The notes under the pieces were generated by a model. That model was not told the DNA's origin and did not search any database. It worked only from the letters and a program-made list of their open reading frames with translations. A stretch of DNA of 63,350 bases, the filler included, from Reticulomyxa filosa (lineage: Eukaryota; Protista; Foraminifera): the NCBI GenBank assembly GCA_000512085.1. It is 23 parts of 23 records of this genome, joined end to end, with 100 filler letters (N's around TTAATTAATTAA, not from the genome) between each part and the next. Parts side by side here need not be neighbours in the genome. Positions count along the whole stretch, not along the records: positions 28,696 to 35,370 come from ASPP01010588.1; 22 more parts are not named here. One strand, written 5' to 3'. Positions 1-63,350 of this stretch are shown here, piece by piece (within the stretch, counting starts at the first letter, position 1; each line of letters opens with the position of its first letter). The translations under genes and the position numbers were made by a program.

Positions 1-335
1 ACCTTAATAAATTCGATGCCAAAGAGAATACAGGCAGTTAAAAACCAAAGGAGATGTAACACGTTGGTAAACTTGAATTAAATTTTAAAAAACAATCTTA
101 TCATACTCAGGCAACTACAAAAAATTTTTTAAAAGTAAATGAAAGAATAAAATTTTTGAAAAAATTGGAAAGACTTATTAAAAAATCAAAATGATATTTG
201 AAAAACTACATGATTTGCAGATATTTTTTTAAGATGAAAAAAAAATTAGGTAAGTGTTGATTTTTCATGGAGAAAATTGATGATCATCATAAGGTGGCGT
301 TTTATGCGTTCCATTTTTTTTTGCAACATAATGTA
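1..335 (+). mobile_element. Right-end fragment of a Tc1/mariner element (transposase tail plus terminal repeat)
   Basis: Aligns by eye along its length with 16817-17137, which directly follows a Tc1 DDE remnant (shared 'ccaaagagaataca', 'ttgaattaaattttaaaaaaca', 'ttttcatggagaaa', 'taaggtggc'). Confidence 0.85.
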
Positions 336-514
336 CATGATTGAATAGTTCAGATAAAAAAACTGTTGTGCTCTTTTTCATAAAAAGGCAAATAGCATTG
401 CAAAAATAAAACAAACAACGCTCCATACTTAAAATGAATAAATTAAAAATTAAAAAGCAAAACAAAATTTACTATTCAAAAAATTTTAATAACTAAAAGA
501 TCCTTGCCAAATAT

Positions 515-1959
515 TCATCCCCAAGCACGAATTGGACCTCTCCATGAACCATAGTATAAATGAACACCACAACCATCATTTGATTTTTGTCCATAGTCTT
601 CTCTCTTTTTCAATGATGCAAATTTAAGACTTATTATTGCAGTATCTTCCATATGATCTCCTTTCAGCACAAATAATTCATTCTTATTTGATCGAATATC
701 CCAAAATTGAATTGTAGTATCCCATGATCCAGAACATATCACATTTGAATTACCACCAACAATTTCATCATTATTCTTTATTATGAATGGTGAATATTCA
801 ACAGATGCAACAGCACTTGTATGTCCATTAAACAGTTGGATTTGTTTATTAGATCGAATATCCCACAAACGAACACTTTTATCATTTGATCCAGATAATA
901 TTGTATTTGCACAACCAATATTTCCTAATTCATTTGATCCATATTTTACACTCCTAATCCAATGTTTATGTCCTTTGAATACAATGACTTGTTTGGTTGT
1001 TTCAATATCCCAGATACGAATTGTGTTATCAACAGATCCAGAACAAATAGTATATCCATTACCACCAATCACACCAATATTATTACTTTTATTATCATTG
1101 TTGTTATTGCTTTGCAATGGTGAAATAGCAACACACCAAACACTATAGTCATGTCCATTGAAAACATGTAATGATTTGTGTGTTTCAACATCCCATAAAC
1201 GAATAGTATTGTCCCTTAATCCAGAACACAAATATCTACCACAATTAAATGGCGAAAATTCAATGCCACCAACGCCGCTAGTGTATCCTTCGAATAATTG
1301 CAATTGTTGATTATATTTGAAATCCCAAAAACGAATGGTATTGTCACTTGATGAAGAACAAATAACATTTTGACGATAATTATGATAGTGATAAGGTGAA
1401 AATTTCACAGAGTTCACAGAGTCTGTATGTCCATTGAATGACTGAACTTGTTTGTTGTTCTGAACATCAAATACACGAACTGTTTTATCACTTGACCCAG
1501 AACAAATGAATTGATTATCATCAAATATTGAATAATCAATACTCCACACAATACCAGTATGTCCAGTGAATGTATTAATAAGTTGGGATGACGAATGAAA
1601 TAGATCAAAAAGGATAAATGTAATTGCCTGTGTTAAGTGTGATTATTGATTATGAGAATAAATAAATATTTGAACATTTGATTGAACAAAAATAAAAAAT
1701 AAAAAATAGGTAAATAATGAATAAAACATACATAATTGATAACAAGTTTATCGAACTCATGGATCCACCCTAATTTAATGTTTAATATTCGAAGCCAATA
1801 TTTAATAATTGCCAAAATTTTTTCTTCTTCTGACAGTCTTATCTTAATCATATACAATCAAACCTTAAAGACAAAAAGTTTTTCTGGAGATTGATTGAAA
1901 TTGAGACTTACCAATGGTGATTGTGTTGAAGACACTTCCGTACTAAAAGGATTGCCCAT
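515..1959 (-). CDS. WD40-repeat protein of a lineage-expanded family, 3 exons (~1959-1912, ~1842-1732, ~1627-515)
   Basis: Repeated GH...WD units (SGSSDKTVRVFD, DNTIRFWD, DKSVRLWD); N-terminal exon IIKYWLRILNIKLGWIHEFDKLVINY; gtaagt and gtatgt donors. Confidence 0.92.
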
Positions 1960-2500
1960 TCTTTAAACCTCTATTGTTTTTTTTCTTAGTTTCGCTTAGA
2001 TGTTGATGATAATGATGAAGAATAAAATGAAACTTTTTCTCTCCGTAAAGGGACTTGTTAAACCATAGACAATATACAAATCAAAATGTCTTTTATCTCT
2101 TTTTAGTATTACTTTATTGAAAGTAAGAATTTTCACAGTCGTTTGTTTAAAATTATTAAATTTCCCAGTTTTCAGAGAATATTCATTGACAATTCACTAA
2201 AAATAACAACACTTGTTTTGACTTTGTAAATGAAAATTCTAATCAAATACAATTAATATTGGATACGAAAGAATGTTATATTTGAGAATTAATTATATAT
2301 TTATTTGTAATAATTCTAAGTCAAGTTCTTGAGCATAGACTTTTGATCGTGGAATTAAACTTTGTCTTAAATGAAAATGTTGAAAAAAGGTGTTTATCAA
2401 CGATCTTTTTTTCAAAGTGATGTATTGTTTGATGTTGTAACTGCTTTTAATTTTTTTCATCTGATACCTTTTGTTTCTTTCAATTTTATTTTTTGAAATA

Positions 2501-2660
2501 CAGTAGGTTGCATAAAAAACTGATCACATAAAACGCTACCTTATGATGATGATCGATTTTCTCCATAAAAAATCAACATTTAACCTAATTTTTTTTCATC
2601 TTAAAAAAACTATCTATAAATCTTGTAGTTTTAAAATGTAATATTAGTTTTTTAATAACT
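2501..2660 (+). mobile_element. Left terminal inverted repeat of the Tc1/mariner family (TA|CAGTAGG...)
   Basis: Reverse complement of ~175-330 and ~16985-17137; preceded by a TA target dinucleotide at 2499-2500. Confidence 0.8.
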
Positions 2661-3696
2661 TTTTTTTTGTTGGAGAAAATCATCAATACCCTATATGTCA
2701 TAGAAACATTCAATCCTTATTCAACACTTGAAAGATCATCAAATTTGCTTTGATAAACGTAAACATAAAGAGAATGAATGAATTTTTAAAAACATTTTGT
2801 TGCGACCACAGTATCAATTTGCTTTTTATGTGCTCTTTAAAAATAATACAAAAAATGTCATTTATTTTGAAGATAAGAAAATTGGATTAAAATTATGCAA
2901 TTGATCTTTGCACAATTCATTTAAGAGACTTGACAGCCTGTTTATAAAAATAAAATTGAATGAAGTTAATATACATATTACACCCAAAAACATTCATATA
3001 GAATTTTTGTTAGAAAAAAAACATAGTTGGTGGATTACTGAATTACTTTTTAAAGAGAAAAAGTTCCTGAGAGGCTAGTGATTATGAAAAGTAAAAGTAT
3101 ACTGAATTTTTGTTCCCCCTTTTGCGTTTTTGGAAATTATGAGACAATGATATTGCACATTTCCCATAATGTTGAGTAAACTAGAAATTAAAACAAAAAA
3201 TTCTTGTTGGCTCCAAAAAAAAAAAATTTTTCATGGAAAAACAAAACCTTGTTTGCTAGTAAAAAGGCAAAAATACTAAAAAATTAAAAGTCCTTCACTT
3301 TCTTTCATTAACTATACTCATATTCTCTTTGTAGAGTTTTAGAAATTTGTTAATTGTTTGCAATGACAAAAAGAAGACTTCTGTCCAATAGAAAAAAATA
3401 ATATTCGTGTGTATGTACAAATAATAAATGCTAACACTTTACAAAATAAAACACTTATTTCTCATCACAAAGTTTATATTATTAAATAAAACAAATTCTT
3501 TGTTGACCCTTAGTGGTCTTAAAAAAAATAAAATTTAAAAGCATCATCTTTGCATCATCAAAGCTCATCTCAAGGAAAAAAAAACTTTACTTTAGTAATG
3601 AAAGTTTCGCTAAGTTGTATTTTCAGAATTTCATTATTATTTTTTTTATCATTCATATCATTATTATAATCATCGTCAAAGTGTCATTTGTTCTTC

Positions 3697-3796
3697 NNNN
3701 NNNNNNNNNNNNNNNNNNNNNNNNNNNNNNNNNNNNNNNNTTAATTAATTAANNNNNNNNNNNNNNNNNNNNNNNNNNNNNNNNNNNNNNNNNNNN
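3697..3796. other. Artificial contig spacer (N44-TTAATTAATTAA-N44). First of 22; the others start at 5427, 6587, 9008, 11775, 14303, 16267, 17784, 19512, 23212, 24513, 28596, 35371, 36775, 38847, 40491, 50673, 52635, 54586, 56951, 58792 and 62149
   Basis: The same 100-nt block recurs throughout; its 12-mer has stops in all six frames; genes are cut abruptly at these blocks. Confidence 0.98.
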
Positions 3797-4194
3797 GCTG
3801 CACTATGCCCGGAGACTTTAGCAAGGCCTTTGGTGCTGGCGCCGACTTTGTCATGGCTGGTGGCATGTTTAGCGGACACGACGAGTCCGGTGGCGAAACC
3901 AAGGAAATTGGCGGCAAAAAATTTAAAGAGTTTTATGGTATGAGTAGTGCTGTTGCCATGGATAAATACAGCAAAGGAGTTGCGGACTATCGCGCGTCGG
4001 AGGGAAAATATGTCTTAGTCCCTTATCGTGGACCTGCTGCTGAAACTTTAAAAACTATTCTTGGTGGTGTCAGGTCTACTTGTACGTATGTTGGAGCTTC
4101 CCACTTGAAGGAACTTTCAAAACGCACTACCTTCATACGAATTCAACCATCTTCTCATCACAATACTGTCTTTGGTGACGAAAAAAAAGATTGA
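3797..4194 (+). CDS. GMPR: GMP reductase, C-terminal part (5' end cut by the contig edge)
   Basis: [62 protein letters not shown] match the GuaC/GMPR type-1 C-terminus. Confidence 0.95.
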
Positions 4195-4657
4195 TTTTCG
4201 TTTGTTTGTTCTTTTTTTTTGGAGAGTTGTGTTTTTAGTTTTATAAACGTTTTTTGTGCCAAAGGCAACAACCTGCAATTGTCATTTATTGCGGCTTTTC
4301 GCATCGTGACACCTCTTTTTGTTTTTATTAGTTGAAAATACAACAATCAATTCGATACAAATTCATTGTGGCGAATCTAAATTAACTTAATTTGATCATA
4401 AAAGTATTAACCTTTATGACAATTTTAAACTCTTATAAAAATATACAGAATGCTGTCAACTATTTGACAGATATAAGGAGTATCCATCTTGTTTTTTCTG
4501 GTAAAATAAAATTTGGATTGAGCATCTATCCAAAACAATTGCTTAAGAAACCACAAACCTTAAAATAACTCGTTGCTTCACAAAAGTTTGGGTCACTAAG
4601 TTCGAATACAATTAAAATTTATCAATTTGAAAATCAAGTTAGCAAAAGTTTATTAAG

Positions 4658-5133
4658 ATGGCAGAAGATCCTCAACAAGAATTACCAGATAATAAAAGAG
4701 GTTTATCGAAAGTTGAACAAGCCCAATTTACTCAGTACATGCAAGGTGAAGCTTTGCGAATCATAGGACAAGCAAGTTTCGAGAAAAACGGAAATGACTT
4801 GGACGGAACTTTGACCAAACTTTCACAATTGGCGCAAGATAAACTTACATCTATCAAGAAAAGGTTAGCATTTGTCTTTATACATCCCTCTTGTGTTTTC
4901 ATTTTTCTTAATCTCCTAGTTTTCAATACACATGATTTTTTTTTGTTTTTTAATGTTACACTCCCCTACACAGCCATCGTTACATAGTAAATGTATTATT
5001 GGTTCCAATAAAAGGAAATTTCAAAACAATGAATCGTGTTTATTGGAAGCCAGAAACAGATACATCAATTACTGTACAAGTTGAGGCTCAAAATATAAAG
5101 TGTATTATTACAGCTTACTGTGTGGGACTGTAG
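4658..5133 (+). CDS. Tctex-1-type dynein light chain, 2 exons (4658-4863, 4974-5133)
   Basis: Removing the GT-AG intron 4864-4973 gives ...SHRYIVNVLLVP...YWKPETDTSITVQVEAQNIKCIITAYCVGL*, matching the Tctex-1 pattern (KYIV...WD..TD...V......CI...F). Confidence 0.8.
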
Positions 5134-6079
5134 TAACACATCACTAAATTTGAGAAGAAAAACAAATGCTAAAATACAAATAAATGTAATTTTTGTTCAA
5201 TGTTTATATCCCTTTTTTTTTGCTACACATTAACACAACAATTTCTGTTTACCGATTTTCAAAACATTAACCATAATCACGATTTTTCAAGTGATAATGA
5301 CACTTAATCGAACTAACTTTAAATCAAATTACAGAAAGACCTAAAATGAATAATCTATAAAAGTTCTGTAGTACAAGTCCTGTTCTAAAGGTTTGAACTC
5401 GGGAGGACCCGAGGAACCCCCAGCGGNNNNNNNNNNNNNNNNNNNNNNNNNNNNNNNNNNNNNNNNNNNNTTAATTAATTAANNNNNNNNNNNNNNNNNN
5501 NNNNNNNNNNNNNNNNNNNNNNNNNNAAGTATTGTTTTTTAATCTTTTTCAGATTTGCACTGAAAGTAAAAAAAAACAAAAGTAGAAAGAGTTACAATAT
5601 CATAGTTTCTGTTTTTAGTATGAGCTCCACTTTGTTGGGTCGACATTATATTGATGGGGAAGTTTTGTCAAAAAAAGAGTCCGCTTTATTTACACTGTGC
5701 AAACGCAGAATATTGTCCTATACTGGAAAATGGCCAATACTTTACAAGAAAAGACAACAAGTTTTGTTATCAATCGCATATTCATAAACTTATTTCATTT
5801 ATATAATTGCAATCAAAAGGACATCACAATGTGTACACGTGTAAAAAGTATTTCCTACATTTTATTTTTCTATCTAAACTTTATGAATTTCGAAAATTTC
5901 AATAAGAAATGTCTGTCCTTCTCTTTTTTCACTCACTAACTTGATTATGTGTTTAACTTTAAAAAATATTCAAGTTTCAATGCAACAAATTACAAAGGAC
6001 TGAAAAAGATCAATTATTAATTAAAACAGTTTGTTAGTTTGACCATAGGTCAAAAATAATAACAATAATTTCTTGACCA

Positions 6080-6545
6080 CTTAGAAAACGTCTTAGCTTT
6101 ACCAACGTCTTCTCAAATTCAAAGTCAAGCCTAAAATACGGACTTGTTTTTCGCAACAGTCTTCGCAGTTGCTGAACAAACACAATTTATGATGATGTGA
6201 TTCTTGCTATCACAATACAGTCCACTGAATGCAAGTCAAAGCCTTTGTTGACAATGTTAACATTGATCAGCACTTGCAAGTGTCTATTCACAAACTCATC
6301 AACAGTGTCCTGATACACTTATCTGGAGATACAAGATAATGTAATGAGCATGTACGTAGTCCATTGGTTGTGCATAACTCTGGCATTATAAAACAATGAT
6401 ATACAATTGTGGCAACAATTGCCCAGTGGAGTTCATATTGAACAATTCCACGTTAATTGCTACCACTCTTTTGATACAGTGTCCATGCTGTCCATACAAA
6501 GATATTGATGGACAATCACTTGATAATTGAGGTCTGTAACGTACA
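6080..6545 (-). pseudogene. Superfamily-2 helicase C-terminal domain (ResIII/Irc3-like), decayed
   Basis: Minus strand from 6300 reads DEFVNRHLQVLINVNIVNKGFDLHSVDCIVIARITSS*IVFVQQLRRLLRK, i.e. motifs V (EGFD) and VI (QQxGRGLR) with substitutions, an in-frame stop and frameshifts. Confidence 0.75.
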
Positions 6546-6686
6546 TGAAGGCACAAACACATTGTTCTAATTATGTGTATACAAAANNNNNNNNNNNNNN
6601 NNNNNNNNNNNNNNNNNNNNNNNNNNNNNNTTAATTAATTAANNNNNNNNNNNNNNNNNNNNNNNNNNNNNNNNNNNNNNNNNNNN

Positions 6687-6973
6687 TTTTTTTTATTGTA
6701 TGTCTTTTTTTAATTTGAATAGAGATTAGTATTAAACTTAGTTCGAAATTGGACAGTGAAAGCCACATTCTCACTGTCAAATGCACGGATCACACTTCTG
6801 TCAGTTTCAACATGTCTGCCATCTTTATCAATGATTGCCATTAATACATCATCTGCATGTGTTGTTCGAGTAACTTGGAGGATTTGTTGTCTTAAATGCT
6901 TCATTGTCAATTCTGGCAATATGATCGTATGTACGCTTGTCCCATCGCTCACATATGCTTTAAATGACGACAT
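6687..6973 (-). CDS. Hypothetical protein, first exon (MSSFKAYVSDGTSVHTIILPELTMKHLRQQIL...)
   Basis: Coding-like composition after an ATG; runs towards the contig edge; no recognisable family. Confidence 0.4.
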
Positions 6974-7559
6974 TGCACAAAGTAGAAATGATTGAAGTTT
7001 TTTATTATTATTATCAAAAAAAAGGGCTTTTTTTAAGAAACCCCTTTTCTTTGGCATTGATGCACACAAATTAATTTCAAAAGTTTGGATAAATATAAGT
7101 GCTAATAGAATGAAGACATTTTTTTCTAATTTGCGTTAGATTAAAATTTTTAGTGAATACATGTGTTTATCAAACATAAACTTAAAATGATTGATTTTTT
7201 GATTGCATTGCAAAAACAGTCATGGATAAACTCTAATTTGATTATCATGAATGAAATTGATATTATTTTGATTCGATGGAATAAAATCATGTAAACCAGT
7301 TTTATTCAAAATGTAAAACAACAAAGAGTTGATTTTTACGAAAATAAAAATAAACAAGAAATAGTAAATTATATTGAATATTTTCCAACATTTTGAGTAA
7401 TAATTTGTATACTTCCATCATTGGGACCTCTTTTTTTATTTATATTCAAAAATGATCCTCTGTCAGTGATAGATAATTCTTTTCATCATTGAAAATTGTT
7501 GAACCAACACCTGTTATACAAATATTTTTATCTTTTATCTTTGGAGAAATTGCTTTCTT

Positions 7560-8300
7560 TCAATTTTGATATCTATGTAAACAATTCGGATTGTTGCAAT
7601 GAAATTTATTCCAAAATATCGGCTCAATTACATTATCATTATCATAAATGACTTGTTTTGATTTTTAGATATAGGACAAAACTGTTTGTAATTTAACCAC
7701 ATTTTGCAATTCTCTAATTTGTCTAGACACTTCATTAATTCATTTACAATTTCTAATGGATTAATTTGTTTGATTGAAATTAAATTGTATGATTTACCCA
7801 AATGATCTTTTAAATCTTTTATTTTTCCTTTAAAATTGCAGATATTTTTTGAATTCGAATTTGATTTATTCAATATCCTTCTTCTTCTTTTCCTCCTAAT
7901 TTTATTCCTTCATTTGATTGCCTTTTTTTCAAATTAAATTGTCGAGGACAAATTGCTAATAATTCAGACACCAATTTTTTCATAGCTTTACCTTGCGAAA
8001 ATTCACAATGACCATGTTGTTGAATTGGATATTTTCCATTATTCTGCTTCAAATATTTTTGTAAACATTCTTCTCCAACCAAACAAACTTCTCTTCATTC
8101 TCGTGTTCACCACAATTCAATTCCATTGCATTATTTACAATTTGATTGCAAATACAACAAATTAAAGTATTCAGTCTTTGTGCTTCATTTGTCAAAGAAA
8201 TCCATGATTTACTATAACACTCTGAAAGAAAAAAAGCTGTCCTTTTATTTTTCTTTAAGTTTTTCTTCTTCTCTTGTCTTTGTTGCAAATAACGACATTG
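7560..8300 (-). pseudogene. TRAF-like RING/zinc-finger protein, frameshifted
   Basis: Three offset ORFs give LICCICNQIVNNAMELNCGEHEN / VGEECLQKYLKQNNGKYPIQQHGHCEF...LLAICPRQF / CNFKGKIKDLKDHL, a RING followed by a TRAF-type Zn finger. Confidence 0.7.
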
Positions 8301-8659
8301 ATCTTACTTATATAATAATGTATCAACTTTAGTTTAAAAAGGGTTTTGAAGGTGAAACAACAATATAGCATACAATTTTTATGGTAATAATTTACAAAAT
8401 TTGGATAGAATTTTTCAAATCATTATTTTCTTTGCGTTTTTGAAAAAAAGCTTATTACTTCTTACAAAATTAAATATGCACACGCATAAAAGAGATTTAA
8501 AGATCAGTTGGGTGTACATTGTTACAAAAATAATATTTCATCTTTATTGAAAAAATTAGACTATCCACAAATATAAATTAAGGCCTTTCCTGAATAATTA
8601 AAATCCAAATTTTAGATTGACTGAATTGAAATGGAAATCAAAAAACTTTATTAATATAT

Positions 8660-9007
8660 TCATCCCCAAACATAAATTAAATTGTTTGAACCATAACATA
8701 AATTAACACAGCTATTGACATTTGATTTTTTTTCATTGTTGTTTAATCTCTTTTTCAATTCTATAAATTTAAGACATAATACTTTTTTATTTGTATTTAT
8801 CACATACAATTCATTCTTATTTGACCGAATATCCCAAAAACGAATTGTTTTATCATCTGATCCAGAGCATATCACATTTGAATTACCATTAATAACTTCA
8901 CTACTGTTCTTTATAACAAATGGCGAATATTCAACACACGTTACGTCATTTTTGTGCCTATCAAACAATTGAATTTGTTGACCAGATCGAATATCCCACA
9001 AACGAAC
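8660..9007 (-). CDS. WD40-repeat protein, C-terminal part (paralogue of 515-1959)
   Basis: VRLWDIRSGQQIQLF...VEYSPF...NSNVICSGSDDKTIRFWDIRSNKNEL...VWG*, close to the C-terminus of the first WD40 gene. Confidence 0.9.
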   Translation of the reverse strand, partial: VRLWDIRSGQQIQLFDRHKNDVTCVEYSPFVIKNSSEVINGNSNVICSGSDDKTIRFWDIRSNKNELYVINTNKKVLCLKFIELKKRLNNNEKKSNVNSCVNLCYGSNNLIYVWG

Positions 9008-9469
9008 NNNNNNNNNNNNNNNNNNNNNNNNNNNNNNNNNNNNNNNNNNNNTTAATTAATTAANNNNNNNNNNNNNNNNNNNNNNNNNNNNNNNNNNNNN
9101 NNNNNNNTTCCAAAGTTCACTTGTGGGTGCGAATTACTTATTACGACATCATGAGTACTACAAAACCAAGTCATATTAAAAATTTACTTAAACAAAAACA
9201 GATCTAATGTGTGAAAATAATTTTTTGTTTGCATTGGAAAATTCGCTTATTCAATAAGCAGCATTTTATATTGCCATTTTTTGTAAATTATGTTATTGAT
9301 TTATTAAAAAAGTGACTTTAATGAGATATCTTCTCACAAAATAGGCTTACAAATTTTCTTTTCGAGAAAAGAAAATGTTATAAAAAGAAGGTTAGTATTT
9401 ATTACAAAAATACTTTTCCGTTAGTATTTAGTATTCATAAATACACGTGGATCACCGTGTTTTATATGC

Positions 9470-11774
9470 TTAAGGAATCACAACGTTTGAAATAACGACA
9501 TTAAAGTTGGACAATGCAACATCTGGAAGCTCTTCGGCAAATATTAGAGTGTTATTAGTGTTTGTGCCTAAGTTTACATCATCATAGGCAACAAAGTAAT
9601 AGCGTTGCACCGTCAACTCGTCCAATATTACATTGTTATAATGTCCCATATCTTTTCCGTTGAGCCAAAAGTGGCCTCGACGTAGTCCTGGAGAAGTTGG
9701 AGTGCCAATGTCAATTAAGAGCACTCCTTCCTCTTGGGCACTTTCAGGAATGCTGAATGTTGTTTTGTACCACGTCATAGCATTGCTAGCGACAACAGAG
9801 GAGGTCCATTGAACTTTTGACATTCCAGCTCCGGCGACCTATTTAACAATATTGCACTTTTTTATTAAAAAAAAAAAAGATGGAATATAAAAAAAACGTG
9901 TGTATGTGTTTACATTTACGATACCTGTAAATTTTCTCCTGTCAATCCAATCCATTGATACCAAGCAAGTTGAGTAAGATTGTACTCTCGGACCAAATAT
10001 TGTCCGTTGTTAGTGGAGTACACTTGAATCAAGATGATATCTCCAACCAATCCTTTTTTGTCCTGCGCATCAGGTCCTTGTTGGTTGCTCAACAGATTAT
10101 GTATTCCTTGACTACTGCTCAAAATGGTAATGACATGAGAGCCATTCGTAAGCCACTGCGACTGCCCTTTCAAATTGATGCTCATGTTCACTGTCCCGGC
10201 ATCGTGATCATAGTTGAAGGTATCATTGATGAAATAGTTGTCAATGTACAGCATATAAGCATTGGCCATTCTTCCACTAAACTCCAACACAAACTCATTG
10301 CTTTCATTTTCGTCAGCAATTATGTCTACCGTCGTGCTGTAATACATGTACTCGGAACTTTCATTGCTCAGTCGTATTTGTTCCAAAGGTCCCTTTGTGC
10401 TGACAAAAGGAGAGTCGGTTCGACCTTGAGGGTTTTGTTGCAATGGGACTTGTTCCGTCCAAGACTGCCATTTCACACCCGATTCCCCGCTAACGATAAC
10501 ATGATAGACTCGTTGGGTTGGCAATCCAAAGTTGTCCACTTTGGCCGTGTTGTACAACTCCGTTCCCTCAAAATCAATCACACTTACCGACACGCCCGGC
10601 ACTTCATATTGGATATTATTCCACGCCAACGAATAGTTGCTAAAAGGGTCGGTATTTACCAAAAACGTCAATTGGTCGTCCTCACTGTTATATACGTAAG
10701 CAAACGTAAACGAATTGCTTGGGATGGTCGTTAAACACCATTCGCTGTCATACTTTGACTGCAATTTCCCATCCTTGGTCCACGTCCATTGTTGGTTTTG
10801 CGCATCGTTGCTGTTTGGATCTTTGCATGACCATTCGTCCACATTCGGACCACTTTCTTGATAAATGTCCAGACATTTGGAACTGAAGCGAGATCTACAA
10901 TTGGGATTAAAACGCAAAAGCGTTTTATTTTTTTATTATTTATTTTTTTTTTTTTTCCCCTCCCCTCCTCCCCCCCCTTTTTTTTTTTTTTGTTCCTTCT
11001 TTCCAACAAAGAAATAACTTGAATTGTGAATTGGAATAAGACCATAGCTGGGTAAAGTCCAGTGAGTCACAGATCGCTGTTCGAACTGGATTCGAACTGC
11101 CAGTGCTGTATGCACATACGCTTTGTCCTTGGAATGGATTGGTCAAGGATAGCAAGCCGCTGGTGGCGTTGTACGACCATTGTTGACTATTGTTGCAGCT
11201 GCCGACTTGCAAATACAACGACCACTCGCTAAAGTCCCCCTGGTTCAAATACATCTCGTTGCCGACCTGGATGGGGCTCTCCAATAACGCTTTTTGGTGA
11301 TCCGCCAATATTTTATGCAAGTTATATAAATGCGATCGCTTTACATAAATGTGTATATGGTATATATGTATATAAAATATCAAATACAATTCAATTTACT
11401 AGTTGTGTTGTGTGTGTATACGCAGACGTATACTCAAATTAATTTATCCTCATAAGCATATACGTATACACATATAAAAAATATTACATTTACATACATA
11501 CATAAAAAATTTTTTTAAAAAAATGTATAAACATTTATGACACAATTGTAATAAAAAAAAAAAAAAAAAAATGTAAACTTTTAGGTTCATTAGGAAGACC
11601 ATCGGCATGATAGTTGACCCCATCGGCATAAAAATTGGAAATGGAAGACCCTGCAGTATGGCCGATATGATTGCCACCGTACCACATGTAGTAGTTGTGA
11701 TGAGCACCACCCGCAGCAAACCACAAAGCGACGCTATAGGCCATGTCCGCGGGGCTGCGGTTGGACCAACCCCC
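9470..11774 (-). CDS. Glycoside hydrolase family 35 beta-galactosidase, 3' part with ~4 exons and an internal ricin-B-like lectin module
   Basis: AYSVALWFAAGGAHHNYYMWYGGN...DGLPNEPK..HL..LH (GH35 core end); LYNTAKV, LEQIRL..E.SEYMYY, DKKGLVGDI, IGLTGENLQV, TWYKTTF, RGHFWLNGKDMGHY..VQRYYFV..LIFAEE; QQW/CLD repeats. Confidence 0.88.
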
Positions 11775-11874
11775 NNNNNNNNNNNNNNNNNNNNNNNNNN
11801 NNNNNNNNNNNNNNNNNNTTAATTAATTAANNNNNNNNNNNNNNNNNNNNNNNNNNNNNNNNNNNNNNNNNNNN

Positions 11875-13140
11875 CTAATAATTTCTCCAAATTGGACATG
11901 TTGTCTAGATCTCTTTTTTGATCATTGATGATAACATAGATGTTAATATCATTCAATAAATCATAGGCACTGATCTTCGTTACGTTCGTTCCATAAAATT
12001 CAACAGCTGAAAGTTTTGATGATATATTCATAGCACGAGAACATTCAAATAACTTATCCACAATAAACCGTAACATTGGTGTAGCAGGATTCGTTATTAG
12101 TGACTAATCGCTTGTGTATTGTTGGCCATACAAAAAGAATATATTATAGAAGCTTTCAAGGGCTGTAATGATTGACGGGTTTGCAATTTGCGAAATAACG
12201 TTAATAAATGTCAGCCAACACATCAAGCTTTGTCAAAGGGATAGTATCTGCATCCTTTTGAAGTCGTGCCCATTCTAGTCGAAACTATATTATTAGTGAC
12301 GTTGATATATTGCTTAATATTGTTAAAAATATCTATGTCCACAATGTTTGTGTACGCTTTGATTATGTTACCATTTTGGAGCCCGGTCCATGTGATAGTA
12401 CTTACTTTGCCTTCTGAATAAGCCATTGGTGGACCGATATTGTAATTTAGAACACTGTTGGATGGTCTTGCAGTCATTTCCACTATGTAAGCTATTTTCG
12501 ATTGAATTGATGATGAAATGCATATTGTGTCACTGCCAGCATCCATTATGTACGCAACACATGATAACAGTGGGTCCAATGCATTTTACTTATTATCAAT
12601 ACTTTCACTTGAGGCAATATTTGTGAGTGAAGTCTTATATTCGGTCATATGGAGATACCCACTTGTTGCTAATCGTTAATACGCTTATGTTACTAGCATT
12701 GTCAATGATTGTTGATTTACGTGAAAGCATTTGGTCCATTTGTGGCTAATCACTGGTTTGATCCTCTTTGAAGCTTCGTTACAATGGGCAGGATTTATAT
12801 CGCTCGCCTCTAAATTGCACCTCGCCACTCAAGTGGTGAAATCAATATCTTTGGTTTCAGGGTCAGATTCGATCTCGAACTCATTAAGTGGTTCTAATAC
12901 TTCGCTAGATGCTCCAAAGTCGTCGTCGTTTTCCTTATTGTCGCCTCTAGCAATTTCGGTGCTGAAATATGTGTTTTCTCGATAGAACGTGATGTTTCGC
13001 AGTTTACAATCATGACTGCTGTTGATTTGGTTGTCAATTGCCAGATTGCGGGCCGGATTGCCATTAGCATGTGTGTGAGGCTGTAGAACTATACACCTTG
13101 TGATTGCTGCTTCCTCTACTTGATGTTCAAATACATCCTC
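11875..13140 (-). pseudogene. Decayed coding region, possibly the reverse transcriptase of a non-LTR retroelement
   Basis: Long stop-interrupted frames, more GC-rich than the flanks; weak RT-like segments PFDKA*CVG*HLL, ATPMLRFIVDKL and KISAYDLLNDINIY. Confidence 0.3.
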
Positions 13141-14450
13141 GACGCTCGTAAAAAATTAAGTAAAAGTTTATTAAAATGGGTTAAATATATAAACAAAGTA
13201 AATGGAACTATAAAGTGTCCAAAAGCGTTTAGTTTTGTTTGAAAATGAAAAATAAATTATGAAATAAAACAAATAACAAAAAGTAAAAGCTGTTATTATT
13301 TAAAAAAAAAGTGCAGCAAAATGCAATATTAACAACAGGCAAAGTTCCATATGAACAAAAAACTCTTTTTTTCTTTAACAACATTCAACATCTTCTCATT
13401 ACTTTTATGTTTTCTTATTTCTTTGAAAGTGAGTTGTTTATCTCTTTATTATGTAACTGTTTTTGTTTTCCGTTTCAAAAAATCTACTAACAAATACTTT
13501 CGTATTACACTTAGTGCTACTTTACGAAAAAAAAACCAAACAAAGTGTCAGTAATCAATTTTAAAAAAAAGGAAAAAAAAGGTAAAACAAAAAAAAATGG
13601 CGCCACCACGTGCAGTAAAATTCAACCTTTAAAAAAAAGCAATTGAAGGTAAAAGCGAAAAAAAAATTTTGCCTTTTTTTTTTCTTTTCTCTTCCATTAC
13701 TTTTTTTTGTTTCATAAACTAGATGTAAGTAGAAATCTATCCGTGAAATCCCTAGGTTCGAGACTCTATTAATGAGATATACAGATGTCTTACAAGTTTT
13801 AGCATATTGCAAAATGCCTCATTCCGAAGATCGTGTTTAAGGACATAATTGAAAATGCAAAGCATTATTTAACGTTTTGGTGTTATTCAAGACCATTTAA
13901 ATCAAAAATCAGAATATAAAGAAAAGAAAAACAATCAAGGACTAGCAAAGAGAATAAAAACAATAGCGATTGGCAAAAATGAAAAAACCCCAAAATCGTT
14001 GAAGACTCAATCTTTGACATGCTATTCCATTTTTGAAACCAAAAAATTGCACACGATTTCTGAGAATTTCAAGTATAAAAGTATACGTAAGAATGAACAA
14101 ATACAAATGCACCTATGCATTTGAATATAATTTTATTGAATGTTAACATGTTACAGCTGCTTGTTCGATTGTTTGACACAAACGCACGCAAAATATTGAC
14201 TAAAATTGCATTTACACGCATTCACAAATGGTGTGAACTGCTTTCAGCAGTGTTTCGCAATCACATTTTGTGAACGGGTTGATATCAATCGAACACACTA
14301 TTNNNNNNNNNNNNNNNNNNNNNNNNNNNNNNNNNNNNNNNNNNNNTTAATTAATTAANNNNNNNNNNNNNNNNNNNNNNNNNNNNNNNNNNNNNNNNNN
14401 NNATATAATATATATATATAATTAATTTAAATTTAAAAATTAAAAAATAA

Positions 14451-14512
<62 letters not shown>

Positions 14513-14529
14513 AAATAAATAAATGATAG

Positions 14530-15700
14530 CCCATTTCCTTATATGAACGGCACGCTGCATTTGGGACATGCTTTCACGCTGACGAAGGCAGAGTTCGCGG
14601 CGGGGTATCAACGGCTGAAAGGGAAGAATGTTTTGTTCCCTTTTGGATTCCATTGCACTGGAATGCCTATCGCCGCTTGCGCACAAAAAATACGTGAGGA
14701 AATGCAACGCTTTGGAAACCCACCTGTTTTTCCCAAAATTGGTATTTTTCTATTGTTCATACGTATACATATACATACATAATGTATGTATACGTAACAT
14801 ATGTATACATGTATGTATGAGTGCACTCTTATATATGTACATTATATAATGAACAGAAGAGAAAGAGTCCGAAAAAGAGGAAGAAGATGGAGAAAAAGAA
14901 GAACAAGAAGAAGAAGAAGAAGAGAATGAGAGAGAAGAAGAAGGGAATAAAAAGAGAAAAGGAAAAGGCAAAGCGCAGAGCAAAAAAGCACGCGGGAAAT
15001 ATCAATGGGAAATAATGCGTGACTTTGGATTGAATGACAACGAGATTAGCAGGTTTGGTGATCCCATGAATTGGCTCGACTACTTTCCAAAACGCGGAAT
15101 GGAACACTTGCAACGCTTCGGCTTGAAGGCTGACTGGAGAAGGTCTTTCATCACCACCGATGCCAATCCTTATTACGACTCCTTCATTCAATGGCAATTC
15201 AAACATTTATACGATTTCGGAAAAATTGTTTTCGGAAAAAGGTCTTTTTATATTCATATATAATATATATATATAATAAAAGAACCTTTTTATTTGTTAC
15301 AGAGAGTGTGTATTTTCGCCGAAAGAGAAACAACCTTGCGCGGATCATGACCGTGCCAAAGGAGAAGGATTGGGTCCCCAGCAGTATACGTTGATTAAAA
15401 TGGAAATCACCAAAGACTCAACCCCTTTCACTAAAAGTTTCATTATACATATATATATGCACATATTTACATACGTGCATACGTATACGCATATACATAT
15501 ATATGTATATATAATATACACATTGCAGAAAATGGTGACAAATTGGCATCGTTATTTTCCTCGGGTAAGAAAGTATTCTTGGTCGCGGCGACGTTACGTC
15601 CAGAGACAATGTTTGGACAGACCAATTGTTTTGTTTTGCCTCGTGGCAAATACATCGCCATGCCAACGAAACAAGGGGAAATCTACATCACCAGGTTTGG

Positions 15701-15734
<34 letters not shown>

Positions 15735-16266
15735 GTACTTGCATACGTGCTCGTGCACGTACAGTGCTGACATGCAAATACGTACACATAACCCTCTCCT
15801 TCAAAAAAACAACAATATATATATATATGTATGTGTGTAATGGGGAATAAGTGAGCACGGAGCACAAAACATGGCGTGGCAAGGGTTTACGTCGAATACG
15901 GGCGAGTACGACAAATGTGTGGAATTGGAAGGATGGGACTTGCTGGGACGCAAAGTGAAAGCACCAAACGCGGTGAAATACGACCACGTGTACGTGTTGC
16001 CATTGCTGAGCATCCGCATGAGCAAAGGCACGGGAGTCGTCACGAGCGTGCCCAGCGACGCGCCCATGGACTACGCCGCGCTGCGAGACGCCCAAAGCGA
16101 CGCGCAGTTCCGCAAAAAGTATTATTTGGAAGACCACATGGTGGCCGACTTCCACCCTGTACCCATCATCGCCATCGAGACGAAAGACTTTTCGAGCACA
16201 CAAGCCGCTGTCGATTTAGTGGAAAAAGAGCAAGTTTAGTTTCTTTCCCAAAAAAAAAAAAAAAAA
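14530..16266 (+). CDS. LARS1: Leucyl-tRNA synthetase, cytosolic type, N-terminal part with ~5 exons
   Basis: [13 protein letters not shown] (HIGH motif), [78 protein letters not shown] (CP1 editing domain). Confidence 0.97.
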
Positions 16267-16366
16267 NNNNNNNNNNNNNNNNNNNNNNNNNNNNNNNNNN
16301 NNNNNNNNNNTTAATTAATTAANNNNNNNNNNNNNNNNNNNNNNNNNNNNNNNNNNNNNNNNNNNN

Positions 16367-17137
16367 AAATATTGATTGACAACCATTAGATGAAAATTCT
16401 ATAACAAGAACAGCAAAATTTGGTGATTGAAGCATTTTAATCTAGTCATGTTTTGGAGTATTATAAACAGGTTACGCTTGCAAGGTGGAAGGTGGAGTAA
16501 ATACTGATGTATTAAAGAAATTTTATCTGACGAAATGCTAAATAGCGTCAATTGCTGTTTAGAAAATAATGATAATTGGATTTTCCAGCAAGATAATGCA
16601 ACATGCCATAAATCGGAAAAAAATATGAAATAGTTAAAGCAAAAAAAAATTAAAACGTGAATTTTCCTCCAAATTCACACGATTTAAATCCAATTGAAAA
16701 TCTTTGGTGGATAGTAAATACAAGGATTCACAAAAAAGGACCATTTAATACTCGTAAGAACTTTGTAATCAATTCGAAACAAAATGTGAAAAAATAGAAA
16801 CAAACATTTGTGAAACCTTAATAAAGTCGATTCCAAAGAGAATACATGCGTTAAAAAATCCAAATGAGATTTAGCACGTTGAATTAAATTTTAAAAAACA
16901 AATCTTATCATAATCAGGCAGCCACAAAAAAATTTTTTAAAGTAAATGAAAGATTAAAATTTTTAAAAAAATTAGAAAGACTTAATAAAAAACTAAATTC
17001 AAAATGATATTTAAAAACTACACGATTCATATATATTTTTTTAAAAAAAATTTTGATTAAATGTTATTTTTTCATGGAGAAACACAATCATCTATATAAG
17101 GTGGCATTTTAGGTATCAACTTTCTTTTATCCTACTG
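16367..17137 (+). mobile_element. Tc1/mariner DNA transposon, 3' half, with a DD34E transposase pseudogene and right TIR (...CCTACTG|TA)
   Basis: WIFQQDNATCHKS (D codon at 16592) and FPPNSHDLNPIENLWW (E codon at 16696) lie 104 nt apart, i.e. DD34E minus 1 nt; stops and frameshifts; terminal ACTG followed by TA at 17138-17139. Confidence 0.92.
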
Positions 17138-17883
17138 TATAAAATTTGTGTGATATGTTAGTATCGGAAACGCTTTTGAACACATTTTTCAAAACGTCCA
17201 ACTTTGTTTGCCACTTCAACTAAGTAGCTGCCGTTTTATGTTATCTTATCTGAGTTCGAGTTGCAATTATTAATTCATAAAAAATAAACTCATTTCAACA
17301 AAAAAGTTTAAAAGTGCTTTTAATGTGAACTTTTCTTCCCTTTTTCTGCGGTTGCTCACCTTTTCTGACTATCTTTTTTTCTTTTTAGCAATTGTTTCTT
17401 TGTGATTATTTCTAATTGACAGATTTAAAGTAATATTTTAAATTTTGCAACTTCGCTGTAAATGTCTTCTTATATTGCAACATTTTCTCTCACTCTTTTT
17501 TTTTCTTACGAAAACAGTTTCTCTGCCAAAAAAGTTCACATTAACCAAAAACCATAATAATGTGCACGTATGTTGCCGGAGTTATGAGAAAATGTGATGA
17601 CTGGCTTTGAAGCTGATAGCTTTGGAAAATATAGAATATGATTGCGCATTGGTGTTTGAGGGACAGTGTTCTTCCTCCTTGTCGTTTCTTATGGCCTTGG
17701 AGGCTGTAGTTGCTTTTTGGACTTACCATGCAGATATCATAGTGTTTGTCCAATAAGTTTAAGAAATTTATTTATATGTTTTTNNNNNNNNNNNNNNNNN
17801 NNNNNNNNNNNNNNNNNNNNNNNNNNNTTAATTAATTAANNNNNNNNNNNNNNNNNNNNNNNNNNNNNNNNNNNNNNNNNNNN

Positions 17884-18299
17884 GGGTCACATGAACGATG
17901 CTGCACTATAAAGCGTGAGGAGGTGGTGATAAACATTGCGTTCGTTTGATCGACTGGCTCTAACACGTCCGCTGCATCGCACACGTAACATGTGAGATTG
18001 TTTGTTGTACCTTGCCCAGTGCTCGTGGTCTGATTTGCACTGTATTGGGTACAGTATTTGTAATCTCGTGGTTTTACCACTTGTTGCGGACTTGCAAGAA
18101 GAGTTGACACTGACGCCACGGGTATGTACAACTCATAGTAACTTTGGTTCTGTACAAACACCTGCCAGATGACTATGCCCAAGATAGTCGACACAGAAAT
18201 CCACCTTAATAATCCTAACCATCTATTTTTTACCTTGACAACTTTTACTGTGTGATATGCCAAACAATCATCGGCATGACACAACAAAACTTCCTTCAT
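17884..18299 (-). CDS. P2X-family ATP-gated ion channel, N-terminal part (3' end cut by the contig edge)
   Basis: AYHTVKVVKVKNRWLGLL fits YxTxK...LG; TM1 follows, then SYYELYIPVASVSTLLASP and a later MFITTS; this is the layout of Dictyostelium-type P2X. Confidence 0.8.
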
Positions 18300-19102
18300 C
18301 CTTACCTTTTTCGCCCCTCCGCCAAAGAAACTAAAAGTTGGAACTACAGCAGCTTTTGAAAATTAGCCACTCTTGTTTTTTCACGTTAATATGATGCGTA
18401 ATTTTATTATGCGTTCATTTAAAATCGAGATTGAGAAAAATCTCGTTTCAGCTGTTATTTTTTTATATCTTGCGCTGTTATTCACGTTGTACCTTTAGAT
18501 CGTCCTTGATCTGCCTCATCAATTTTGATTTTCTTTGATACTACTTGGAACCTAAAAGGAAAGTTTTTAGTTGAAATTTAAAATGACGGTGCTGACAGCA
18601 AAAAACGTTTTGGTTAAATAAGACTTTTCCAATTGTAATGATATGTTGTTAGCTATTATTGTTTCACAAGTACATTACTACTAACACGCAAAAAGACATA
18701 GAAAATTATCAAGTCAATTTTAGGAAATTAACTTCATATAACAAATATCAAATTATGATAAATTGATGAATTTGATAAAATTATTGCACATTATGTTAAG
18801 TGACTTTATTGTTTGAAGAAAATGTGCTTGTGACGTCTGTTGATAAGATACTACACTAAACGTAGTACGAACAGTTTTACTAAAAAAGATATCTGTTTTC
18901 GATAAAACAAAAGTAAATTAAGTAAATGTAAGATGAATAACACAATAAAAGAAAGAAAACAAACAAAGATTGAAGAAAAGTTAGTGGAGAAGTTTAACCC
19001 ACTGGGGCCTCCTAAACTCTTTCAGAGTTCGTTAACGTATATTATGGACTTGCCCTACACGTGATATTTTTTGACCAAAATATATATTACTTTGTTTTTG
19101 TG

Positions 19103-19445
19103 CAGTAGAATGCAAAGTAAAGTTGACACATAAAACGGTACCTTATATAAATATTGATTTTCTTCATGAAAAAACAGCACTCAGGCCTAATTTTTTTTAA
19201 AAAATATCTACGAATCATATAGTTTCAAATATCATTTTAATTTTTAAATCTTTCATAATTGTTTAAAAAATTTGAATATTTTATTGATTTTGAAAATTTT
19301 CGAGAAAAAAGTTGACAATGTGACTGTCGTACCATTAAATTTGACAACTTTTTTTAAAGCATTTTCAGAAAGTGCTAAATGCGTATATTTTTAAAAAATT
19401 AGGTCTGAATGTTGTTTTTTCATGAAGAAAATCAATCGTCTCGTA
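19103..19445. mobile_element. MITE-like non-autonomous Tc1 derivative
   Basis: Begins CAGTAG at 19103; ~19155-19208 (ttgattttcttcatgaaaaaacagcactcaggcctaatttt) is the near-perfect inverted repeat of ~19385-19434; no internal ORF. Confidence 0.75.
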
Positions 19446-20327
19446 CATTCAACTAGTCTAAGTATTTTAAGTTGTTGAAAGTGCTACTACAGTAGATTGC
19501 AAAAAAAACCGNNNNNNNNNNNNNNNNNNNNNNNNNNNNNNNNNNNNNNNNNNNNTTAATTAATTAANNNNNNNNNNNNNNNNNNNNNNNNNNNNNNNNN
19601 NNNNNNNNNNNTTTTTTTTTTTTGGCTCTTTTTAGTGTTTTTTTTTATTGTTGATTTGGTGACACACCACTTGTCAGTAAACTGGAATAAACAATAAAAA
19701 AAAATTGTCCAGAAACATTTTGCTATTCTTCCTTGGATGCATTTTCTCTGCAACATGAATGACCTCTTTTTTCCAAAAAAAATTCTTTTTATTGGGAAAT
19801 GAGGATCAAATGCGTACTTACAAAACAAAGTTCAATTGTGTACATTACTAGGGAACAGTACCAAAAAATGAAAAATTTTTAAGGTGATAATGTCCTCCAA
19901 TAACTCCAAGTTGCACACAGAAAAGACATTACATGTTTATCACTGGCAAAAGTATCTTATAAAAATAAAATTTGATCAAAATAAAAGTAAATTGATAAAA
20001 TTTGGTCAAAATCATTACCTTATTTTTTCATTTTTTTTTAAAAACAGTTTGAAATTCGAGTGTGTCAAAACTTAGCATTATTAATCACTTTTTCCACTTT
20101 ATCAAAAAAAGTGTTCGGTATATGTTATGAGTTTATGAAAATAAATTTATTAATTTTAAGAAGTGAAAAAATATTTATTTGCTTTGCAAAAAGGTAGACG
20201 CTGTTATTTAATTATTCAAACTAAAACTTATCATTGTTCTTAAATATTCAAAACTTTCAGTGAAACTTTAACAAACATTGGCTACAAAAAAAGTTTTTGG
20301 TTTTCCCATGAATATTTAAATCACAAT

Positions 20328-21035
20328 ATGACAAAGTTGAATAGTCAGGAATATCAGCTTTCCTCTCAAGTTGTTGCTGCAAGCATTGTAAATGCCTTGA
20401 ATAATCAAAATACACTTTTATCACAAGTGGACTCGGAACATACAAGGCACTTATTTAGAATAACACACACAACAATTATAGCTGTTTTTTTTTTTTCCTT
20501 AAAAACAAGACAAAAAAAAAAGAGTGTTTGACTTTTTTGATGAATTATAGAATGTGGTATTTATCCATTCTAGACGACACAGAACTCGACACAATGGAAA
20601 AGAAGCGTCGTGTGTATGCAGACGTTGTTTTGCCAGCAAAGAAAGATTTGGGTTAGTCAATAAAAAAAAAAAAGTGTTTCCATCTTTTTTTTTTTTTTTG
20701 ACATAGGAGGAAAAAAAAAAGGTGTCAGTGAAATAATAATGATAATAATGATAAAAAAAAAAAAAAATAAAGAAAAAGAAAAAAAAATAAAGCAAGAACA
20801 CGAAAGTAGGGAAAACGAATTGAATGACAAAGCGAATCGGAGTTGTTCTGAAGAGCATTGGTTGGAGTATGTGATAATCGACGATAAGGAATTTAAGGCA
20901 TTGCAAGCAAAGCAAAGCCAATCCACCGAGGATTGGTTTGAATCAATGAACGAACACCATTCCAAAATGAGATTGGATGACAGTGATAATGATGACAGTC
21001 ATACGAATAATGGCAACGACAATGAGAATGATAAT

Positions 21036-21087
<52 letters not shown>

Positions 21088-21558
21088 TGTACAAACAGGA
21101 ACCCAATTTCAAAAATGTCCGCAATAAAATTCAATGCCACAAATATTGCAACGATTGGCCGTTCTTGCACGAATGACATAGTAATCCATCCCAATAAGGA
21201 AGTGAGTCGGATCCATTGCTATTTATTTAAAATAGACAACTCGTTGGTATTTTTGGACTCTTGGAGTTTGTATGGGACGTGGACGGTGGAAAGATCTACC
21301 GGACCGCAATGCTTGCGCAGTGTGCCCAATGAAAGGCATATCCTCACTTTTGGCATTCACGAAACTATACATATTCAACTTGGTCCACGCTGCCATATTG
21401 TTTTCAACCCTAGGCTTTGTCCTACTTGTTCGGGAAACAATCCGGATGTCCGTTCCAAATTTCAAAAGTCTCCGTTATCAAACAACTTTTCTCAACGTGC
21501 TAATACTGTCCCCTCAAAAAAAGAGCAAAGATGCTCCATTTGTGCTGCCAAAATTTGA
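20328..21558 (+). CDS. FHA-domain protein, spliced, with an unresolved frame change around an (AAT)n tract
   Basis: ATIGRSCTNDIVI...VSRIHCYLF...FLDSWSLYGTW matches the FHA GR / SxxH / SxNGT motifs; upstream exons are less certain. Confidence 0.75.
21037..21086 (+). repeat. (AAT)n microsatellite (poly-Asn in the upstream frame)
   Basis: Directly visible. Confidence 0.95.
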
Positions 21559-22835
21559 CTCGTTTGCGTCTATATCACAAACACATATTTTGGCTATTAG
21601 TTTTTGCTCTTTATTTACACGTTTGCCGTTTCTTTTGCAATGCTCTCTTTTTTTTTTTTTTGTTTATAAATAAATTTGTATCTCAAATTTATTTTCTATT
21701 AACTTAAATAGCAAAGTCAAATTAGATATTGCAATAAATAAACTTTAACAAAAAGGGAAACATAAAAAAAATTTATTCAATCAAACTATAAGATAATAAT
21801 CCATTATTTCACAAAGCTCTTTCACTAAGAAGCATTACAACATGTTGTGATGCTGTTTGTGAAATAAAACGTAATATTTCTGATATTGCAATCATTTCAT
21901 TCAGTTGCTATTTATTATATCAACTGCTAATGACAAAAAAATTCAATATTTTAAATCAAATGGATTTTATTGCTAATTTATCCAATCGATTTTTTGTGTA
22001 TTTAGTGTTATTTTTAAAGTTTGTGTATTATAAAGGCATGACCGTTTTGACTACTCTTTGCTTGTTACTATCATCATTTGTTTTTTTTGTCTTTTTTTGT
22101 TCAATGCCAAAATAATAAGAACTGAAATTTTTTTTTGTAGTAATATTTTTTTTAGTGAAAATTACTATTTTGTTAAATCGCCTTTTGCATTTTATAGTGC
22201 TAGTATTCGATATTGTATTGATCTTATTAAGCTTGAGTATGTTTCTTTATCAATTTTTCATATTTTAATTCATCTTTTACAAAGTTCTTCTTTTGATCTA
22301 AATGGTCCATTTTTTAATATTTTTGTTTTCAACATATTTTCGATTTTATTCATGTATGGAAAATTTGTAGTGAAATCAAATATTTTGATATTATTTTGAT
22401 CAAACTATTCTTTTACTATAATTGCTTTGTGACTAGTTGTATTATCTTGATGAAATATCAAATCTTTATTTTCTTCTGAACATCAATAAATATTTTTGAT
22501 CATTTTATCACATAGAATTTCTTTGTAAATATCACATTGACATCTATCAATTTTACATTCATAACCAGGTCATAACAATCCAAAGCAAAAACACACAAAA
22601 TTTGTTCTGTTACTTTTAACGAACGCCATTTTCTTAGTTTCTTCTTAATAAGTTTTTCATTCTTTAACGTTAGCATCAATTTACTCACATATTCATTAAC
22701 ATAAATTTTTTTTGCAACTTTGCAAAACTCTAGTCCTGACGCAACGATCAACAGCTTATCTTGTTAAAATTATCAAATTATCTAGTCATCTAAAAAAAAT
22801 TTAAAAAATTTTATTGAAATAATTAGTAAATATAT

Positions 22836-22906
22836 AATAAAAAACCAAAATGATATTTAAAAACTACAAGATTTGTATATATTTAAAAAAAAATAGGTCT
22901 GAATAC
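22836..22906 (+). mobile_element. Tc1-family terminal-repeat fragment
   Basis: aaaatgatatttaaaaactacaagatttg...aggtctgaat matches ~188-250 and ~17001-17040. Confidence 0.65.
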
Positions 22907-24683
22907 TTTTACTTATTGAGTTATTCATTTTGGTTATTTACTTTGTTTTACTGAAAGCCAATCTCAATTCGAGTAAACCTTTTCGTATTACATTTAGTGT
23001 AGCTCTCTACATTAGACACCCCACAGTTGTAAACTTTATTTTGCATTCCACTGTATATAATAATTGTATATTTACTACTGTTGGACGTCTGCTGATAGTA
23101 TTTGTGCACTAACTGTAATACTAGAGGTGTTTACTTACAAGAGGATCGGAGTTTCGTAAAACTAAAGTAATTTAAATAATAAAACAAGATAACAAAGAAA
23201 AGTAAAGAAAANNNNNNNNNNNNNNNNNNNNNNNNNNNNNNNNNNNNNNNNNNNNTTAATTAATTAANNNNNNNNNNNNNNNNNNNNNNNNNNNNNNNNN
23301 NNNNNNNNNNNTTTGCAATGGTTTTAATTCTTTTTAAAGAAGCTCAAAATTGTCAAATTTTATAAAAATGTAAAAACTACCAAAGTTGAGAATTTTCCTC
23401 GACATATTTTTTGATGATTTCGTTAGAAAAGGGAACCTACACAAACTTTGTAAATTTCTTTCCAAATTTATATTTTCAAACTTATTCTAACATAATAAGG
23501 TAATGTTCTCTTGGAAATTTAAAAAAGTTAACTTTCGCACAAAATTGATAATCTTCTAATTTACCATTTTCGTATGTAAGCACTATCGTATATACATGTA
23601 CTTATTGTTTAAATGGCTAATTACAATATTAGTATTTCTATTGCCGATACCATTGATAAGTAGATCATTGGTAAAGTTGGTATCATGTGTCAATGTGTTA
23701 TAAACTTTGGATGAAATTATTGTTAGTGTGACTAAGCTTAATTGAAGGGGGAAGATATAAATTGAAATGTTATATATAAATTTGTAAATCCTCCAACAAT
23801 TTCAAAGAATGTATCTATTTTATTATGTTAATGCTTTGTGAACATATTTTTAAAAAAACAAATGTAAACATCATGTCATTACTGGGAATAGCTATTCAAA
23901 TCTATTATTCATTTCTTTAGTTTCAATATAACGAAATAAAAACCCATTTAAGTAGTTCTCTATATGTATTAGTCTGTATTCATATTGTTACAAATATACT
24001 GCACGCAAAGTATTATGATGTTCATCATGTGTTTGGTTTCTAAATGGAGATATGGTATATGCATGTGAATGACTGGTCTTTTCTTTACTAAAAGGTAAGT
24101 CAAACGAAACTAGCACTCCTTTTCAATTTTTGACTTACTATTTATTTCATATACATGTAGAGAGAGAAAAACAAAAAAACTGAACATTTTAGCTGTTTTT
24201 AAGGCGTGATGCCCTTTGTTCGAGTCAAGTCTTTTTTTAAAAAAAGACCATTTGTATTGTGATTATTGGCTCACAAGCAGGAAGATCTGTGCAATTAAAA
24301 GAGCCATATGAAAAATGAGTAAAGAATCAATTGATTATTGTGGAGATTTAGGCACACAAGTGGTTCGGAGATGCGGTACGCAGCCCAAGAGGTACAAAGG
24401 ATTAAAATACTTTTTTTTTGTGGACTTTCAAAAGTGCTTCTTTAAAACAAACAATAGCACATGTATAAAGAACTTGGTGGACATACTGACAGCGTTTTTG
24501 GATCAACAAAGTNNNNNNNNNNNNNNNNNNNNNNNNNNNNNNNNNNNNNNNNNNNNTTAATTAATTAANNNNNNNNNNNNNNNNNNNNNNNNNNNNNNNN
24601 NNNNNNNNNNNNATGTGTATATATTTATTTATTTGCATTTAATGTGCACACATGATATTACTCGACTAATGAAAATTTGAAAC

Positions 24684-25042
24684 ATGAATGACGCAACAAC
24701 AAAAAAAGACGAGAAAGAAAGAGAATGGAAAGACAAGACGCAAATGGTGGCAGAGAAGTTGAAAGAAAAAATGGAAGAGTTGATAGAATACGAGCAGGTG
24801 GAGAGGGAGCAATTGGACGCGTTGGAAGTGGATCTAATAGAACAGGAGCAAGACTTGAAAGAAGAGCAAGACATTTTGATGGAGCAGAAGGAGTTGCAAG
24901 AGCGACTGTCGCAGCTGCAATCGGAAAACACGGCCATCTTGGATTATTTCCATCAACGCAAATCCCAACAAATGCACGACAACAATCCCAGCCACAATGA
25001 TCAAGACAATACCCCTACTATTACTGTTACAACTACGAATGC

Positions 25043-25077
<35 letters not shown>

Positions 25078-26584
25078 TATTAAGAGAAACATTGCGAGCA
25101 AAGAAGACATTGGAATCGAAAAATAAGAAATTAGAGCAGGACATTCGACAATTGCGTCAGCAGATTCAGCATTCGGACAATCATAACAATAACGAAATGG
25201 AACAGAGTGAAATAGATAACTTGTCGGCGAAAAAAAAGCAACATGCGAGACAAACGCTGTCGACCAGTGATATGAACACCAAAGGCTATGAACTCCGACA
25301 ACTGAAGGACGAAGTGGATAATCTGAAAGAAAAACTTGTTGATGTGGAAAATCAAGTTTTTTACACAAATAAAATGCTGTTAGTGACTCTTGCCACATGC
25401 AATACACATCACACACATATATACACATAATGACATTCAAAATGTTCACTTTAGAAAAAAGAAATGGAAAAGGATTACAGCCACGAATTAATGGAACTTC
25501 GGATGGCGCGAATGGAGAATCAAAGTTCAATGGTGGAGTCGCTGACCGGAGCGGTCGGGGAGTTGCAACGGGACTTGCAAGAACGAGGTCAGTACGTGCA
25601 GGAGATAAACGAAGAGAACATCCAGTTGATGCGACAATTGGAACAGGTGCAAAGGACAAGCCAGCAATTGCTGCGAGAGCGCAACTTGGCCCAACAGAGG
25701 CTGGGCGAAAAGCAGTACTCTTTGAACGACCGTATTTCCCAATTGGAAGAGATTATCAAAGAGCTGAACGACTCATTCCAACACGAAAAGCAACGCAACG
25801 AGCAATGTCTCAAAGTCATCCAACAGCTGCGACATGAAAACTCGGAGTTGGAAGGCGTCATTGCCAATCTCCAGAAAACCCAGCAACACACCACTCTCAA
25901 TGGTCACAGTAATAACGTCATTGCAATCAATCTGGGACAACAAAACAAAGAAGAAGAAGAAGAGGAAGAGGAAGAGGAAGAGGAAGAAAGGGAAGGTGAA
26001 GATCAAGATCAACACAAAAGCGATCATGATAACCAAGAACTAGAAAAAGAAAAGTGGAGAAGAGAGTCTTGGATCGCAACGACACAAAGCGAAATTAAGG
26101 TATATATTGTATATGCATATATACATTAATGTATATATGTATACCCTTTGTCAATAGTGTGTTTATCTGTTTGTTTGTTTGTTTTTTGTTATTGGACGTA
26201 TCCAAGGAAGTGTCGCTACGTGTCGAAAATGAAAACTTGCAGGGCGAAATGAACAAGTTATTGAATTATTTGAAGGTACAGCAACAAAAAGAAGAGGATA
26301 AACGCAAAAAAGGACATGTGCACACCTCCAGTGTTCAGAAACACTCCCTTGAGAGCAAAGAGATGGAACATTCTCTTCATAAAGTACTCGACGAACACCC
26401 CTCCCATCTCTTCTATCAAAATACTCTGCGCGAACAACAATCGCGAATTCAAACTTTGGAGGCCGATCTAAAAGCGAAAGACAATCATATTGTAACGCTA
26501 GAAAACAGCAAATTAGCATTCATCAACTGCGTCTCTACGGAAATGAACCTTTTGAGACATATCATCAAAATGAATAATAAATGA
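24684..26584 (+). CDS. Long coiled-coil protein with at least 3 exons; 5' end probably truncated
   Basis: E/Q/K/L-rich heptad ORFs 24684-25430, 25464-26129 and 26129-26584 separated by TA-rich introns; poly-N and poly-E tracts. Confidence 0.75.
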
Positions 26585-28096
26585 CCTTGATTGCTTCTCT
26601 TCCTACCTTTTTGTATTTTTCATATTGTCGTCTTCCTTTTGTCCTCTCCCAATTCCCATACGTAACTATATTAGTTGTTGCTTTCGGAAACATATTTTTT
26701 AAATTAAAATTTTGACGAAACAAATCAACACCCGATAGTTGTACATTTTTAACTTGTGCTTCAGGTTTTCTTCACAATCTTTAATACCAAAAACAGTTGA
26801 TGAGTTAAGTTTCACTTTTGCAAAAGAGAATCCAGACCACATTTTTTAAGAAATATTTTTATTCTTCAAATTTCGAGTTGACATCTAGTTCAAAAGGGCC
26901 AAAAATAATTATCTTTGAATAAAATTGCAATGTTTATATGTATTCTTTTTAGGCGTAGTAATTAGAAAAAAAATTTAAATATTTCACAGTACGGGTGAAT
27001 AATAATCGTTTTTCTTTAAAATTTACAAAAATTTGTGAGGGGTGGCGGCCGTTATGAAAAAAGTTGTGCTAAGTGTAATACGAAAAGATCATTTTCTTAA
27101 CAAGTCTGTCTGTTGAAACAAGTAATATTAAATCAATAAAGAATAAATTTAACTAAAAACCAAAGCAAGACAAACAGGAAAAAGTAAGAAGTCGTAAGTG
27201 AAAAAAGAAGTCAAGGTTCACTTGAATCTCACCAGCTAACAGGGTCTTAATAAAAATTATGATGAACGTTGTTTTTCATGGAGAAATCTATTACTTTCTT
27301 AAAGTAGCATAATAAGTGTATTCATGTTAAAAATGTGTTTAATTGCTTCTATTGGAATAAAAGACAATACATGTTTTTGTTGTGGTCACACACTTGTTGT
27401 GACGTGCGTTGTCACTGCTGTTTTGCTGATTATGCATTGTGGTTCAATGTGTAATGAGATTAATTTTTATTGTCACTATTGTATCTTTGGCATTTTTCCA
27501 TGAAAAAAATAATGCAACTCCCACAAATGAAACTTTCAAAATCAATTAATAAAAAAACTGGTCTACTTTTGGATGCGTGTGTACGATTATTGTAGGATTG
27601 ATTTTGTAACTCGTAGAGAATAAATTACTATTCATATATTACACACTCATTACCCGACTACGTATTATTCATTGAATGTACAGTGCTAATAGGAAAGTTA
27701 GACTGAGTGTTTTATGTCTAATTTCTAATTCTTTTTTTTTTTGGCATTACCATAGAATTCCATTTACATAACTTTAGGTGCAGATTGACAAACACTCTGA
27801 CTATTACCAGTGACAACAGTCCTATGATGCTTTTTGGTCAAAATGATTTTCTATTTCAGCAATCCAATTGAAAAACTGATAAGTTGATTGTCAAAAGAAT
27901 CTTTTGCTTATAAAACCAAAAAGTTACAAAAGGGGTGAAGAATTTTCGAACAATTTACAGGACTTTGCCAAACAACATGAAAAGTTTGTTCGTTGGTGTA
28001 TCCGTAAGTTCGAAATTCTCCAATTTAAATTCCTCGTGTTTTTAAAAAAAAAAGAAATACTTTTACAAAAAAACGATTAAGAAAAAAAAAAATTAA

Positions 28097-28560
28097 TTAC
28101 AATTTGGCATAACGCGGGAAAAGTTCTTCAACAACGTGTTTGACATAAGGGAAAACATTCGCGTATCCCATCCACCATTCAGGACCAAGAAACGTGACAT
28201 AAGTGACCATAATTTGGGAATTTTCTTTAACGTAATCAATGTATTTTTTTGTGTATCCATATTTTTTTTGTAATTCGAAGTATACGTCATCTATACTTTT
28301 GTACTTGCCCCCATCAGGAAACTTGAGACGACTGAAATCGAACACTTTGTGAGGAAACAAGGTACCGGTTACGCTAAAAGCAATTCGTTGTGATCTCGGA
28401 TTTGTAGCAATGGTAAAGGCCATTCGATAACCCAAATGGCAAAAACTCATCGATTGTAGGACAACTAGTAGCAGTCCGAGTCTTTTGTCTGTGGAACTAG
28501 GAAGCACGGAAAGCACATCATAATATCCAACTTCGCCGTATTTAATTTCCCTTTCCAAAA
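28097..28560 (-). CDS. GNAT-like acyltransferase, C-terminal exon, ending in a PTS1-like AKL
   Basis: YDVLSVLPSSTDKRLGLLLV...GYRMAFTIATNPRSQR resembles GNAT motifs A and B (LSVxP..xGxG / ATx..SQ); ends RYAKL*. Confidence 0.55.
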
Positions 28561-28695
28561 AAAAAAAAAATTTTTTTTTTGTGTTAATTCAGCAANNNNN
28601 NNNNNNNNNNNNNNNNNNNNNNNNNNNNNNNNNNNNNNNTTAATTAATTAANNNNNNNNNNNNNNNNNNNNNNNNNNNNNNNNNNNNNNNNNNNN

Positions 28696-29163
28696 TGAAT
28701 GATAACAAATAATAAGAAGAACAACGAAAAGGGGGAGAACCTGACATTCTAGTTTTTTGAATGTTTTCAAAATGTCTTTTGCTTTGATTCCACGACCCAT
28801 ATGTGCGCATTTCTTTTTGTTTGGCTCTTCGTTTTCTTTTTTTGCTTCTGTGTCGTTCTCTTTATCTTTGTCTTTCTCTTCGCTGTCTTTTTTCTCCTCT
28901 TCCTCCTTCTCATTCTCGTTTGTCTTCGTGTTGTCGTTGCCTGCTTGTGCAGCTCCAGTTTTATCTTCTGCTGGGAGTGCTTGCGCTACGTCGTTCGGTT
29001 TTTCTTCTTTTGTTGTCTCATTTTCAGCCGGTGTCACTTTTGCTTCTTCTTTGTTTATTGCAGGTCTTTCATCACACACGTTGGCAAGCACTTGATTGGA
29101 TGAAGAATCAACTGCCCCAGGGACAGGGCTTATTTCAGCAGATATTTCTATTGAATCTGTCAT
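28696..29163 (-). CDS. Hypothetical protein, acidic low-complexity first exon
   Basis: E/K/D-rich ORF from MTDSIEISAE with a probable donor near CQ|gt; no family recognised. Confidence 0.55.
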
Positions 29164-29597
29164 CTTTCGTTCCAATCCTTGAGCAAATGTTTTTTTTTTT
29201 TGGGTTCCTTTCGTCTGTTTGCAAACAAAAAAAAATTGATTGAGAAATTGGCTTGTCTACAGTAAATTAACGCACGAAACTCAATTTTTTTGAGGATGTT
29301 CGATCGTGAAATTAATCGATTTTAAAAACAAACTCTGGTATGGAATCAAACATTTACATAAAGAATGAAAAAAGACACTCGCTTATGCGTTTTAATATGA
29401 AAAAATAAAAATTAATAAAAATATAGGAATATTGTCAAGCAATGAAGCAAAATGTAAAGTTTGACACTGACAATATCAGTTCAAAAAAGGTAAAAAAAGC
29501 AGAAAAAGCGTTTTTTGTTAAGGCAAAAAAAAAGTAACAACGTTACACAAATCCAAACTAAAGAAAAGGAAAACATAAAAAGGCTTAATATTTGAGG

Positions 29598-32500
29598 ATG
29601 GCAATCAGTTTTGCTGCGCCGAATATAAAAGAGCAGTGCCGTTTTGGGCTTTCCATTGGTGCAAGCAAATCTTGCGCCGTATGGAATGACGGAAAAACTG
29701 ATGTGAAAGTTTCGATACCATCATATATGATCTTAAGAGAAAAAGGGGAGCCACTATTTGGGGATGAAGCTGAAATGTACGAACTGGACAATTTAGAAAA
29801 GGAAAAAACGTGTGAATTATGGAAATTGATGACTAACGAGTCAATGCTTGAAGGAGTGACAAAAGAAAAACTACTTTTATTATTTGTGAAGCACATGAAA
29901 GAGAGGATAGAGGGTGCAGCAAAAAAAGAAATGGCAGAAGTTGTAGTGGCGATACCGGAGATATGGGAAGAAGAAGATGCAGAGGGTGACGAAAAAAAGG
30001 AAAAGAAGCAAAAGAAAAAAGCTGTATGTACACATATATAAATCACATTTCCTTTGTTATTTTGTTTTAGAGCCAGAGAAAAAAAAAAAAAAAAGTCAAT
30101 GATAGAGTCACTTGTAGCAAAAGAAATTGGTCTTGCGTCATTGACAGTAATTAACGAAAACGCAGCAGCACTAATTGCGTACAGATTAAATAGCAGCACA
30201 CCCAACAATGAAAAGCGGCAAGTGCTGGTCATAAATATGGGAGGAAAAAATACTACAGTATCTCTCGTGTCCGTGAGCAACAAAAAAATGGAGCAACAGG
30301 CAATAATAAGGACGTTAGGAGGTGATGCATGCACAGATAAACTAGTGGATCATTTTGCAGAAAAGTTTGGAAAACAAAGTACAGTAATAATCGAAAAAGA
30401 CAAGAAAGCCATACAAAGGTTAAAAAAAGCATGCATTCAATTAAAACACAAATTGAGCGCTTCAAAATCGGCAAAAGTGAACATAAAATCGATAGTGGAA
30501 GGAAGTGACTTTGAGTTGGAGATGACCCGAAACGAGTTTTGAAAAAAAACCCCGAGTGTGTGTGTGTGTGTGATGCACGTATACGTACGCTTTATTTATT
30601 TATTTTTTTTTTTTTTTGCTTTGTTTAAAAAAAATGAAAAGATTTGAACTCTTATGCAGCGACATTTACAATTTACTTGAAAAAGCTATCGCACAAGTGC
30701 TGAAAATAGCCAACGCCGCACTCTTTGATGTGACGGATGTAATTATGGCAGGTGGCTCTATTGTAATTCCAAGAGTCAACCAATCAATTCATGAGATGGT
30801 CGAAAAACAACTGCCAAAAGCTCGCATTTGGGAAAGCATCAACGGAGACGAAGTTGTGGCAAATGGAGCAGCAAAGTGTGCAATAGTGATCACGGACAAG
30901 ATGTGGTCATTTGAAAAAGTACAACACGCTTTTGCTGTATCTAAACAAGACGACACTAGTACTGATTCATCCACTCCTGAAGGTAGCTCGGCGGTTCCTA
31001 CTGATACTCTTTCCTCCTCTTTTACATCTGGGGATACTACAATGATCCCTGTTGCCACACCTTCTTCTCCTCTCTTCGTTTATGCCAAATGGGGTCTCTC
31101 CATCGAATTGTCCGAATTTAAAAAAAAGAAGAACAATACCTGGCAGAATTGGCTAAGAAAATGGACTGCAAACCGGAACAATTAACATTAATTTCCCTCG
31201 AAAGTGGCTCTTCTTATATTGGTATCCTATTCATTATTGTTAAAACAACCATACCGAACGCTGACGTACAAGTGTATTGTAGTACGGAACAGTTGGCCGT
31301 CCAGTTCGTGAAAGAATTAAACAATCAATTAAACTCAATAAACTCAAGTGCATTTTCTCAAAACGATACCAAAGTAATTAAAAGCGCAGAACTAGTAAAA
31401 TATTTCCAAAATGATCCCCCCTCCCCCTCTTCATTCGCTGTTCCCATTGACGTAAGCGTTTTATCAGGGTTCGAAAAGTGGTTCGCGGAGAAAGCTCTTG
31501 TTTTGGAATCTGATCTAAAGAGATCCCTCAAACAAGGCCCTGATGACTTTGCAATTCGGAGTATTGTTGTGGTGTACAACGACTCTCTTAAAAACCAATT
31601 TTTGCAAAAACATCAAGAATTACATACAGAGTTTCAATCTTCCATTAAGTTGTTCAAAGCCACTAGCCTAATGAATGTGCCAGGTTTGAAAAAAGACTGT
31701 TTTTTTGTGTATTACATTATTCCTTTTGAACTTTCATCATTCACTTACACACAAACTGCAAATGTTGTAATTATAACTAAGCAATCTTTAATATTGGCCT
31801 TCGAGATATCGGTAAGTTGGACGCTGGTTGGTACGGCCAGGGTCATTACTTTACATCTTATCCTCAATATGCTGCATATTATGCTTGGAAATACAAACGC
31901 CAAACTATTCCTGACACATTTACAATGTTGTGCTTCCTTGCAAATTGTGGCAAAGTCAAAGAGATACGCACACGTGCAGATGGCCAAAATATCACTTTTG
32001 GATTTGATTCTCACTACGTACGAGTCAATCCCCAAGGTAACACCTCTGGCGATCTTGTTTATGACGAATATTGCATTCGTGATAATCGTCCTATCTTGCC
32101 TGTCTTTGCAATCACTTTGAAAAAAATACCCAAAAGACCAATTGTACTTTGGTATATAACCTGAATTTTATTTATTTAACTTGATGTATATATGTTTCTT
32201 GTTGTGCAATCTTGCTTCTTCTTCAATTCACTTTTCAGTTTTTGTGACACAGGAGAGATGCCAAGATTGAAAATTCTGAAAACTCGAGCATTTACAAGGA
32301 GATAGAGGCATATTTGAACGACTCACTAGGGACGTTGCACTGTACAACAACAACTCATGATGCTATAAGTCTTTTGAGACTTCGAGAAGCAAAAAGCAAC
32401 AGCACAATTGTAATCACGAATGGTGCAGACCATGCAAATGTCTTTTTAACAAAACTTCGAAAAGAATTAAATCTGGATTGCCCTGTATTAATATTTTGTA

Positions 32501-32604
32501 AAAATATTCAATATCATATCACATGGGCAGCAAAATTTACGAAAGTGAAATTGACAACGTCAAGGTCATGCGTAATTGAATTTGTAAAACAATACATTAA
32601 GTAA
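29598..32604 (+). CDS. Chimeric protein: degenerate Hsp70-like ATPase domain + linker + PARP-like ADP-ribosyltransferase + C-terminal alpha/beta domain (~4 introns, probable 1-nt error in the A8 run at 31120-31127)
   Basis: Hsp70 NBD motifs VVVAIP, INENAAALIAY, VLVINMGG, LGGDACTDKLVDHF, RLKKACIQLKHKLS, TRNEFELLC, GGSIVIPRV, INGDEVVANGAA; ART motifs LFKATS, DAGWYGQGHYFTSYPQYA, GFDSHYV, YDEYCI..ILP. Confidence 0.75.
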
Positions 32605-32865
32605 TATTTTCGATCAAAAATCTTCCAAAGGATTTAGAATATAACATTGTTAGATTTTGAAATTAGTGCAAGTAGAATTGACTAATTGTAATATCATTGT
32701 TTATCTTAGATTTAATATCATAATTATTGAAAAAAGAGAAAACATTAAATCATTTTTTGCTTTACAAGTGGAAAAAAATATTAAAAATAAATTTTAAAAA
32801 ATATTGACAATGAATGAATATATAGTAAGTTTCAAATTTATTCATATTAAACACTTTAAAATACA

Positions 32866-32950
32866 TTGTAATGCAAAAGAAAGTTGACTCCTAAAACGGC
32901 ACAACATAGAGATAATTGATTTTTCCTATGAATAAACAACATTTAGCGTT
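32866..32950 (+). mobile_element. Tc1-family left terminal-repeat fragment
   Basis: gcaaaagaaagttgactcctaaaacggc...gataattgatttttcctatgaataaacaacatttag resembles 2501-2585 and 38708-38792. Confidence 0.6.
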
Positions 32951-34129
32951 AAAGCTATTTGGATAATCTATGTTTTAAATCTTGCATTATTCGCTATAAA
33001 TATGCTATTTTATTTCATGTGATGTCTGATTGTCACTTTACAGTAAATCTCAATATTTAACATAAATGTTGTAAGTTTCTTAGCGTTTACAAAATTTGCA
33101 ATCATATATAATTACAACTCTTTTATTATTGCTTCTAAACTTTCTACAGTTTTCAGCAGTTTTGCGATTTCTACCCACAGCTTTGTTACTTCGTTGCTTC
33201 CATTTATGTTTTCTTGGTTGTTGTTATTACGACATCGCTATAACTTGATCATTTCTTGGACTTAAAGACCTTTGTCTTTGTGATATTCTTGTTCCTTTGA
33301 TTTAATCGCTTGTTGTTGTAAGTTATACACATTTACTATGTGTCATCAGTGTTTTTTGATTCTTCAATTTGTATATTTACTTTTTGATCTCTTTTTAATA
33401 TCACTAATTTCCAGCCTTCCAAGAAATTCGACAAAAGATTTTAATTAATTTTTGATGACTGTGCAAATAATGTAATCGCTTGAACGATTTCCACTGAATG
33501 CATAGTGATTATATACTTTTTTTTGACGAAAATTTTTTTGACACAAAAAAAACGCAAAATAAACTTCAAAACTGATATATGTTGAAGTATCTAGTTAGCA
33601 TTTGCACAAATCTCTTCAGTAAACAACTTTCCGTAAAATTAGTAATAACGAACGTTGTGTGATTTTTTGTTTATTTTTGAAAAAATCGTTTAAAAGCGAT
33701 TTTTTTGTAGGATGATATTTAATAAATGGAAAGTGGAATTATCACTGCTTGTTTATGGTAGAAAAGACAGTTTCTCTTATCTCTTATTTTTTCCGTCATA
33801 TTGCTTAAGCGGTTATTTCAACTCTTTTCTGGTGATAAAAAATTACATTAAAGTGCACTAATGCTACAATGCATCGCAAAATACTTTTTACTCCAAAAAG
33901 AAAAAAACATTGCCATCAAATACGTGCATTAGTCTAAAAAACTTGGAAAAACGAATGAAAACATGTGAATTCCGTTATGTTATTAGAAAGTGACTATTGT
34001 ATGTTTTAATCGAAATGTGAACAATTTTTTGTTTTTTTGATGGAACACTAAATTTTGATTAAATGAACATTGCAAACATTGAAAAGTGGGAAAGGAGACA
34101 TTTGAGTAAAAAAGCAAGAGCCAATTGTC

Positions 34130-34920
34130 TCAGTTGGCGCAACAACACCAGCAGAGACACCACGGACAGCCTTGTTCAGTCATTCTCCACCAACAAAAGC
34201 GACAAGGGAAGCAGCACATGAGCGTGCAGGATTGGACAAGCAGACAACAAGCGAAGCAGCGATTGGGTCTTTTATTGGCACGTTCTCCTCCACTACAAAA
34301 AAAAATATATATGTACATATAGTATACGTATACACATATAATAGGTTACTTTTCTTTTAAAAAAAAAAAAAGAAATTATGAATTACGTAACGGACAGCCA
34401 TGGAATATATTAGCTCGATCATAATGTCCTTTTTCATATTGCTTTCGACAAAGCCAGCAAAACTCATACTTACAATACGAGCATTTGACGTGATTGCAGC
34501 CTTCTAACTTTTCAATCCTGGCGTGGCACTTTGGACAGAACTGTACGTCCTTGCGTGCGTCCTTGCACCAGAGCTCCAGCTTCTTGTCCGAGACGAAATC
34601 ACACGGCGTGCCGCCGTGCCACGGTAGCGTGCACCGAAAGCAGATTTCGGCCTTGCACTGCGCACACTGCAGCTTCGTCTGTTTGGCCTGCGTGCGGAAC
34701 AGCGGGGTTTCGCACCCGGGTGTCACGCACCAGCGCACGTTCGCATTCTTAGCCAACGCGATATTGCGCGCATAGCGCTTGTACTTGAGCTGCAGCGTTG
34801 TATCAATCAGTTCAAACACCTCGTGTTGTCCAATCACACGCTCGCAATTCGTTTCCATGCATGTCGACGATACAATCCCATTCGATATTTGTTCTTGTAA
34901 ATAATAGCTCATGCATCCTT

Positions 34921-34952
<32 letters not shown>

Positions 34953-35370
34953 TTTATTTGCATCCTTTAGTGCAAGTTATTTTATAAAAAAAATAATAAC
35001 AATGAATAATAATAATAACAATAATAATAATAATAACTTTTCAAAAAGCATGCCCGCATTTTCCTTTGTAAATTTTGTGCAAAGGTCTTTTGACGGTACA
35101 AATCGAACAGAGTTGTGTCACTCCAATGTATTTTTCGTCGTCTTCGTCTTCTCTTTGTTCGCGCGCCTTTTGTTCGTCTCCTTTCGCTGCATGCCTTTCC
35201 GCACTTTGGTCTTGCTTGTCTTCTTCGAGCAACGGCCCGCGCAAGCTGCGCTCATGCGGCATGATCATTGTCTCGCTCGCAAAGGATAGGTAGGGATTCG
35301 ATTGCACGTTCGCCACTTCTTCTTTTTCTCTTTCTCCTATCTCTACTTCTTCTTCTTCTTCTTCTTCTTC
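34130..35370 (-). CDS. RBR (RING1-IBR-RING2) E3 ubiquitin ligase with a Cys-rich C-terminal exon; 5' end truncated
   Basis: CSIC...CGHAF (RING1); RWCVTPGC...CAQCKAEICFRCTLPWHGGTPC (IBR); CPKCHARIEKLEGCNHVKCSYCKYEFCWLC (RING2 with the catalytic Cys). Confidence 0.93.
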
Positions 35371-35596
35371 NNNNNNNNNNNNNNNNNNNNNNNNNNNNNN
35401 NNNNNNNNNNNNNNTTAATTAATTAANNNNNNNNNNNNNNNNNNNNNNNNNNNNNNNNNNNNNNNNNNNNAAAAAAAAATGTTCATGAAAAAAAACAAGG
35501 GAGGTTTACGTATATCAAGAAATAGTAAGGGTGGATGATATATTGTATATATGACAGATTTGATTTAAAATGGATTTTTTTAAACAAACAAAAACA

Positions 35597-36774
35597 CAGT
35601 GCATTTGCAAGTGCTGTTGTAATCGTGATGACAAGCATACAATCGTCGAATGGAGTGTGCAAATGGGTTGAACAGACAGGAGCAAATAGAGCATTTGATA
35701 AATTGTTTGTGATCAATTGCTCCAGTACCACGTTAGTGCGAACGCCAAATTTGGCTGTCAATAATATATGCAGCCTAAGCAATTCTGCATTTCCATTGTA
35801 TCGTGCTCTAATAAAAAAAAAATTGCGATTCCAAATTTATACAAAGTCCAACACATACGCCCAAGGTATTGTTGCCAACACTCGCAAGTTCGTCATGCAC
35901 CAACAATTCCTATTCGCCAAGTAACATTTCTATCAGCGAGAAACATTTTTGGAACGCTGTTCGATACTTTAATGTTAGGTTCTTTTTTTTTTTAATACTT
36001 TTTTTTTAAAACAACAAACAAAAAAAATTTTGATAGGTCGTACGATGTGGCGCAAAAAATGAAATATGGACGACATGGACAAAATTGATGACAATGACGA
36101 CAATGACAACTTTGACAAATGGCCCGACCAGCTGCAATTGCTGATGCAAATTTTAATGGAAATAAGTCGTCATCATGGATCAGTACCTGCCTTTAAGGTG
36201 GAAGAAGCGCTGTTGGCGCAAATGGGGATATTAGCAATACACAACTGACGAGCAATTAAATTGCAAGTCAGTGGTGATGCTCATCCTTTTTTTGTACGCA
36301 GAGCTACTTTCGCCAAGGCATGGTCTGTCAAATAGCACTTATGCTGTCACTCCACATCGCACATAGCTCGCATCACACACTTGATTGTCCATGAATTTAT
36401 CATGCTCCTACAAATTGGCAACAGCGCAACTCATTTATGGGAAACTTTGTTGATAACCCCAAACAAATTCATAGCGGCATCCAATCAAAACGTAACACAT
36501 GTGATCTTTTCAAGTTATTTTTTGTTGTTGTTGTTGTAATAACATAAACATATGTTTTTGGCTGTTACTTGTATAGACTGGGCAAATATTGAACAGCGAT
36601 TGCACAAATTGTTGGATGAATTTGATCAAAAGAAAAAAGAATACGGGGTAGAAACCACCCCGTCTCCGAAAGGAGAAATAACGGTTTGTTCTATTTATCC
36701 TTTTTTAAAAATATATTTAACTGTTATGTGTTGTATAACATAGGTTCCTCCGTCCGCAAATATTGTTACAAATA
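35597..36774 (+). CDS. Hypothetical multi-exon fragment, possibly decayed
   Basis: Short coding-like blocks between intron-like AT tracts; an in-frame stop at 36246-36248; no family recognised. Confidence 0.3.
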
Positions 36775-36954
36775 NNNNNNNNNNNNNNNNNNNNNNNNNN
36801 NNNNNNNNNNNNNNNNNNTTAATTAATTAANNNNNNNNNNNNNNNNNNNNNNNNNNNNNNNNNNNNNNNNNNNNAGGAGAGAGGAGGAGGAGGTATATTA
36901 TATAAATATAAGTATAAATATATTTATATTTAATATTTATGCTTATATTTATAT

Positions 36955-38240
36955 ATGTGTATAATTGCACTATCTGATGTTCATCAAAAGAATGACATAG
37001 CATCTTACAAAAAAGAAGTGATGACACACATAGAAAATGTGGCTCGAAGAGTCATGTGGCAACTATTGTCTGCAATCAAATATTTGCACGACCGTCATAT
37101 CGCTCATCGAGACTTAAAGCCCGAAAATATTCTGCTGAAAGAGTCCGGCTCTTGGGAAATTAAACTTGCCGATTTTGGCTCGTCACGTATGCTGCAATTT
37201 AGTCAGCTAGCGCTTACCACTGTTTGTGGCACGCCCTTGTTTTGGGCGCCGGAAGTTTTATTGAGTGCCAAGAATGGTAAAAAAAACAGAGAGAGGAAGG
37301 AGAGAGGGAGGGGGTAACTAAAACAAACTACGCACTCTTTTGTTGATCGCGTGCATTTGTGATCAATGGCCAAAAATGTTGGTTGGATCAATTACATAAA
37401 TAAATAAATAAAAAAGGCGGATACGGCTTTGAGGTAGACTATTGGAGTTTAGGTGTAATATTGTATTTGATGTTGGCCGGACATTCGCCATATATTGGCG
37501 GAGATGGAAACTTGATGGATTTGATAAAAACAGGGACGTTTACATTTCCTTCAAACACCTGGAAGTCCATTAGTCCTCAAGCAAAAGACTTAGTTCGAAA
37601 TTTAATGCAATTAAATCCTCAAGCCCGATTTGGGTGGAAGCAGGTGTATTTCGATAAGTGGATGCAAGTTTTGAACTCTTTGTTTTTGTTACACTTTCAT
37701 TTAAAAAGATAGATGTTTATTATATATTATATACACATATATATATATATATGTATATTGCTGTGTAATTAATACGCAACGTATTGCATAATAATCAACG
37801 ATAAAGACAGACATAACAGTTCCTTCAGCAGAGTTTGGCATGGATTTGGAAAATTCGAACACAACGCCACAAAAATCAAAGCCATTAACTGTCATGGCAT
37901 CGCCAATCGACTTATCCTCTGGTTTGACAACTACCTTTGATACAATTGACATGAAAATTAATGAAAACAGTTCATCCGAAATTTTGAAATCTAGTATCAC
38001 AATGCGAGACTTTTGCAGGACAAAATCACGAAAACGCACATTGAGCCAAAGGGATGACTTGGAGACTTGGCAGCAAGATGACCATCTACCAAATTGTAAA
38101 AAGTCTAGATTAAATGGGCAAGTTGCTATTCAAGTTATTGTTTCACTTTTTTTTCTTCCTTCTTGAATATTTATTTTTGTTGTGGTACAAACAAAAAACA
38201 GGATTTCTGCCACTTTTCGGGTAAGTAACAATGTAATGAA
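36955..38240 (+). CDS. Ser/Thr protein kinase of the CAMK group, C-terminal part, spliced
   Basis: [87 protein letters not shown]. Confidence 0.93.
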
Positions 38241-38707
38241 AATACTGGCCTTGTCAAATTCCATGGTACAAACGCGTTAGTAATGTACGTGATTGTACAT
38301 GCGCAATCGACAATAGTACTGTGCCTGTTCAGCGCAATTTTAATTGTAATGCAAATATTTTTGTGTATCTTTTTTTTTTCTTCTTTTTGTTTTTCACTCA
38401 TAATTTTTTGAATTTTTCTGGCTTTGTTACAAGAAAAAGACAATAATTCGTTGATACTCTTGTAATTTACAAAAGAGACTATCTTTCAATTATTCGTTTG
38501 CGTTGACAGCCAAAATAAAAAGTTTGACACAAAATGTTTGCAATTAAGAGGCAAATTCTTCATTTTGAATTGACAAAAATTTTAAAAAAAGCAAGTAAGG
38601 AAAGTATTAAATTAAGTGGCTCCTTCTGGAGCTTCTTGATTTAAACCATTCTTTTTGATTTTGTTTTACTTGCTTTTTTTTCCAAATTACAACTTAGTTG
38701 TCTTATA

Positions 38708-38846
38708 CAGTACGTTGCAAAGAAAACTGAACGCCTAAAACATATTTTATGATGATAATTGATTTTCTAAATGAAAAATCAACATTTAGACCTAATTTTT
38801 TTTTATTTAAAAAAATATCTACAAGTATTGTAGTTTTTAAATATGA
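38708..38846 (+). mobile_element. Tc1-family left TIR (TA|CAGTACG...), cut by the contig end
   Basis: Collinear with 2501-2640; TA at 38706-38707. Confidence 0.8.
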
Positions 38847-38946
38847 NNNNNNNNNNNNNNNNNNNNNNNNNNNNNNNNNNNNNNNNNNNNTTAATTAATT
38901 AANNNNNNNNNNNNNNNNNNNNNNNNNNNNNNNNNNNNNNNNNNNN

Positions 38947-39121
38947 TGCATCTTTTTATGTTTTTATTAGTACATATATTTTTATTAGTACATGAATAAT
39001 TTTTGTTTTTAATTTTAAATGAATGTGGCTGGGAGTTATTAATCCGCGATTGCACCATTAGATTCCTCATTAAAAACTGCATCTTTTTATGTTTTTATTA
39101 GTACATATATTTTTATTAGTA
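38947..39121 (+). repeat. Direct repeat of ~44 nt (tgcatctttttatgtttttattagtacatatatttttattagta) at 38947 and ~39079
   Basis: Two essentially identical copies ~132 nt apart. Confidence 0.85.
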
Positions 39122-40590
39122 TATATTTTTTTTTTGGAAAGAACTGTTTGCTTTGAAGAAGTTAAAAGTTTCCATTTAGCCAAGGAATTGGCCGCTAAAG
39201 ATTTGAAGTGAGAGTTTGACAACATCATCATGTTAAAAAGCTAATAAGCCCAAGAGTTTTTTTTTTTGCAAAAACAAAATTTAACACATGTTTTTTACAT
39301 GTAAATCTTTTAAAAGCAGTAAAAATACTGTTGTATTGAATTGCATCAAGGAAATTTAAATTTTTAAAACAAAAGTGTCAATCAAAATATATCGTCAAGA
39401 GTTTTTTTAATGTTCCATAGCTGTTCCATACTGGCATTTTTTTTTGTGTAAGCATTTAATTTAAGTTAACTTAAAGTTTTTGCATGTTAAAAAAATAAAA
39501 TTTCGCAAAAGCTATAGAAAAATAAAAAAATGCATAAATATTTGAAGTTTATTTAGAGACCCAAACTTTGTAAAAAAAAGAGTTGAAACCCTTTAAAAAA
39601 AAAACCATTGCTAATAGAGATTGAAGCAAAGCTGAAAAAGTTCACAAAGAAACACAAGAAATGAAAACATCAAAACCGTTTATTTTGGACAAGGTACTGT
39701 TATGGAAATGAATGATCAAGTGTTGAAACAGCTGCAAAACTTTCATAAAAATATTTCCATTCAAAGTGAATAATTCAATTTTTTGCTAAAAGAAATCGTT
39801 TTCAATTTCTTTTTTTAGTAAGATATTTAGCCAGTGTTGCAAACTAACTTTGCCTAATGTTTTTTCTATCATCCTTCGTATCAATCAAAAATTAAAGTAG
39901 CACTGCATCTTTTTATTTGTAATTTGATCTGTCTCACACGCTCAACTTTTCTTTTTATATCAACAAACATTGTTAACTGTTGTTCATAAAAATTATATAT
40001 TTATGGTAATGAAAAAGAAAAAGAAAAATTTAAACAAAAATGCTTTTTATTAAACTTCAAAAATATCAAAGTATAAAATATAAAATATAAGTAAAAAACA
40101 AAAGCAAGCCAATACATAGTGTTTTCGTAGTTTTGTTATCACACATTGTTCAGACAAGGGCTTTTCAATAAAAGATTGCTTTTGTTTATTATGCAGTTGC
40201 GTTATTTGCTATTTACAATTAAACAAAAAACCATTCTTTTCTTTTGGCATTTTTTGTTATTACAATGTACAAATATTCGTGCTATCTTAAATTTGAGCTT
40301 CAAATCGTAAATGTTCTAGCGTTGGGTTTTTCAAAGTAAATCATTTAATTGCCCTTTTAATAAAAAAAAAAATATGGCATCCAAAGTTTTTAAAAAAAAG
40401 CAAATGAGCAAAAATCGAAATAAAAAAAAATAAATAAGGCGGCGCTTTAGGAACATCGTGGCGCCGCCCAATTTGTTCTTTTCTTTTTGANNNNNNNNNN
40501 NNNNNNNNNNNNNNNNNNNNNNNNNNNNNNNNNNTTAATTAATTAANNNNNNNNNNNNNNNNNNNNNNNNNNNNNNNNNNNNNNNNNNNN

Positions 40591-41080
40591 TTTTTTTTTT
40601 TTTTTGAGGTGCGGAAACAAAACGTCATAATTTCAAAAATATACATATATATATTTTTATATGTATATTATTGTATAATTTTTTAAAAACTGTTCGCATA
40701 TAGTGGAAAATGTCTTGCAGCACACGGTGAATAATACCACAGCACTGTTGCTCGGGGTTTCCCATCATAGTGTAAGTTTTACCGGACGACGTCTGCCCGT
40801 AAGCAAACACTGTTCCATTAAAGCCTTGCATCACGGATTGGACGACCGGAAACACTGACGCGGCGTAAATGTCGTTGGTGGTGTGTTCTGGTCCATACAC
40901 ACGATCGAACGCGTATGCTTTCTTTGCTTCGTTGCTCTTTTCTTCCACCAACGTTATCGTGTTGTTGTTGGTGTCAATTTCCCACGGATTTTTACATTCT
41001 TCTTTTATTTCTTTTTTATTCAAGCCTCTCACACGTACAACCACATGTATATTGCCCTGTTCTGTATTTTGTGCCTCCAT
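40591..41080 (-). CDS. Kinesin motor domain, first exon (kinesin-7/CENP-E-like)
   Basis: NIHVVVRVR, YAFDRVY, GFNGTVFAYGQTSSGKTYTMMG (P-loop); an N-terminal motor with QTSSGKT fits kinesin-7, though kinesin-1 shares this loop. Confidence 0.9.
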
Positions 41081-42576
41081 TCGTTGGTGTTATACGATAA
41101 TGAATCTAGGGTGGGGTCCCAAAAATAATTACTACTGCTTTCAATTTGGCACTTACTATAATAAAGGAAGATTGTAAATTTACAACCAAAGAAAAATGAA
41201 ACAAATCCCAAACAGGTTTACTTTGACTGTGGAGCAAATAACATTATATTTCCAAACTTTTTTTCGGCAACGCATGAATATCTTTTTACTAATCTACTGG
41301 TTTATTTAAAAGAATCCTTCAGTTTTGAATCAAAGGACACACAAAGTTTTAAAATGGGCTGTACGAAATGAATTTATGATATGTTTGTCTCTTTTTGAAA
41401 TTTGCTCGAAGAGATAATAAAAACCAAGGAAAATTTGTATCTTCTCCATGTGTCTTCCCTGCAAGTAAACAAAAAAGTCACTGAACAAAGTCAAGGACCT
41501 TTTTTTCCAAGTAAACTTTTACTCCTTTTGCTTTATAATTGTTTTTTTAGAATTTTTGTTTTTGCACAATGTTGTTTCTGTTTGCATTCAAATTTAATAT
41601 ATTTTTTTGACATGTTTAAACGAGAGCCAAAGTGAAAAAAACGGTTGCGTGATTCCGTACTGCAAAAGTTTTGTGAAATTATTTGTTTTTTTGTGTTACT
41701 TGATGAAAGACGAAGTCCCAAACCGAATCACTTTGCAAAATGAAGACTTGTTTTCAAATTGCATGGTGTTGAATGGGGAAAAAATATCAACATAAAAAAC
41801 TGATGTTTTTTGCATATTATTTTTTTTTTTTAAAGGTAGTTTCGTTATTCAAATTTGATTGTTTTTGTTTTTGTGCTTGCTTAGTCATTAAACGGAATCT
41901 AATTGTGAACACGCGTTTTCAAAAAAGGGTGGAATTGCACAAAGGCAATTATTATAAATCTTTTGCTAATTGTAATTTAAAATTTTATTTGTAAAATTGA
42001 TAACTATCGTGAACTTTTTAAATCGAAAACTAATTTTCCGCTATTCTATTCGTAAAAACCTTCCACAATATCGCAAATAAAATATTTATTATTTAACAAA
42101 ATTAAAGGTTCAATTTGAACACAGGTCAAACAAAATGTTTTACAAAAATTGAAGATTAAATTATAAATGTGATTTATTTGAATATGTTTATAAAATAAAG
42201 GTATAAAACGGTTGATGGAATTGTGATACTTTTTAGTTGAACGGATTGACAAGTTGATATGTCATAAACATGGAAATACAATAAAATTAGTAGTTTAAAT
42301 CGTTTTTGTCAGTGTAGTAAAAAGGGGTGACCGCACTGTTGTGATGGAGACAAGCAAAATTTATTTTTAAAAAAACCTTCCATTCTAATCAACAAATAAA
42401 AAATCGTGAAACTATGTGCACGTTTGGTTGTTGTGGAAAGTTTTGCTTGGGACTGTCTATCCCCGCATTCTTGCTCATGGTAAGAAAACAGAGAAAAAGA
42501 GACAAGTTTCTTCCTAAAACATGGTACTTAAAGTTTTTGTTCGTGATACACACAGCTGTCATTTTATGGCTTATTA

Positions 42577-42933
42577 GTGAATAATAGCTCACAGCCAGAT
42601 ATCGGTTCTACTCGGTCTGAAAGAAGAGACTACGGCTACACTGCACTATACACAGCCATAGTTTATCTTGTGTTAAGTGAATTGAAGATTGCATTGAAGA
42701 GTTTTTTTGTATCTTACCCAAGCCAACACAACCTAAATTATACATACACAAACAAAAAAAAAAGGTTTATCTTTTTATCAATTGGTTGCATATATAAGGG
42801 CCAACTGGATGCACGTCGTCCATTGCGTCAAGGAGTGCCTGATTCAGATGAAGAAGAAATTGAAAAAGAATCAGACCCAATTTATGCTGAACAACAAGCT
42901 TATGCTTCTACTGACAAGTATGGCGTCAATTGA
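42577..42933 (+). CDS. Small hypothetical spliced membrane protein
   Basis: One hydrophobic segment (YTALYTAIVYLV) and a final exon GCIYKGQLDARRPLRQGVPDSDEEE... Confidence 0.35.
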   Translation: MNNSSQPDIGSTRSERRDYGYTALYTAIVYLVLSELKIALKSFFVSYPSQHNLNYTYTNKKKRFIFLSIGCIYKGQLDARRPLRQGVPDSDEEEIEKESDPIYAEQQAYASTDKYGVN

Positions 42934-43439
42934 GTGAGAACCAATATTAATTTGGCCATGACCAGAGACGAACTTTTTTTGGTTCTTTTTTGCTTTTTTT
43001 TTTGTTTTTAACTCCTTAAAACCAAAAGTTTTTTGTGTGTTAATCTTGAAGCATTAAAAGGGACAAACTTTCTTTTCTTTATATTGACCTTTGTTTGTTT
43101 CTTTTTGGTATTTGCTTGTTTCTCCAATGGGGGCTCCATTGAAAAAAGTTGTATTGCAGAAGATATTAATTAATGCTCACAGCCACATTTTATTTTGTTT
43201 TTATTTGCTGAATAAAAATATTTTTCTATACAAGCAACAAAAAAAGAATTTTTTTCTCCCCCTTGATGAACAAATTTAGTTCGAATATTTTATGAAAGGA
43301 ACAGGTCTTTTAAAAGTTTCTTAAATTATGAAAATGTTGACATTTGAAGAACTTAAAAAAAAAGGGGGACTGAGGTTGGACAAATAGGGTGGTTTGGAAT
43401 TTTACAATCCAAGTGACGATTGTGTGTCATGCCATCAAA

Positions 43440-43995
43440 TTAACCAAAAGAACATTGCTTAGAAATTCGAACAAATTTGAAACTGGCCAAATCGCGATTA
43501 TATTGAAGTGCAACTGTATTAATCGCACTTTCCATATCCTCGCTCGCCACGAATTTGGTAACCGTTTTTTCTTGTCCTCCTTCCAAAAACTCTACCAAAA
43601 CAACTTCAAATACCTGTGCAACAAACAACAACAATAATACTGCGATTGCACTCCTTGGCCTGCACATATACACACACAGCAATTACACTTTGTTGTTTTT
43701 TGGGAGAAGACTTCAATGACTCGTCATCTTCTTGTAGTTGCTTCAGTGATCGCTTGGTGACAGTTGACTGTTTCTTTTTTTTTTTGTAAAGACTAAATAA
43801 TATGATAAAATATGCATATTAGCAACAGAAACAATGCTCAACAAATGGATCATCACTCTTATTGTCTTTTTGCAACGGTGCCATATTTTGTGACAAAAAC
43901 TTGGATCTCAAGTTCCTCAATGTTTCCTTATTTTTCTTTAGTTCCTCATCATCTCCTTTGCTCGTTTTTGCAGGTTTTTTTTGTTTTGCTTCCAT
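43440..43995 (-). CDS. Small hypothetical spliced protein
   Basis: Coding-like blocks MEAKQKKPAK... and FEVVLVEFLEGGQEKTVTKF... separated by short AT-rich gaps. Confidence 0.35.
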
Positions 43996-44442
43996 TTTTG
44001 TTTTAAGTTTGCTTTGCACAATCTTAAGATACTTTGCTCACTCGTGAGTTTTTAAACACTACTTTAGCTGGAGTTGTCCAATATCAACGTTAGTTCTCAA
44101 CAAACAACTCTAGCCTCTAATTTGTTAAATTATATATTAAATAAACTATATTCATTTAAAAACTCATTTCTTGGCCTTTTTGACGCGTTAACAGTGAGTA
44201 CACGTTTTCGTTTGTAAAAGATCTGTTTCTAAGAACAACATTCAAGTAGCAGCACCAATATGGCCAGTTCACTTTGTTTAATTTTGTAAAGTAGCGACCG
44301 TTTTAAGCAATATTTACGTGATTTCCATATAAGAAAATTTCCAAGTAGAAACGAGTTTCCAACGAGTACAAAACAGTTTTACACGAGAAGGAGCATCTTC
44401 TTTTGTAAGAAAAAAAAAAAGCCTGCGGCTGTTGATTTGATC

Positions 44443-47400
44443 ATGTCAGCAGAAGAAGCAGTACTTGATTTGGAAGAATGGTTTGGAGACCTGAATGAAG
44501 AAACCCAGCAAGTGTTGATAGCGAAATCGAAAGAAGATGACACCGCAGGCTTTGCGTCTTTGATCGAGCTGATATTGAAATCGAAGACGTACGACAAAGA
44601 GCAAGTTCCGTCCTTTGAAACATTTGTGAAATCATGGAAAGGCTCAGGGGAGAAGAAAGCACCAGCAAGCACAGAGAAAGCAAAGACTCCAGCAACAGGA
44701 GCTAAAGCAAAAGCCGCAGGCACAGGTACAGGTGCAGCAGCGAAAAAGACAGGAGCAGACGCAAGCGCCGACAAAAAGAAAGCGACCACAACTACCGCAG
44801 CTGCAAACAAGACAGGCGGTGCTGGCGCAAAAAAAGCAGGAACAACAGCAACAACCACCAATGCAGCACAAAGGTCCAAGTCCGCCGCTGCAGGAACCAC
44901 AAAAACAGCCGCAAAAGCGCCAGCCAAAAGTCCCAAAGCAGGAGCTACAACTGGAGCTGCAGCAGCCAAAGCTAAGAACCCAGCACCATCTCCTAAACCT
45001 GCGGTATGACTTTTTGTTGATACACAAAACATTATAAATACATATATTTATATATATGTATATATATATATATATATATGTATGTATACGTATGTCCTTG
45101 TGTATAAAACACACATACACACACACACACACGCGCGTACGCAAACAAATGTACGTATGCATATAATCGATGTACATATCCGGATGACTTATTTACGTGA
45201 TGTGAATTAACAACAACAACAAAAACAAAGGACAAAAGCAAGGAAAAGACAGCAGCGAATAGTGATGAAGCAAGAGGACGCAGCAAGACAAAGAAGAATC
45301 CGGACGCGGAGACGGAAGAAGAGACAGAAGACGCTCAGCCAGAAGAGGACAAGGATAAGGATAAGGATAAAGATAAAGACAAAGAAGTGGCCCCGAAAAG
45401 TGAAGAAAATACGGAAGCAACAAAAACGGGGGACGAGTCGAAGCCACAGGATGGTAAGACCCCAGGAGGGGGGGGGACAGCGAGTCAGACAGCAATGCCA
45501 CCGCTGCTGCTGCCGCCGCCGCCGCCGCCGCAAAGCCGAAAGGCAAAGAAAAGGAGAAGACAGGAGCGAAATTGGGAGATAAAGAGAAGCAAAAGGACGG
45601 AGCTACTGCTGCTGCTGCTGCTGCTGCTGCGGGCACAGCAGGCGGGAAGAAGTCCTCGTCGTGGAGTCCCGCGCCATGGTACAAGCAGAACTTGACGGCC
45701 AACTTGAACGACTTTTGGGAGGAAAAGGATGCCTCGCCGATGCGTGGTAAGTGGCACGACGAAGTGGAACGACTGAAGGCGTCCAAGGCTCAGCAGACGG
45801 TAAGATATACCCCGTCTCCGGATAAGCGCAAGTACGAAGGCACGCGTACCTATCGAGGTCGAGGCCGAAAGCGTCCACGTAAGACCGCACAAAACAAAAA
45901 CACTAATGCCACCAAGTTCCGCGCTTTGCAGAAGATGGCCGACTACGCCGGCGGAGAAGGGGGCAAGAATCAACGTTCTGAGGGCACCGGTGGAGACGGC
46001 GGCAAAAATGCAACATCATCAGGCACGGGTGGAAATGGCGGACTGAACGGAGATGGATTTGGCAACAGGAAAGGTGGGGACGGAGGTGACGGAGGACTTA
46101 ATCAATCCAAACCTGGAACTGGAGGAGACAGTGGTTTGCATGATAAGTCAGGAACTGGTGGAGATGATGGTGATAACAAAGTTAAATTGAATCTTTTTTT
46201 TTTTTTTCCCCCTCCCCCCCTTTTTCAAAAAAAAAAAGCAAATAAATAAATGAAATTTATTTATTTGTTTGAGTTTGATTTTTTTTTGGTTTTGAAAAGG
46301 GGGAAAAAAGGTTCATTGTGGGGGGGGGGGAAGGGATCCTGTGATAAAAAAAAAACACATTCATGTAATACACCCATAAAACTTACAGAAAGTTTCAAAA
46401 AAAGCCGAGTTTAAAAAGAAATTGATAATCAGTGAGGCAGTGCGCGCAGCAGAGCGAAATGAAGATGCCATTGCAGTGAATTTGGACAACATGCGTCACA
46501 AGCCCGATTTTGACAAAATGGTGACGTACAACATCAACTGGCTGGCAAATCTAGCAAACAACCCGTTCAACGTGGATTACATTATCCAAGAGGGTGCCAT
46601 TGACACGATTGCGGAAATAATGAAACATCATAAGAACAATCCGGCGATTATGAAAGACGTCGCCAGACTTGTCAAAAGTATTGCCAAATCGAAGCCGGAA
46701 TACGCGGACTTGATTGCCCACTCGTCGATCATTGATGAGTGCTTGGCCGCACTGCGCGACTTTCCAAACGAGTGTGGCATTTACGCCTTGGACATGTTGG
46801 ACTCAGTATTGGACAATTGCACCGAGCCCGCCAAACTAGTCGAAGAGTTGGTCGACAAGAATTCACTGCCAATTCTGTTCGACGCGTTGGACGAGTTTGG
46901 AGAAGAAAACAACGAACTGGCAGCCGCCGCCACCAAGCATTTGAACAAAGAAGCAAAGTGGAAACCCGACGCACTTGATTGGATGGGAGAAAATGAACTA
47001 TTTTTCCCAATCATGCGTGCGATGCGAGCTCACCCCGACGACGAAGAATTGGCATTCCAAGGCTGTGAAATTTTACCGGTATATATTTATTCTACATTAT
47101 ATCATATAACATAGACAAATAAAATCATATTATTATACATGTATGATTTTTGTTGTTATCATAGGATATCGCCTTGCGTGATAACAAGTACCGCCAAGCG
47201 ATGAAAGATCAAGATGCCGTTCCGATCATTTGTGGAGTAATGTCAGAAACGCCTGACTCGGAGAGACTGCAGGAAGCAGGTGTGAAAGCATTGAAGGTGT
47301 TGGCGGATCCGGACGACTTGTTGGATGCCCTGAAAGTGGTGTTCAATTTTGACCAATTTGAAAATCCGATTTTGAGTGAGGCCTTGTCGATTGTCGGCAA

Positions 47401-50400
47401 CTTGGAATTGATCCCGGAACACGCCGAGTTTGTGGCGTCGAAAGGGGGTGTCAATGTGCTGCTCAATTGCATCGGACACAAGGACAAACAGCCGGAGCAA
47501 TCGTCGGATGATTTAGACGTCATCGCCAAAGCCACACGAGCATTGGGAAGACTGTTGGGAGACGAAAAGCCCGCCGAGGAGTTTGCGCAAGTGAAAGGCA
47601 TCGACCATTTGCGACACTTGGTCAACAAGTACAATGACGACGAGCCCATTTTGAACGCCGTCATGGAGGCATTGGAACATTTGGTGAAGACGCCCAATGG
47701 CCAAGAGCAAATCCTGGAAAGCAACATTTTGACACCCGTCACCGAAGTGTTGGCAGAAAACCCCGACTACAATACCATGTTCCGCAAATATGCAAAATTG
47801 ATGGGCTACATGCCATTGGACGATCGCGATTTCTTGGGTGGCTTGATTGACGCGGGCATGTTAGACTGCATCAAGGATAACTTGAACAATCACAATGATA
47901 AGCGTGAAGATGTCATGGCCGCTTCCGACTTGATCTGCGATTTGGCGACATTGCACCCTCAATTGTCCGGAACTCTTGCCCAAGACGACGCGCCGGGACT
48001 TATTTCTGCAATGCGCAATCATCAACGCGACCCGGAAACCATGAAACATATCTTTGACGCTATTGAAGCGCTCGTCGCCGGAGACCCGTCCTTACGTGAA
48101 GTGTTTGAGAAAGCGGGAATGGACAATGAGTTGGACAAAATCATGAAAAATGAAAACACCTCGATCCCGGTCAAAGATATGATCCAAGACTTTTTGGACC
48201 GATTGAACGCTCTGAAAGCAAAGCCAGTTCCGGAAATGCAAAATGAACCGGAGGAAAATCCACGCGACAAGTTGTTGCAAGAATTAAAAGAATTGTATGA
48301 TCAATTGGATGATCCCGAATTTGCACGACAGTTTATCGAAGATGGAAAAGTAGTTGGAGTTCTTGACGGTACGTGTCGCAGCTTTAGTTTTATTTATTAA
48401 TTTTTTTTTTTTTTGCACATACATATAAATATATTTATATGGTATGTGCATTGATGTGTTGTCATGTTAACTCAAAAAAAAAAAAAAACCAGGCATTCAA
48501 GAGTATTACGATGACGAAGAAATAGTTCAGTGGGGATTAAAAGACTTGGCAAAGATTGCTCGCGTGCCCAATGGATTCAACGCCCTGGAAGAGGCAGGAC
48601 TTGCGGAGGCCGTGGTGCAATGCATGTTGGAACATCCCGAGGCGGTGCAAGTCCAGTTGGAGGGATTCAAGGTGTTTAGCGGATTGGCGAACCAAGACGA
48701 CACCAACGTGCCAGATACCCTCATGCAACCAATTACCTTGGATACACTGTTGAAAGGTGTCGAAGATAACATTGACGATGCTGAATTTGTTGGCGAATTT
48801 TGCGACATTGTCCAGGGCTTGGTAAAGTCCAACCCAAATGATGCTTACAACGTCGCAAATGCATTGCAAGGAGAAGGTTTGCATTTTTCCAAACTTGCCA
48901 TCTCCACATATATATACATACATATACATATAATATATATACATTTATATGTGTGTATGTTTTGAAGTAAGTAATATGTAACAAAAATATCACTGTGATT
49001 TGTCATTGCGATTTTGAAAAAAGGCGTGAGCGAGATATTGCAAGAAGCACTCGACGTACACAAACAAAAGACACCTGAACTGGTACCAAAGATTGAAGAA
49101 ACCTTGGCACATTTGCAGAATATCCTGGAGGCAATCGACCCCAAAGTGGATACAAACATGGACTTGGAGCCTTATGGAACAGGCGTGTTGACCATGGCCC
49201 AGTTGGCGAACATGGACGAAGACGAGCTGCTCAAACTGATGTCGGCTTGGGAAACAGACCAATTGATGGAAACGATGCGTGAAGCCAAAGATCCAGTGTT
49301 GGTGCAATGGAGTGTGAATGAAGTGAATCGACGATTGAACGGTGGTGACGAAGAAGTTCACTCGGCAATGGTGAACGGCGGTATTAACGACCTGTTGGAC
49401 CAAGCGAAGGCGCACTACGACAATGGAGGGCCATTGGGTGCGGCCTTAGATACATTGGGCACATTGGCCAACGAAGAGCGATTGAAGCCAATGTTGGGAA
49501 TGATTGGATTGATTCCATTGATTCTGGAAACAATGAGAACCCACCCAGACGATATCGAGTTATTAGATCGCTGCTGCTATTTGCTGTCCTTGTTGACGTA
49601 TAACAATGAAGACAACATCAATCAAGTGATCGAGTTAGGCGGTGTAGCGGACATTATCGGCGTCACCAAACGACACAACGTCGTCAACTTTTTGTGCGAG
49701 TCCGCATTGTTGGTCTTGGTCAACTTGTGTCATCGATCGGATAAAAACAAAGTATTGATCTGTCGAAGTGGTGGTGCCAAAGCCAGTGTCGATGCCTTGC
49801 GTCAATACAACCATTGCCGCACTCCAGAAGATGAAGGTGTGGTAGTTGCAGCCTTCGCTGTTTGGCCAACTTTGGATTTGTGGAGGACAATTTGAAGCAG
49901 CTGATCAAACTGAATATTGTCCATTTGATTATGGATACCATGCAAAGAAACACGGACAAAACGGCGCTGATCCAAATGGGTGTGGTTGCGCTTGCCAACT
50001 TGAGCAGTCACGAACGAGCGGTCCGAGTATTGGTTACTTTGGGAGTTTTGGATTTGGTCATCAATGTGTCCAAAGGCTATCCCGACGAAATTGAAATTCA
50101 AAAATCTTGTCTTGGATGCATGGGCAACTTATTGAGCGAACCTGCCAACGCTGTCTTGTTTTTGGACAAAGATGGACACAAACGTGTGTACGAAATCATG
50201 CAAGAACTCCTCTTTGAAGAGCCTGTGGTCGTTTTGTGCTTGAAACTCATGAAAATTTTGGCCATCACACCAGATATCGCCGGCCAACTGTGTTACAGTG
50301 GCGGCTGTGAAATTGTCACACAATTGTTGGCCGACAATATCAATAATATCAACATTCTTACTTTGGGATGTCAGACCTTGTGTCGAATGATTGTTACCAA

Positions 50401-50672
50401 AGACATTGCCAAAGACACATATGCACAAGGTTTATTATTATTATTATTATTATCATTATTTTTCTCGTAACGAAAGCATATAATTATATAAATATAAACA
50501 TAAATATAATAAACATATATGTATATCATGTCTTCTGCGTTTAAAAAAAAAAAAAACCAACAGGTGTGATTGATCTAATGATACGAATTTCACTGGAAAA
50601 CAATAACTGGGCCAATTTGGAGTTGTACAATGAAGTTATGAAAGTTATTGTCAATTTATGCAGCGCGGAAAG
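44443..50672 (+). CDS. Very large armadillo/HEAT-repeat protein with an A/K/T/G-rich disordered N-terminus; ~7 exons; 3' end truncated
   Basis: Many ~42-aa units of the type 'I..MR.HPDD.EL...GC..L.NL' (e.g. MRAHPDDEELAFQGC, MRTHPDDIELLDRCC, GYPDEIEIQKSCLGCMGNL); frames join across GT-AG introns; single-base frame breaks at ~45470 and ~49856. Confidence 0.88.
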
Positions 50673-50809
50673 NNNNNNNNNNNNNNNNNNNNNNNNNNNN
50701 NNNNNNNNNNNNNNNNTTAATTAATTAANNNNNNNNNNNNNNNNNNNNNNNNNNNNNNNNNNNNNNNNNNNNTACATATACATGTATGTATATAGTTCTT
50801 TTGTTATCA

Positions 50810-51235
50810 TACATTGGCTTGTTGTTAAATGAAAAGGCTGTAGAGTCACGGATACAAAAACCAGAGAATATTGACGATCCCAAAAGCTTGTTATTAAACA
50901 AATATCGTAAACAGTTCTTGGATGTTTTGGCAGTGTGGAGGGGTCGTGGTGAGCATGTTGTATTGTTGCCAAGTGAACCAACCACTAATCGGACATTGAA
51001 TAAACATGCAACTACGTACCGCAAATTAAACATGGGACCAAACAATTGGATCTCTGGACTTTATGCTTATTTGTTCGGTGTACTTGATATGTGCAGACAA
51101 TATGGATTTGAATTTGTGGAACATTTAAACGAAATTGTTTTGAAAATGTCAGATCGTTACATTCATCGCCAATTGCCATTGCATTTGTTACATTTTCTAT
51201 TGATTGAATTAAGCCAACAACAATCAAAAAGATAG
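50810..51235 (+). CDS. Hypothetical protein, last exon
   Basis: ~140-aa open frame of globular composition after intron-like sequence. Confidence 0.5.
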   Translation, partial: YIGLLLNEKAVESRIQKPENIDDPKSLLLNKYRKQFLDVLAVWRGRGEHVVLLPSEPTTNRTLNKHATTYRKLNMGPNNWISGLYAYLFGVLDMCRQYGFEFVEHLNEIVLKMSDRYIHRQLPLHLLHFLLIELSQQQSKR

Positions 51236-52734
51236 AGAGAGGAAGTAAAGGGTGAAAAGGAGACTGATAAAGTGTTTTCATTGTCGTTTTCATTTGTGTT
51301 TTAATTTTCATTTTTCGGTCACTTTCTTGTTTTAGGCTTGCATTGCGCTCAACGGTAATTTACTTGCGCTTAAAGCCTTCTTTTTTTTGTATGTTTTGTT
51401 TGTTTCATTCTGTTCTTCATAGAGCATGCTAAGATAAACTCAGTGTGAAAAGAATACAATCAAATATATTAAAATCAAATACTTGTAAACTAAAAGGCAT
51501 AGTTCATAGGACTTTAGAAACGGAGGAACGTGCAAACTGAGTTTAACTACAACTACATCTTTGTTTTGATTGAAACAATCCTTGTAAACTAAAGTTAGAT
51601 CTTATCACAATAGTACCGTAACACAAGTGTTCGCCTTCTTTGGCAAATTTAACAAAGATAAATAAATCAAATGAAAAGATGACAAAACGGCTAAAGTCTT
51701 ACATATTAAAGTCCTTTCTCCTTACTTAAAAAAAATAGCACTCGCTTTCCAAATATATTGGATTGACTTTTATTTGTTGACAAAGTTTGCTTTAAAAATT
51801 ATTAGAATTAATCTTTTCACTAAGTGATCGAAATATTTATTCTATAAATAATCCAATTGTTTGAACAAAGTATCACAATTTGTTGACGAACCAATCTTTC
51901 GCTTGGAACACTAAGGTGAAAAAAAGGCTGTGACAGGCTTTAAAATGTTTTAAGGAAAAAATTGTCTAAAAATAAGTGATAAAGCGCTTTAACACGTTAG
52001 TTTGGAAAGTGCGTGAAACCCTTTTTGTTTTTTTGAAAATTCCTGCCATCAATCTTTTGCACGATTGATAAAAATAACGAAATGCAGCTGTTTTCAACTA
52101 AAAAAAAACAACGAAATGTTAATCAAACGTTATATGCTGTATGTGCTAAATCTTGTTTTTAAGAAACAGAAAACAACAATTTCGGAACGGACATAACAAT
52201 GAAATAAGGAGGCGGTGGATTGGGCAAAGGTGGACATATCATACGCACGAGACATTGAAATGATTGAGTCCATAACGAATCAAGAGGAGAAATCGGTGAG
52301 GACAACAACAATAAAAGCCAAAACAAGCAACGGTTGTACGTAGAAGGCAATAAAAAGTGTGAATATGTTTGGTATTGTTTTAAAAAACAAACAAACAAAC
52401 AAAAAAAGTGTGAAATTTGCGCAGTTGCATGTCGCTACGCATTTCAAGAAAAAGAAGCACTGTTCATGGATGTGATGCAAAGGTACGGTGGCAATAAAGA
52501 ATGGATTGGGGAGTGACATTAGCCTACCGAGGATTCGAGGTATGCATAGTGTCAATACAATCACCTCTACAAAAAAATTATATATGTATATGTATATATT
52601 TTTGTATTTATATTTATATAATAATGCAAAAAAANNNNNNNNNNNNNNNNNNNNNNNNNNNNNNNNNNNNNNNNNNNNTTAATTAATTAANNNNNNNNNN
52701 NNNNNNNNNNNNNNNNNNNNNNNNNNNNNNNNNN

Positions 52735-54585
52735 AACATTTACAGATAATATTTGTTCTGTCTAATCGATTACATTCATCAAAACATCCACATGCTCCAC
52801 ATTGACATTGCATTATAATCAAAAGTTTCATCACAACAAAATACTAATACAAATGTTCCTAATTGTCCACCCAATGCTTTAATAGATTTCTGTTTTACCA
52901 GTACCAGCAGGACCAAAAGGATTACCACCTAATTTAGCATGTAATGCTTCACATAAAGTTAAATATGCTTTATCTGTTAAAGGTGTTTTGTACTAATTTT
53001 TTTATAGCGCCAAAATATTCAAAACCATACAAATTTCTAACTTTCTTAATACTCTATTCCAATAAAATCTCATGCGATATAACCACATATTTTTTCTTTA
53101 ATTAATGTTCTCTTTGATAAACTAATTCTCATATAATTTTCTTATTTTCAGTGGTACATCACCTAATACACAATTAGCTAATATTTCTAATGTAATAATT
53201 TTTCCATATTATTATGATTTTCTTGATTAGGATCTTTACTTATTTTTTAAAATTACAATGTTTTACTTGTAATAACCAATCTTGATCAATAGGTTGTTTA
53301 AATATAACTTCTTCTGCTTCTCTTGATGCCATATTAAGCATTTTCTGGATGTAAACGTATTTGTGCTAAATGACAAATCTTTTGAACTACCTATTATTTC
53401 TAATAACAATACAATAAAATCTAGAAATATTCATTTAATGCTTTTTGTATAGTATGTAATGTATTTTGCTTAGCTTCTAACATTTGCAGTTATCCAATGA
53501 TCTACCACGCATTAATTGTACAAATTCACGATCAAAACCTTTACATTTTTATACATCAGCACTATTATTAAAAACACCTTGTAAATAAACCCATTCACAA
53601 ATATAGCTTGTGCGGCATTTAATTTTTCATCCCATGTATTTCAACCATTATTCTTTTTTAAATGTAATACTTTATCTACTTCATTCCAATGTTTTTGTCT
53701 TAATACACCACAACATCACAAGATAAATCACCAAATATATTTCTCTTAATATTTTACCTAATACTTTAGTATCCACATACCAATAAATTTTTGTTTACCA
53801 ATATTATCTAACTCATCTCGTCTATCAGATAATACTTTATGTACTTCTTTTAATCCTATTAATTCTTTACGTATTGTATCTAACATTCTTTTTATTTCCA
53901 TTTCTTCATCATTTTGTGCTATTTCTATTACTACACGCATAGCCTCTTTAGCATTTTTAACGTCTTTGTATACTATTTCTATATCACCAATTTCTTTCTA
54001 CATCTGCACGTGTAAATAATAATGTACGAAATGCATTAATTAATTATTCTGATATATCAAATGTACTTTTATATTAATGAAAATATTCTCATATCATTTG
54101 CTGTTGCTATCTTATGTAATAATCTACCATCTACAGCACTATTTCTTGCACCTTCTAATGCAAATCTTAATATACCTTTTTGATATTCTCTTAATCTGTC
54201 CACATTTCTGCCCACTCTTGTGTTGGTTTTTCTGTATGCCATTTTTCTTCTAATTTTTGTATATTTGTTGTTATAACACCAAATTGTTGTTCTAATTTAC
54301 CATATATACTTTATCTAATACAACTCTCGTTCTTGATGCACGTATCCATGTTAGTGGTAATATTATATATCTATTTGCTTGTAATAATTTTTCTGCTTCT
54401 TTACATTCTTCCCATAATGCTTCACAACCAGATGATTCATCTTTTAATCTTTGTAATAATGTAACTGCTTTTACAATATCTGTATTATCAAATGCAGATT
54501 GCATTTGTTTCATATCATTTAATAATTTTATCCATTTACCAATATATCAGAAGATTTTAAATCCCATAATGCTTGATATGATAAC
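52735..54585 (-). pseudogene. Cytoplasmic dynein-1 heavy chain pseudogene (linker to AAA1), heavily deleted and frameshifted
   Basis: Minus-strand peptides in the correct order: [84 protein letters not shown] (Walker A at 52914-52891), [31 protein letters not shown] (Walker B). Confidence 0.9.
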
Positions 54586-54685
54586 NNNNNNNNNNNNNNN
54601 NNNNNNNNNNNNNNNNNNNNNNNNNNNNNTTAATTAATTAANNNNNNNNNNNNNNNNNNNNNNNNNNNNNNNNNNNNNNNNNNNN

Positions 54686-56469
54686 AGGCTGTCACGCCAG
54701 AGATGGCATTAGGTTATTGTTTTTTTTTTGTTTATTCTTATAACATATAACCAAATCCGACTATTGCTTAATACACACACACACATATATATATATATAT
54801 ATGTACATATATGAATTATCCGTGTTAGGATCTCCTCAAGTGTCACAGACGAATAATCCAGGCCTGTTGGAAAAAATCAAAAGCATTGGGTTCGGAACTA
54901 CACCGGAGCCATCATCTAATGCGAAAGCAGTCAAAAATGATCGGCCATGCATGTACCCTTATGTGGGCACACCCATGTACGGTGTGAAAACGGGTATCGA
55001 AGGCATCGACACTGCATTTTCTCCCGCGACGATGGCCGCAGTTGAAGCAGTCAAATTTTTGAGAGGCAAAATGAAATTGGATCAACAAATCGCCACATTT
55101 CAAGTCCAAGGTGAAAAAGTCACTGCTCTCGCACTCCATCCTTTTGACGACCTAATTTATGCCGCTGATAACAATTGTCGTGTGTGGTAAGTATAATTCG
55201 GAAGAGTTTGTGTGTGTGTGTGTGTAGTGAGGAAATCTTTTTCTAACTCTTTATTTGTAAAACACTCTGCACACATACATAAATATATACATAAATATTT
55301 GTATTGTACTGTTGTGTTATTTGCTCAAAGGGTTTGGGATTATGCCCGTAGTTACGAAGTGAATCAAATCCCTTGCAAGAACATGTATGACCTGCACAGT
55401 GCATCAATGAAACGTCGACTGACAAGTTTGGAAATAATGAATCCTTACCACGACTCGATGCTGTTGTGCGGAATGGACGATGGCAATGTCCACATATTCC
55501 GCAATTCGCATATCAAGAATGACTATTCGCAAGTGAGTGCCTTTAGTGCGCATCCGCAGGTAAAGCAAACCCATCAAAATGGAGTCACCGGCAACTTGGT
55601 CACTCATTGGAATCAATTCAAGGGACTTCTTTTTGCTGGTGGCACCACCGACACCATTCGCGTGTGGGATTTGGCATATGAGCGACGCATTTGCAGTTTG
55701 GGCTTGGGCGCCCGTGAAAACAAGCAAGTCCATATCAATAGTTTGTGCTGCGCAATGGACGATCCCAATTATTTGGTTGCTGGATGCACGGACGGTCTGG
55801 TCAGAGCTTACGATCTGAGAAATACCACACCCAGCAAGAGCGTTACCGAATATGGGCTCCATGTTCATGGACGACGACCTGTCATCCGAGTGGCACCTCA
55901 TCGCAACTATGTTTAGTATTACATGGCCTAGCTAGCTTGCAATAGCAACAGTCACAAACTTTTTTTTTTTTTTTTTTATCCATTGTCATTCTTGTTTCTC
56001 ATTTCAAACATTTATTTTTTTCATCCAAAGATCATATCGGCTGGCCCAAGTGAAATTTGCTTATTTGATTTGCGAAAAGCTGAGTCGGCACACGAGGTCG
56101 ATCTGAAATCAGACTTAAACAACAAAATTATTACTTGCTTTGCTGCTCACACTTATGCACCTATCATTGCTGGGTATGTCAAAAAAAAAAAAAGGAGGAT
56201 TTTTGCTGTTGTATATGTTATTCTTGTTGATCGGGACCAACTTGGATGCTGTTGATTGATACAGAGGATCGACGAAGAGATTTGTGGATATCTTGTCTAC
56301 TGTGGGCAATAAAACCCAGATCATAAACGAAATTCAGTATCAGTCCACTGACGCTGGGCAAAGAATTAGCCCCGTGACAGAATTGGAGTTTCACAAGTAT
56401 AAAATGCTTTTAGCTGTAGCTGGACGCGACACAACCGTATCATTGTTCAGTTGTCTGAAAACTTCTTGA
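54686..56469 (+). CDS. RPTOR: Raptor/KOG1 (TORC1 subunit), C-terminal WD40 region, ~5 exons
   Basis: LDQQI...LHPFDDLIYAAD; LTSLEIMNPYHDSMLLCGMDDGNVHIFRN; VSAF; LVTHWNQFKGLLFAGG...IRVWD; LVAGCTDGLVRAYDLR; RISPVTELEFHKYKMLLAVAGRD follow the Raptor C-terminal pattern. Confidence 0.85.
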
Positions 56470-57050
56470 GTTGCCTACCGCTTTTTGCACACAACACCAG
56501 AGTGGGTCTTCATCTTGTTCAAATTGCCGGAAAAAGCCACTGTTATAAAATAAAAAATAAAAAAATTCCATCAATCAATGTAAATAAAGTTGGATTGCTT
56601 CTGGTCTTTCGGACAATCCTATGCAACGCTTTTGAGCGCATTTCTTAGAGAATTAAAAGAGATTAAGCTGTGACAAAAATCAATCACCTTGAATATCCTC
56701 GTCTGATTGAAGGAAATTGTGTTCGAAAGGCCTTTAATGCCACCAACAACGATCCCACTCCACTATACTTTTATTTTTCCCCCTCTTCCTAGGACATGTG
56801 TGAAATTTGTTGCAAGTTTATTTCAAGTATTGAAAATCTTCTGAAAAAAATTGTTCTAAGTCAATTTCTCGTTCTTATAGTAACTAAATTTCTGTGATCA
56901 AAAGTTTTTTAAAAAAAGAAAGAAAAGGGAGAGAGTAGAAAGAAAAAAAANNNNNNNNNNNNNNNNNNNNNNNNNNNNNNNNNNNNNNNNNNNNTTAATT
57001 AATTAANNNNNNNNNNNNNNNNNNNNNNNNNNNNNNNNNNNNNNNNNNNN

Positions 57051-57625
57051 GAAGAACAAATGACATTTTGACGATGACTATGATAATGATATGGCGAAAA
57101 CTTCACACAATACACAGTACTTGAATGTTCATTGAATGATTGAATTTGTTGACTGGTCTCTACATCCCATACACGAACAGTATTATCTTCTGATCCGGAA
57201 CAAATAAGCTGATTATCATTAAATGTCGAATAATCAATACTCCATACATGATCAGTATGTCCAATAAATGTGTTGAGTAATTTAGATGATAAACTAAATG
57301 GGTCAAACATGAAGACGGTGGTTGCCTATGTTAAATTGTGACCATCGAAATAAATATTTTCATTGTGTTAATTGTCATTTGAATGAAATATAAATGAATA
57401 AAAATAAACATAACATAATTGACAACAAGTTTGTCAAAGTCATGGATCCATCCAAATTGAACATGTGATACTCGAGTCCAATGTTGGATAATGACTTGAA
57501 TATCTTCTTCTAACTAATTTTATCACAAACAAGATATAACAAAAACTAGCTTTTTGAAAGATTGGAATGTAGTTTGCCAATGTTAATTGCGTTAAAGTGC
57601 GCTTTTTGTTACTAACAATAGTCAT
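57051..57625 (-). CDS. WD40-repeat protein, N-terminal part (paralogue of 515-1959), 3 exons, 3' end truncated
   Basis: Same exon structure with a 48-nt first exon; IQVIIQHWTRV...GWIHDFDKLVVNY; NTFIGHTDHVWSIDYS...CVKFSPYHYH. Confidence 0.88.
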
Positions 57626-58922
57626 TCTTTTAATTTCTCCTCTTTTCTCCTGATATCGCTGTTAGATAAAAAACTAGTTGAACTTTTTTATATCACTGTA
57701 TCATATTTTCTTTGTAAACTTAGAACAGTTTCATCTGTGTTGTGAATGTGATTTAAAAAATCATTTGCACTTGAGGCCCTAAACGACATGATAGACTTTC
57801 CACAAAACTTGTACTTATGTCAGAAGTTTGGTACAAGAGATAGAGACATCATAATGATCAAGTCCCAATACATTCAAATCAAATTTTAAATACCCATAAT
57901 GAACAAATAGAATATGATCCAATCATTAATTTTCTTTTTCATATATTCATTTGAATTACTCATCATTTAAAAAGAATATCTTATTTGATTTTGCTAATTG
58001 GCCGATATTAATTGAAATAAAGATCTTTTGTTGTAATGTTAATTACATAACGATTTACTTATGATTCTAAAAAATCTCTTTTTTTTGCATCATAAAGTTT
58101 TATTTTGTAATGTAACAATAAAAAGTATTGACGTGCATCATACCATAATAATGCTTTTTAATACAGACCACAAACTAAAGAAATCCATAGCGTTTTCAAT
58201 TGCTTCCTAGTTTGTGTTATCTCCTCTTCATTTAACAAATAAAAAAAGAAACATTTACTTAAGTGGTGGGAGTTTTGGGTGTGTATGTTCAGTAATAATA
58301 AAAAAGCGCAAATTTAAAGCGCTTTTTCTTAAAGTGAAAAAATTAATAATGAAACAATTGCAAAGCCAAATGATAATGACAGAATAAACGCTATTGCAAC
58401 ATGTCAATAGAGTTTGAACTGCAATAATAATAACAGCAAAAGTCAATACTTTGTCGAAAAGTGTTTTTTTTGTTTTTTTTACCATCATAAAGGAGGACAA
58501 GGTGTTAATGTTCCAAGATAAAATTTTGTATGTATTAGTTTGAAAAAAGTGATATTTGAACAATTTTGTTGATTTGAACTCTTTGTAAAGAATTATCTAT
58601 TTGCATATTTACGACAATGGAATGAACAATGATGACTTGCAATATTGTTAAGAAAAGACAAAGTAAATGTCAATTTTACGTTAACAATATTGTTTAAGTT
58701 TATTTTTTTGACCAAAGGAATGAAAAAAAACATTTGCTAGGCGAACCCTTGCCTTATCTTGGAATTTTTTTTTTATTTCCTTTTTTTTTTTNNNNNNNNN
58801 NNNNNNNNNNNNNNNNNNNNNNNNNNNNNNNNNNNTTAATTAATTAANNNNNNNNNNNNNNNNNNNNNNNNNNNNNNNNNNNNNNNNNNNNTTTTTTTTT
58901 TTTTTTGCATTTTATAATATAG

Positions 58923-59813
58923 ATGAAATATTTCAAACTAATAAAAGAATACCGTGGACATTTTGGATCAGTAACAAGTGTTTCTTTTTCTCCAGATAAT
59001 TCTAAACTTATTTCATCTTCTAGTGATGCAACAATTCGAATTTGGGACAAATCTTCTGGAAAAGAATTGAAAATATTAAAAGGACATTCAGAACACGTTT
59101 CAAAAGCTCAATTTTCACCTGATGGTAGTAAGATTATTTCATCTTCATATGATAAAACAATTCGATTATGGGATGTGCAATCCGAATTACAATTAATTAA
59201 ATTGGAAGGAAATTCAAATTGTGTGACAGCTCAATTTTCACCAGATGGTCAAAGTATTGTAGCAAATTTATGGGATAAACAAATTCGATTCTTTGATATA
59301 AATTCTGGATATGAAATACTATCTTTGGATGAAACTCCAATCACAATTATTGATATACAATTTTCACAAGATGGTAAAAAGATAGCGTCATTGTTAGATA
59401 ATCGCACAATTGGAATATGGGATGTGAAAACATGTCAAAAAATACAAACGTTGTGTTCGGATCGTTATAGAGTAAAGAAAGTACAATTTTCTCCAGATGA
59501 TCGCTTTCTTTTGGTTTGTCCAGAGTATGGACAATTTCAAATTTTGGATTTGACACTTAAGGATCAATTAATTAAATTTCATGGATATCGGAAAGTTATT
59601 GATGCAAAATATTTTCCCGGTGGACAAATTATTGTGTTGTGCTCATGGAAAACTGACATTCAATTATGGGATCTAAAATTTAAATTCGAAATACAAAAAT
59701 TAAAATTAGATAAGCATTCAAATAATGTGACTAATGTAAATATTTCATCTGATGGTAACAACATAGTTTCATCTTTTAAAGATGGAGTAATTCGACTTTG
59801 GGGATTGATATAG
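58923..59813 (+). CDS. WD40-repeat protein of a second subfamily (GH...FSPDG type), last exon
   Basis: Seven repeats of the GH.V..FSPD...ISSS.D.TIR.WD type; starts just after an intron acceptor. Confidence 0.9.
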   Translation: MKYFKLIKEYRGHFGSVTSVSFSPDNSKLISSSSDATIRIWDKSSGKELKILKGHSEHVSKAQFSPDGSKIISSSYDKTIRLWDVQSELQLIKLEGNSNCVTAQFSPDGQSIVANLWDKQIRFFDINSGYEILSLDETPITIIDIQFSQDGKKIASLLDNRTIGIWDVKTCQKIQTLCSDRYRVKKVQFSPDDRFLLVCPEYGQFQILDLTLKDQLIKFHGYRKVIDAKYFPGGQIIVLCSWKTDIQLWDLKFKFEIQKLKLDKHSNNVTNVNISSDGNNIVSSFKDGVIRLWGLI

Positions 59814-60928
59814 TGAAATTTACATAACACTAAGCGATTTTTTTAAATAAATATGTAACGCTTTTTTTTTATGATGTTTATATGCTCTATTATATTCTGC
59901 TTTTCTGTTATAAACTCTTCACAAATTGTCGTAAGTATCATCTTTTCATTTGACCAAAGGTCAAGAGGCAAATAAAGAAACAAAAAAAATTTTATTTGAT
60001 AAAAGCACTCTTATTTTTCTTCACTGATTTCTTGATGTTGAGATTTTTCATTTTCTGTTGTGGCACTTGCTTCTTATTCCTTATTGCTAAAAAAACATAT
60101 TTTTTTTAAATTTTAAGTTTCAAACACATCTTCGTAGAAAAATCAAAATAAAATTTTGAGACACTTTGTGAAAATGTATTTTTCGCAAAAATCAATTTAT
60201 TTTAAAAGATATTGATGTTTAAATAATATCGAAAGTAATATTGAAAAAATAAAATAACAATAAATTGGATTTCATGAATTTGATGACAAAATTACTCATA
60301 TATTAAAATGATCAAATTTCTATTTGAAAGAATCATGTAATTAACAAAAAAATTATACATATTTTCAAAAGATTGTAAAAAAAATGCTGATTTTTCTCCA
60401 TTTTGTTACGAATACACATAAATATAGTTATATAAATGCTATAAAAAATAATAATTCTTTTTAAATTCTTTTTAGTTACTGTAAGAAATATTGCAATTAT
60501 TATATAATAAAAGAAAGAAGAAATACTTTCAATATGACAATTTTTTTATAATAATATTAAATCAAAATTTTTTGAAGTTAAAAAAATGAATTTTTGATAG
60601 ATTTTCACTCTTTTTTTTAGCTGTTAATATGCAAGCTAATACATTTTTACATGAAATGCTCGCTAAATATCGACATTCAAATTTCTGTTATTATGGTGGA
60701 ATTATACTTGTCCAAAGTGTAAGTGTCGCAGCACTGTTATACATCTCTAATTTTGGTAAAGATCCAACTGCGATGATTTGCATTACGCTGTTGTCGATTT
60801 TTTTGGTTTAATCGTGTTAGTGATTCCATTAACAAGCTAATTATATATCTTTTTCATTTAAATATTTAATTGTTTTTTTTTTTTTAGGTAAGGACCATTT
60901 TGGTCCGTGAAAACCGGATCGTTAATTC

Positions 60929-61030
60929 TTTCAGATATCCAAACTCTTATGGCCCTTCAAACTATTCCAGCTTTTCCGACCATTCCAACTCTTCAGACCA
61001 TTCAAACTCTTCTAACTCCAACACTTATAA
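60929..61030. repeat. Imperfect ~18-nt tandem repeat (ttcagaccattcaaactc)
   Basis: 4-5 diverged units; the minus strand reads EEFEWS/EELEWS/EKLE*F. Confidence 0.6.
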
Positions 61031-61722
61031 CTACTTTTTAAAACTAAAATTTTGCAAAGTTGGATATGCATAATTACATATGCCGAGATTTTTCATTTTC
61101 CGTTGTGGTAGCACTTACTTCTTGTTCATTGTTGCTATCATTAGAATCTACATTAACTTCTTTTTTATTTTCCTTTTCATTTCCATTTTGTTTATCTTTA
61201 TTTTCATATGGAAAAACATAAATATCGCCGTATTCACTCACCTAGTCCTGTTCTTTTGGTGTTGGTCTTGATTTCATGTATTTCCAATCTTCGTTGTTCA
61301 ACCTAATTCTTTTTTGTCACTGTCATCTTCATCGATGAAAATTTTCAATTAATTTTACATTATGTCTTTTTTTTTTAGACGTCGAGTAAAAGGTTGTCTA
61401 TCAAATCAACTTTTCGAACAAAAATCAGATCAATTAAAAGTCAGAATTTGAAAAAAAAGTATGCTTATAAACTGACCAAAAAATTTCGAAATGCTATATG
61501 ATGTTCTTTCTGGAATTAACATGAATTTGAAAATTTTGTTCAGTTATTTCCTATATTAAAAAATTTAATTAAATCCTAGCGCATTGCACTAAACAGATAC
61601 AATAAATGAAACGTAACATTCTTTCTAATTTTTTGGTTTGAAGCTTTAGCGTTTGAAGCGACAGCTTTAAGTTTTTTCTTTTCTCCTTTGAATCAGGGTT
61701 TTTATGTCTTGCGAAAAAAGCT

Positions 61723-62148
61723 ATGACAGCCATAACCATTGAGAAAGAAAAAGAAATTCGCAAGAGTTGGGGCATAGGAGATCAAGTCAGTTGATATAAA
61801 AACATTGCATAACTGTAGGAAAAATTCAGTAAAGTATCTTGGTAAAAAAAAAAGCTACAAAGAAGAGGGGGGGTACTGTTTCATATAGGTGGAAGTCTAT
61901 TCCAAGTCGCGTAACAATTGGTTTCGTGCAAAGATTGTAGACGTATACTCAGATGAAGACGGGGAGTGGCTTGCAGTGGTCGTAGAGGAAACAATGATCA
62001 AAGAGGTACAGCGATTCAACCAAGACGTCCGACCAATTGCAGAAGCACCGGACAGTGACAATGACACAGACAGTAGTGAATCTCAGGTCATAATTATTTT
62101 AAAACAAAGTTGGTGTGACTTTTAGTTGTGATGGATAGATCCGAGAGA
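61723..62148 (+). CDS. Protein with an N-terminal Tudor/Agenet (SH3-fold)-like domain, first 2 exons (61723-61785, 61889-~62086)
   Basis: Spliced product MTAITIEKEKEIRKSWGIGDQ|VEVYSKSRNNWFRAKIVDVYSDEDGEWLAVV..KEVQR...VRP has a GDxVEV..W..AKI..V..RP pattern. Confidence 0.6.
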
Positions 62149-62248
62149 NNNNNNNNNNNNNNNNNNNNNNNNNNNNNNNNNNNNNNNNNNNNTTAATTAA
62201 TTAANNNNNNNNNNNNNNNNNNNNNNNNNNNNNNNNNNNNNNNNNNNN

Positions 62249-62910
62249 CCAGCGCCACTGCAGTGCTGTCCGAGGATGAGAAAGAACTGGGCGTGTGCCT
62301 GATCGATATCGGTGGTGGCACCACCGATATCGCGGTGTACGTCAACGGCGCCATCCGCCACACGGCGGTGATTCCGATTGCCGGTGACCAGATCACCAAC
62401 GATATCGCCATGGCGCTGCGCACCCCGACCAAGGAAGCCGAAGACATCAAGATTCAGCATGGTGTGGCGCTGGTGGGCATGGCCGACCCGGCGCAGATGA
62501 TCGAGGTGCCGGGCGTAGGCGAGCGCGGCCCGCGCCAGATGTCGCGTGCCACGCTGGCCGAGGTGATCGAGCCGCGCGTGGAAGAGCTGTTCCAGTTGGT
62601 GCAGCAGGAGCTGCGCCGCAGCGGTTTTGAAGAAATGTCCACTGGCATCGTGATTACCGGTGGTGCCAGCCTGATGCCGGGCATGGTGGAGCTGGCTGAA
62701 GAAGTGTTCCACCTGCCGGTGCGTATCGGCGTACCCAAGTACGTCGGCGGCCTGGCAGAGGTAGTGAAGAATCCGCGGTTCTCGACCGGGGTGGGTCTGC
62801 TGCTGTACGGCAAAGACCAGATGACGCCTGGCGTTGGCCAGAAGGTCGAGACCGCAGGCGTAGGTCAGATGTTTCAACGTATGAAGGCTTGGTTTGCCGG
62901 TAATTTCTAA
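62249..62910 (+). CDS. ftsA: Bacterial cell division protein FtsA, 3' part
   Basis: AVLSEDEKELGVCLIDIGGGTTDIAVY, IPIAGDQITNDIAMALRTP, GIVITGGA, PVRIGVP, FSTGVGLLLYG and a C-terminal amphipathic helix RMKAWFAGNF. Confidence 0.98.
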
Positions 62911-62949
62911 GGCAAGGGCGGATATTCCGACAACAGCTCATCTTTTTAC

Positions 62950-62958
62950 AGGAGAGGA
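62950..62958 (+). promoter_or_regulatory. Shine-Dalgarno-like ribosome binding site for ftsZ
   Basis: AGGAGAGGA just upstream of ATG 62962 (alternative ATG at 62971). Confidence 0.7.
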
Positions 62959-62961
62959 AAA

Positions 62962-63350
62962 ATGAGCGGCATGGTATTTGAGGTAATGCAGGAGACCGCC
63001 AGTGAGGCGGTCATCAAGGTGATCGGTGTCGGCGGTGGCGGCTGCAACGCCATCGACAACATGATCAGCAGCCAGGTGCAAGGCGTGGAATTCATCTGCG
63101 CCAATACCGACGCGCAGGCGCTGAAGCGCAACCGTGCGCCGCAAAAGCTGCAGCTGGGTACCAACCTGACCAAGGGCCTGGGCGCGGATGCCAACCCGGA
63201 CACAGGTCGCAATGCCGCGCTGGAAGACCGCGAACGCATCGCCGAGATGCTGCGCGGCGCCAACATGGTGTTCGTGACTGCCGGCATGGGTGGCGGTACC
63301 GGTACCGGTGCCGCCCCGGTGGTGGCTGAAGTGGCCAAGGAACTGGGCAT
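62962..63350 (+). CDS. ftsZ: Bacterial cell division GTPase FtsZ, 5' part (runs off the window, so it is missing from the ORF track)
   Basis: [52 protein letters not shown] (tubulin signature); sits directly after ftsA. Confidence 0.98.

Follow-up and report, generated by a model that had tools for sequence, protein, structure and literature searches.

Whether a chaperone-derived domain and an ADP-ribosyltransferase (ART) can be carried by one protein chain is the question raised by a locus of the foraminiferan Reticulomyxa filosa (assembly GCA_000512085.1). The locus lies in a stretch of 63,350 nucleotides joined from 23 parts of this assembly (hereafter the window), in which positions 28696-35370 correspond to a whole R. 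filosa contig, ASPP01010588.1 (6675 bp). A first-pass annotation, made from the sequence alone, had proposed that six ORF pieces between 29598 and 32604 join into a single gene fusing a pseudo-Hsp70 ATPase domain to a PARP-like ART. The spliced model of the window gene was compared exon by exon, and fold models of the 3' domains were taken from a natural paralogue, P0002.

We are confident that the locus represents one five-exon gene of ~876 codons, predicted to encode successively a pseudo-Hsp70 nucleotide-binding domain (NBD), a Ser/Thr linker, a TRADD-N/SEA-like adaptor, a PARP-fold ART and a pseudo-receiver, and that at least three Hsp70-ART copies are present in R. filosa. The four domains are all of known kinds; their combination and the K/R-Y-E site of the ART are new. 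A chaperone-derived pseudo-ATPase is here tied to ADP-ribosylation in one chain. Both parts of the two-part layout initially proposed were recovered, while two domains, the TRADD-N/SEA-like and the receiver-like ones, and the replacement of the ART histidine by lysine had been missed.

Structure of the gene

All features of the gene are on the plus strand. Exon 1 (29598-30023, 142 codons) encodes lobe I of the Hsp70 NBD, with a degenerate phosphate-1 loop, a shortened subdomain IB and a charged insert, and shares 59% identity with the paralogue (dN 0.28 vs dS 1.69). It is followed by intron 1 (30024-30095, 72 nt), located at the position of the paralogue's intron and displaying an A16 run before its acceptor. 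This intron had been placed at 30024-~30071 and its failure to close attributed to A-run errors; such an error is unneeded since the intron closes in phase 0 between its donor at 30024 and an AG at 30095. The same acceptor fits the 290-aa model of the depositors, and intron 1 of the paralogue likewise has an A-rich 3' end.

Exon 2 (30096-30535) corresponds to the middle of the NBD, with a degenerate phosphate-2 loop, and intron 2 (30536-30641, 106 nt) coincides with the boundary between two gene models of the depositors. The first part of exon 3 (30642-30909) completes the NBD and leads, with no substrate-binding domain, into a Ser/Thr/Pro-rich linker (30910-31059) which is the least conserved of all segments (30% identity to the paralogue). 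The TRADD-N/SEA-like domain of ferredoxin fold (31060-31379), which contains a frameshift, and the N-terminal half of the ART (31380-31683) follow. Intron 3 (31684-31781, 98 nt, phase 1) separates the latter from the exon encoding the C-terminal half of the ART (31782-32151), and intron 4 (32152-32252, 101 nt) precedes the last exon (32253-32604), which encodes the pseudo-receiver and ends on the same stop codon as the paralogue. Introns 2 to 4, at the coordinates initially annotated, are of GT-AG type and AT-rich, and occupy identical positions in the paralogue, the position of intron 2 being also shared with a further locus, L002. Introns 1 and 2 of the window and of the paralogue often start with GTTTTGAAAA and end with an A-rich stretch before the AG, earlier AGs being skipped, which seems to mislead the gene caller.

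Two other genes are found on the contig. A divergently transcribed gene on the minus strand (28717-29308) encodes a low-complexity, Glu/Lys-rich protein of 180 aa in the depositors' model, with no clear family. On the other side, also on the minus strand (34376-35370), lies a gene for a RING-IBR-RING (ariadne-like) ubiquitin ligase, with an IBR match at 34379-34912 (E 1e-24), only the 5' part of which was called by the depositors. Its RING1 shows an in-frame TGA at a T5-G-A4 run, no GT-AG intron closes the frame, and this TGA is possibly a second sequence error on ASPP01010588.1.

An intact paralogue and other copies in R. filosa

The paralogue P0002 (ETO24810, X6NEQ3; 1024 aa) matches both the HSP70 (E 2e-38) and the PARP (E 5e-8) families of Pfam within one chain, and its alignment with the window covers 29625-32598 in five blocks. 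Its locus, L001, has four introns at the positions of those of the window, and the NBD end, the linker, the middle domain and the first ART half are encoded there by one stop-free exon. Two adjacent genes were rejected, and this exon bears out the proposal that the Hsp70-like and ART pieces belong to a single gene. The same comparison substantiates the suggestion that one additional base in the A8 run at 31120-31127, where the frame changes, joins the two frames: 87 nt separate the anchors flanking this run in the paralogue and 86 nt in the window, one nucleotide fewer, and the proteins are collinear on either side, so the join is correct. In a local profile comparison with an X at the break, the strand preceding the break added little (23.1 vs 20.7 bits), which is indecisive alone. 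Moreover, dN was lower than dS between the window and the paralogue in 9/9 segments compared, located on either side of the break. The architecture had been thought undescribed; no paper on it or on its accessions was found, in a search that reached a minority of subscription papers, but HSP70 and PARP were already both present in the automatic Pfam annotation of X6NEQ3.

A third locus, L002 (ASPP01029445.1), presents the same order: its Hsp70 exons lead into a middle domain of reduced size, after which comes an ART. The depositors divided it into three genes, its C-terminal domain differs from the receiver, and at one point it lacks a single base (45 nt against 46). A fourth ART copy, L003, is truncated by the 5' end of its contig. 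The ART of L004, a 1.2-kb JGI soil contig, shows 44% identity, has no intron 3 and contains an in-frame stop, the contig ending before any NBD. The ART sequences of the window, L001, L002, L003 and L004 constitute one clade (support 100/98). In L002 (2556-3623) and L003 (P0003, P0009), the receiver is replaced by a shared C-terminal domain of ~330 aa with no Pfam match. The paralogue is flanked at L001 by an actin gene and by a gene for a caspase-like peptidase (C14) with TPR (725-1874 and 6469-8751).

Nature of the frame change

The depositors' models divide the locus into two genes. The first, at 29598-30542, gives a 290-aa Hsp70 fragment; the second, named "heat shock 70 kDa protein 14" (ETO22625, P0001), gives a protein of 577 aa in which the 3' half is already connected with the last portion of the Hsp70 domain, by way of an intron predicted at 30983-31128. 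Were these models correct, this 146-nt intron would bridge the two frames and two genes would be split at intron 2. The predicted intron is indeed in phase, of GT-AG type, with an A-rich acceptor as in other introns of the locus. However, its GC content is 45%, compared with 13-33% in the true introns, and its last 60 nt encode the first adaptor strand seen family-wide, with 55% protein identity to the exon of the paralogue and dN 0.30 vs dS 0.74; intron 2, in addition, is spliced in the paralogue's model. The bridging intron was rejected on its GC content and on the conserved coding of these last 60 nt, and is very likely a patch; the depositors' model as a whole is highly improbable. In the databases, these loci are mis-split and wrongly bear the names of ordinary heat-shock proteins.

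The missing base itself could reflect an error of assembly or a genuine lesion. In the latter case the window copy would be a recent pseudogene with a true A8 and a stop at 31185, and the fusion would be made by L001 only, or the window would give an NBD-only protein. The slip is present in the deposited assembly, the database holds one member for the window protein, which comes from ASPP01010588.1 itself, and L002 likewise carries a slip. Conversely, the ~2.6 kb of coding sequence show no disablement other than the slip, which falls in a homopolymer, no splice site is damaged and dN stays below dS on both sides, although a recent lesion would look alike. For these reasons an assembly slip appears a likelier cause than a lesion, and we regard the pseudogene as a somewhat unlikely alternative that retains real weight. 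The four-domain architecture is independent of this question.

A decayed Hsp70 nucleotide-binding domain

The Hsp70 part matches the Pfam HSP70 profile in two blocks, at 30054-30539 (E 9e-27, profile 159-298) and at 30616-31182 (E 5e-13, profile 296-376 of 599). Exon 2 also matches HSPA1A in the PDB (E 4e-19). The second block stops at the end of the NBD, as does the match of the paralogue (profile ~376-377 of 599), which is followed by the linker and the ferredoxin-fold domain; the annotated absence of a substrate-binding domain is thereby corroborated. Exon 1 has no Pfam match and none to DnaK when compared directly by BLAST. It was linked to Hsp70 lobe I through exon 1 of L002 (E 2e-10), a sequence that itself matches both DnaK (E 9e-19) and eukaryotic Hsp70.

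Relative to Hsc70/DnaK, the window has other residues at the equivalents of D10, T13, T14, D199, G203, T204, D206, E268, R272 and R342, and L001 shares most of these changes, with D10/T13 replaced by Ser/Ala and D199/T204 by Asn/Asn in both window and paralogue. The equivalents of K71, E175, K271, S275, G339-S340 and D366 are kept. According to the known mechanism of Hsc70, the loss of such residues abolishes hydrolysis. As judged from these replacements, ATP hydrolysis has probably been lost, and nucleotide binding is doubtful since both phosphate loops are altered. The decay is graded across copies, as the NBD of L002 is less decayed and retains both aspartates (D10 and D199 equivalents). 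Identification of the locus as an ordinary HSPA14 was rejected. The top PDB matches are HSPA1, HSPA8 and HSPA6, and the NBD, devoid of a substrate-binding part, is joined to an adaptor-ART-receiver. NBD-only Hsp70s are also used by bacterial conflict systems (PMC7159879).

A TRADD-N/SEA-like middle domain

In the paralogue model, the middle domain adopts a beta-alpha-beta-beta-alpha-beta fold, and the family alignment reveals a near-invariant GS in the beta2-beta3 turn. Its structural matches are mostly SEA domains, at only middling scores (Z 8.2-8.5, rmsd 2.7-3.4 A), and no TRADD entry was found among the top 50. The Atlas leads are SEA and TRADD-N (0.81). Among 30 family members, one shows a weak TRADD-like_N match (E 0.017) and none a Pfam SEA match.

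Autoproteolysis at GSVVV is known for SEA domains. The GS turn could similarly be a site of self-cleavage, in which case the Hsp70 and ART parts would remain associated after the cut, the ART being released by force or by a partner. The near invariance of GS across the family and the frequency of SEA domains among the top structural matches are in line with this scenario, but no signal peptide or membrane segment was seen by eye and known SEA domains are extracellular. TRADD-N carries the same turn for another use, the GS (uS) motif being there the signature of the domain and a determinant of binding (PMC8195603), and we find self-cleavage quite improbable. TRADD-N domains are adaptors in oyster immune expansions, in which some proteins join them to an HSP70 domain and others to an ART domain (PMC8195603).

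A PARP-fold ART with an altered triad and a pseudo-receiver

Taken alone, the ART exon of the window gives a weak Pfam PARP match (E 0.051), and word-based and PDB sequence searches with the ART exon returned no match. The assignment of the 3' half to a PARP-like ART is upheld by the paralogue, which exceeds the Pfam cut-off (PF00644, 33.1 bits vs 26.7) and whose model matches PARP1 (Foldseek E 2.5e-10) and PARP13 (Z 16.4). The exon at 31782-32151 contains the GxGxY motif, the triad Tyr and the catalytic Glu, both residues being kept in every copy. It is the best conserved segment, with 70% identity to the paralogue and a dN of 0.23.

The first position of the triad displays a contrasted pattern. 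His is present in 124/130 aligned matches and is replaced in the four readable members of the clade, by Arg in L002 and by Lys in the other three (window, L001, L004). The His-Gly pair of the family becomes Lys-Ala (in the ART N-terminal half of the window) or Arg-Pro in the R. filosa clade. An Arg at the equivalent strand binds NAD in ARTs of the R-S-E type. His is described as essential for NAD+ binding in PARPs, and PARP9 and PARP13, which lack it, as inactive (PMC9189837). Turnover of NAD+ by the R. filosa ART is not assured, because the triad His is Lys or Arg in the clade. The K/R-Y-E site constitutes a natural test of whether a basic residue can replace the PARP His.

The C-terminal domain has a receiver fold in the paralogue model (Z 13-15, and 14-15 for the last exon; rmsd about 2 A over about 112 residues). 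At the expected phospho-acceptor, the position of which at the end of beta3 was deduced from secondary structure, Asn is found in 36/41 aligned members, including the window, and Asp in none.

A wider adaptor-ART-receiver family

A search with the ART over 1.84 billion representatives retrieved 185 relatives, the longer ones with clear PARP domains. The adaptor-ART-receiver core is common to foraminifera (Nonionella, Bolivina), bdelloid rotifers (Adineta, Rotaria), the protostelid Protostelium and many environmental contigs, and constitutes an apparently unnamed family. Hsp70-ART fusions were recovered from R. filosa only: none turned up among 150 relatives from elsewhere or in the scans of metagenome and viral contigs, which also yielded no relatives of the ART clade or of the pseudo-NBD. 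Actin-like domains were fused independently to the ART-receiver in a transcript of Nonionella stella (P0010) and in an ORF of a Tara contig (L005 479-3994, P0032). Another member, P0014, bears a villin headpiece on the ART-receiver and forms with these two a cytoskeleton-linked branch of the family. In P0038 and P0067 (Bolivina, Nonionella) the receiver-like domain is N-terminal instead of C-terminal.

Possible functions of the fusion

The best reading of this architecture, which we propose tentatively, is that of a bait or docking NBD coupled to an ART effector, perhaps with a role in stress or defence. An older adaptor-ART-receiver core would have acquired a copy of a cytosolic Hsp70 NBD, in parallel with relatives that gained ubiquitin-like, actin-like or villin-headpiece domains. 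Having lost its hydrolytic residues, the NBD could serve as a bait or docking surface for Hsp70 binders such as co-chaperones or viral or endobiont proteins; the adaptor with its GS turn would pass the binding signal on to the ART. Carrying a basic residue instead of His, the ART might work as a mono-ADP-ribosyltransferase or an NADase and not as a polymerase. A regulatory or docking role independent of phosphorylation would fall to the pseudo-receiver. A sensor-effector organization, as first proposed, is in keeping with the swappable add-ons of the family. The bait-and-effector reading is consistent with the intact paralogue, the third locus of same order, the single well-supported clade, the signature of purifying selection in all compared segments, the folds, the precedent of TRADD-N adaptors and a triad whose first position is always basic and whose Tyr and Glu are kept. 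Counted against it are the recovery of the fusion from one genome only, the 1-nt slip in 2/3 copies, the middling Z of the adaptor's SEA matches with a single weak TRADD-like_N match among 30 members, and the loss of His, as in inactive PARP9 and PARP13 (PMC9189837).

The latter point is central to a second reading, in which the protein is made as a scaffold of two pseudo-enzymes working through interactions only, its ART serving for binding like those of PARP13, TASOR and RCD1. The replacement of His in all readable members of the clade, accompanied by the alteration of His-Gly, fits with this reading given the need of His for NAD+ binding (PMC9189837), as do the degeneracy of both the receiver and the NBD and the presence of PARP13, RCD1 and TASOR among the structural matches, tied with active PARPs. 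On the other hand, every copy retains Glu and Tyr, the C-terminal half of the ART is the best conserved segment, and the replacing residue is always basic, as is the Arg of R-S-E-type ARTs. We hold such a scaffold to be unlikely, if worth keeping in mind.

The fusion could alternatively serve a housekeeping role instead of defence. The NBD, perhaps ATP-bound like Ssz1/HSPA14, would tether the ART to the machinery of chaperones or ribosomes, allowing chaperones or their clients to be modified in stress. There are Hsp70s that act as scaffolds without hydrolysing ATP, the NBD retains some of its adenine-pocket and connect residues (K71, E175, K271, S275, G339 and D366 equivalents), and it is under purifying selection. 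The patchy distribution in a single lineage, the fast divergence of the paralogues (50-60% identity), the swap of the C-terminal domain in L002/L003 and the caspase-TPR neighbour at L001 look more like a conflict-type expansion, and make this role rather unlikely.

Comparison with known systems

The NBD is homologous to that of cytosolic Hsp70s (HSPA1/HSPA8), the best PDB matches of the paralogue (E 1e-33), and keeps the equivalents of K71, E175, K271, G339-S340 and D366. It differs from them by the lack of a substrate-binding domain, the changed catalytic residues, a short subdomain IB and the fused ART core. With Ssz1/HSPA14, which provided the depositors' name for the locus, it shares an NBD that is probably non-hydrolysing; however, the best PDB chains for both window and paralogue are of HSPA1/HSPA8/HSPA6 type, the substrate-binding part is missing, and an adaptor, an ART and a receiver are present.

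Similarly, the PARP fold, the GxGxY motif and the triad Tyr and Glu are common to the ART and to PARP/ARTD proteins (PARP1, tankyrase, PARP10, and the inactive PARP13 and PARP9), while the window family has Lys or Arg for His, has neither WGR nor PARP regulatory domain, and is flanked by a TRADD-N/SEA-like domain and a pseudo-receiver. The latter has the fold of response-regulator receivers but no Asp at the deduced phospho-acceptor position. The middle domain resembles TRADD-N by its RRM/ferredoxin-like fold and the GS motif in the beta2-beta3 turn. In the TRADD-N immune expansions described from oysters, cnidarians and sponges by Kaur et al. (2021, PMC8195603), such a GS-turn, ferredoxin/RRM-like adaptor is combined with variable effector or sensor domains, including HSP70 and ART. 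These are there alternative C-terminal modules behind Death-like domains, whereas both occur in one chain in R. filosa, with no Death-like domain, the assignment to TRADD-N being putative.

The adaptor-PARP-receiver proteins of other organisms share the same three-domain core at 21-37% identity, but have kept the His and carry other add-ons (ubiquitin-like, actin-like, villin headpiece, Sel1/TPR, DUF285), an Hsp70 domain being found in 0/150 matches outside R. filosa. It is conceivable, though doubtful, that integrated-decoy immune receptors extend beyond plants and animals: a dead Hsp70 NBD would bait proteins engaging Hsp70 and switch on the K/R-Y-E ART, in a protist and rotifer family swapping copies of hub proteins (Hsp70, actin, ubiquitin) as sensors. 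The integrated decoys of plant NLRs are decayed copies of hub proteins fused to an effector core. The R. filosa protein has neither STAND NTPase nor LRR and no sequence relation to them, and a decoy role is suggested by analogy. The two resemble each other in logic alone, by joining the decayed copy of a hub protein of the host to an effector core with swappable add-ons, and the wider ART family, with add-ons resembling hub-protein copies, makes decoy-type immunity in protists testable.
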